Assembly: GCA_964247055.1 (NCBI GenBank)
Contig: OZ176052.1
Location: 2,976,001 to 3,040,000 of the forward strand
Length of the DNA stretch: 64,000 bases
Direction of reading: 5' to 3'
From: Paragordius varius
Taxonomy: Eukaryota; Animalia; Nematomorpha
The position numbers and the translations under genes are program-made. Shown one piece after another: positions 1 through 64,000 of this stretch. Every line of letters begins with the position of its first letter. The stretch's first letter is position 1. The notes below the pieces were generated by a model. It was not told the DNA's origin, did no database searches, and saw nothing but the letters and a program-made list of their open reading frames with translations.

Positions 1-393
1 TGATGCCATTTTTATTTTATAAAATTTTTGCAAAATATTTATTTAAATTTAAGGGTAAAATTAAAGCTAATTTATTATTTAAATTACATCTAACATTGAT
101 AGAATTAGAAAGAGCGCTTTATTTTGTATTATTTTTTATTTTATATTTTAACACATGTCACGTTGACGAAATTTTTACCTTTCGGTTTCAGCTTAAAGTA
201 AGTAATATCAAGTATTTTTGAATAAAAAATTTTACATATTTCGGTTTATTAATGATATATAAGTGCAAAATTTTGCCATGGTTTCGATTCCTTCCATACT
301 TTTTAAATATTTGATTTTAAACAGGCTTGGGGTATCCAACTACCCCAATTTGAATCGAAGGAATAAAATGAGTGTGATGTATCCAAGTGTTAA
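1..393. repeat. Dispersed repeat (family R0), copy 1, truncated by the window edge
   Basis: Colinear similarity to 26323..26676, e.g. GCCATTTTTATTTT...TTAAATTACATCTAACAT...GTGCAAAATTTTGCCATGGTTT...GGGGTAT..ACTACCCCAATTTGAATCGAAGGA...GTATCCAAGTGTTAA. Confidence 0.8.
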
Positions 394-855
394 TATCGTT
401 ATAAAAAACTAGTATAATTAGGGTTGGATTTGACCGTGTAAAAGATAAGATGATAATAGGTTCGATCCCTAATGAATATACGCCATTAATTAAAATATCA
501 AAATTAATATGCCAATTAAGTTTTTTGTTAAGCTGACAATTAATAATCATTAAAACTAAAAATATTATAATTTAAAAAGTCGCATTTTATATATCACAGA
601 TATATAAAAATTAAATTTCTCTTGTGGTCAGAACCGATGCATCTTCAACTATTTTCATTATGATACAAATAAGTTTAATTTATTTTGGTTTTAATATATC
701 CGAAACTTTTTTTTGAGTTCCGTCGGTTATTTATTGTAGATTTACAGATTTTTAAGTCTTTTTTTCCGTCGCAAAAAAAGTCAAAAATTTAAATAATTTA
801 TTTTTTTAAAACTAAATATTTTCTTATAATAAATAATTTTTCCCTTATGAAATAG

Positions 856-3800
856 TTGTGATGGGTGGACCCTCTGGGAAATATCGTTTTGCAAACTCGG
901 TCAGATCAGGTCTTGTATCACCTCTAACCAATATTTTATCTACAATAAGGGATGCTGTTTTTGAACCAACCCTTGGTATGATAACGGCCAATTTCACCGA
1001 TTGGCCAGACCATCGGACAAATTTTTATGAATTCTTACAGGTATAATTATTTGTCGTTTCTTAGAAAAACCCTAATTTTAATTCATTTATAACTCTTTAA
1101 ATTTTTTTAAGTCGCTTACCTATGATGATTAGGATTTTATACCATTTGCACTTCAAGAGTGTCCTTGAACAGTTTAAGTTGGTCCTTGAACAATTCAAGT
1201 TGGCCCTCGAACAGTTGAAGTTGGTCCTTGAACATTTCAAGTTGGTCCTTTGACTTTTTTGTTTTGTTATTAACTTTTATCAGTCAAATCGTAAATAATT
1301 CATCTATTATATTGTTTTTAACCTATTTTCTATTATTTAACATAAATTCTAAATCGATATCAACTTTTAATCTTTGAGAAACCGTATATCTTTATTAATT
1401 TCTTAAAATAATTTTGGATATTTATAAGATTTTAATACGAAATGAAAAATATATAAGTTTTCTGGGTTAATAATTAAAAATTTTCATTAAAAACATTTAA
1501 AAGTCAATAATTTTGTTCAATTGAAAAAAAAATAGTTTGAAACAAAAAAGTGGTTTTAAATTAAAAAATTTATTTTTAAATGAATAAATATATAATAAAT
1601 AAAGAAAATTAGGTTAATAAATAATAAAATAAAAAAATAAATGCAATAATTATGATTAAATCAAAATTTATAAAGTTTAAGGACCAACTTACTGTTCAAG
1701 GACCAACTTGAATTGTTCAAGGACACTCTTGAAGTGCAAATGGTATATAATGGGTACAAAACACTGTATTTAACAACCCTATGTTTGCATCGGCTATAAA
1801 AAAAAGTTAAATATCGGCTGACTTTTACGGATTTCCACATATTAATTAAAAACTATATTTTTTATATAATATATATAATTACTGAATTATTATATAAATT
1901 ATCTAAAACAAAAAAAATTACTAATTTGTATATTTGATGCTAAAAATATAAAGTTAAAGATAATAACATTAAAATCACTTCCTCTCCATTAACATGTTTT
2001 AACATATATAAAATGAATGAATTAACATCGGTTGATTAATTACTGTAGTTACAATTTTGTAACGGAATATATGGGTAGTTTTTTCACGGGGAGGGGGGCG
2101 GGGGAATTATTGTAAAAATTAATTTATGATTTATATATAGACAATCGTGAATAGCCTTCTTATGTCAAATTACGATTACAATCTTTTGAAAACTGGAACG
2201 AATGATTATCTCTCACCCTTCTCTGCTACGCCTTATATGAATGGTAGGATGCTATTTTCTTTTATCATTTAATTAATTAATTGTATAATGCTAAATGGAT
2301 AAAAATTTAATATATAAAGTCACTGAATGGCCTACTTTTTCTAATATTTGATAATTTTTATGTATATTTTGGTTGCTGCTTTAAATAGTGTTTTTTATTA
2401 CTTATTTCTTTTTTATTATTGACAAGCAAATTTTCATACTGGGAATTTTTCGCAATTTAACTTAATGAAGTTGGTTTTAACGATTCTTTGTAAAATATTT
2501 CGCAAACAATTCTATGAATTTTTTTAATGGTGGTATTAGCATAAATACTATAATTTTACTCTTTGTTAAGGGAAGAGATTCTATATTATTGCATTAAGCT
2601 TTATATACATTTACACCTCAAATTTACCCTAAAATAAATCACGTGTGTTTAAGATTAATAATTACCTATATTTTTTGATATTAAAAGATGAAGTTTAAAA
2701 TTATAATAAAAAATAATAAACTATGTCATAAAGAGTTATATTAGCCCGAAAACACAAAAAAAAATTTTTAATTTGAATTGTTTAAAGGGGAATTGGAATT
2801 TTAAATGGTATATAATAAATTTTAGCTTTTATTTTTGTGAAAAAGTCTTTAATTTATAAATTTTACACATTGAAAACTCAATCTAATAAAATTTTTCAAA
2901 TGCCCAACTCATTCTATTGAATAATAAGCTGTAACTGTCTCGGCGGGTCAATATTTGGTATTTTTGCCTTTTAGATTCCCTTAATTTTTAAGGAAAAAAA
3001 GATATCCTATTGAATTTATCCCTTTTTTATAGTGTAATTGATGATATTATATGGGCAAAACTTGAAAATTTTTTAACAAAGAAAACTAACTATATTTTAA
3101 AATTATTCATTTTTTAATCATAACTCATTATTGTCTTAAGTTGCAAAATAGGGTATAGACCGGTGTTAATTGGTAGTTCAGAATTATAATTATTTAGGTT
3201 TTACGGAAAAAATCAAGGTTTGTAAAAGGATGGATGGCTGTTTTTTATTCAGAAAAAATATTTATCTTTTTATTTTTACGTTTTGTCTTTACAATTTAAT
3301 ACTATATTGTTAATATTAATTATACTATATATTTATTATTATAAAAACAGCATATTATAAATTTTGTAAAATTAAAATTTATTTATTTTTTTGCAGGAAA
3401 TGCCAATGTTACCGATTCAAGTATACCTAATGCAAATAATCATGTCGGCCCCATGGATCCCACACTCATGAATGAAATTGTGGAAAAAGAGTTTGGGGGC
3501 ATCCTTTGTTTCGATATAACTCAACCGGGTGGTGGGCCCAAATTTAAACTTTTTTTCGATAGCATAATTTGGGGCATTAAACATACGATGCGAAACGTGG
3601 CTGAAACAAGTATTTTTCATTTTATGAGGAAAAAATGGGATTTTTATTTTTAGATTTATTTCATTCTTTATTAAATTATAAATGATACCAGGGGTGTCCC
3701 ACAAAAATGGCTTTGCGGGCCGCACTTGAATAATATAGGACCGTTAATGAATATTATAATTGGATTATTAAACTGAACATATTTAACTAATATTTTCTAG

Positions 3801-6800
3801 TTTGTTGCCAATTGGAAAGATTTACTTAAAAAAATTTAAGTGTCATTTTTACTAAAATTTTGTGGGTATATTTGTATATATTTGGAAATGTTCAAATTTT
3901 TGCGGGCCACATAAGACATCTCGGAGGGCCGTCACACTGATATATATACTATATATTGGAACAGTTTATATGGAGAAAAATTTTTTTCTGTATATATATT
4001 GTCTTGTTAAAATTAAAAAATGACTACTGAACTACGGTTTCAAAATGTTTAAAATGGAGCCTTTTCATCCTTTAAAATAATGTTCACCTTATAATATTAT
4101 TATTATCTAATTATTCAAGTCAGTAAATTATTTATTCGATTTTATAATTAAAGTAGCACACATTAAATTTAGCCTACATTTAATTATTTATTCTCAAAAG
4201 AATTTATTTAGGCTTTCTCTGGATTTGAATTGGTTAAAATTTTAAAGAACCGTTTACCCTAAAATATTTGGAAAACTTTATATTTACCACAGTATTGTAT
4301 TCTTGAACTATTCTTATATATCTAAACATATTCTATATTAATTTTTCCTTTAATATAGGTTTGGATATATTGATCAATTTGTTGAAAAAGATTGAATTAC
4401 GATATGAGACGCGTGTTGCACAAAGCTTTTATCAGGCCTACTTTACATCCATATTGGAACATTTATTTTCTGTCGTCTCTGATACATCATTAACTGCTGG
4501 TATAAATATTCGATTTTTAATCTTTGGGTGTGGTTTTCTAGGGTCTTTTTGAATATTTAATTTGGAAAACTTTAATATCACATTTATTTATTTATTTTAA
4601 AACGGTGTGCATTTTTATATGTATGTTTTGTGCTAAATGATATATAAATTAATCTACTGTAATTATAAGAGAATAATTATCCAGTAATTTTTTATATATT
4701 CTATGTTAAAATGGGATTTAATACCTAAAATGTTTTATATTATTTGTATTGTAGATTTGTTTGCGCAATCCCTTGTGTTGGAGCACTGTTATCAAGTTGT
4801 GGAAAATGGTAAATATTATTATTATTGATTATTTTTTAACGTAAAAAATTATTTGGGTGATTAGTATTAGTATATGTTTTGAAAAAGGAGCATGTTTTCA
4901 AAGACATTGCTAAAAATATTTATTAACCCTATTAAATTTAGAATGGTTATTTTTTTGGGGGAGGGGGGGGATTGTTTACTAAACCCTTTTTTCATCGTGT
5001 TAGAAATGGTGTACACTTTCAATCTAATAAAGGATTTTGAATGCTTGAATAAGATTTTTCGCTAATTATAACCGTATTTAAGTTAACAAGTCTTTGGCGA
5101 CACGAATGAATTACATTATATTGTGTCAACGAGAACTAATATTTTATGTGATAGATAATAGTTTGAATAATCGTAAAATTTTTAAAATTGCACTATATTT
5201 AAAATTTTCGATACATGAATGGACGAGAATTCAAATTATTATTTTAACCTAAGGAATTTTTTGACTTTGAAAGTTAAACAGCCCAAAAAAATTTTGTTTA
5301 CCCTGGTTTTTTTGTGTACAAAAACAATAACATATTATATATAACTTGATTTTTTTGATTATGCGCCCTCTTTATCAAAATTTTACTAAAAAAATATTTT
5401 TCTTTGAAAATATACAAGTAATGCCCATTTGTAATATATCATTCGAAAGAGTAATAAAAACTCTATAAAATGCATACTAATATGTATTACATCGACACTT
5501 AATATTGGACACAAAGAGCGACAAACGCGCGAAGCGAGAGCATTTTTTTAATTATTATATTTTTTAAACTAATGGATGAAAATAGCTTAAACTTTGTTTA
5601 GATGGTGATGAATGTCCAAAAAAGATAACACAAGAAAGTTTTTTTGATTAAAACATTTTTTTATTGCTTTTATGTCACTCAAAACAGCCATTTTTAAGTT
5701 TTTTGTTTTTTAAAAACTACCATCTCATCAATATTAATTTATTTTCTTTATAATGCTGATAATTTCGAAATTTTAAAGATAAAAACAAAGTTTAAGGTAT
5801 TTTTGATCTTTTATAGCCATTATGTAATAAATTTACTGTTATAACTATGCATTTTAGTATCCACTAGGTAAAATATTTATGATAATAATAATTTTTATTA
5901 AAAAAGCAAGCCTAAAGCTTTTTCAAACATTTTTTTTAAATTAAATACTAATATAACACTAATAATTATATTAAAATAATTTATATGATTTTCAAATTAG
6001 CTTGTCTGTGAAAATTCTTGACTTATTTGAGGATTGAAAATTTCGACCATTTAAATCCAAATAACTTTTACATCCGATTGATTTAAATGACTTACTACCA
6101 TTTAAAATATGCAGTTTTTTGCGCTCTTTCGAATGATATAAAATACTTGGCTTCATATCTAAAACTTTTAATTTTCGAAATTTTGAGTTTAATGTTAAAT
6201 TGGGGCCAAAAATTATCGATAAACTCTAGTATAAAAAAATTCTTCCATGCTAGACCAATTTTCTTTTCAGATATACTAATTATGTACTTTAATGAAATAA
6301 ATTTTAAATTTACAAGAATGGCAGTTAAAAAAAGTTAAAATTTGTTGTCTAGTGTAATATATTGCAAAATTTACAAATTATTATTTTTGATTGATTACTA
6401 GTGATTTTATGAATTTTTAACACCAAAAATTGTTTTTTTTTTCTAGGGAAATTGCCGCAATTTGATCCCAGTATGACAAATGTTGAATATATACGGCAAT
6501 ACACGTACAAACTATTGAAAACAGCCTTCCCACATCTCACGGAGTAAAATGATTAATCTAAATATATTTATAATTTTCTTAATTTGATATTTTTTATCCG
6601 AAATCTAGATTAACTTTTATTTAAAACTAAAAATTTTGATGTTTTAATTAATTTTATCGTTATTTAGTCCGCAAATAAATTTAACCATTCAAGGATTCTT
6701 TACGCATACTGATCTTGCGTTCCGTGAACACCTTCGTGATTTTTTGGTTCAAATCAGGGTATGTTTTTCCATTTAAATAAATATAAAATATCATTTAATT

Positions 6801-7944
6801 CTAAATTCTTAAACAATATATATCTACATTATTTTCTAAGAGTAAAAATTAATATTCTTTATAAATAGAATTTTATATATATACATTTGTTTTTGCAAAA
6901 TAAATTAAGTTGCAAAATAAGAAAATATATATTTTAATTAATAATATACTCCAATTTTATAGATTATATTGAAAAAATTTAATTTCATTACATTGTTATA
7001 TATATCTTTTTGTGCCGTAAATGCGGAAAATATAATTATGAATATAATGACCCCTATTGTTGGATATATGGGTTATTATCCGCTTCATAAACCTTGCAAT
7101 AATATGTATATATTTAACTTTAGTTTAAAATTTATTCTATATCAAATTTTATATTGTTAAAAGTATCCATTTTAATGGTTTCTTATTTTACAGTATAGTA
7201 GGGCAATTTGCAACACAGTAGTATTGTATGGTTTAAATTAAGGAAAGTTTATTCAATATTTTGTTGTTTTTTCCATACAGCACTTTGTTGCAAATTACTC
7301 AACTAAAAGGTGTGAAATATGCAACCATTAAAATGCACACTGCAATAATAATATTCTACAGATATTTCAAAAAATTATAAAAATGTTTTCTCAAATTAAT
7401 AAGTAAATAATGGGGGCAGTTCTCTTTGTATATATTTATAAACATTACCTCGGTTCCAAATAGGAGTATTCTGGAACCGATGACGCTGATTTATATTTGG
7501 CTGAAAAAGAACAGGCATTGAAAAAGGCTCAAGAAGAAAAATTGGCTTCATTGGCTACGATACCTGGTACCTATATTTTTTATTTAAATAAAAAAAGGAT
7601 AAATATGTTTTCCTATTGTTTAATATTTATATTTGAATCAAAAACAATTTTAGATTTTTAAAATTATATTGGCAAATGCTTGAGTTTGTTTTATTTTTGT
7701 TAGCTATATATAAATTTAAAAAATGAAGTCAACAGAACTATTTACGCAAAAAAACTATGCACCCAAAACTAATTATTTTTTCGCAAAAAGATGTTTTAGC
7801 CAAAAAAAATTTAATCCGTTTTTTTATAAAATTATTTAGAATTTTTTTGAAACATTATGGTTTATTATGTGTTTAATTTTATTTTGTGTTTGTTTTATAG
7901 GTATGATAAAGCCTAGTGAAATATCGGAAGAGATGCAACAATAA
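856..7944 (+). CDS. XPO1: Exportin-1 (CRM1), 3' part; exons 856..1040, 2141..2243, 3397..3609, 4359..4499, 4755..4808, 6447..6543, 6668..6758, 7464..7566, 7901..7944; upstream exons outside the window
   Basis: All introns are GT-AG and phase-consistent. The peptides DAVFEPTLGMI..HRTNF, FKLFFDSIIWGIKHTMRNVAET, QSFYQAYF..ILEHLFSVVSDTS, LLKTAFPHL, FREHLRDFLVQIR and EEMQQ* match the CRM1 C-terminal HEAT region. Confidence 0.95.
1138..1747. mobile_element. Foldback-like MITE family R1, copy 1 (XPO1 intron)
   Basis: Terminal inverted repeat TATACCATTTGCACTTCAAGAGTGTCCTTGAAC; subterminal 21-bp units (GTCCTTGAACATTTCAAGTTG), about 4 left and 2 right; internal region shared with the copies at 38111 and 58677. 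Confidence 0.9.
2604..2812. mobile_element. Foldback-like MITE family R2, short degenerate copy (XPO1 intron)
   Basis: Ends TATAC-ATTTACA...AAATGGTATA; shares the AATTACCTATATTTT and GAGTTATATTAGCCCGAAAACAC core with 30419..31172 but has only 1-2 array units per side. Confidence 0.75.
3689..3939. mobile_element. hAT-like non-autonomous relic (XPO1 intron)
   Basis: Starts CAGGGGTGTCC with subterminal GCGGGCCGCA motifs, like 24226..24810; right end is degenerate and no TSD was found. Confidence 0.5.
7161..7342. mobile_element. Palindromic ~180-bp MITE family R5 (XPO1 intron)
   Basis: Imperfect whole-length inverted repeat ending GCAACCATTAAAATGCACACTG; similar to 61459..61640 and 24327..24486. 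Confidence 0.75.
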
Positions 7945-10360
7945 TATACCACGAATATATTGCTTAAATTTTTTTTAAAAAATTTTTGTTAAATCACAGC
8001 GCAATTTTTGCATCCTATTTTTAACACAACTAAAATTTACCCTTTATTATTATTATTATGATCTCTCAATTTATTATCAAGTAGCAACTATAAAATTGCA
8101 AAATTTTCGATTTCGAAAATCCGATGCGAACGTTTGATTTAAAAAATTTATTAATAATCTATAATATACTGCTACCAGTTATTTAAACCTAGTTTTTTAC
8201 CATAAAAAATCCATTTTTTAACAAAATTCATATATATGGGGGGCGGATGACTATTATGGTTAGTTTATAATTATTATATTTGTTTAATTTTGCACACTGA
8301 CAATATACTATTATTATAGTCTCATAATTATTATTACTATATGTCTATACATGTATATACTGTGTTGTGCTCTACCTATATGCTGATGTTTTTTTTTCAC
8401 TTGATATATAATTAATATGCCCAACATGTCCATGATGATATTTGTTCATTACTACACGTGTATACATCCTCTCATTTGGATGTATAATATCATTTCATAT
8501 ATATTACATTATTACCATCGTGTAAAACAAATGTTGATATTGATGATAGATGTGCCCTATTATGCATTAGGAGACACACATCTAAAAACATTTGGCGTTT
8601 TTTGAAACTGTGGATACATTTTTAATTATGTATCCCCATTTTATGGATGCCATAGTGTTGTTTAAATAAATATTAAACCTAACGGATTGATTATTATATT
8701 TATTAGGGAGGTTATTGATATGGCAGGTTTTATTTATGTGTTAGTTTAAGCTTTTTTTGTTTTTGTCAAATTATAAATATTCGTATAAAATTTATGGAAG
8801 TTGTTGGTTAAAATTAATTGCATGATGCTTTTTGAAAGGAGAAAATAGCGTATGAAGGTGAATAAATATTTATGCATTCATTCTCGAGAAATTGAAAAAA
8901 TACGTGGCATAGCTTGAAGAAAGCATAATTCGTTTACCTAATTTTTTTTATTGAATAACTAGAGCAAATTACACCACCCTTTGATTACTCCAAGGAGCCT
9001 TATCAGATTTTCTAATAAGATCCAATAACATTAGTGAAGAAACAATCTTACCAGGTTCGTAATTATGTAACCGTCATAATGGGCCCAAACTTTTAATAAG
9101 CATTATATTATCAAAGTTGTAGAAAAAAATATATTTTTTAGCATTTGAAACATGTGAAACTGTAACATAATACTAAGATATATTAAAACACTCTTTCTAC
9201 TTAGTTGGATTTTTACCACCTTAAAATTAGATTTGAATCATTTGTTCGCTTTCAAACTTAAATAGCGATTTCACAAAAAAATGAAAATCGAATCATTGAT
9301 TCAAATATAGAAGATATACTGTGTTCAGCACCATTAATTTGGTATAATATCTTTCCATCATATTTAATACTATAAAATAATGCGCTTCAGCCAAATTTTC
9401 CCATTTAATAATCAAAGTTTGTTATTTTAAAAAAAATTTAGTTGTTCTAGCATAAATAAAAAATTATTATCGCATAATTTCAGTTTTGCGTTTATTTTAA
9501 GAATTACTAACCTATTTTAGCGGAGGCATTTGAGATTTTCGGAGCTTGCATCTCAATCAACGTCCTTTTTATAGTGTTTTAATTTTTAAATCGTTTTTAA
9601 TATGTATTGATAAAAAATTTGTTATGACATAGGTGAGCTCGCTAATTTTGCGATTTTTGGATATGGAACAATTACCGAAAAATTTGAAATTTTTATAAGC
9701 CCCAAAACCAAAAGCACTATGAGCATCCTACATTTTTCTTTCACACTATATTAATCAAAATAAATTATACAATTCCCTACCCTCTTCGATTGGGGACCTC
9801 TATATATGTAAATTGATAATGTGGTTAAAAAAATTAATAAATACATGAATAATCAATTTAGTTTTTTTGTTGGCTGTCAAATGTGTGAAGAGATGTCATA
9901 ATAAATTTTGCATAAATTTTCACATGGATTACTAATTAAAAAATAAGCAAAACTCTATTTTGTCTACTAGTGAATTTTTTTAAATAAAATAAGGATTTTA
10001 CAAGTTTGTTAAGCTACGTTGCGTACATAATTTATTAGAATTTTCATAAGACAGAATAGTTATTTCATAGAAAATTTTCTAAAAAATTGGTGATGCATAA
10101 ATATTGATGTTAATGTGATAAGCATACTACAAACATGGATAATAATACCATAAATAATATCCTCAAAATTTAAAAAAAGTTTTTGGTGGTTTCGATAATA
10201 TATTTTTACCTGGCTTTATATATATATATATATATATATATTGTAATCATTTTTTATGGTAAATATTTCAATCGGTAAATACATGCTTAAAAATTAAAAA
10301 CATATTTGAAAAAAGACTTTTTTAAAGAAAATAAGGGTCCTGCAACTTTCAAGCGATTAA

Positions 10361-12657
10361 TTGTTGTTGTTGTTGTTGAGCTTGTAGTCGGTTATCGACC
10401 ATTAGCGATTTTGTAGGAAAACTTCCTCCATTCGGTTCTGTCGTGAGCTTTTTGAGATAGTTTTTGCAGTGACAATTTGGAAAGTGATAAGATTTCGTCT
10501 ACCCAGCGAATACGTCTGCGGCCTCTTCCTCTCTTACCATTTACTTTTCCTAACATAATATCCTTTTCCAAAGAATTGCCCCGAATAATGTGTCCAAAGT
10601 AACCGAATTTTTGTTTTATTATTTTACCCCGAAGCGTTGTTTGTGCGTTAATTTTATTTACAATGTCGATATTCTTTATTTTGTCCTTCCATGTTATACC
10701 AAGTATCTTTCTCCAGCAAAACATTTCAAACGCGTTTATTCTTTTTTCGTCTTCACTTTTGATAGTCCAGCTTTCACACCCGTATAACATGATAGGAAAG
10801 ATTAATGCATTTACTAGTCGGATTTTTGTTTTAAGGGTTATGTCATGAGATTTCCATAACTTGTAGTGTGAGGATAGAGCGCATTTGGCGATAGCTATGC
10901 GTCTTCTTATTTCTTGGGAACTGGAGCTTAAGTTGTTGATTATGCTTCCAAGGTATGTGTATTCGTTGACTACTTGAATTGTTTCGCCATTAATCCGAAG
11001 CGAGTCATAGGAATGAGGGGAGTTGATATGTAAAATTTTAGTTTTGTTGAGGTTTAATGTAAGATTGTATTTTTTGCACACATTTATAAAAGTTCGGAGA
11101 CTGTTTTCGAGGTTTGTTTGTGAATTTGCTAAGATAACCGTGTCGTCTGCGTAGTGGAGAGTCGTCAGAGTGTGACCCCCTACTTTTATTCCTGGCAGAT
11201 TTAGATCCCTCATGATACATTCCAAATATATGTTGAACAACATGGGGGATAAAATGCAGCCTTGACGCAGACCTATGTTCATTGGGCTCCAAGAGGTTGG
11301 GCCATGCGGGGTGTTAAGTGATAGGTAGGAGTTGGAGTATATGGATTTAATTAGTTTGATTAAGTGATCGGAAACTCCTATTTGTTTAAGGGCCTTCCAG
11401 AGAATGTCATGTTGAACGGTATCGAAGGCTTTAGAGAAATCCACGAAACATAGGTGTAGCTCATTTTGGAATTCACAGTTTTTTTCCATTATCCATCTAA
11501 GGTTTGAGATCATGTCTCGGCATCCTCTTTTTTCTCTAAAGCCTGCCTGTGTCATTGATATTTCCGGTTTGACATATGGTTGTAGACGGTTTTGTATTAT
11601 TTTTAGGAAAACCTTTGAGGTTTGATTGATCAATGCTATTGTACGGTAATTTTCACATAGTTTAGGATCGCCCTTTTTGAATATAGGGACCACTAGTGAT
11701 TTGTTCCAGTCCGTCGGGAATGTCGCCTCGTTGAAAATTTTTTGAAATAACGAAAGAATTAATTTTATGGGAATGTGTCTTTGTAACTCGGTAGGGATAT
11801 CATTGAATCCTTCTGCTTTGCCGGTTGATGAATGCTTCAGGGCCCATTCAATTTCTTCTTTTAGTATAGGAGGGTCATAAGTTTGTTCAGAGTTCATGGC
11901 AGTTATATTTGATTTTGAGAATAAATTTTGGATGTATTCTTCCCAGAGTTTAATTACTCCTTTTTTATCGGTTAGAAGTTTTCCGTTTGAATGAGACATA
12001 GGACCTTTGTGTATTTGTTTTTTGCGCGGTTGAATGTCTTTAATATAAGAGAAATAGTTGTGATTAAATTTAGCAGCTTGCTCGAGGTTAGCGCAGATTG
12101 TATTATAATGAGATTCTTTGTCAAATCTTATGCTTTTTTGTAGTTCATTATTAATATTTTTGTACTCAAGGGGGGTGCCCTTGGATTTTGCTACTCTTCT
12201 CTGTTCAATTAGGTCGATGCTTTGTTGTGATATGGTGAATTTTTTGTTTTTTGTTGTGGCGGGCGGTATATATTCTTTAGCTGTTTCGATGGTAATTTTG
12301 TGAATAGTAGACCAAAGATCATCTGTGTTCAATGTTTCGTATTTTAGGGATTCAAATTTATTGTTAAGGATTGGAGTAAAATCGGCAGGTATAAGTTTGT
12401 AGTTCAATTTAGTTTTGGAAAAGTTTTTTTGCGGCTGAGGAAGTTGTAGCTTTATTTTGATCTTGGCCATTAATAGGTTATGATCTGAGTTGCAGTCTGC
12501 ACTCGAGTAGCACCGGATGTTTTGAAATGAGCTTTTGTATTTTTGCATTCCTAATATGTAATCTATCTGATTCCTGTGTTTACGACACGGTGAGGTCCAG
12601 GTGTAGAGCCGTCTCTTAGGTTGTTTGAAAAACGTGTTCGCTATAAAGAGATTGGAT
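10361..12657 (-). mobile_element. 5'-truncated non-LTR retrotransposon, RTE clade (BovB-like)
   Basis: Endonuclease C-terminus plus RT in one frame, a 13-nt 3' UTR and a (CAA)6 tail at 10361..10378; visibly more GC-rich than the flanks; 5' boundary approximate; no TSD found. Confidence 0.92.
10392..12653 (-). CDS. RTE ORF: end of the APE endonuclease plus reverse transcriptase (the frame stays open upstream of the ATG at 12548)
   Basis: In-frame LFIANTFFKQPKRRLYTWTSPCRKHRNQIDYILG precedes MQKYK; motifs ADCNSDH, FVDFSKAFD, GLRQGCILSP, YADD and the RTE-type C-terminus LEKDIMLGKVNGKRGRGRRRIRW; no internal stop. Confidence 0.93.
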   Translation of the reverse strand, partial: NLFIANTFFKQPKRRLYTWTSPCRKHRNQIDYILGMQKYKSSFQNIRCYSSADCNSDHNLLMAKIKIKLQLPQPQKNFSKTKLNYKLIPADFTPILNNKFESLKYETLNTDDLWSTIHKITIETAKEYIPPATTKNKKFTISQQSIDLIEQRRVAKSKGTPLEYKNINNELQKSIRFDKESHYNTICANLEQAAKFNHNYFSYIKDIQPRKKQIHKGPMSHSNGKLLTDKKGVIKLWEEYIQNLFSKSNITAMNSEQTYDPPILKEEIEWALKHSSTGKAEGFNDIPTELQRHIPIKLILSLFQKIFNEATFPTDWNKSLVVPIFKKGDPKLCENYRTIALINQTSKVFLKIIQNRLQPYVKPEISMTQAGFREKRGCRDMISNLRWIMEKNCEFQNELHLCFVDFSKAFDTVQHDILWKALKQIGVSDHLIKLIKSIYSNSYLSLNTPHGPTSWSPMNIGLRQGCILSPMLFNIYLECIMRDLNLPGIKVGGHTLTTLHYADDTVILANSQTNLENSLRTFINVCKKYNLTLNLNKTKILHINSPHSYDSLRINGETIQVVNEYTYLGSIINNLSSSSQEIRRRIAIAKCALSSHYKLWKSHDITLKTKIRLVNALIFPIMLYGCESWTIKSEDEKRINAFEMFCWRKILGITWKDKIKNIDIVNKINAQTTLRGKIIKQKFGYFGHIIRGNSLEKDIMLGKVNGKRGRGRRRIRWVDEILSLSKLSLQKLSQKAHDRTEWRKFSYKIANGR

Positions 12658-14571
12658 CTATAAAATTGTGTAAAAAATGTATAGAAATATTTGATTTATA
12701 TGTTTAATTTTTTAAAATACCAGTTTTGGTAGAGGTTTTGATAGAAACCTCCCGATTGTGGGCGATTTAAAAAACACTGAAACCTAATCCGCATATTCCT
12801 AAAAAAATACACATCTTTCACTGAGATACCTTAAAAACACTATACCTATGTTTTATTTAAACCATGAGAACCATTTAAAAATATGGTTATAATTGTAAAA
12901 ACCGAGCTAAATTGTACTTTATAGATTTAGAAAAATGACACATGGTAAACATTAATAACCCCGGCAACTCCAAGGGTATATAAAAACAAAAACGGTGAAC
13001 GTCCTGTTAATTTTTAAATATAACATATAAAGACAATGTTGTAACCCCTTGTCAAACGGGATGTATATAAAAAAACCGATGAATTATTACATATACATAT
13101 GGGAATCTACAATATAATTTAGAAACCGTAACATACAGTATGAATAAGTATATATTGCAAAAAATTTATTAATTATTGCCAAATAGCATATACAAAAAAG
13201 GGCAGTATTATTAGCTTATAGTTGTTTTTTCACTTTTTATTATTATTTTTGAATAATGATTCTCTTTGTTGCATTAGCAATAATTAATAGCTTTCTATAG
13301 CAATATAAACTTATTCCTACTGTAATATAACTTGTGATTCATTTCAAATAAGTAAAGTTTGATTACAAATAAAATTTTAACGAAGATAAACAAAACTTAT
13401 TAAGATAAGTTTAATAAATGTCCTCTTATTAAAATTAAGGGTTCTAAGAATATGCGCTCTATACATTCAACATAATTTGTATCAACCTCTAGAACCAAAA
13501 TTGTGCCACACCATCGATTGCAATTGCGATGCGATTAAAAAAATCTGTGAATAGGAAGATGAACATTTCCAAACCAGGGAAGGCAGAAAAAAGGTACATA
13601 ATTATAATTAATCCAATTATTATAATTAATTTGTTTTTAAAAGTTAAAATTAATTATAATTTCCAAAGATTTTTAAAAAATTCACCAAAGTAATTAAGAA
13701 AAATCGATTGCATTCAAAAGTAAATCTTAGAGCATTCTTTTAATACTAAAACATTACTTGTAAACCAAAATTATAATAATAATATTATTATGCAGACACG
13801 TCTATTTAAACACACAAGAATATGGAAAAGAGAGCCAAAAACCAAAATAACTAACCAAACACACCAAAAAAAGGATCAATACCTAGCTCTCTTACAGCTT
13901 ATTTTATATCATTTACAAATATTTGTATAGCTAGCTATTCTTGTATCAAATTAAACTGTATAGAACAAGAAATCTTTTTTTCATACATATATATATGTTT
14001 GCAGCAAAAGTTTCCAGGTTTCTTTTTTGAAGAGATGAATATCTGTTGTTTGTTATGACATGTCAATATTTATAATTCTTCTGTGATGTTTTTTACATAT
14101 ATTGTTTGTCTTTGATTCCAAAATAAAATTCCCGACCGAACATCACATCAAAACATCGTTTTTTTGTGCAAAAAAAATTTAAAATTCCAGCATCATCATT
14201 CAAAAAAAATTGATAGCGTCATGATGAAAAATTTATCTTTTCCGTTTTTTTTGAATGCTTTTACATCTATAACCATCTAAAATATTAAATAAAGCATTGG
14301 TTACCTCCATGTTAAATTTATTTTTATTATTATTAAAACAAATATTTTTATATTTCTATATTAATAGGTGTTTAATTTAATTTTCATGTTTTTATCGTTT
14401 AAATCGCTCCTTGATAAAAGGACACATCAGAATATTAATTTTCTTTGTGTTTCCGACTTTTATTTTTTGATTTGTTAATTTAAACCATTTTCCGTAAATC
14501 TAAAGATTTTCACCTATAAATAGTCCCACACATATCCTTTCTTAGTCTCTTTGATATAATAACTTTTAAAA

Positions 14572-17500
14572 ATGAATGTAATATTCATTTTTATTTACTT
14601 GGGGAGTCTAATAGTGTTTGGGGTTGGACTTAACACTCTTTTATTGGTGGCCTTGTTACATCGTATAAATAGACAACGGCGAACTGTAATAAGCCTATAC
14701 CTTTCAACTTTATGTTCCCTTAACCTCATGCTAGCCATCATATCTATCATATATTTGGAAACAAATAATACGATCAACAAAAATGTTAGAGCTAATCAAA
14801 ATAATGTTATTCCTGAAAATCCGGAAAAAAACACACAAGTAATACAAAGCATTCCAATAAACTCCTATTGGAAGCAGTCTAACCAATACATTTTTGATAT
14901 TATTCCTATGAGTCTTGATGGAATGACTCAACAATTCCCAACCGCTCCACTACATAATAAAGCCTTTGTAAAGAATAATATACTTATAAATGTGATTGAT
15001 CAAAATGTAGACCGTATATTGAATCAAGGAAACAATGAATCAAATACAATCCCTTTGGGCCATTTGAAAAGCCCTTTGAATAATTATCGATTTCTGAGTA
15101 AAAAAACTAAGCATACAATTACCTGTCGATGGGTCTTGTCGAGTACAATGTTACTGGTTTTCGCCTCTAATTTAATAGTTGTCCCACTTAGCATAGAACG
15201 GTATTGTTTTATATTTAAACTATTAGAAATATTGACTTAGTACCACGGTTATTTTTTTACTAAAAAGACATATAATAATCTTAATACCTTTTTTATACAA
15301 ATTGTTGTCATTAACCGACAGTTTTAAATTTCCAAAATCCACACACCCCGGTAGTTCTCAGAATATATGGTTTCATATAATGTTAAATAATTTAGTTTCG
15401 ACATTAAATTTGATTGGGTGCTGCGCATGGCAGTCCAAAGATTTGTTTAGATTATTAATTATATAAATGGCTTTGAACCCAATTAAAGTTAAGTAAATCC
15501 CTATAAAATATAATTTATATTTGAAAATTAATTAATTTGACCCGTAATTATTTTTATTCAAAATAATATTTTTGTCTTGTTGATTATGTCTTAATTGCTC
15601 AAATAAAAAAAAATCATATGATAAGTTGTTCAAAATTAAGATATTTACAAATATCTAAAAAGGGTAAAAAACTTTCTATCTTCTGCCATTAAAGTTACAG
15701 GGTCACAAATTTTTTCACATTTTTTATATTAGTTCGTATAGGAAATGGCATTTTTTACAGTTTTGTTCTCTTAGTAATTTTGTTTTTGTCATTAGTATTG
15801 AAAAATATCCTGTATTTAAAAAGGTTTTTTCCAAGATTGTGTTAACACACATAACAAGAGGAAAAAAAGGAACATTAATTGGAAACAAGGTTTGATATTT
15901 GACCTAAGGCATCTAAGAAAACAGTTAAACCACTTCAAAAGGCTTCTGTGTTAAATACCACAATTTTTTAAGACAAATCTCAGGGTATAACCGTTAATTA
16001 ATTATTTTCCAATTAGATGTGTTGTTCTAAATACCGCCTCCATGTTTAAAGAAATATAAAAAAAATTTTTAAATTTTAGTTAGAGCTTTTTTTCCATAAA
16101 ATAATTAGTATTCGATGGATGTTAAAGTGTATATTACTTGATATCTAATTACAGTAGTATTTATACGTCATAAAAGTCGTCACCTAATTTTTAAATAAAA
16201 ATAAAAAAAATTATATTGGAAAATTAAGTTTAATAACCAAATTTGGATATATAACTAGCTTTGATTTCCCTAAAATTAGTTGGAAAAAGATATTAATATT
16301 TATCAATTAGCCTGTATTTAGTTTAGTAGATACCCAAAATTAACTATGGTATAACCTATGTATCTAAGTTATATAAATTATTAATGTATTAAGTAATTTA
16401 CACAGGATTCTATTATAAATTATCGAATGTATGTAATTTGGCTAAATTTACGCCTAAAATATGATGTAGGATTCATACTTATTAATGATTTTATATATGG
16501 GGCAAAAAAATATTTTTGCAAAAAGTTCAGAGGCAATGTACCTACCTACCTACCTATCTATTTACAAATATCAGAATATAATTATTTTTAATGGTTATTC
16601 TACTACAGTAAAATAAATCCTCTTATGCGAATTATTTCTAATTTATAAAAATATTAATAATAATTAAAATGGGATGTTTTGGGCAATAAACACTAGGAAA
16701 CATTTAGCACTTAGCCTATTAATTATCTTGTAATTTAGTTAAAAGCTTTTTTGTCTTGTTTACAGTAGGTGGTGAGTCCACAGATAATAGATTTTGTGTA
16801 ATTTTAAGTTGCCAACCTAAGATTTGAGTAAAGATATAATCTTAAATAAAATATAAATCAAACTTGCCGAAAATTGGTCAAAATTAAAAACACTAATGAT
16901 AGATGGCTTTAATTATATCAATTTTTAAGTGTAGATTTCGTTCACGAAAAATGGGGTTTTACGCACAAAGAAATGCAAAAACCTATGCACGAAAAATATC
17001 TGTTATAACTATTTTGGTTTTAACTTTGTAATTGTAGCAGGCCAGGTTTTATAATTTAGAATATTAGACAAAAAGTTACGATACCCAATTAACTTGAATA
17101 AAATTTGATAAAAATAACTATTCGTTTTAACTATATTTTGACATCAAATTATGGCAGTATAATATGCTAAAACTTTTGCTAACAATATCTAAATTTGTTA
17201 ATTTTTCTATTTTATTTTGTTCTTCTTGAGTTTTTTGGATGTTGTAACATATGTCCAAGTATTTTAAATTATTGTATATATTATATTTCAGATGGCACCT
17301 ATATCCATAATTTTGGTGGTATTTAGAATGCTCTCTTAGAATAATTCCACTAAATGGGCATGGCTTTAATCTTTGACAAGAATTACAATATTTAATATCG
17401 TATAGTGGGTAGGGCGTTAGACTCGTTTACTGCGTGCCAAAGTTTAACCCCTGAACTACGCAAACAATGTTTTCATCATCACTGTCAGCCCTGGGCAGGC

Positions 17501-20500
17501 GAGTGTTTAAAGCCTTCACATGTCCGAATACAAATTAAGTCCTTACCCTTTAATGAAAAAAAAGGAAAAAAGAGATTTTAAACTATATATATAGATGATG
17601 AATATATTGTGGACACGATTTGAGTTAGTTTGATGACATGTTAAGAAAAACAGCCCATAAAATGAGATTACTTTTAGTTTATAAGCTTATGGTAAATTTT
17701 TATAATTACAATTTGCATATTTAACCATAACCTAACTCTAGTTTTAATAGAACTCAGGTCTGATATTTGCACTCAAATTATATCAATATGAGATAAGCAA
17801 AAAATTATGCTAGAAAGTTTTCTATTTATACAATTCTATAGACAGATATCGTTGATGAAATATTTAGAACATTATTAACTAATTTACAAATAATTATAAG
17901 GTATGTAATTACTCTCCAATTTTCGTACATTTACGTCAATCCTATTATACTAGTTTCTATACGTAATTAACTATATCGTGTATTTCATTGAACCATCCTC
18001 CTAAACAATTTTTATAATTGATGTTATGTTAACTTAATATTTTATTATTGATTTTCAGTCTAAAATTGGCCATTTTTATTCTTAAAATAGATTTATTTAA
18101 TGACAACATGGTTAAATTTAAACATAGCAAACAGTTAAAAATAATTTCCGGTTGTTGGCATAAATTAAAATTTAATTTATTTTTTATGCAAATGAATACA
18201 TTTTCTTGACTCTAAATGTAATAAATATATATAAAATTTGTCTTTTTATATAAATTTATTTTATTGTTATGAACGTAACTTTGTCTGTGTTGGGATTTTC
18301 CTGCTCATAAACATTTGAAATAAACCGACATCTCTCAAAAATTAATAAATTTTTATTTTTATTTAATTGATGATGCATAGTTATTTTTTTATATAATATA
18401 AAAATGTTTCTGCTAAAGTTTTTATACCATATATCTTATATTTAATTATTTTGGTTTATTACAATATTACAACTATAATGAATAAATTTTATACCAGCTA
18501 CTAAAAATTTGTATTTTTTTATTTAATTATAAACTGATAATAGGATCCAATAAAGTTTTTTTGAAAAACAAGAGTATTTGAGTGTGAATTTTTATTATTT
18601 CTAACATCAAATTTTCTAAAAAAAACTTTTTATTCAAGGATTAATATATAATAATTTCAAAATAAATATATTTTTTAGACATTGGATAAGTAGCTACCAA
18701 AGGTTGGGTGTGCAGTCACAAATGCGAATTTATGTTAATGGCACATTAACTAGTTTTAAACATAATACTCTTTAATGCAACAAATTAATGTAAATAATTT
18801 TTATTTTTATTTGTTAGTTAAATGTCATTCTATCACATTAAAGTAATTTAATTAATTAAATTCGCATATACTTTGTTAATTTATTATGATTTATGAGCAG
18901 TCTTTTTGACCGGTCGAAAACTTAACCTCCAGTATAACATACGTACAATGTCTTTAGAAAATGTTTTGGGAGTTACAGTGAGAATGGTGATAAAAAAATT
19001 TATTTTTTATCCAAATATTTTATTATAAAAAAAATTTCAAAGCAAATAATATTTTTTGCTGTATATAAAGCCATTAATATAATTGCGTTATGAAATGGGG
19101 AAACCCCTTTTAGGCACAAAACGGAAATTTTAGCTTATAGGTATTGGTAAATGTACATTTTAATTACTTTTATATCAAATAATCTTTATATCTCCAAACA
19201 ATATTTAGATATGTAGCCATAGTATATCCCTTCTTCAGTTTCAAAAAGAGTTGTAAAAAACGGGCCCTCAAATTAATTGTTCTGTTTCTTACAATATCCG
19301 TATCTCTAGCCATTCCATACATTCTGAAAACTCATGCGTATGAAATACCATCAATAACATTATTAGATAGTAATAATAATCTTTTTGCACAAAAATATTA
19401 TGAATTCAAAACTAATCCTGAGCAACTTTTACAAAAAGAGAATGTCAAATATATTCTTGGAGAAACTAATCGAAATAGAACCATAGCAGTATATTTTGCC
19501 AATTGGAAACAAGAAATTTCAGTTAGAAATCATCCTACAACAAAATCATTAAATAATGATATGATAGAAGTCGAAAAACAACAAGACTTCCCTACTTCAA
19601 CCATGATTTATTGTTCTAATGTATGGTCAATCCATGTACATTATATCATCTTTTTAACTGTAATCTATATCGCTGTGTTTGGCCTACCAATCATGATTAA
19701 GGCTTACACTGGTTTACGTATCTTACGTGTCTTGATACATCGTAAAAAATTACGTATGCAAGTTCAAGTCCACCATCCTCAACAAGAAAAACGATCAAGG
19801 AACAACAAAAATAAAAGACAATGTAAAAAGATAAATAATAATGCTAGAAACCATGACATTATAATTTCTAATGGAAAACACAATGGTATTATAGTTTCTA
19901 ATAGAAATGTTGTTGGATTAAGAAAAAAGGGGTGTAATATTTTGACTTGTCTATTTGTTAACAAAGTTGATAAATCACAGGCAATTAAGAATACACATCT
20001 AGTACCTACATGTAAAATGGTCGGTATTAGAGAGATGTTTACAAAAATATTTTTTAAAGATAATAATAATAAAGAAAATCATAGAACGAAGCATGGAACG
20101 GATTATATTGCAACGAAGTCAGAAGAATATAACACTCCAGGAATAATCTATCAGGGCCCAAACAAATTTAATTTTTTTAATCCGCTTCTTATTTGGCTAA
20201 GATTGCGGGGTCGAATGTTTCAGCGTAAAAGAAACCAAAAGCTTGTAAAAAATGTTACTACTGACCGCGAAACTGATAAAAAACGTTTTAACTTTGGACA
20301 TATCCTAGGCAGTTCAACAATGTATTCGACTACATCTTCATCCATATCTGGTCGATCGATATTGTTGCTATCATCCTACAATAAGAAAAAGACTAATGCC
20401 ATTGGAAAAAATAAATATTGTTCGACCACCTCATCGTCAAATTTCGTGTCCACGTCTGCGACAGGCACAACCAATTTTTCGTCTGCTAGAACTGTCCCCT

Positions 20501-21495
20501 CGTCAATAGTTTTAGACTCGGATGTTTTTGATGAAACAACCTCTAACGGCTTTCAAACCACCAAACAAATAACTCGATCAAACCATAACTGTAGTAAAAA
20601 GTTACAAGTAGAACCAACACAAGATGTCATATATGAAGCACCGTCGGTGGAAGGTGGAATACAAATTGTGATAAATGAAGAGATCTCCATAATATCTGCT
20701 GTCGAAAGCCCTCCTAACATTCGATTGGCTTCAGACTTAGCTATGTCAGACACTCTGACAATACCAATGTTAAAATCAAATACAGATATAAAGTCTAATA
20801 AAACAGATGGTCCTTTAAGTGCTGTGATTCAAACAAACCCTACTTTCCCAAACGTACAATACCTGTCCATAACTATGAATGCACACAGTAACAAAAAGGA
20901 TAATCTTTGCCCATCTCAACGTAGCTCCATATCAGAGGTTGAAAGAAAGAGTGTGGATACCCTGTCTTTACTTACAGATTTATCAAGCATAAATGACATA
21001 AATGGAACAAATAATAATAGGAATGTTATCGCTATTGATACAAGTAAAATACCACTGTTATCTGACCCTCATCAGCCTACCGTCACAGAGAATCATAACA
21101 TAGATAAAAATGATCAAAAAGATTCAAACTTATATTTGCATAAACGGTTAAAAACTGGTAGAGAATTTCAACGACACGTAACAGTCCCCAAAAAACGGAT
21201 TAAACATCAAACGATGTCAACTATAATTTTAATACATTTTATCGCTACCGTACCGCACTTAATTTTGAATGGGATAATGTTATACGTGCTTATAATGGAG
21301 TATATCACAACAAGTCATCCCATGAACGGCCTAAGAAATGAAAATTCTATTTTCCGTAACTTATATTACCTCATTAAAATGGGCGCAATAATTGATCCCA
21401 TTACGATTGTTATTACACGAAGGGGCTTAAAAATGGCCATAAATCGGATTATCTATAAAATGTTTTGTAAATTATGTAGAATATTTAAAAAATAA
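14572..21495 (+). CDS. Rhodopsin-like (class A) orphan GPCR, 971 aa; exons 14572..15200 and 19209..21495
   Basis: The phase-2 GT-AG intron 15201..19208 joins SIER to YVAIVYP. The frame is open from 19209 into the 644-aa ORF. Seven hydrophobic segments, a TM3 Cys (TCRW), an ECL2 Cys (IYCS), TM7 DP and a Cys-containing helix 8 are present. Confidence 0.88.
17396..17572 (+). mobile_element. Possible tRNA-derived SINE relic in the GPCR intron
   Basis: A-box-like TAGTGGGTAGGGCG and degenerate B-box-like AGTTTAACCCC, a GC-richer body and an A-rich 3' end; single copy in the window. Confidence 0.35.
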
Positions 21496-24225
21496 AACAA
21501 ATAAATAATATTCTATTTTGTATGGAAATGGACTTTTAATTTATTTTGTTATATTTTAATTAATAAAATATTTTTCTTTGACATTTCATCACTTTTTTGG
21601 GTAGTTTTTACTGAAACTATTTTAAATTTAAATATCTTAAAGGTAATTAAAATAGGCCGATTTTAAAAGTATTCTTTCTTGGCCTTTTAATACAAATTTT
21701 TTTTAGAAAACTAAAATGTTAATTTTTTCGTCGCCATTTTTATTCTATAAATTTTTCAAATTAGTGTAGGCAAATAAATGTAGATTATAGTTAAAAATGT
21801 AATAATATTGTTGTGTTTTACAGCAAATTATAAATAAGCTGTTTAGTTCAATCGTGTTTTGGAGCCGTTCCAATTTCAGACTTTAGAAGTCGCAAAATTG
21901 TAAAAATATAAGCTTTTTATTTTGATAAATGTATCTTAACCCAAATAACTTTTAAAACGGTAGTTTATTTACAAGATTGAGCTCTGGAAAATATAAAACA
22001 ACCCAAACTTGTAATCGCGGAGAAAAAAGTGAAAAGGTCATAAAGTGTTAAAAAAAGTAACGTTTTCATATTAGATAAATTTAAAAATAGCATGTTAATT
22101 ATAACAGCAAAATCAATAATTTACTACTTAAATTTGTTGAATATAAAACATAATGTTGTTAGTTAATAATATTATTATCTAATTTAATTGGTTAATTGAT
22201 AAGCTATTTAATTTTAAAATACAATTATCATTAGCCGTGCCATGCCACGCCACCCTAAGACTCGGTCGAAACATAATATACTTTGATATGCAAACAAAAC
22301 TCTACCAAACATTTATAAATATTTAAAATTTTAATATCTCAGTGGGTGATATTTCTATCCCAAAATTAATATAAGGAACTAACAAATTAAGTCAATAATA
22401 TGAATCAAAATCCTAGACTGATTATAAATAGGTAAAATATACAAAGTTGTGAGAAAATTGCATCAAAGCCAACATTTTACTTATTTATAAAAAATATAGA
22501 TAATTATATTGGTAAAAAAGAACGTCTGAAAAAAAATTATTAAAAATCAGGATATTATGAAAGATTTTAGGATTTATACCGATTCTTAAAACCATATGCG
22601 GAAGAACATATATTTTTGCGACTGACGTGGATATATTTTTTAAGAAAAAAATGATGTGCATGGGTTAGGTCTAATAGTAGGCGATACTTTTGAAGACTAT
22701 GATCGGCACATTAATTAAGGACATAAGAGGGCTATTTAATTTTAATGCGTTTTTAATAGAAAAAAGTCCATATTTGTTTATAAATTTTATATGAAATTGA
22801 GCTCCATGCCTAACTTAAAAAGGAGTTTAACTATGATTTAGTTTTATAAACAAATGTCTCATATCATTTAATTAATATGGCCTCCTAAGTGTCCAGAAAA
22901 ATTGCTCAGATAAAATTTTTGGGGACTTGGTTTTTTGCGACAGCTGATTTGTAAACATAGCGAATTTAATAAACTGTGTCAATCATAATCGGTGCGTTCA
23001 GAAATATAAAATAAAATTATGTATTTTGTATGGACTTCCGTTTTCCAAAAGGTTCAAAGACACACAATTAGACTAGCATTTTTATTCAAATCTCTATCTT
23101 TCTAAAAATTGGGCGTAACACAGAATTTATATTTACAAAATGGCTCGACTATGCTGGAAGCATTTATAAATCAAAAATAAATAGCCATTATTTGAATGAG
23201 TTAGGTTGCTGAAATGCCTTAAAATAAATTTTTAGATATCACGTAGCACAGGATATCATTTAAACTGGTTTAGGGGGCCATCAAATTTGATAATTGTAAA
23301 TAATTATAAATATTATGATTAAAAAATAAGGGTTAACATATTTATGTTCAAAATATATTTGTATCAAGTTGGTGTTCAACCTTTTATATTCGTTAAATTT
23401 GGCTCCAAAATACGTATTGTTAATCAAGATTTGGAAAAAGCATTATTTGTTCTATTTTTAACTCGTGTTAATAGTCATTAAAACTAATTAAGGAGGATAA
23501 TATACTAATATTAATATCTAAATCGTAAACAAAATTTATTTTTATCTTACAATCTTAGAGGAGATTGACATTTGAGGGTTCATTCGTCAATATTACTAAA
23601 TATACTTTGATATTAATTTTATTAAGATCTTTCAATTAAATAATTAATATTGTATTTTATCCATTTACATTATTTTCTTATGTTTTAATAAGTAAAACAA
23701 ACAAATAATTTTGCGCCAAAAGCAAAAATCATTTTTTACGTATAAAATACACCTATTTTTATCTTTAAAAAATAATATAAAAGCGCCCTCTATAATTATT
23801 TAATATTCAAAATGATTGAAAAATAAAATATATTTTAGGAATATATTATATGTTTACAGGTTATAAAATTATAGGAACTTAGGTCAATGTTAAATTATTT
23901 TACGAAAGCTAATCTATTTGCAAATTTGTATTTACCACCAACTCTACGTAAAATGTTATAAATTGTTATATATATTAGGAGTTTTCTAATGTATATTAAC
24001 TCAGGTTCTTTGCATAACGTATAAATCTTTCGCCTTTTACTAAAGATTTCCGTGCATAGAACCAGTTATGAGTCATAAATCCATTTTTGGTAAATTTTTC
24101 TATCCTCTTTGAGGACTTCACAAACCAATAATATAAACCTAAATTTAGTACCAAAATAATCTTAACCAAGGACTCTATGTAAATACTATTGTAAATTGTC
24201 TTGTCATAATTTATGGATTCTCACT

Positions 24226-24810
24226 CAGGGATGTCCAACACAAATGACTTCATGGGCCGCATTTGCAAATATTTTATTAGATTTTAAACATAAGACTTAA
24301 AAAACTACAATTTATAATATGTATTATAATGGTTACTAATTTCACACTATGGTTGGAAAATTTGCATCACGGGAGTGTATGGAAAAAAGAAAGGAAATGC
24401 TTGTTTATTCAACATTTTGATGTTTTTTTCATACACTATTGTGTTGCAAATTGCCGACTATAGTGTGAAATAGCAACCATTAAAATTTTTGCTAATTCAT
24501 TGCCAAAATTCGAAAAAAGAACACAACCCTATTTAGATTATGTAAAATTTTATTGAGATTTCCCGCGGGCAGCTAAAATATATTGGAGAGACGCATGCAG
24601 CCCGTATGTTGATTCTATATTCTAAAACAAAGATTACAACAAATATTTCGCAGGCTGCTTTGATAATTTTTGTTATTATTTATTTATTTTAGGTTCAATT
24701 TTGGATGATATATTTTCTAAAACATCGTAAATTTTTGATTAATCAATTTTTTATTTTTTTCATTTTTAGAGCAGTTTTGCGGATCGAACAAAGCATGTCG
24801 GACACCCCTG
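24226..24810. mobile_element. hAT-like non-autonomous element carrying a nested R5 MITE
   Basis: Terminal inverted repeat CAGGGATGTCC...GGACACCCCTG, with subterminal GGGCCGCA/GCGGGC motifs; the 8-bp flanks do not match. Confidence 0.6.
24327..24486. mobile_element. R5 MITE, degenerate copy nested in the hAT-like element
   Basis: ATGGTT..ATTTCACACTAT...GTGTATGGAAAA...CATACACT..TGTTGCAAATT...ACTATAGTGTGAAATAGCAACCATTAAAA matches 61459..61640. Confidence 0.7.
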
Positions 24811-25317
24811 TTTAAATGGTACAATTTTCAATAGTGATCTAATAACTCACAGCCAATTAACCATTTATAACGATGATTATTAAATATTGTTTTACTCTAG
24901 TGTAAGCGCTACTTTTTACTCAAAACGATTTTAATAACGTCCAATATATATACCCGATAAAGTAATATGGTGGCTGTTGATATTTAAGTGAAATGAATTT
25001 GATACCATATGATTAAACCTATAAAATTGTTTTTAACCAAACATGTACCCCAATTCCTTAAAAAAACAATGACAAAAACTATTATGGAATTAGCTCGGTT
25101 AAATATTGGTCTTAAGTATGTTTTTGAACGGTAAAACGGTCTTTATAAGCCATTGACCACTATAAATTTATTATCTGATAGCAAACGTATAAATGCGTTA
25201 TCTTAAGCATTTTACATCTCTAAATTATTTCCTGATCTATTCCATTAAATAATAAATCCAATGATAATATCGACAGGCTGCGAGTAATAACTTTTTAATA
25301 AAATAAAATTTTATATA

Positions 25318-25476
25318 CAGTAGCGTATGGCATAAAAAATTATTAGTCCATAAAAGAATAAAAAAATGTTTTTTTTAAAAAGCAAGCCTCAATATACACA
25401 TATCCATAATATCCCCTTGTTTATTAAAAAAACATTTTTTTTCTATGGACTAATATTGTTATGCCATACGCTACTG
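25318..25476. mobile_element. Tc1/mariner-type MITE family R4, copy 1
   Basis: Long TIR CAGTAGCGTATGGCATAA...TTATGCCATACGCTACTG flanked by TA; second copy at 44637. Confidence 0.88.
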
Positions 25477-25714
25477 TATATACTATTTAGAGCTTATTAT
25501 AGATATAAACCACATGTTTTGATTAAAATCTATAACTGACACAACATATTTGTTTTTCAAACCCTTCACATCTGCTTTGTATGTCATAAATAGGGATATC
25601 GTAATTTAAACAAAGGAAAAGCGAAAAATCTTCCGAGTAATGTTAATTAGGACAAGAAATATAGGTAACAAAAACTATTTTGTTTTATAAATTTGAAAAA
25701 AAATATTTATTAAG

Positions 25715-26085
25715 CTATTGTGTAACATTGATTTGAGTGCTAAGTTCTGCATTTTTACGCATTTGAATGTCTTCTTTAACCAATTGATGAAGACCAATTA
25801 ACTTCTCTTCTATTACTTTCATTATATCTTTATGATCGTTTTGTAACCCTGTAATAATTAATAAATTAACTTATTATAGAGTTTCGTATATGGCGAACTG
25901 AATAGACATCTATGTCTGAGCGGGGAAATCCATTTTCATCAAGAACTGATTCATGTAAATCGGTATTATTCTAAAATAAAACTTTTGTTTACAGATTTTA
26001 ATTCAAAATCTAAGCCTTTTAATTCTTTTTCCATTTCATCCCTTTTTTGTATAAGAGACTTGAGCTCCTCTTGCGCCGCTTCCAT
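25715..26085 (-). CDS. PSMD9: 26S proteasome assembly chaperone PSMD9/p27/Nas2-like, N-terminal domain only (108 aa); exons 26085..25993, 25970..25871, 25848..25715
   Basis: The spliced product MEAAQEELKSLIQKRDEMEKELKGLDFELKS/NNTDLHESVLDENGFPRSDIDVYSVRHIRNSII/RLQNDHKDIMKVIEEKLIGLHQL carries the Nas2_N signature (GFPRSDID.Y.VR, LQNDH). Both introns are 22-nt GT-AG. The 3' end is less certain. Confidence 0.88.
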
Positions 26086-26322
26086 ATGCTACCGAATTCA
26101 AAAATGTATTTTTTGGACAATTTATGAATAAATTAACACTTTGATTCAAATTGGGGTAAATTGATACCCGAGACTAAATTTAATTAATATTATTAAAAAT
26201 CAACTGAAGAAAACCGTCTTAATTAAAATTTTGCTTCTATCCTAATAAAAATTGTATATAAATAAGCCAAAATATATAAATAAAATTATGTTTTGAAAAA
26301 TAAATCTATGTCAGACCACTTC

Positions 26323-26676
26323 GACGCCATTTTTATTTTGGAAATTTTGCAAAATAGGTGTTCATATAATTTTAAAGGTAAAATTTAACTTTTTTTATTT
26401 AAATTACATCTAACATCGATAGAATGGAAAAAGTGGTTTATTTATTAATCACAAACCCATCTTACGTTTGGGTTTCATATATAAATGAGTAATATCTATT
26501 ATTTTTATAAAAAATTATATATTTCGGTTTATTAATGTTATATAAGTGCAAAATTTTGCCATGGTTTTGATTCCTTCCATATTTTTTAAAGTATTTAATT
26601 TTAAACAGACCTGGGGTATTTGACTACCCCAATTTGAATCGAAGGATTAAATGAATGTGTTGTATCCAAGTGTTAA
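26323..26676. repeat. Dispersed repeat (family R0), copy 2
   Basis: Colinear similarity to 1..393. Confidence 0.8.
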
Positions 26677-28533
26677 ATAAATATTTTATGATAGAAAGGA
26701 GAATATTCGAGAATATATATGATTTGAATTGAATAGTAACATATCAAAAATCTTGAAATTAGCACGCTTAATATGCTAATATATTTTTGGTACAAATTTG
26801 TTTCGACCGTAAAATTTATATTAAAATGTTTTATAAATAAAAGGCAATATGTACACTAGTACATAGACTAGTTCTTAAAGTATGAAAGCTCAGTTAAAAA
26901 TACCAGTATACCCACTCTTCATGCTATAAATTATTGTAAGCAAATTATCCATTTTTCGAAAAAATTTTTGATGTGAAAAAATTTAGCATATATAAAAAAT
27001 TTTATCTCCAAAAATAGGCTCTTTTGCCTCTATTTAAGAAAACTTGTCCATTTTGGACGAGTAAAAATAAAGGTCAGCCCACATCTTTAATTTAAAATAT
27101 TATAAAAATATATTTTTCTTTTTATATGTAGTTTAAAATATTTTATTAATATTTTTGAAATGAAGTATTTAACTTTCACGAAAATTTTTTATAAGTGCAA
27201 ATTTGGCCGTTTTCTGATATGGAGCAGTTACCCAACTGTTTAAATTTTATAAAGTCACTCGGCCCGAACCAAACGCCTCATGATAATCCTGATGCATTTT
27301 CTATCAGAATATCCCTATTTTATTTTTTTTGTAAACAGTGTAAGGAAATATATTTCTTTAAATGACTGGTTATGTTACCAAAAACATCATGAAATCCTGA
27401 TCATTTTTCTATCTTATTTTATATATTTCATTAAGTTATGTTTCATTTGTGCACTATATCATTAATATACCTGGAAAATCGTGTCTTAATGGAAATTTGT
27501 AGACCATATTAATTATGACGGTTTTTTAATATAAAAATAAGCCGATCATAGAGGTCTCATTTTTTTAAATTGGCCCTTTACGACCAATTCTCTCTAATAA
27601 ATGGTTTTTTAAAAAAATTTAAGACTCTCAAATCGTGTTTTAAAACCAGAAAATGTCAAGTCAAATTTAATTATGGTCAAACGCTTTGTTCTGAACGCAA
27701 AAGTGCTTTAAAAAATGTTAAAAAATAAAAACATGAATTTCAATCAAAATTTACGATTATTTGGAAATAAATCATCCAAAATTGGCTTATAATAATTATT
27801 AAAATACCAATGATTAACAAATCAGTTCGCAAAGACATTTGTGTTTGACACCCCTGGTCTAAAACATTTGTTTAAATTTGCGAATATGGACGAGCCTGTG
27901 ATCTCCAGGCGCAAATTACGTTTTTTTGCAACAAAACCAAGCTCCCATTGATAGAGAGTTAATAACGTATAAGACTGTCCATATGACTAATTTACATAGG
28001 CATTTCTCTCGTAAAAAATATACGAAAGAGTTCCTTTTGTAAATAGCTTCTGGGTATTATTACCAGATTGAAAAAAGTTTCCAAATCGTATCTTTGTTCC
28101 AATTTTCATGAAAACGTGTAGCCTCATAAGATCAGTCTAATGAATAAATTGTGCCCAATTACTATATTATATATATAAAAGCTTCACAGATGTCTTCAGA
28201 AATGAATATAACTGAAACAAGATGAAACAATACCATAAATTTTCAAATCATAATTATTGTGTTAAACCAGGTTAAAAGAATCTCAGGTCTGAGATAGTTG
28301 AGCCGTATTATATGTTATTATCAGTAAATCTACGTGAATGTGCCCATTATACTCTTTTGTTTATAAAAAAAAGTGCTTATTAAAATTAAAACCACACTAA
28401 TTTATTCTCAAAATTTATGATGTTTTGCCCTTTAGAATGAAGTTTCTTCTACACATCGTATGTGCCACAATTTACCAAGAATTTAAAATCTTTAATTCAA
28501 ATTACTAAACAACAATGTGTGGCACTGATAAAT

Positions 28534-31500
28534 TTATTTTTTGTACAAAATAGATTTTGTCATATTTTTCCTGAATATTTTCAAAGATTTTTCGTATAAA
28601 GGTTGGAGTTGATCAAGTGGTATTAATTTATCATTTGAAACATTCGTATCAGATGAAGGACTAGGTAAAGGTTGACAAAAACTATCAAACGTGGATTCAT
28701 TACACCATTCAGCTTTGCAAAACATTGCCTTAAAGTTTGGAAGCTAAATGCAATTACAACCATTATTAACTATACCATAAATATTTATATAAAATAAAAT
28801 TCACAGTCATTATAACGTTAAATAACAATAATGAAATCAGATATATAATTAGAAGAATATAATTTGGTAAAAAATTGGTAATCTCAAAATTTTTGAAGTA
28901 ATTGAGAACATCAATCATTTACTAATCCTTAAGTTTTAAATAATACCAATTTTAAAAAATATAATGACCCTTATTGTTTTACAAAAATAATTAAATTTTG
29001 TGTGGATATCAAAGATCTCACTATATCTTATTAACAAAATTTTACTGTAACAAGTTAATTTAAATAATTGCATTTTATAACAAACATAAGTTATTATGTC
29101 TTTATCAGACTGGCATATTTCAAAAAAATTATTATGGCAAACTATTTTTGGCTAAATAAGACTAGCATTTAGAAAATCAACCTTATTATTAAATCAATTA
29201 GTATATTTTAACAGGTTTTATATGCTCAAAACAATTTAATACAATTTAGGGGTAAAAATTAATTGCATAATATCTCATTTGAACAGCTTTTTCCATATAA
29301 TATACATAAAATTTGTTTGTTATTCTAAATTATGATTAAAAAAGATGTATTTTCTTTAAAAATTAATATTATCAATATATTAAATTTTTTTATACTCAAA
29401 AGTTAAATTTTTTTAAATAATATCTAAAACAATACTTGATTTTCCTCAACTAAGGTAAAAGCAAACCCTTGTTTACCAGCTCTGGCTGTTCGACCGCATC
29501 GATGAACATAATTTTTTATCTTGATGGGCACATCGTAATTCACAATTATCAAAGGGAAAAAATTATTTTTATAATCTTTTTTATCAGGTTGACAAATATT
29601 TGAATTTGTTTTCAAAGCAATTTTATCATTTATATTGATATCCATGCCTCTTGCCATAAGGTCCGAACATATCAGTACTTTAAGCTAAATATAAATATAG
29701 TCAAATGTTGTTGTAAAAGCAGAAACCGTAGTTTATTTAAATTTAAGCATATTACCAGCACGGGAGACAAAATGCAAAAAATATTTTTTGGGCACTTTTT
29801 TAAGAAAAATGATTTAGTTTTAAAAATGCGTTTTTGTATTTGTATCGGTATACTATATATAAAAATAGTCTGAAGAGGTTTTCAAATATTATATTTGTGC
29901 CCGAAAATATTTTAAAATTTTTTTGTCATTTTATATGGATAAATAGTATTGCATAAAAAGAGAAAAAGTAATCTTTTGAAAGAGCCCTACTAAAGGATTG
30001 ACCGTATAATTTTTATCATTTAAAAAATTTAAAATGGAGTTTGGAATAGCAGGCATAATTAAAAGTCAAATATTAGGTGATATCCTTATACATTTATATT
30101 TTAAATCACAAAAAAAAACATATTTGTTGGACTTACATTGTGTACAAGAAGAGATGATGAACAATTATTTTTACGTTTTTTGGATGTGGTGGATAATGCA
30201 TTATTTGGTGATGATTGTAGTAAATTAATATTACTAGGTGCTTGAAATTGTTGTAAAATGCGACGATTTCTAAGCGCTTCGTTTCGACTTATAATGTGAC
30301 TTACTTTTTCTGCCAATACCCCAGAAAGATTGAGTAATTGAGCCAAGCTATATTTCATACAGCATGAAATAAGGTGTTATTATTACATACACTTTTTTAT
30401 ATAAAATGATGAAAAATTACCATTTACAGTTCAAATTGACCCCTAAACAATTTAAATTCACCCTCGAACAATTAAACTTCACCCTTAAACAATTCAACAC
30501 CCTTAAACATTTTAAATTCACCCTTATACAATTCAAATTCACCCTGAACAATTCACACCCTCGAACAATCAACTTCACCCTTGAATAATTCAAATTCACC
30601 CTCGAACAATTCGAATTCACCTAAAATAAATTATGTGTCCTTAAATTTAAAAATTACCTATATTTTTTAATATTTTTATAAAATGAAGTTTTTAAAATTA
30701 ATATAATACTGAAAAAATAACAAACTATGCCATAAGAATATATTTTATATTAATGATGAGTTATATTAGCCCGAAAACACATAATTTATTTTTAGGGTCA
30801 AGAATTGTTCAAGGGTGAATATGAATTGTTTAAGAGTGAATATGAATTGTTTAAGGGTGAATATGAATTGTTCAAGGGTCAATATGAATTGTTTAAGGGT
30901 GAATATGAATTGTTCAAGGGTGAATATGAATTGTTCAAGGGTCAATATGAATTGTTTAAGGGTGAATATGAATTGTTCAAGGGTGAATATGAATTGTTCA
31001 AGGGTGAATATGAATTGTTAAAGGGTGAATATGAATTGTTTAAAGGTGAATTCGAATTGTTTAAGGGTGAATTTAAATTGTTTAAGGGTGAATTTGAATT
31101 GTTTAAGGGAGAATTTGAATTGTTAGAGGGTGAATTTGAATTGTTCGAGGGTGAATTTGAATTGTAAATGGTTTATTTGAGATGTAAGAATATACTTAAC
31201 TTTTTATAAGATTTAAGTAGGGACCGCATAAAATTTTATACTCTTAAATGATTTTTAAATAATAGTACTTATCAGTCGGTATAAAAATATGATAATAACT
31301 TTCTTAAAAAAAATTGGATATATTCGCAAAAAAGTTCTATAATTCCAAACATATAATAAATGGCTTAATTTTTACAAGCTTATTTCACAATTTGTCTGAA
31401 ATTCAATAGGTGTAAAAAGATTAAAAGATTAAGATGTTTTATAATATAAATACAACACAAAAAGAGGTTTAAATAATAATAATAGGTGAGCAAGATGATG

Positions 31501-33994
31501 TATGCAAGATTATATTAGGAAATTTTTCATTTTGGTTGAACAAAATTTAAGCAAATATGTAACAGAAAAATATACCGTATACTAGCCTGAGTTGATTTAG
31601 TAAAACAAAGTATCCGAAATTCTGTGTCGGTGAATTGATCCGATTCATTGGAACATATGGAAGTTTTTATCTAAAATTTTAATTTCATAAAATTAGGATT
31701 ATAAAAACTGACAGTAAATAAATATAAGTGCAACATAAACACGGTTCCATCAGTATATTGCGATTAAAAACATTTAATTGATATAAAACTTATATAAATC
31801 AACTTATTAACTTATTTAATTGTCCAAAACATAAAAAATAAGATGAAATTTGAAGATAAATATTGATTTTAGTGTTCCTTAAATATTTACATTTAGTATG
31901 AAAGTTATTTAATCTTGTTTAATTTTATAAAAAGAAAGCCAAGTTTAAATAGTACCAATGTTTTGAGGTTTGTCAAAAACCATAGGAAATATAAGGGTTT
32001 GACAGTCTTCTCCGGACACTCCAAATAGTATTGATGTAAACTGGGTGGTAAGGTATATTTAATAACTACTGGAACATTATCCATATTTTGATCATTTGAG
32101 ACATTTCTTATTAGATGATGATTATATATATATATATATATATAATTAGTAAAATACGGACAAAACGTATGTAAAAATATAAAGATAAAAACTTTTTTTG
32201 CAAAAAACAACCGTACTTTATTAAACTCTAATTTATCTTATTAAAACCATTAATAACAATCGATATGTTATTTGCGTTACCAAAATAAGTCTCTATTTTA
32301 TAAGTTACAGTTCTAAACAATGAGTTATATTTTAAATATTTAAGGCTAAAAAGTATGGTTGTCTTTTAGAAAAGAATATTTGTCTTTATATTTTTACATT
32401 TCCGTATAATTTTAATTTTTACTGTAATTCATAAATAACTTGTTTTTTAAAAGGCACAATTGAATGGAAATATATTTTTATAATAATTAAAAGTTAACTT
32501 AAAATAGTCATTACAAAATACAATAAACCTATTTGTATGGGCTTTGAAACCAAAAATAATCAATGATCAATTAACCAAGTAAAAAACTTTTTTAATATAA
32601 TAAATTAAGAAATTTAATATGTTTTTTGTGTAACTTTTGATTCCTTAACATATTAATCTACCAAAAAATTAAAGTAAATTTATATACTCATATTAATCCT
32701 GCATTAAAATTTTCTGCAAGTTAAATTTAATTTAAAACAATAAAAGGATCCCATAATTTTTACAAAAGTAGTATCTTATATAAATTTAAAACCCAGATTT
32801 TTGTGCAATGGCTTCACACATAATTGGTCGGAAAAGATCAAGCTTAGCCAACTGTACAGGATCATTAGAAAACGTGGCAGAAAAAAGGAGTTTTTGAGGT
32901 GGTCTAGTATGAGAATTAGCAATCATATCATTTTTAAGATTTTTTAAGTTATCATTATCACAATCACAATTAGAATTATATGGGTTATTTTGAATAGCAT
33001 TGTTTAAATGATATAACCAATCTTGTTTAACATCTTGCAATAATCTGTCAGCCTCATCAATAACTAAAAATCTATAGTAGGAAAAAGGGTAAAATTTAGC
33101 AATAAAAAAATATAAAGCAAGAACTAAACCAATTTTTAGTTAAATTCTAGTGTGGCATATTTTGTGCCAAAACACGGTTCTTGACGAAATGGTTTTTCCA
33201 GTTTCAAAGATTTTTTAGCTAAAAATTTTTTTTTGATTAGAGTTCTATTAAAATTCCCAATATTATAACAGATAACATAAACATACTTAGTGCAATCAAC
33301 AAATAAAATACTATATTCCTTTAAAATATATTTCTAAAAAATAAATAACAATATGATCCATAAAAAATGGGGAAAAAATAGAGGAAAAATAAATTAAACG
33401 GCAATTGGACTTTTCCAAACCCTGATAATTAATTTATATAATTTCAAAAGATCTCCACCCATGTTAAAATAATTAAAACGATACATTTTAATCTGGTTTA
33501 AGGTGTTGAATTCAATATATAAAAATCACAAATTTGTATGTTTTGGTATTAAACAATTTTTTTAACAAAAGAAGTGGTTTTACCCTCTCAAAAAATCAAT
33601 AAATTTATCCAATAAGCCCTAAATTAAGTAACTGCTTACTCTAAAGAGGATAAATCAAATCCCGGTGTGTGATAAATATGATCAATTAATCGCCCAGGTG
33701 TGCTTATAACTATATCAGCATTACATTGTGGTTCCGAAAGGGACATGTAACCAAACATATCATTGTTTAAAGTTATAAAATCGTTATCGCTCCTATCAAA
33801 GTAACCCATATTATTTTGATGAAATTGTAATTCAGCACTGTGTGTTAAGTCTGGGGATCTACCACCCTTGTACAAAATGTTTCGTTCAGTTTCAATATTT
33901 TGATTTCCAGACAATAAAACAATCTAGTGTAAGAATATTATTAAAGCTAATGTTTTTTAATTATCAATCCATATAGATTTTATAATGTTGATTG

Positions 33995-34033
<39 letters not shown>

Positions 34034-34714
34034 CCATTTTTTAGTAATCAACCAACGGAGACGCTAAAAATAATATATTTATTTAAAAAATGGATGATAC
34101 ATTTATATGAAAAAAATTTAAGAAATATCATAACTATCCTATAATTGACAAAGAGGTTTCAATTAATATAGTCAAATAATTAAATTAAAATACTTTAATA
34201 TTCATGTTTCGGGTATATTGCACAAAAACTCGATAAACTTGATGAGCCAATTCCTTGGTCGGTAGCAGTATAAGAGCTCTTATTGGCTTAATTTTTAGGT
34301 TGTTAGTATGGTTTTTTTCAAATATATTGATAATTGGTAAAGCGTAGGCCAGCGTTTTACCGCTCCCTGTCGGTGCTTTAACACAAATATCTCTTGGGCG
34401 ATAACAAGCATTCAACACGGGTGAATAATTATGTAACAATTTGAATATTACGCATCTTTGAACAGGGAATAGATGATTAATTTTATTTTCTTTAAGTAAT
34501 GTGCGGAGTGTTGGACACAAAAGTTTTTTAATTTGCTTAAGGTTATATCCTTCAAAGTCAGATTTATCAGCCGGATCTAAAGAAAATTTGAAAGAATGTT
34601 CCATCCATATAGGTCTAACATTTTTAATCTTGACATTATATATAGCTTAAAAAGCAATACCTTCTCGACCGCTAATATTTTTGGTTCTTTTATCAAATCA
34701 AATCCTTCTCCCAT
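28534..34714 (-). CDS. DDX51: DEAD-box RNA helicase DDX51/Dbp6-like, about 655 aa; exons 34714..34661, 34628..34194, 33923..33640, 33071..32793, 32106..31956, 31670..31576, 30347..30137, 29684..29436, 28743..28534
   Basis: Phase-consistent GT-AG introns. Motifs FPVQ, RPRDICVKAPTGSGKT, LPTKELA, STPGRL, DEAD, QKLLFSAT, LCFT, ARGMD and YVHRCGRTARAG. The first exon and the 32-nt intron are less certain (alternative start at ATG 34604). Confidence 0.9.
30419..31172. mobile_element. Foldback-like MITE family R2, expanded copy (DDX51 intron)
   Basis: TIR ACCATTTACA(G/A)TTCAAATT; inverted 21-bp arrays (TGTTCAAGGGTGAATATGAAT) of roughly 9 units left and 17 units right around an AT-rich core. Confidence 0.9.
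32147..32424. mobile_element. TA-flanked MITE family R3 (DDX51 intron)
   Basis: Ends (C/T)AGTAAAA...TTTTACTG with inverted ACAACC/GGTTGT and TACGGA/TCCGTA blocks; related to 59887..60150 and 41527. Confidence 0.65.
33997..34031. repeat. (TA)n microsatellite (similar tracts near 10219, 32123, 35651, 40296, 43838, 52841 and 60801)
   Basis: Direct dinucleotide run. Confidence 0.95.
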
Positions 34715-34802
34715 TCTACCACCACGCTATCGACTTGTACATTCCTTTTTGCATATGTATGAGTTTGATTTATCAAAGTAAAAAAATCTTGATTGATTTG
34801 AT
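34715..34802. promoter_or_regulatory. Putative bidirectional promoter / 5' UTR region between DDX51 and CDK8
   Basis: 88 bp separate the divergent predicted start codons at 34714 (-) and 34803 (+). Confidence 0.55.
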
Positions 34803-35647
34803 ATGAATCCAGACTTTAAACAGCGTACAAATGCATTACGTGTTACTGTGGATGATATGTTTAGTTATGAAGGTTGTAAAGTAGGTCGAGGGACTTATGG
34901 TCACGTCTACAAAGCTAAAAGTAAACAACAAAATAATGCGGATGCCGGTAGTAATCGTGAATATGCTCTTAAATTGATTGAAGGAACTGGTATCTCAATG
35001 TCAGCATGTCGGGAAATCGCTTTATTAAGGGAATTAGATCATCCCAATGTCATATGTTTGAATAGAGTATTCCTTTCTCACGCAGATCGCAAAGTATATG
35101 AATATCAATTAATTTATCGATTTGTACAAAAAATATTTATGCGCATGATTATAGATGTATCCGTATAACTAAAGTAGCTATGGTTCAAATAATTTGTCAT
35201 GTAGCAGACTTTATGCCATTTAAGTCTCAGAAACTCTTATATTTATTTTTTAAATTTTAGCGAAAAAAAAGTAGGCTCTAAAAAATTTATTTCTTCTTTG
35301 TTTAAATAGTTGAAACTGTAATAATTGAAATTTCTAAAATTTTTATATATCCTCTTTTTATATGCCTCTTTTTCTCAAAGATTTTTTTGTAAAATCTGAA
35401 TTTTTTTGGATTGTAATAATTTTTTATAAAAAAATAAATTACATCACAATCTATACCAGGTCTGGTTACTATTTGATTATGCGGAACACGATTTATGGCA
35501 CATTATAAAATTTCATCGGAGCAGTAAAGCCAACAAAAAAGTTATATCCGTTCCTAAAAGTATGGTTAAAAGTTTGCTTTATCAAATTTTGGATGGTATA
35601 AATTATTTACATAATAATTGGATACTCCATCGTGATCTTGTAAGTAA

Positions 35648-35684
<37 letters not shown>

Positions 35685-38600
35685 ATAATTTTTTAAGGGG
35701 GGGGGATATATTAGTTTTTCACTTTTTATAGTTATCATTGTGATTTATTTTAGACGTTAAATTTGGGAATCTTCAAAAAACGTAGAAATTAATATATATA
35801 ATTTTTTGAAATTAATTTTCCCTTTAGAATTTAATACTATGTCAGTTTTATATTTTATATGGTTTACTGTATTTTAAAATTTAAAACAATATTTGCTTTT
35901 ATAGAAAAATAGTATATAATTCAATTTTATCAATTATGCATGTATATTTTTGGATATTTGTTTATTGTATCAAGTAATTAGGTTATCTCTTATTTTATTA
36001 CAAATGTTAACCAAAATATAAATTCCAATTGGTAAAACAACTGGAACAATTGGTTTAAAACAATTTTTTGATAATGAATGATAAGAATTTATAACTGTAA
36101 AAAGACTTAAAATTTTAAATTCCCATCGTTTAACTACTTCTATTTATATTATGAATATTGATATAATAAAATAATTTTTTTCCGTTTGTTGTGATATAGA
36201 AACCAGCCAATATTCTCGTTATGGGCGATGTTAATTTCATGTACATTAGTGAACATTTTAACGGTGGTTTTCCGGTTAAACAACGCGGCCTAGTCAAAGT
36301 TGCCGATATGGGTTTTGCCCGAATCTTTAATTGTCCGCTAAAACCGCTCGCTGACTTGGACCCTGTTGTAGTTACTTTTTGGTACAGAGCTCCTGAGCTA
36401 CTCCTAGGTGCTAGGCATTATACCAAGGCAATAGGTAAGTATTTTTATGATATTAGTTTGAAAATTAAGTTGTTTAAAGTCTTTCAATTTTAGAGAGTGA
36501 TTATATGTAGTTTACAAATGGCTAGTATCGTTTAAGTAATATAACTGTCCAAATTTGTGCAGAATCCAAAATTATAATTTTTATATTTGTTACATATTTA
36601 AGCACATTAATAAATAAGTAAATTTATTTTATTACCAATAGATATTTGGGCGATTGGATGCATTTTTGCCGAACTTTTAACTTTTGAACCCATTTTTCAT
36701 TGCCGACAAGAGGATATAAAAACGAGTAATCCATATCACAAAGATCAACTTGATAGAATTTTCAATGTTATGGGATTCCCATTAGGTACTAACTATTTAG
36801 ATTTAAGGGTAAAATAAAACCTACGTTTTTTAAATTCTTCAAGTCAAAGTAGAAGGCTATCGATTTTTATTAATCATCCATAATTTATATCCTTTCTGTA
36901 TAAAATAGCCTATTTGATTAAGTTTGTTTTTTAATTTTAAATTGACTATTATATGGACATTAGTATAATATAGTTTTATTGTATATACAAAAATTAATGA
37001 TAATTTTTCCCTATATTTTGCTTATATAATTCTTTGTTGAACACGCAGAAAAGGATTGGGAAGATATAAGGAAAATGCCTGAACACTTGACACTCTTGAA
37101 AGATTTTAAACGTGCCAATTATTTGAATTGCAGCTTAGTGAAGTATATGGATAAATACAAAATTAAACCTGATAATTTGGCTTTTAAATTGGTATTTCTA
37201 AATTTTATATAATAAAACTGTCATATTTTTGATAATAATTAATATATTGTGCATTGGGAAGACAAACATTCTTTATAAAAACATGCATATTTTTAAAATC
37301 CTCTTTTTTAAATATGAATAGTAAAAATTGGTAAAACTTACAATCAAATAGCAAGCATTTAATTTTTATATAAAATAAAGGAGAAACGATTGTTTTCTAT
37401 ATAAAAAAATTTAGTTTTGTCTTTATAATTTTAATATTTAATTTGCATTAAATTTGACTTCCTAATCAATTTATATAATAATAAATAGCTATCTAAACTA
37501 TTAATCATGGATCCAGTTAAACGCATTACTGCCGAACAGGCTATGTCAGACCCATATTTTTTGGAAGATCCTTTGCCCACACGAGAGTATATCATATGTT
37601 TTTTTTGGATTAATATTGAAATATTATTTTTATGAAGACAATATCCGTATGAAATATCTTTGATTTCACAAATATTAACCATCTTTTTTGGTGTTTGTTT
37701 AATCCTTAATTTGATTAAATGGTTAATTTTTTTTAGCTTGCATTCGATTCCTACTGTAAAATGTTAAGTTTCTATATACAAAGTTTCATATAAAAGAAAT
37801 TGTTGTGTTGCGTGCCAACAAGCTCAAACTAAAAACTTTTTCAATTTCAACATCATCACTCCATATCTTGAGTGTAAGAACGGTTACATTATTTATTAGT
37901 AACCTAAATATCAAACGATAAGTATATGATGAATTCAAATAATATATATATATTAAAAAAAATCTTAATGTAAATGAAAAAAAAATAATTTTATATGATT
38001 AAAGTGTTTTTGATGGAATGCCCATCCCATATCCCAAAAGAGAATTTATTGCTGACGAGGAATCGGAGGACAAACAACAAATTGAACCAGGAAAAGTAAA
38101 ATTTTGTAGATATACCATTTGCACTTCAAGAGTGTCCTTGAACACTTCAAGTTGGTCCTTTGACTTTTTTTTGTTTTGTTTTAAACTTTATCAATCAAAT
38201 CGTATATCATTCATCTATTTTATCGTTTTTAACCTATTTTCTATTATTTAACATAAATTTTAAATCCATATGACACCTTTTCATCATTGAGAAACCGTAT
38301 AACTTTTTTAATTTCTTAAAATTATTTTGGATATTCAAGAGATTTTAACACGAAATGAAAAATTATATGAGTTTTCTGGGTTATTGATTACAATTTTTTA
38401 TTGAAAACATTTAAAATTAATAATTTTGATAAATTGGAAAAAAAATAGTTTGAAACAAAAAAGTGGTTTTTAAATAAAACTTTTTGTTTTTAAATGAATA
38501 AATATATCATAAATAAAGAAAATTAGGTTAATAAATAATAAAATAAAAAAATAAATGCAAAAATTATGGTCAACTCAAAATTTAAAAAGAACCAAAAACT

Positions 38601-40291
38601 GTTCAAGGACTAACTTGAAATGTTCAAGGACTAACTTGAAATGTTCAAGGACCAACTTGAAGTGTTCAAGGACACTCTTGAAGTGCAAATGGTATAATTT
38701 AGTACTAAGTATTAAGTTAAAATATAGTTTTACTAGTAAAATATTGAATAAATAATATTAAGAGAGCTTTGGTGTAAAATTTTAGCATTTTTAGAAAAAT
38801 GGCTCCATTGTTGTAAATTATATTTTTTTATCTAAAAAATTTTACATTACTGATGTTTATTCCTATCTATTGGTTAGAAATAATTTGTAAATGAAATATT
38901 TTCCAGAAGTAAACATTAAAACATACATATCATATAATTAAAATGTTATTACATTTCTTAATAAAATTAATAAAAAGTAATCTTATTCACCATGCCATTT
39001 TTGAAATTGTTCTTTCTAATTCACATTCTAACATTGAAAGATCTATTAGGCTTTAAACAAATTTGGACCTATATTGTAAATATTTCATGATCCCCAAAAA
39101 ATGTTTTAGGGCAAATTTGAATATTTTAATAAAATTTTATGTAATTAAACAATTATTTATTTTTGTTTGTGGTTGACATTAGATGCAAGCAAACGCAGCA
39201 GTCATGTTAAATAATGCTTTACAGAGTGGACAACAGCCACATCATATGCATGGGGCGAATTCTAATACCTTAAATTTGAATAATGTGCATAATAACCCAA
39301 CAAATCCCAATCCAAATCCCATGAATATTGTTAACACAAAAAATTTGCAAAATATGAATAATCAACAACCAACTCAAATGAATATAATGAATAATAATAA
39401 TAATAATATGAACTTGCAACAAAATCAAATGTACAACAAGCATCATAATCAAGGTAATATATATATAAAGGAGAGAAAAATATCTGACCTTTTATTTTAG
39501 TATTGGATTTATATTTTACAGTTACACCATTCGTCTTCCAAAGATTCATGCATGTTTTACTTAAATCCTCATATTAGTCAGCATTTTAAATTTTTTAATA
39601 TATATATTATTACTCTAATAATTTTAAATCAGAATGCCCCTAGCATATTTATATATTTTGCATGTTTTTGATTACTATCCAGTTTTTTCTTATTTAAAAA
39701 ATTATCTTTTGACTATTTTTTAAAAAATTTAAATCTCGCATTTTCAATTTTTAGCTGAAACTTATTTTTTACCCTTTAAAACCACATATATACAGTTTTA
39801 AAAAATTGTTTTTTTTTTCGTTTTTTAGCTGGCAATATAAACCCCCAATCTAGTATGTTAATGCAACAATCCGGACCCAAACGAATTTGTTTAGATCCAA
39901 ATATGAACAACAATAATAATGATAATGCCATGTTGAAATATCAATCTCAAAATCAATTATATCAAAATAATTCAAATTTAAATGCCAATAGTTTTGGCGT
40001 TTATAATCAAAATAATTTGAGCTCAGATCCTAATAATAATATAACTCATAACATGACAAGACAATTTAATCAAGGTATATTATTAATTTATAAAGTTTTA
40101 AAGACAAAACATAAAAGTCAAAGGCAAATACATCTTTCTAATAAAAACAACCATATATTTTCAATCATATAATTGTATTTAAAAAGTAAACTATTATTTA
40201 GGTGGCAAAATATATAGAGATGTAAATTAGTAACATTTTTAATTATATATTATTTGTAATCATATATAGAAATATAAAATCAAATATCTTA

Positions 40292-40336
<45 letters not shown>

Positions 40337-42134
40337 CTTATAATTTTATTTTTAAATGTTTTTTTTTTCATTTTTTAACATTAGGACCTGGACCATCTCA
40401 CCACTATCTTCCAAATCAACAACAAGCATTTGGTAAATTGCTTTTAAATAAAATTATTAAATTTATAATTGGATGTATAAATCATATTTTAAATGTTAAA
40501 TTTCGGCTAAAATTCAAAGATAATTATAAACTTAAAATGATGTGTGTTTGTTAAAAATTACATACTACATAAATATTAATGTTGTATTAAATGCAGTAGG
40601 TATCATGAAAACTATTCGATTAATTATTAATCTTCCGTGCTAACAAGCATAAAACTAGTCGGTTACTATTGACGAGAGGTTTCTTAATTCACATATTCTT
40701 AGTACTCTGTTGATTTTAGTTTAATATAATAAAAAATCATTTTTATCTACATAATATCCGCCAAATTTAGAAAAAAAACATTGTATATAGATTTTATAAT
40801 TAAATTTTACATTACATGCATGACAATCTAAAGAAATGGCAAATACACAGCGGTTACCAGGCGGCACTGATATAGGATTCTCTATGATGAACCCTGGTCA
40901 AGGGCCCAATAATGTTCAGCAACAACCAAATCATATATCTTTTAATCATCAAAATATGGAGGCCGGAACTATAAATAGCAATGTTCCAAGAAATTTCACA
41001 AATGTTCAATTACAATCAAATATGCAGCAGCCCGCTTCAAATATTATGGGGAGCTCTTCTTATATCAATAATATTAATAATAACAATAATCCAATGAAGT
41101 AATATATTGAATTAATTATATATATATATATTGGAGAAAACGGGTTTTCAGTCCTGTTGTTATATTTACCTTTAATTTTTATATAGTTTTATGTTTATCA
41201 TGTTAAGTATGGATTGGTTAAATAATATTTTATAACAATATTATCAAATTTTATACATAACATAATGGTCCTATTTCACTATTACCCGAGTGGATCTAAA
41301 ATATTACCATTATTTAATTTGCATTTGATTTGCATTTAATTTGATAGAGCTAACATAAGAAAATATACGGTCGAATTTTTTGTGTAAGTTATTTGTCTAT
41401 GCAAATCACAAAACGTTCGTTTTTTTTATTTTTTTTAAATTTCTATGTGTGTATTGATTTTTATGCACATTTTTTTTAAATTATGCCAAAGAAATTATAT
41501 TAATTAATAAGATATTTTTAAATATACAGTAAAAATTGAAAGTATACGGACAAAACTTAATATTTAGACAAATTTTTTTTTCTAAAAGACAACCATATTT
41601 TTTCAAATTCAATTTATTTTAATATTTTGGGTTGCAAAGGGATTAGATATATAAATTCTGTTAATATATTCAATTAAACATTGAAAAATGTGATTAAGTA
41701 GTTTATGTAGGAATCAAGGTTTGAAAAGAAGGCTTGTCCCCTGTAAAACATTTTCTTTTTATTTTTACGTTTTGTGCGTGTATAATTTCAAGTTTGACTG
41801 TATTTGAAAAATATAACACTTTTTCACCGTATTTTGAGGTTATTACGGTGGTTTTTTTATAGATTTTACAAATATTTTATATCACATAAATAGCAACAAT
41901 AATCCAAATATGCAACAACATCAACAAGGTGTTGTGAGATCCGCTTTTGGGGCAGGAACCAATATGCCAAATAGCAATATAAATCCACAAATGACAAATA
42001 GAAATGCTAATGTTAACAATGTTAGGCCTAATCAAATACCGTCAAATATGATGCTTTCACAACAGCAATATAGAGCTCCTATACATCCTTCTTCTCAAAT
42101 GGCAAATCAAACAAATGCTACACAATATAAATGA
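34803..42134 (+). CDS. CDK8: Cyclin-dependent kinase 8 (Mediator kinase), 750 aa; exons 34803..35093, 35460..35639, 36200..36434, 36642..36785, 37049..37191, 37489..37586, 38005..38095, 39183..39453, 39829..40074, 40385..40432, 40834..41098, 41894..42134
   Basis: [43 protein letters not shown], the DMG motif, [17 protein letters not shown] and IPYPKREF; all introns are GT-AG and phase-consistent. The tail exons are inferred from splice sites and composition only. Confidence 0.95.
38111..38696. mobile_element. MITE family R1, copy 2 (CDK8 intron)
   Basis: Perfect TATACCATTTGCACTTCAAGAGTGTCCTTGAAC TIRs; about 1 unit left and 4 units right. Confidence 0.9.
41527..41620. mobile_element. R3 MITE, left-end fragment (CDK8 intron)
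   Basis: TA-CAGTAAAAATTGAAAGTATACGGACAAA...AAAAGACAACCA matches the R3 ends; right boundary approximate. Confidence 0.55.
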
Positions 42135-43835
42135 ATACAAAAATATATATAGAGATTAAAATTGAATGTTTCGATATTATTTATTATATTATATTTTACT
42201 TGAAATTGTACAACTTTTAAAAAATGATAATAATAATTGAAGAAAATGGGAGGATGATTTTTCTTGAAGCTTATTACAAAGTGGACAAAATGAGAAAAAA
42301 TTATATTTATATTTAATAAATTATTTATGTATTAAAAATTTGTAATATAACTAAAAGAAGAATAAAACGGAATAGGTTAAAGAGCAGATTCCTTATAGGT
42401 AAAAGATCTTGGAAAAATATATTAATTTAAGTGTAATACAATATCCAACAAATTATACTTCATCTATATATTTATAAAAATGGAAAATGCTGGCTTTATG
42501 ATCTGGTACCGGAAAACCGGTAGATCCATATCCAAACTTCGAAAAAATATAATCATTAATGAATATCCCGACAATAGCTTCGCCCTATTTTTGAAATAGG
42601 CCCCCAGTTCGGGTCCACCCTGTGTGAAAAACGGTTTTGAAAATAGAAGTCCACAAAAATCGTGTCTTTGAGACAATTTTCTGGAGAACGTGTTGGATCA
42701 TTCAATTTCAAATATGATTTTTGTTTCTTATTTACGATTGCGCCGAACATAGTCGTCTCGCTTTTTTAATTTAGGCCCTCTTTTTACACGCTCCCCCCGT
42801 AAAATGCCATTTTTTTCAAAAAAACAACACATATGTCGATCATTTTATTGTCCCTTTATTCAAATATCCCCCCTGAAGTCCGAAGAACTTCCTCGGGCTG
42901 CGTAGCAGCACGAGATTTACGCTAGTAATGGAATAAAATATAACTTTTCTGAAAAATCACCATTACAGGCACAAAATTTGCGATGTACCGATATTGTCTA
43001 AAGTTGATATTATTCAAATTTCTTTTAAACTATAGTTTTATTGGATATTTATATTACTATAATTATATTAATTTGTGTGTGTGAGACTTTGCATTGTCAT
43101 CAAAATTAAAATTGCTTTTAGCCTTGATTTTAAACGATTTTTGTTTGGAATTTTTATGGTCCAAAGTTTTTTAAGCTTAAATCTATTTTAATCCAGATAT
43201 TTCATTTAAAAATTAGACGATGACATTTGATCAAAAAATCTAAACTTGGCTTTTTGAATTAATAAACCTAATTTCTAGTTTTAATAAAATTTAATCTGTT
43301 TATAACTCCAAACTCTTCCCATGATATTACCTAACGTACTTTGTCCTATATTTTCCTAAAATAATTTTTATCATAATTTAATAAGTATACACAAAAAGGA
43401 GGCGTTTTTATCAAAAAATTAAACAAGTCTTCAAATATAAAATGATATGCTATAATGATAAAAGGTTAATTCTTAATAATATAGGAAAATTTAGGTAAAA
43501 TTGAAATTCCTAACCATTCTAAACTTTATGTTCTTCAAAGTTTATATGTTAAATTTGTAAATTATAACCTAAATATTTTGTTAACGAGTCCTTAATAATA
43601 GAAATTACATTTTTATATGCGGTACTTGAAATCTAACCAAAATATTTTTTTCATTAACCTTATATGAGGAATAACTAAAGTCATTGTTTAAGATTTTCGT
43701 GACAATTTAATGGTAAAAGTCGTACAAAACACTTGTTGTAAAAGAAAAGGGGAATAATAGATTTTTAGATCGAAAAGAATACTAATTGACCCATTAAAAA
43801 CTTTTCATAAATTAAAAATAAATCAAAGTTATAAA

Positions 43836-43874
<39 letters not shown>

Positions 43875-44636
43875 GAATGTAAAGAATTAAAATAAAACAG
43901 ACTAGGTGAATAATTTTATACAGACCAAAATTAACATTGAGGTGTTTATATGTATTATGATATAAAAAGTTGTCAGCTTAGTGACAAAAACAAGATCTGT
44001 CAGAATTCAAATATAAATTTGTGGATTCCATATAAATCATAAATAGGTGAAAAATAATTTATAGTTTAACTCTCAAAATATCATAAAGTATTGAGCTCTA
44101 AAAAATAAGACGCGTGTTAAAGTAAAAAATTCTGAATTTGCTTACTGTCTCTTTAAAAATATAAATCCTAATATATTGAATGATATATATAAAAAAATTT
44201 ATATTTAATGGTAAAATATATATTTTTATTTGAAAGAAACAAAAATCGAGCCAAATCAAATCCTTTATCATAATCCATGATTAAGTTATGCTTCACAGTC
44301 AATGGCTTTGAAGGATATTAGCGAAATTATAATTGTTTTTTTACTATTATTATGTCTATTTAAATTATCATTTTCTATCACGTTTAATTTTTTATAATAG
44401 TTTAAGTTGGTCAATTATGGCAAATGAAACATCATATATTTGACATCGTGGACACAATATATTTTAAAAAAATTTGGTTTTAGGCAATTTTTCCCTTTTC
44501 TCATAATATTTTATCTTTAATTCCAAACGATATGTTTGATTATGTTTTAATAATATAAAAGTAGTTTTATTTCTGCTGTCCTATGCTTTTCAACGAAATA
44601 AAGAACCGACTTAAAATTTATATATATTATTATATA

Positions 44637-44757
44637 CAGTAGCGTATGGCATAAAACAATATTAGTCCATAAAAGAATAAAAAAGTATTTTAAAAAAACA
44701 AAAGGGGGTATTTTTATTCTTTTATGGACTACTATTGTTTTATGTCATACGCTACCG
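44637..44757. mobile_element. MITE family R4, copy 2 (shorter)
   Basis: CAGTAGCGTATGGCATAAAAC...GTTTTATGTCATACGCTACCG flanked by TA. Confidence 0.85.
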
Positions 44758-47700
44758 TATATATCGCATTACCTATGTGTCATTTCAAGGTCATTTTTAG
44801 CGTACGTCTTGTTTACTTTACTTTTTTAGGGCTGAACATGAGTTAGTTATTGCCTTAAAAAATTTGAATTTTCAATCGTAAGGTTATATATTTCCGGTCT
44901 TGGGTTTATTGCGCATTTTATGGGTATGCATATACTTTATCATGAAAATCGATTTAGTATATAATCTACACATATATGTCGATATGTCAATATTTGATTT
45001 AAAAGGCCCAACGAGAACCAACATAGTATAAGTTATATGTAGCCTATTTCCATATTATGATATACATTATCTTGGATATGGCCTTATAGTTTGACAAAAA
45101 ATTTTGTTTAAATTATATAAAAAGTTATTTTCGGAAATGTCGGATCAAAATATTTTAAATATACTTAAATTATTAGCGCAAGATGTATTTAAAGCTTTAT
45201 AATTTCATAAGAAGCAATCCAATTTATGATATTTTATAATTAATTATGTAAGGTAATAAAATATCAAATTTTTAACTAATAAAAAACTATTTTATTTAAA
45301 TTATTCGATAAAAAGTTACCCGCTATTAGTAAATATTTTGATGCGGAGTGTCAATTTTTTTCCACGTTTATAACTAAAATAATAATAAGCAAATGTACGA
45401 TTACCTTAAAATTAAATAAGCAAGGATGTGTAAAATTGAAAAAAAACCCAATCAACCCCAAATTTTTTCTATGCGTGCGAATTTATTTAAATTTTATATC
45501 TTTAACTTCTTATATATAATTCATAATTTTTAATTTAATAATAAAATGGTTGATTGGTATTATGTTTGACTTTAAGGTAAACCCTTTCTTTATTGACAAT
45601 GTATATTTCTGTTTCACAGTGTGTCACCCCCATGTACAAAAATGGGCAATTTTTACGCGTATAAAAACACATCATTTTTTTATCGCTGTACTATGTGGGT
45701 TTATTTTATTATTTGAGAAAAATTTTTATTATCAACATATCTATATTCGAATAGTTGGCATTTAACACAGGTAATATTTTTACGGTAAAATTAGTTAGTA
45801 GCTATAAATTGGTATTTTTTTTGAAAACTATAAAGATTTACTTTTAATAATATTTGAATGGAATATATCCCAGTCAGTTTTGAGAATTTTTATGGAAAAA
45901 ATGGTAAATTATAATAATTTAATGGCATTGGTTCGCTATATAGTTGTTTTAATTTATTAATCAAATATTTTATTTAATAAAAACCAGTATATACAATATC
46001 AATATATAAAGTGTTATAAGACAATATTTACAAAACCATTTGATTCTTGTTTTTCTTCTAAATTCTATATAAAATTCAACTTTAAATAAAAAATTTTATT
46101 TTAAAAAATATTATTTAAAAAATATTTTATATTTCAACAAAATAAAGTTTATTCATAACCATCATCGTTTATCTATTTATCAAATTGGAAAATAAATGAT
46201 TGACGTGTAATCGAAAGTCACTCATTTTTATTAAAAACGACCCTACCTTTTTTAGTTATATAACATTACTAAAATTAAAGGTTGGTTTATAGTAATTTAC
46301 GTATACTGAATACGATGAAAAATCAATATTTTATGGTTTTTTAGTTAATTAAGTTTAACTTTAAAATTATACCTACACAAGACCAACTATGCAATTTATA
46401 AGATAACATCTATCATAATTTATATGATTTTTTACAAAAACAAATATAATAAATAAAATTACGAAATTAATCAGCAAATTTAAAATAAAAAACTCAATAT
46501 TACCGAAAAATAAGGTTATATTTCTGGTAATAAAAACGTAACTTTCGAAAAATGGTATATGGTTGATAAAGGTATTCTATTTTTACTTAAAATATGCATT
46601 ATGAACAAACAACTTTCTTATAGATCAAAGTATGTGGAGTTTACCTTCGAAATTTGATCCATATTGTAATTTATACTTGTAAACGCTCAATACCATATAT
46701 TATTACATAGTTATTAAAGATAAATATTGTAGCATGATTAAAATTTAACATGTTCTATAAACGAATTTTTGGAAAAAATATTTAGGGGAAGCGTTGTTTA
46801 AAATAAATTTGCTGCAGTGGCCTTAAAATATATTATTAAACTTAACAAAGGTTTAATAATCATATTTTGCTAAAAATTATCCTAGTAATATAAGTTTTGG
46901 AGTATATTTTTTTTTTTATTTTAACCATATATTTATACAAAAATTATCATATATAAAAATAATATAGACCCATATACTATTGTATATTAAAAACCCAATA
47001 ATATAAACCAAATTATCTATATATATATAAATATAAATATATACGCGTGATTTGTTTTGGATAAAAAGGTACGTCAATCATGTTACCTGCTTAAAATATT
47101 TCTTTATACTATCTATATCTTTATTTGATATAACTTAACTCATCCACTTTATTATATAAATATAATAGAGAAAAAAAGAAACATAGATAAAGTTATATTT
47201 TTTTTATAATTATTTTATTCCAACATCACAAAAATTTAAAATTTATTGGAAATATCTTAGCTAGAATTTTACTTATCCGTGAAAAAAGGTAAACTATAAT
47301 TATTTAAATAATATATAGTATTTACAAAATTCTTATGTGTTTATGATTTCGATTCCTATTGCATAAATTGGTTATTTAAATATTTATTTAATATTTTTAT
47401 TTTTAATAATAATAATAAAAATAAATATATAAATACTAGAGTCATTTAACCACAACCAACTATTCCATTAACTTTTTATTATAATTATAATATTTGAACA
47501 GGAAGCATATGGTTTTGTCTACTTTATCCAAATATTTGTTATAAATTTACATTTTATATTTGATTTATTGATATAAAAAATTATTTATAACATATTTTTA
47601 TTAAATTATTCATTCATTTTGAAACTTTTATATTACAAAACTTTTTAAAAATTTTTGAATAACAGCACAGTACCCCCTTACCCTCATTCGGAGAAAATAT

Positions 47701-48008
47701 TAAAATTGTATAAAACTCTAAGAAACGGATTAGTCTATGACAAATGGGCTAATTAGTTTAAGTAGTCATCATGAGGGGACAGGGGAAACTGTATATATAG
47801 TATGAATTTCTCTATAATATTTTTTTGAATTTAGGGTGCTCCAATCAAAACAATCAATACTAAATTCCTCAAGACAATCAAAATCTAGCTACCTTCACCT
47901 GTATTCATCACTACCTATTTTATCACTTAAATTAAAACTATTAATGATAACGAAAACTAATTGCGAATTCTTATATAAAATTTCGAATTTCTCGGTCTAA
48001 ATTTATAA

Positions 48009-51000
48009 ATGATGCAAGAACACCATCCTTTTCAAGGAAACTCACCATTTTATCCACATTTTATGCCTCCGCAATACTCCTCAACACTGGAAAATAATGC
48101 CCTTTCTGGTGTTTTCCCTAATAATAATGATGTCAATGAGTTACAACAAACCGAACTTTCGACAGCCCAAAATTTACAAAACCATGCTATTCTGAATATG
48201 AGTCTCATGACTAAAGAAACGGGTAATCATACCAACACGTACGCAGAAGATAATGTTGATGACGAAAACTCAAATCATTTGTTTGACAGGCGGCCCCCCG
48301 ATTTTACGGGGGAAAATGAAAACGTATATCCTTATACGACTCCGGGCGTTATTCAATCCTCCATCAATCATACAGGAGTTAGGCCGGCGGAAAAATATAA
48401 TTACGACGGTGAAGGTAATAATGAAAAATCGTATTTTGAGGTCCAACCCTTCCCCCAAACACCCTTTAATTCGTTACCCAATTATGGAGGGAATGATAAG
48501 TCGGATGAAATTGAATCACTTCAATATCCCAGTAATATTCTTTTGGATGCAAAGCGTTTATTCGAACATCAACAATCACAACAAATGAGTTTTAATCATG
48601 CCTATGATAACAATAATATTACAACCGCTTCCCAAATGTTAAACGGGTTAAATGGAAGCAATAATGGATCTTCCTTTATGTTATATCCACCACCACCCAC
48701 TCAATATCAGCATTCCGGTTTAGTGGATGAGACATCGGAAAACTTTGCCTTGTACAACAATGTTAATTCACTCAATAGCTTGAATCAATTACTTATGATG
48801 GAACAGCAACACCACCAGCAACAACAATACCAAAATTCCTTGATTAGGTCTGAAGACATCCATTATCCGGTTCGTCCCTCAAATGTGTCCGTACTTAAAA
48901 ACATTACATCTTTACCTCATGATCACTTAAATTCGTTGAGTGATAGTGTAGGAAATGGCCTTGATAACTTGCACACAAATTATAGTCAACCCAACAACAA
49001 TGGTATACAAATAGAATCAAACAGTGACAAAAACAGTCCTCCCCACCGTGAAAACAGAGAAAACCTTGTCTCATCAACCATCAAGTATGGAGCCTCAACT
49101 GACAATGGTATAAACGCAGAATCTCACACTTCAATCTATCAATGCACACAACAAAATAGTTTAAACGGTCGTCAGTTTTTGTATGATAAAAATGGTCACG
49201 ATTGGAATCAAATAGGTCATGAGAATGGACATGATTACCGCAGTCTTGCAAACGTTGATGGCTATTCCCATAATATTGGGGGAGGAACTCAAAACCCCTC
49301 AGGACAAAAAGATTACGCTTACGAAAATGACGAATACGACATCGGACTTGGAAATTTGAGTAAAAAAACTGTAAATAATAGTCCTGGAGAGGGGACTGAA
49401 GGATTCAATGACCACGATGACATGGATGAGAATGAGGATGAAGAAATTGGACGCTCACCTTCGACCGATTCATCATCCCCCCTTGATCAAATGGTAAAAG
49501 ACAGTAAAAGTTCCTACAAACGAGCTTACACTCATGCAAAACCACCGTACAGTTACATATCACTCATAACTATGGCCATACAAAATTGTCCGGCTAAAAT
49601 GATGACACTCAATGAAATATATCAATTTATTATGGATCTTTTCCCGTTTTATCGGCAAAATCAGCAACGTTGGCAAAATTCGATCCGGCACAGTTTATCC
49701 TTCAATGATTGCTTTGTTAAAGTGCCTCGAACACCCGATCGCCCAGGGAAAGGGAGTTATTGGGCATTACATCCAGATTCTGGTAACATGTTTGAAAATG
49801 GGTGTTACCTTAGGCGTCAAAAACGATTCAAGTGTGACCGACGAGAACATTTTAGACGTTCCATGCGCTATTCCCCGGTTGAATTTGCTGACAGCTGTAT
49901 GAATACCCCTAATCACTCATCACAAGCCCAAGGTGGTGGAAGTAACACATATGGTGGTAATAATAACTCCTTGGGTCCTAGAAATGCGTATCAACAGGGA
50001 GTCAACAACACTTTTGGAGATGAAAATCAAAGCCAATCCGATGATAGCATGATTTATTCCAACGAAGAGTTATCTGGTCAAAAGACACAACAAAATAATC
50101 CGGTTCATGATAACATTCCTAACGCAACTGAAAAAAGAATTAACAATGATGATAAGAGAAATGAATTATTTGGCGATATTCATTCGGAGGAGCGCATTAA
50201 TTTCAATAATATTAACAGTAATCCTTATCAAATGTCCTCAAATCCTTACCTGGTAACATCCGAATTCGGTATGTATTATCCACCAGTCATTACAAATTAT
50301 GACCCACTGAGTTTAATCAATACGAATCAGCTATTATTCCCAAACATAGATGGCACCAAATTAGTTCAACAACAACAGGATGAAACGCTTAAAAACGAAG
50401 GACTTCATCCAATAGGTTTTAACTACCCAAATGATGCAGTTATAAGTAGCACGACACAATCTACTGAGAGAATAACGAAACAATACAATAGTAATGAACA
50501 GCTGGTCACAACATCCAATTACTCAAATGAATCAAATATACCAAAGTTACCTGGTGATCATACATTACATGTACCAACTACATGTAATACGACACAAAAA
50601 AGTTTGCATTTATCCGATCCAAATGGTATCTATGATTCGTCTCAAATCAGGCCAAAGAATAATTTCCAGAATCATGGGGATGGCTTAACTCCTATTCAAA
50701 GTGCCCGTTATCATATGATAGGACAATCCTTACCATCCATAGCAAATATGTCTAATCAACTACTTGAAGCTGAGAACAATGCCGATGCTCTATACAACAA
50801 TACTCACGAAAAAAATAAATTGATAAATTTTGCCACTGAAAGAAGTTTGAGTCAGAACAATAGTAATAATCAATTAATGTTTAACAACACTTCCTCAGAT
50901 GGGAACTTCGTGAATTCTATATCTAATCCCACTAAAATTGTATCACAAGACAACGAAGTTAGCATAGGTAAACTATCACTCCCTAAAGATCACATAAACA

Positions 51001-51449
51001 GCTATAGTTCTTTTACCAGTTTTTCTAACCTACCAAATGGCAATAATATATGGACATCATCGAATGAACATAAACCATTAAATTCGGTTTCAGCTGTATC
51101 TATTACACATGATAGTACCCGGGGATCTTATATAGATCTCAGTAATAAAAATAACAGCTCATTACGTGCTAACCCATCACAATCCCATATTCATTCGTTA
51201 AATTACAATAATGGTCACATAGAAAATGGGAATGATTTAGAATTGCTTAATAACATTAATAATAATAATAATCAAACCAAAACTACAAGTCAAATAATAT
51301 CAACGACAAACAACTCTATACAAAACACAATGTCCTTGGAGGATAGCAGCATCAAAACAAACATTTATACCGATAAAAATAATATGAATAAAAACGTCAA
51401 TGGTGTCATACGAGCTCTACCTAATAATAAAATAAAAAATATTGGTTAA
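48009..51449 (+). CDS. FoxA: Forkhead box A (fork head/HNF3) transcription factor, 1146 aa, single ORF
   Basis: Forkhead domain at aa ~503-609 (49515..49835): [19 protein letters not shown]...[20 protein letters not shown]...[30 protein letters not shown], which is diagnostic of the FoxA class. Confidence 0.93.
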
Positions 51450-54400
51450 CCTTGGATTTAATATACTTTAGTTTTGGCAAATTTTTTGCATCCCTACAAA
51501 ATTAGTCAATTACTTATGTATGAATGATATTAGAAAAAAACATGTGATATAGTGTGACCCAAAAATGGCGATATTGTGCCAATTTTTATTGTATTAAGAG
51601 TTAAAATTTTGATTTTAATTAAAGAGAAAATAATATAAAAACTTAATATAAACAAATATTTTTATGTTAAACTGCCAAATTTGAATAAATTTGATTGGTT
51701 GCAAGACTTACATCATTTAGCACAATTATGTAACTCAGGTATAACAAAACTATGTACTATATCAAAATTATTATATATGTTGATTTTAATACGAATATAA
51801 TGGATATTCAAACTTCTTTTAGAAAATTTAATACAAGTGCATTCACTATCAATACATATATAATACAAATTATAATCAATATCAATATTTAGATAATTAT
51901 AAAACAATTATGTAAAACTGTTATAATTGATATATGAAAATTTAAAATATATTTTAGTGTAATCTTTAATTTTTATCTCTACCCAACCAAAAATGTCTTG
52001 CATATACAATCGATACCAAATATCATTTTAAATTTTTCACAAATCATTCATTCTTTGCATGATCTTACTAAATCTAAATTATATATATATCTATGAAAAA
52101 ATGTATTATCAAACCCAAAGAATAAATTTTTAATATATTTTTTCATCTTATTTATATGATGATTCAAAAAAGTGCAATCGATTAAATTAGAAAGAAATGC
52201 TGAAATATTTTAAATTAATTTTCTTAAACAATGTTGTATTTTAAAAAACTTTAGAAATGTGCTTCTAAGGAACTCAGTTTTTTACCGACAAAGGCTTCAA
52301 AAAATTAACGGTTCCAGTAATTAAAACAAAATCAACTTCAAAATTACTTTCTTAGATTATAAAGGAATCGGCATTTACCTTTTCTCCTGCTAAAACAAAT
52401 AAAGAAAATCCAAAAATAGATTTAAAAAATATGTAAGTTTACATATTTTTGGATACAATAAAAAATTAAAGGTGAATTCTGGAACAGTGATTCATAAAAA
52501 ATAACTTTTATTAAAATAGCAATAAAATTTTGAGACTCTAATCAGTTTAATACCTTATTATTAAATTTTGTTAATATTTTTATATAAAAATTTATAAAAA
52601 CGTTAATTAATAGATGTGTGTTTGTATTTGCGAATGCATTTTTTTGCTTATCAAGTGCAAAATTTGTAAACTTATGCAAAATTTAACATTATATTATTAT
52701 TATTTATATATATATAAATAATTTTGTAATAAAATGCAAAATATAGAAACCAGATGTGTCAATATTTGATTAAGGGTTTTTCTGCACATTTAGTTTGGTT
52801 GCGTTAAAATCCAACTTACCTTGCTAAATTTTACCTTTATATATATATATATATATAAATATATATATAATAATATACATTTTGATTAAAAATATAATAA
52901 TTAAAAAAAAGCCTATATATAGGCTTTTTTCTTAAAGGCGAGAGTTCATTTTTGAAAATTTTGCAATAATTATTTTTTGACTCATCAAATTAGTTTCGTG
53001 TAAAATTTTCATAAAGGGTTGCTCTTGTAAAAGGAAAAAATTATACCAGCACGGCAAATATTTGTTTTTGGATTATATATATATGTATTCTAAGCATTTT
53101 GTCTACTTAATTAGAATAATTACAAACTATAATTGTTTTAAGAACTTTGGGGGAAGTGAGAAAAAGAGTCTTTCCATTTAAATATCTTTTATTTACATAA
53201 GATAATACATATAATCTTTTGAAATAAAATATTTTTACAACTTAAAACTTAATAATAAAAATTATTAAAATTGTTCTGGTATGTTAAACACAATGACCAA
53301 TATATTTCTTTGGTTAGGCGACACCCTGTCTGCCACAAATTAAGTCACAATTGTCATTTCAAACAATTATCTTTTTTATGTTTACTTTTTATAGATTAAT
53401 CTTTTATACATCACAAATTTTACCTTAAAGTATAAAACAATGGATTCTAGAAATTTTACCAACTAACTTTAGATTATATTTACTTTAAATGGTGTTGAAT
53501 TTAGTATTGATAATATATAGTACCATATTGAATCAATTTACATAATTAAATTTGGTAAAGGATATTAAATTATTTCAATTTAAAGATATAAAACAAACAC
53601 AGAATTAAAAGGCATCATCATCTTCTAATCATTAATATATATTAATTATAATATATTTCACAAAATTCAAGAGGTTTGTATAACATTTTAGGAAGGTACT
53701 TGAGTTAATTTGCACTTATAATGAATCATATCATATCACATATACCTTTTTGAAATATTAATTTTTTTCTTTTGTAAAAGGAAATATATAGATAAAACAA
53801 AAAAAGGGGCAATAAAATTGATTTTTTTTTTCATTATAATGAAGACAAATAATTGTTGCTAGACATATAGGCGACTAGAGTGCCTGTGTCGGTTAGTTCC
53901 GAATATGCCGAATACTCCATATTTTAAAAAGACATTTTAGCGAAAAAAATTCATAAGATGTTTTGAAGTGGATTATTTTTTTCATTATATAGTCGATTCA
54001 ATAAATTGACTATTTTTTGAAAGTAACGGAAAAGGAAAGTTATTTTAAAATTGTTAATGTAGGCTGTTTGGTATCGCATTGTGCCTAATCAAAATAAAGA
54101 GTGTGTCAAATTTATGGATACCCTTTGTACGTATTTTTTTAGATAAAGATGGGGTCAAACGCCATATGAGAGTTATAAATTCAAAAAGCTTAGGTGCAAA
54201 AAACAGACGACTATCTATTTTTTTGTTTTAAATAATATAATAAATATCAAACATAATTAAAATTATTAAACAAGAGTGTTTCAGCGGTTAAGCTTATATA
54301 AAATGCTAACATCGAAAAAAACTAGACAACATAAATATTTAATTAATAAGTTTTTTTCTGAAATCGTTAAAATATGGGTGCTAGCAAGCCTAGAAGAATC

Positions 54401-54846
54401 ATACAAATTTATTAATCTCATTAAAATTATGATTATTGGTGATCTAATAATGTAAACAATAAAATACATACTGAAAATCGCATTAGCCAAAAATGGAAAA
54501 ACAACCTGTGTTTTCAATTTTCTCTGTAATTCAAGATGAACTGCATAAGGCCTAAAATGTCTGTCAAAACTATTTGTAGTCTTTTTTAATAACTTTATCC
54601 ATTACATTTTAACATATTAAATTATAAAATATGGGTGATTTATTTTTAAAATGTGTCTTATATATTTTATATAATTCTTTTAGCCTTATTGGTTATAATA
54701 AAGTAACAATTATGATAGTTAATTCTTTGTCGTCGGTTTGCATTTATTTCTCTTATGCGGCTTTTATTCCCCATTTTTCGAAACTAGATTAGAAAAAAAT
54801 AGATATTAAAAGTTTAATTTGTAGTGATGGAATTAAGCAAATAAAA

Positions 54847-55108
54847 CAGAGGCGTAGCTTGCATTTCTGCGCGGCGGTGCATGAATCCGTAACCCCCTCC
54901 CCTCCATGCGACACCTTGCATTCTAATATAATCAAATTCAAACCGTTGTCATGACAACTCATAAATAAGTGATTTTTTATGTGTTATTTAAAGTAAATTT
55001 TAAATACCTATTTTTTATATTAAAATTAAAAATTTTCAAAATTGGCGCCCCTTCAACTTTAGAGCCCGATGTATCAGCCCTCCTTTACACCCTCTAGCTC
55101 CGCCCATG
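54847..55108. mobile_element. hAT-like non-autonomous relic
   Basis: CAGAGGCGTAGC...GCTCCGCCCATG imperfect TIR (9/12) around a GC-richer interior; no TSD. Confidence 0.45.
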
Positions 55109-56191
55109 AATGAAGAATAGTAATAATTTTAATTCAATTTTGTTTCTTCCAACAAAAGAGAAATTTAAATGATAAATATTGTTTTGGTTAAAATTTTTAG
55201 CATACACATGTTACATAGAATTTAACGACCAACAAAGCGCCTACACCTCTTGTAATTTTACAAATTTTAAATTACCAAATTAAGGTAAACGGAGATATTT
55301 TGGGATGGCTAATCGAGTATTCCATTATACTGATTTGTCAATCAAAATAAAAAATCGCAAAATACCAACATTATGGTAAATAGACTTTTAAAAATATTTA
55401 ATGTTATCACAATAGATCATTGGGCAAAATTTTTTCAGATAGGCTCCGAAAAAAAGCTTATTTTCTTATTAAGCGAAAAAGCCGCGAAAATTATCAATTG
55501 TAGGGATGTCATATTTTTAGTCATTATTAAATCTATAGTTTTTCAAATTAAAGCAAAATTTTTTAATAGATTTTAAGCTAAAAGCTATACCGATTTATTA
55601 AAAAATAAAAAAAAACAATTGAAACAACATTTTTTAAATTGAATAATATATATCCTAATAAGCTATTAAGAAATAGGTAAACGTAAAATTTTAGTACCAT
55701 TGTGACTATATATAAAATTATTGTTCATATGCTTTTATACTTTTAGGGGTTATATATTTTGATATTTATAGAGTTCACCTTTTTATCCATTTAACTTTAC
55801 AGCTACAACCATTAAAATCACAGAGCTGTAATCTAAATTAGGAAAACAAAAAATTCCAAATTTTCAGATTCATTCTAAATACAACTATTGAAGTTATTTT
55901 ATTAACATAAACACGAATAAAACCACAACATTGAAAAGCTTATAACACTTTATGAACCTATTCCTTCATTATAAAAATGAGTCATAAGAGAGAACTTTTC
56001 AGAAAAAGATATATTAAAAAAATTCATTTTCTTAGGGTCCTAAAATATGGAAAAAATATAAATTCTAAATCTTAAAAAAAATAGGTCCAGGTATATCATA
56101 AAGTTCTTCTAAAATTAATTATATTTTATAAATCTATTTGGAATTTAACTACAATAATAATAATAATATATAATAATATAAAAAATCAATG

Positions 56192-59100
56192 TTATAATGT
56201 GGTGTCTTTATCCTCCCTCATGGTTTTATAAAGCTGTTTTCTAATTTTTGGATCAAGAAACTTGGTCATTTTTGTGAATATAGGATCTTTAAGGCTAAAA
56301 TTGCATCTATTTAAATAAAATAAAATGAAGGAATGATATTATAGTTAAAGCATATGTTGTCAGTGCTAATCAACCATGGTATGTTATTATTTAAAATATA
56401 ATATGGATAAAATAAAATATTTTTTTTTCATTATTCAAAACATTTCTGTTTTATGGTAAATCTATGGTAAAACATGTAAATTCATAATTAACATACATAT
56501 CTTTCAAATAGAATTCCAATATGTTAAGATTGTATGGCTCTGTAAAAGGGAACAATCTTACCACTTTTTTGTAGGAATTAATGTTGAGATCTATAATTTC
56601 TTCACATCTAACCAATATAAAATATATATAAATTATTTAAAATATTTGCGATATCATTATTGAATGCTAATAGTTATCCCTAACAATATAATGAAAATAA
56701 GCTAAAAATATTTAAAAAAGTCAACCTAAATTTTACTCTAATTTTTCCTATATGATTTGGGCTCTATATGGGTAAAGATAACTCATTTTCATATTTTCCC
56801 CTATTTAACAATCCAATTAGAATTTGCTATACATCCAAAATATATACCCTTATCTCATAGAGCTCTTTTTTAAAACGATTGATTTCATTTTAAACTTATT
56901 ACACCTTGCATATAAGATGATATTTTCCAAAGAATTTGTATATTTAATCTACCTACTTTGATAATACTAGGGACATTAGTTCATCATAGTTCTCAAGGTT
57001 ACGGAACGCGGGAAAAACTTTATCTGCAATATCAATTAATTTTTCACGTCTAAGATAATCGGTCGTAATTAGTTCACGTATATCGCGACACACTTGTGTT
57101 AATGGTTTGCGTCGACGTTTACGAATTCTATAATCTTTAGCCAATGTTTCCTCGCTATTTGGGGAATTTATGGTGACAAAATTATCAAAGGTTTCTGATG
57201 ATGTGGTAGGCCGATCATTTGATTTATATGGGTTTGCCGTCTTTTTTTCAATATTGTTTCCCTTTTTTCTGGTAATGATAGATAGAGGGACGTTTGTTTC
57301 TTGACTCAATACAAATGATTTAGTACGCGTTAAGGGACGAGGAGTGCATAATTTACCTGTATATTGTGTAGTTTTATTAACCATAATCTCATCTGGAACA
57401 TTATGCGATTCTAAGGAGCGTTGTTCATTATCAATATTTAAACTGTTTTCATTGAGTGTTTTATTAGTCATATCATCATTAAGGTAAGTTGATAAACCTT
57501 TTAGGGTTGTTTTAACACTCATCATAGGTGAATGTGGTGTATTGATTAATCCACCAATTTTGGTTGACGTAAAAACCGATTTTCTATCTTTTATTTGGCT
57601 TGGTAGCATTTTCGAATGGTAATGATCATTGTTACCATCATTATCAGCAGATTCGACTGGCATAATATGGTGTTCGATTGTTGAGATACGAACAGATTTA
57701 CGAGACCTAAGTTTAGAGCTATTTGCCGTGTTTTTAGATATGGTATTCGTTTCTAATTTTAGCAAAAATTGTAAATGTGACAAAATATAATTGAGATTAA
57801 AAAGGTATGAAAATATAAGATTTAAACTAAAACAATGGACTAATCATTCTTAATATTGGCTTGATATTCATTTAAAGGATGTATAAATTAAACATAATTT
57901 AGATAAAAAAAAGATTTTTTGTACATATACATACCATCATATTTTATCTTAGTGTTCTGATATTAAACGCATAAACATTATGAGTTCACACAAACTAATA
58001 TTATAAAAATGTAAAAATACAATAGTAATACCTTGATTGGTTGATGGACAATTTCGGTACATTTGGCTCATTTTATCAAGCGAACCAAAACTTAGGTTAT
58101 GCGTATTCTTATGTATACGGACAGTATTTTTAGATGACTTGTTGGTGGTGCTATAAAAATCGGACAATGTATTTGTCGTTAGAGTATAAGTTCCACAACC
58201 CTGAGCGTCATTTTCATTGTGTTCGTCACCAGAATTAAATAAAGGTAAATTTACTACTCCTGGAACATTGGGAACGATTGAATTGTTAACAACAGGAGGT
58301 AATGGTAAATCTTGACGAGTTTCTAAACCGTTAATATAAAAGATATCAATTATTTAGATTTATGTTTATGTGTGCTAATTTTTTTATCAAATAAAAAATT
58401 TCGAATATTGCAATGATTAAATACAATTCAATAGTTAAAAATGTAGCATAGAGGATTCTCACCCTTAAACTTAACAATTTAAATAAGTAGCTGCGTACTT
58501 TACTTTTCTTAAATAGTACTAATTTTTTAAATTACAACTGCAGATAAGTTCCATATAACTTCCCATGGCTCAATAGTTTGTGATTTCACGCCATAAATAA
58601 CCAAAAACAAACAATAAATGGTTAAAAATAAATTATCTCTTGCTAAAAATTATATTTTTAAATTTAAAAGGGGGGTCTTCAAGAGTGTCCTTGAACACTT
58701 CAAGTTGGTCCTTAAACATTTTAAGTTGGTCCTTGAACATTTCAAATTGGTCTTTGAACACTTTAAGTTGGTCCTTAAAATTTTTTAGATTTAATTTAAC
58801 CATAATTTTTGCATTTATTTTTTTGTTATATTATTTTTTAACCTAATTTTCTTTTTTATTATATATTTATTCATTTAAAAATAAAATTTTTTATTGAAAC
58901 ACCACTTTTTTATTTCAAATTATTTTTCTTCAATTCAACAAAATATTTAACTTTTAAATGTTTTTAATCAAAAATTGTAATTAATAACGCAAAAAACTTA
59001 TATATTTTTTCATTTCGTGTTAAAATCTTATAAATATCCAAAATAAACATAAGAAATTAATAAACATATACGGTTCTGAATGATTAAAAGTTGACATTGA

Positions 59101-62100
59101 TTTAAAATTAATGTTAAATAATAAATAGGTTAAAAACAATAAAATTGATGAATGATATACGATTTGATTGATAAAAATTAAAAACAAAACAAAAAAGTCA
59201 AAGGACCAACTTAAAATATTCAAGGATCAACTTGAAGTGCATATGGTATACATATAATATATGTATTTTTTTCACTATCGGGTCATTACAAGGATCACCT
59301 ACTACAAAAAATAGGAACAAATCATAATATGTCAATAATATTTTAGATGGATATAATGAGATAACTACATATAAAAAATATATTCCTTGATAATTTGGTC
59401 AATTAAAATATGTAGACTAATTAAATTAGATTAAAGCTAAAATTAATTCATTTTTAAAATAAATTTTTTTTGAAATACAAAGAATAAATTAAGAATTTCG
59501 CTTAAAAATGACCAATTTTTTTAAAAATATTCTCACCAATCTTTTTCTTCCCATAATTTTCCGTATCAACTACGTATGTTTCGTTGTAATTTACAATATT
59601 ATCATTTTGGGATATAATGGATTTTGCTGCCGTATTTATAGTTTGCTCTGTTTCAATGATATTATTTCTACAAAATCAATATGAAATCAAATATTTATGT
59701 TTCGATAATATATAAATTTTATATGCATCATCTACAGTTAATATCACCCTTGAATCTAATTCACAAAATCTGTTTTTTTTAAATTAAAATTACCTATATT
59801 TTTTTATATTTTTTCAAAAATGAAATTCTGTTAAAATTAATATAATAATGAAAACTATAAACTATGTTATAAAGATATATCACATATAGTAAAAGATTAT
59901 ACGGATTATACGGACAAATTTTTTTTCAAAAGACAACCAATTTTTTCTAACCTTAATTTATCCTAAAAAAATCATTTAATTACAATAATTTATGATTTAC
60001 CAATATACATCTTTTTTATATAATATTTAGTTTAAAACAAAAACAATAAATTATAAATAAAATAATCAAGATTTAAAAAGTATGGTTGTCAAGAAAAAAA
60101 TATTTGTCTCTATATTTTTACGATTTTCCCTATAATTTCAATTTTTACTGTAAGAATGATGAGTTATATTATCCCGAAAATACATAATTTATTTTTAGGG
60201 TGAATTTGAATTATAAATGGTATATAAGATTTGTAATGGGTTATATATTATAGGATATTTACCTTTAAGCAAACAACGTTTTAAAAATGACAAAAACTGT
60301 AAAAAAAATATAAAAACCAACCTTTTAGTGCTGTTTGAGAAAGGCGAAAAATTTTGGGCTTCCAAATTGAGTAGCTGTGGTTTAAAAGTTTTATTACGTA
60401 AAACATTAAATTTATTTTTTCCCACATCATCTATTGGACCGTCTAAAAATAAAATAAATGTTAAATATATAAATGGAGATTTCCCAATTTTCTCTATTTG
60501 TATTATAGTTTATCAATTATTTTTTTTATTAACATTTTTTTCAAAAAATAGGAATTTTTTTATATAATAGGTATAAATACCCATATCACATATTAAGGTC
60601 ATATCGGAATCATTCTTATTTTCTGCAAGATTTTTTTGCTTTTCATCATTTTGGGGGTTAATATAAAGATTGGTCCTACATGGCAACAGTTTATTAGGTT
60701 TATTTCTCAGAGTTTTGTAAGGTTGTGATGATTTAACATCTTTTATATTTTCCAATGTTGTTAAATCCATATTACTAAATATGGGAAGTAAAAATATGGT
60801 ATATATATATATATATATATATATAATTATTTAACTAAAAAATCTTTATTCTATTGATTATCAATAACGAAAAAAAAATAACCAATAAGTAGGATTTACC
60901 ATATATTTTTTCGTTTAATAAATCAAACAATTGTTTAAAATCCTCAATTCATTTATGAAACTAAAACTTAATCTACATTTTTTTATAAAACATAATAATT
61001 TATCATATAACAAAGACAAAGCCCATTTTATTAATAATTTTTAAAAAAACATATCCAATGAAAAAAATATAAATTAATTTTTAACAGTAATACTGATCTA
61101 AATATGAAACATAAATCAATTTAAACCTGTCATCATCCATTTTATGGGGTGAATCCATATGGAATTTCGAATTGGCATTAATATTAGTAGACATGGTGCG
61201 TGGATTAAAAGATCGAATTCTTTTAACTTTGGCATTTATGGCATTAGCACCCATACTTTTAACAAAAGTTTGTTCATTTAGGATTGCGTCTCTATTGATG
61301 TCGCTATATGTGATAAAATGAAAGAATACGGCAAAAAAAGTTTAAAAATTATATAATGATATTTTTTTGTTAAAATACGTCATAACGAAATAGCATGAAA
61401 ACTTAATAAATGAGACTATCAATATATTTACCTATATTTTTCTAGCTAATCTACATTACAGTGTGCATTTCAATGGTTGCTTATTTCACACTATAGTAGG
61501 GCATTTTTCAACACATTAGTGTATGGAAAAAAACAACACAATGTTGAATTAACAATTATTTCCTTTCTTTTTCCATACACTACTGTATTGCAAATTAGCC
61601 TACTATAGTGTTAAATAAGCAACCATTAAAATGCATACTGTATATGAACTAGGTAAGGACTATAACCCAGTGAATATATTTTTGTTTATAATGGGTCTTT
61701 TATATTGGTAACAAAAAATTAAGCGCCTATAAAATATTTTGTTTTATCTTGCCTAAATGATGTGTATAATTAGTAGCGGGTAAATTCATACTTTGGGAGA
61801 AAAAAACAATTTAGAGCACCCATATAATTAATTAATTGACCTGCTTACTTAATGTTATGCACTTATAAAAATCAATTTCTCAAATTTTCTGAGATGGCAT
61901 CAACAGGACCTTTTCTAAATATCATTATTTGTTTTTGTTAGAAAATAACGTTATTACAGTTTAATTGTTTATAACCTTAAGTTAAATTATTATTATTATT
62001 TAAATGGATAATTTATTTGGACTTAATTGACATTATATTTAAAACAAATAGTATTTTTTTTAATTAATTGCCAATTATCCTTTTAAAAATATATATACAC

Positions 62101-62623
62101 CTGTACAACCACAATGCGTTAGTTATAAAACGAATTCCATTAAATTATATTTTAATTATTTCAAATTTAATATTGAGTATTAAATAGTTAAACATTATTA
62201 TATACCATTCTATAATATTTTGAAAACTCTAGGGTGTGATTTAAATTTTACAATTTTGTAAAGCATTTGAAATTTAGAAAAAAACGGTTTAAAAATTTTA
62301 AATGTATAAAACTAACATTTTATTAATTGATAATAACCTGGTAAAACATAATTATTACGATATAAATACAGCCAAAATACAAGCGTTTTATACTATAAAA
62401 TATAAGAATTTTACTCTTTTGACTGGGTATTATCAATATCTTGATTAATCAAATGTTTAATTGCATTTTGTCGAATATTATTGGCTTGAATCAAACTAGT
62501 AGCTTTGTGAATTCTACCAAATCCACGTGGCTTAAGGGTAGGGTTTTGATTAGCCTTTGTCGTATTTAATTCATCATCGATTGAATCAGTATATTTATTT
62601 CTATACGGTAGTAAAAATTGGAA
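56192..62623 (-). CDS. Uncharacterised, largely low-complexity protein (at least 710 aa, 5' end not found); exons 62623..62415, 61303..61127, 60774..60581, 60442..60322, 59667..59537, 58322..58032, 57752..56957, 56607..56497, 56294..56192
   Basis: Nine open GT-AG-bounded exons whose phases (2,2,1,2,1,1,2,2) chain without a stop to TAA at 56192. Confidence 0.8.
58677..59250. mobile_element. MITE family R1, copy 3, in the opposite orientation with one end clipped
   Basis: CTTCAAGAGTGTCCTTGAACAC plus 4 units at left; internal region is the reverse complement of copies 1 and 2; ends GAAGTGCATATGGTATA. Confidence 0.85.
59725..60224. mobile_element. MITE family R2, degenerate copy interrupted by an R3 element
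   Basis: The R2 core (AAATTACCTATATTTT...AAACTATG / AATGATGAGTTATATTATCCCGAAAATAC) is split by an insertion; ends TAAATGGTATA. Confidence 0.7.
59887..60150. mobile_element. R3 MITE nested in R2
   Basis: TAGTAAAA...TTTTACTG with TA on both sides (59885-86 and 60151-52). Confidence 0.7.
61459..61640. mobile_element. R5 MITE, best-preserved copy
   Basis: TA-CAGTGTGCATTTCAATGGTTGCTTATTT...AAATAAGCAACCATTAAAATGCATACTG-TA. Confidence 0.85.
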
Positions 62624-63103
62624 CTATGAAAATAAAAAAAATAAAAGACAACGAACGATTCATTTACATTGTCTTGCATATACTTGTTTAAACCTTGAAT
62701 TTTCCCTTATAAACTATAAATATACTTGAGTGTGACTAATATTATATTTTACAGTATGCATTTTAATGTCTGTTAAGTAATTTTATTGCCTGCCAAATAA
62801 CATAAGTGGTTTATCAAAAGCGTAAAATACTGACCCACGAAATTATTTCGTAGTACACATATGAAAGAAGATTGACGTGAAAATTAACATAGGCTTTAAT
62901 TTGATGGATATTTTGTAATGTTAAATTTTGGGAATATTATAGCAATTTATGTTAACATTTGTAATATTGTTGTTACGTATTTAGATGCGGAATTTTGTGG
63001 GTTTTTATCTTTGATAAATTAATAAATAGTAAAATACGTATTTTAAGATATTTTATGTTAATTATTCCTAAATTTAATAATAAATATTTTTCAACATGCT
63101 AAA

Positions 63104-63893
63104 TACCTGTATTAATTAATCTTGGTATCATAATATTATATAGTTGTTATTACTAATTAAAAAAACACAGGTAAATATATATTTGTGAAAATTTAAGTAG
63201 ATTTTTGTCTTTTATGTTTTGCATTATTTTTATCAGGTAAAAATTGCGGTTTTTAATAAATTTCCTAAAAATTAAGTTTTTTTTTGTTTTTTAGGTTTTG
63301 CATTGTTAATTGAAATTAATTACTACATATTTTGGACATTATAATAAATAGAGGTAAAAATTGCGGTTTTTAACAAATTTCAAATGTAACATTTTTTGTA
63401 TCTTGTATCATTGTTATTTAATTAATTACTAAATATTTTGGACATTTAAAAAACTTGTGTAAATTGCGGTTTTTATTAAATTAGTAAATTTTATTTTTTG
63501 TTCAACCTTGCTAATTTATTTATCACTATATATTTGTGATACATTGATATATACAGGTAAAAATTACTATGACTTGCGGTTTTTTGAATTTTTTAAAATA
63601 TTTTTTTTACATTGATAACTTATATAATAAATATAGTTAACATATCTGAGTAGGTAAAAATGCATATTACGGTTTTATGTTTGACATTTTATTTTCCATC
63701 AACTATTTATATTTTAACAAACAACTTATGTCACCAATGATTGAAAATAAGATCAAGAAATATAAAACATCTTTTAAAGTACTGAATATCGCCAAATATA
63801 AATAAATTTATTTAAATTATAAATGTATAATTATACAAAATATTCATATTATGTTTGAAATTAACATTCTTCTTATTGTTATTAATACAGGTA
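63104..63893. repeat. Degenerate ~100-117-bp tandem array bounded by a 13-bp inverted repeat
   Basis: AGGTAAAAATTGCGGTTTT or variants at about 63234, 63351, 63457, 63554 and 63651; TACCTGTATTAAT at 63104 and ATTAATACAGGTA ending at 63893. Confidence 0.6.
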
Positions 63894-64000
63894 ATTTGTT
63901 TATATAATTGATGTACGATGCGGTGTGCGTTCATGATGATCATATGGATGGAAGAATAGTATAAGATGTAGATAATCCTGAAAATTTTAATCACCATCAT

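Follow-up and report, generated by a model that had tools for sequence, protein, structure and literature searches.

A putative three-exon PSMD9 gene

The window (the whole 64,000-nt stretch of DNA analysed) carries on its minus strand a tiny three-exon gene in what is a gordiid horsehair-worm genome. As judged from its sequence, the gene is probably a 108-amino-acid, Nas2_N-only orthologue of PSMD9/Nas2/p27, and the two 22-nt stretches that separate its exons are probably genuine U2-type GT-AG spliceosomal introns (Table 1). Taken jointly with the placement of the introns discussed below, we give this reading a probability of about 0.88. A canonical U5 snRNA gene lies 1.6 kb downstream, and further along the window are a DEAD-box helicase gene and a CDK8-like kinase gene.

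The three coding pieces occupy three different frames of the minus strand. An in-frame TAG stands two codons upstream of the ATG of exon 1, and this ATG is aligned to the start codon of the orthologue in the horsehair worm Gordionus. At the other end, the AATAAA so soon after the stop codon makes it probable that the gene ends there. A re-reading of the letters returned both 22-nt GT..AG stretches exactly as they had first been noted (25992..25971 and 25870..25849), and our translations of the three coding pieces agree with those in the preliminary description. It also holds that neither length is a multiple of three and that each stretch opens onto a stop: translated without a break, the frame runs into intron 1 as ...SVNKSFILE and into intron 2 as IIS, so that a stop codon is reached at most nine codons into either.

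Table 1. Coordinates of the PSMD9-like gene, of neighbouring genes in the window, and of the Gordionus orthologue
Feature	Position	Strand	Remarks
Exon 1 (CDS, 31 codons)	25993..26085	-	ATG at 26085; Nas2_N profile 1-23
Intron 1 (putative), 22 nt, GTAAACAAAAGTTTTATTTTAG	25971..25992	-	GT..AG, phase 0, 3n+1, in-frame stop if retained
Exon 2, 100 nt (33 codons + 1 nt)	25871..25970	-	Nas2_N profile 25-57
Intron 2 (putative), 22 nt, GTTAATTTATTAATTATTACAG	25849..25870	-	GT..AG, phase 1, 3n+1, in-frame stop if retained
Exon 3, 134 nt (2 nt + 43 codons + stop)	25715..25848	-	TAG at 25717-25715; Nas2_N profile 59-79
AATAAA, candidate poly(A) signal	25706..25711	-	3 nt past the stop codon; read from the sequence
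U5 snRNA gene	23997-24115	+	Rfam RF00020, 88.8 bits, model 1-117 of 117
DEAD-box gene	DEAD profile 7-76 at 34185-34604; Helicase_C end at 29424-29657	-	profile matches
CDK8-like kinase gene	from 34803	+	exons roughly 200-500 nt apart
Gordionus PSMD9 gene	L001:6001-6656; intron 1 at 6094-6131, intron 2 at 6235-6510		annotated gene

Homology of the predicted spliced product

Scanned separately against the Pfam Nas2_N profile, the three coding pieces match abutting segments of it, the junction residues alone missing, and exon 2 by itself reaches an E-value of 1.3e-11. Once both stretches are removed, residues 8-86 of the 108-amino-acid product align without a gap to profile positions 1-79 (101.2 bits against a cut-off of 23.2 bits, E-value 3.1e-29), which confirms the gapless Nas2_N domain of the preliminary description. 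The alignment to the N-terminal domain of yeast Nas2 (3WHJ) is likewise gapless over both junctions.

The closest relative of the spliced product is a 113-amino-acid protein of Gordionus sp. m RMFG-2023, the Montseny horsehair worm, which is 63% identical to it, is the sole close relative in a collection of 5.8 billion proteins, and itself has no domain other than Nas2_N. Exact look-up in a collection of 15 billion proteins returned neither the 108-amino-acid spliced product nor the 39-amino-acid ORF of the unspliced form, and a search of metagenome contigs with an exon-junction pattern that tolerated 0-22 intervening nt gave no match.

Of the PSMD9 identity first proposed, the Nas2_N domain stands, but this is not a full PSMD9, as the PDZ domain is absent. 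PSMD9 of other animals runs on from exon 3 into PDZ exons, whereas here and in Gordionus the frame ends about 22-26 residues after Nas2_N. A tblastn search for the PDZ half of PSMD9 gave no match, either across the 64-kb window or in 6-kb flanks around the Gordionus gene, and neither a motif scan nor six-frame reading turned up PDZ exons downstream in the window. The Nas2_N-only PSMD9 of hairworms (108 and 113 amino acids) would reflect either domain loss or gene fission.

Intron positions in PSMD9 of other animals

We mapped PSMD9 in Gordionus, Owenia (annelid), Asterias (echinoderm), Actinia (cnidarian), Fopius (insect), and Sparus (fish); every exon map gives back its annotated protein exactly. 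In a MAFFT alignment, intron 1 falls at column 41 in phase 0 and intron 2 at column 75 in phase 1 in six of the six orthologues, and the two 22-nt stretches are identical to these introns in both column and phase. The preliminary description had expected such a coincidence of exon boundaries at the same codons for human PSMD9, and it holds in the six other animals mapped here. Exon 2 is 100-103 nt long across all the orthologues. The introns at these two sites measure 61-1,448 nt in the five animals that are not hairworms, and 38 nt (phase 0) and 276 nt (phase 1) in Gordionus, where the exon structure could be solved exactly. At the second site, then, the size of one orthologous intron differs up to about ten- to twelvefold between two gordiid genera (276 versus 22 nt).

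The agreement of column and phase in six animals makes it almost certain that the 22-nt stretches are real U2-type introns that have shrunk to 22 nt. Both would then sit at the gene's two most ancient intron sites, at a size near the smallest known in animals; this placement, read from sequence comparison, is part of the joint reading given above. The same positional argument has been used to validate the tiny introns of myxozoans (PMC13644364).

Choice of splice boundaries

The region contains 38 GT..AG pairs spaced 15-80 nt apart, and we removed these singly or in twos. Among all such single and double removals, that of 22 + 22 nt gives both the longest open reading frame and the best mean score against the six orthologues. 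The runner-up is a version in which the introns are real and intron 1 has other boundaries, being 37 nt long and running from 25982 to 25946. It leaves an open frame of 103 amino acids, but its homology score is 186 against 201 for the 22-nt version, it deletes residues aligned to conserved positions, and it lies off the site and phase common to the six other animals. Other boundaries are possible for intron 1 alone, and we consider them very improbable there.

A homology-free census of tiny introns in the window (GT..AG spacings of 16-45 nt flanked by at least 30 open codons) was dropped as uninformative in AT-rich DNA. It counted 163 GT..AG cases on the plus strand alone versus 276-443 for control dinucleotide pairs on both strands, and so gave no excess.

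Evidence from sequence reads

Read-derived contigs were compared with the locus through sampled 31-mers, comprising 41 words from the gene (25700-26110) and 64 from its flanks, the same words being assumed in both searches. The contigs of run X1 hold 40 of the 41 gene words (0.98) and those of X2 hold 36 (0.88). Both runs also hold most of the flank words and are in this respect DNA-like, and about 11 of the gene words that they hold must overlap the two stretches. These shares indicate that contigs built from reads contain the DNA form with both stretches in place.

Runs X3 and X4 present a different picture, with about 26 of the 41 gene words versus about two of the 64 flank words (Fisher p 5e-12). 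Their gene share of 0.63 fits the ceiling of 0.73 expected if both stretches were missing and misfits an unspliced form that is represented as fully as in X1, with the proviso that a word share cannot tell which words are lacking and that a fragmentary contig would yield the same number. Judged by these word shares, X3 and X4 would seem to be transcript-like data that hold the exons without the two stretches.

The hold that X3 and X4 have on the exons bears on whether the locus is a decaying pseudogene, that is, a truncated PSMD9 relic from which the stretches are never removed and in which the homology is a remnant. The loss of the PDZ half would fit such decay, as would a product that has neither protein nor transcript record in the collections searched, but the truncation to Nas2_N alone has been retained in Gordionus, whose protein is 63% identical and conserves the core motifs, and the start codon, both pairs of splice sites, the stop codon, and the AATAAA are all intact. 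The coding sequence has been maintained, with a pN of 0.30 that is well under the pS of 0.82 against Gordionus (only pN and pS are given, and no dN/dS, because synonymous sites are saturated at this distance). A run of 108 stop-free codons would arise by chance with a probability of ~6e-5 at the base composition of the window. We therefore regard a pseudogene as very unlikely.

An assembly artefact, with small indel errors or a spurious insertion behind the interruptions, has no point in its favour that we could find and is hardly conceivable, since a 1-nt indel cannot yield 22 extra bases with in-frame stops that are unmatched in the domain profile, and nearly all the gene words recur in the contigs of X1 and X2. 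Equally negligible is removal at the DNA level, by somatic excision of the kind seen for ciliate internal eliminated sequences, or translational bypass, in place of RNA splicing: the size is like that of the ciliate elements, but a ciliate-type element is ruled out by boundaries that are GT..AG, not TA..TA, and by the presence of the stretches in the DNA-like runs, and in position and phase the stretches coincide with ancient spliceosomal introns.

Proposed splicing of the 22-nt introns

The 5' sites of the two introns are GTAAAC and GTTAAT, which keep little beyond the GT and an A at +4. Their 3' halves are T-rich and end in TTTTAG and TTACAG, and internal A residues are present (n = 2 introns). 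An assignment to the U12 type is ruled out, as these 5' sites differ from the [AG]TATCCTT that goes with a TCCTTAAC branch site.

The ordinary major spliceosome would cut both stretches from the pre-mRNA through intron definition. In this model, recognition at the 5' end would rely on a minimal site (GTA or GTT with an A at +4) and at the 3' end on the T-rich, nematode-like terminus, with an internal A serving as the branch point. Retention should do no harm, each intron being 3n+1 and containing an in-frame stop; an unspliced mRNA would terminate after 39 codons, and the product if an intron is retained is 39 or 66 residues long.

The nearby U5 gene is canonical, with the invariant loop I (CGCCUUUUACUAAAG) and an Sm site, and published ultra-short introns of animals have been read as conventional U2-dependent splicing (PMC13644364). 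The “unusually compact spliceosomal geometry” that the preliminary description drew from the 22-nt size is in this light speculation, without support here.

Normal-sized introns and the genomic neighbourhood

The genes that neighbour the PSMD9-like gene have introns of ordinary size. One intron of the CDK8-like gene is ~206 nt long and begins with the canonical GTAAGT, and the positions of the DEAD and Helicase_C matches imply that the DEAD-box gene has about 1 kb of coding sequence stretched across some 5 kb. Neighbouring introns of about 200 nt and more mean that tiny and normal introns coexist, so that the side-by-side occurrence proposed at the outset is supported within this window; tiny introns as the main class are not what the window displays. 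In the CDK8-like gene, a candidate in-frame tiny intron in the exon at 36230 was rejected: no choice of GT..AG there preserves the frame, and the sequence is taken as a lineage-specific insertion.

Several other features of the neighbourhood were recorded. A 32-nt GT..AG stretch at 34629-34660 on the minus strand, near the 5' end of the DEAD-box (DDX51-like) gene, is present as first noted. Within the span of the same gene, a tandem array of ~21-nt units at 30400-31170 has open frames on both strands, with repeated EYELFKG-like peptides. About 230 nt downstream of the stop codon of the PSMD9-like gene lies a near-palindrome of ~183 nt (25306-25488), hairpin- or MITE-like in look, whose outer arms of 33 nt are 91% complementary and enclose nested inner arms. 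The 3'-side neighbour of the PSMD9-like gene is a 644-amino-acid ORF (19561-21495, plus strand) that is rich in Ser, Asn, and Thr and has no Pfam match, and upstream of this ORF is a membrane-protein-like ORF of 222 amino acids (14572-15240). An intact ORF of 718 amino acids on the minus strand (10392-12548) is reverse-transcriptase-like, carries a YADD motif, and is probably a non-LTR retrotransposon; its presence indicates that the region is not compact.

Implications

To our knowledge, introns shorter than 30 nt were long believed to be absent from animals. We lean towards the view that horsehair worms make up a third animal lineage, independent of dicyemids and myxobolids, in which introns fall below 30 nt, and that, unlike in those two, such introns persist alongside kilobase introns in a genome that is large and rich in repeats. 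If that is true, the miniaturisation of introns does not depend on compaction of the genome. The lengths of 276 and 22 nt at one orthologous site in two gordiids would then suggest that shrinkage is recent and ongoing, and such genera would offer a natural series for studying how an ordinary spliceosome with a canonical U5 handles 22-nt introns. The hairworm case would bring in an ecdysozoan lineage whose genome contains both tiny and kilobase introns, and an orthologous intron whose length differs more than tenfold between related genera.

There is also a practical side, in that the default minimum intron lengths of aligners and gene finders break genes of this kind. We infer that such broken gene models may account in part for the low BUSCO scores of hairworm genomes and for the “gene losses” reported from them.

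Comparison with known systems

The literature that we searched yielded no report on hairworm introns (a Current Biology study on Acutogordius and Nectonema was outside the reach of the search), and the word “intron” is absent from the hairworm genome papers among it.

As a protein, the product resembles PSMD9/Nas2/p27, a chaperone of proteasome assembly (Pfam PF18265 Nas2_N plus PDZ; structure 3WHJ), in its full, gapless Nas2_N domain, and its gene in the orthologous introns 1 and 2; it differs in having no PDZ domain and in stopping some 22 residues beyond Nas2_N.

Among nematodes, the sister phylum of hairworms, the introns of Caenorhabditis elegans peak near 47 nt and have a 3' site, UUUUCAG, that is read by U2AF. 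The PSMD9 introns are like nematode introns in their T-rich 3' ends and in that no branch-point consensus is evident, and unlike them in being half the usual nematode minimum length.

Introns of comparable length with GT..AG ends occur in ciliates and nucleomorphs, at about 25 nt in Paramecium and 18-21 nt in chlorarachniophyte nucleomorphs. Those of Paramecium are reportedly 3n+1 with in-frame stops, their retention being caught by translation-dependent surveillance, as Jaillon and colleagues are said to have described in 2008. Both PSMD9 introns share the 3n+1 length and the in-frame stops, n = 2 being too few for a 3n bias. In contrast to the hairworm, these are unicellular lineages or organelle remnants in which tiny introns are of uniform size. 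Shorter introns still, of 15-16 nt, are found in Stentor (PMC13644364).

Among animals, introns of less than 30 nt have been accepted only in dicyemids and myxobolid myxozoans, where they are tied to parasitic genome reduction (Hadjez et al. 2026, MBE, PMC13644364); those of Dicyema japonicum go back to Lu et al. 2019, as cited in PMC13644364. No other animal among 51 genomes had introns below 30 nt, and hairworms or Nematomorpha are not mentioned (PMC13644364). In dicyemids and myxobolids the tiny introns are dominant, with medians of 22-27 nt, and the genomes are small (PMC13644364), whereas the PSMD9 introns of the hairworm, an ecdysozoan (Nematomorpha), have AT-rich, transposon-bearing surroundings and neighbouring introns of ~200 nt to kilobase size. 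In both cases the introns are GT-AG introns of ~20-27 nt at conserved positions between conserved exons, with A residues before the AG and a reduced 5' signal, which in myxobolids and Dicyema amounts to little more than GTa (PMC13644364). The PSMD9 introns also equal in length the 22-nt medians of Thelohanellus and Myxobolus rasmusseni (PMC13644364). Both are shorter than 30 nt and occupy a conserved intron position, the two properties by which the ultra-short class of animal introns has been defined (PMC13644364).
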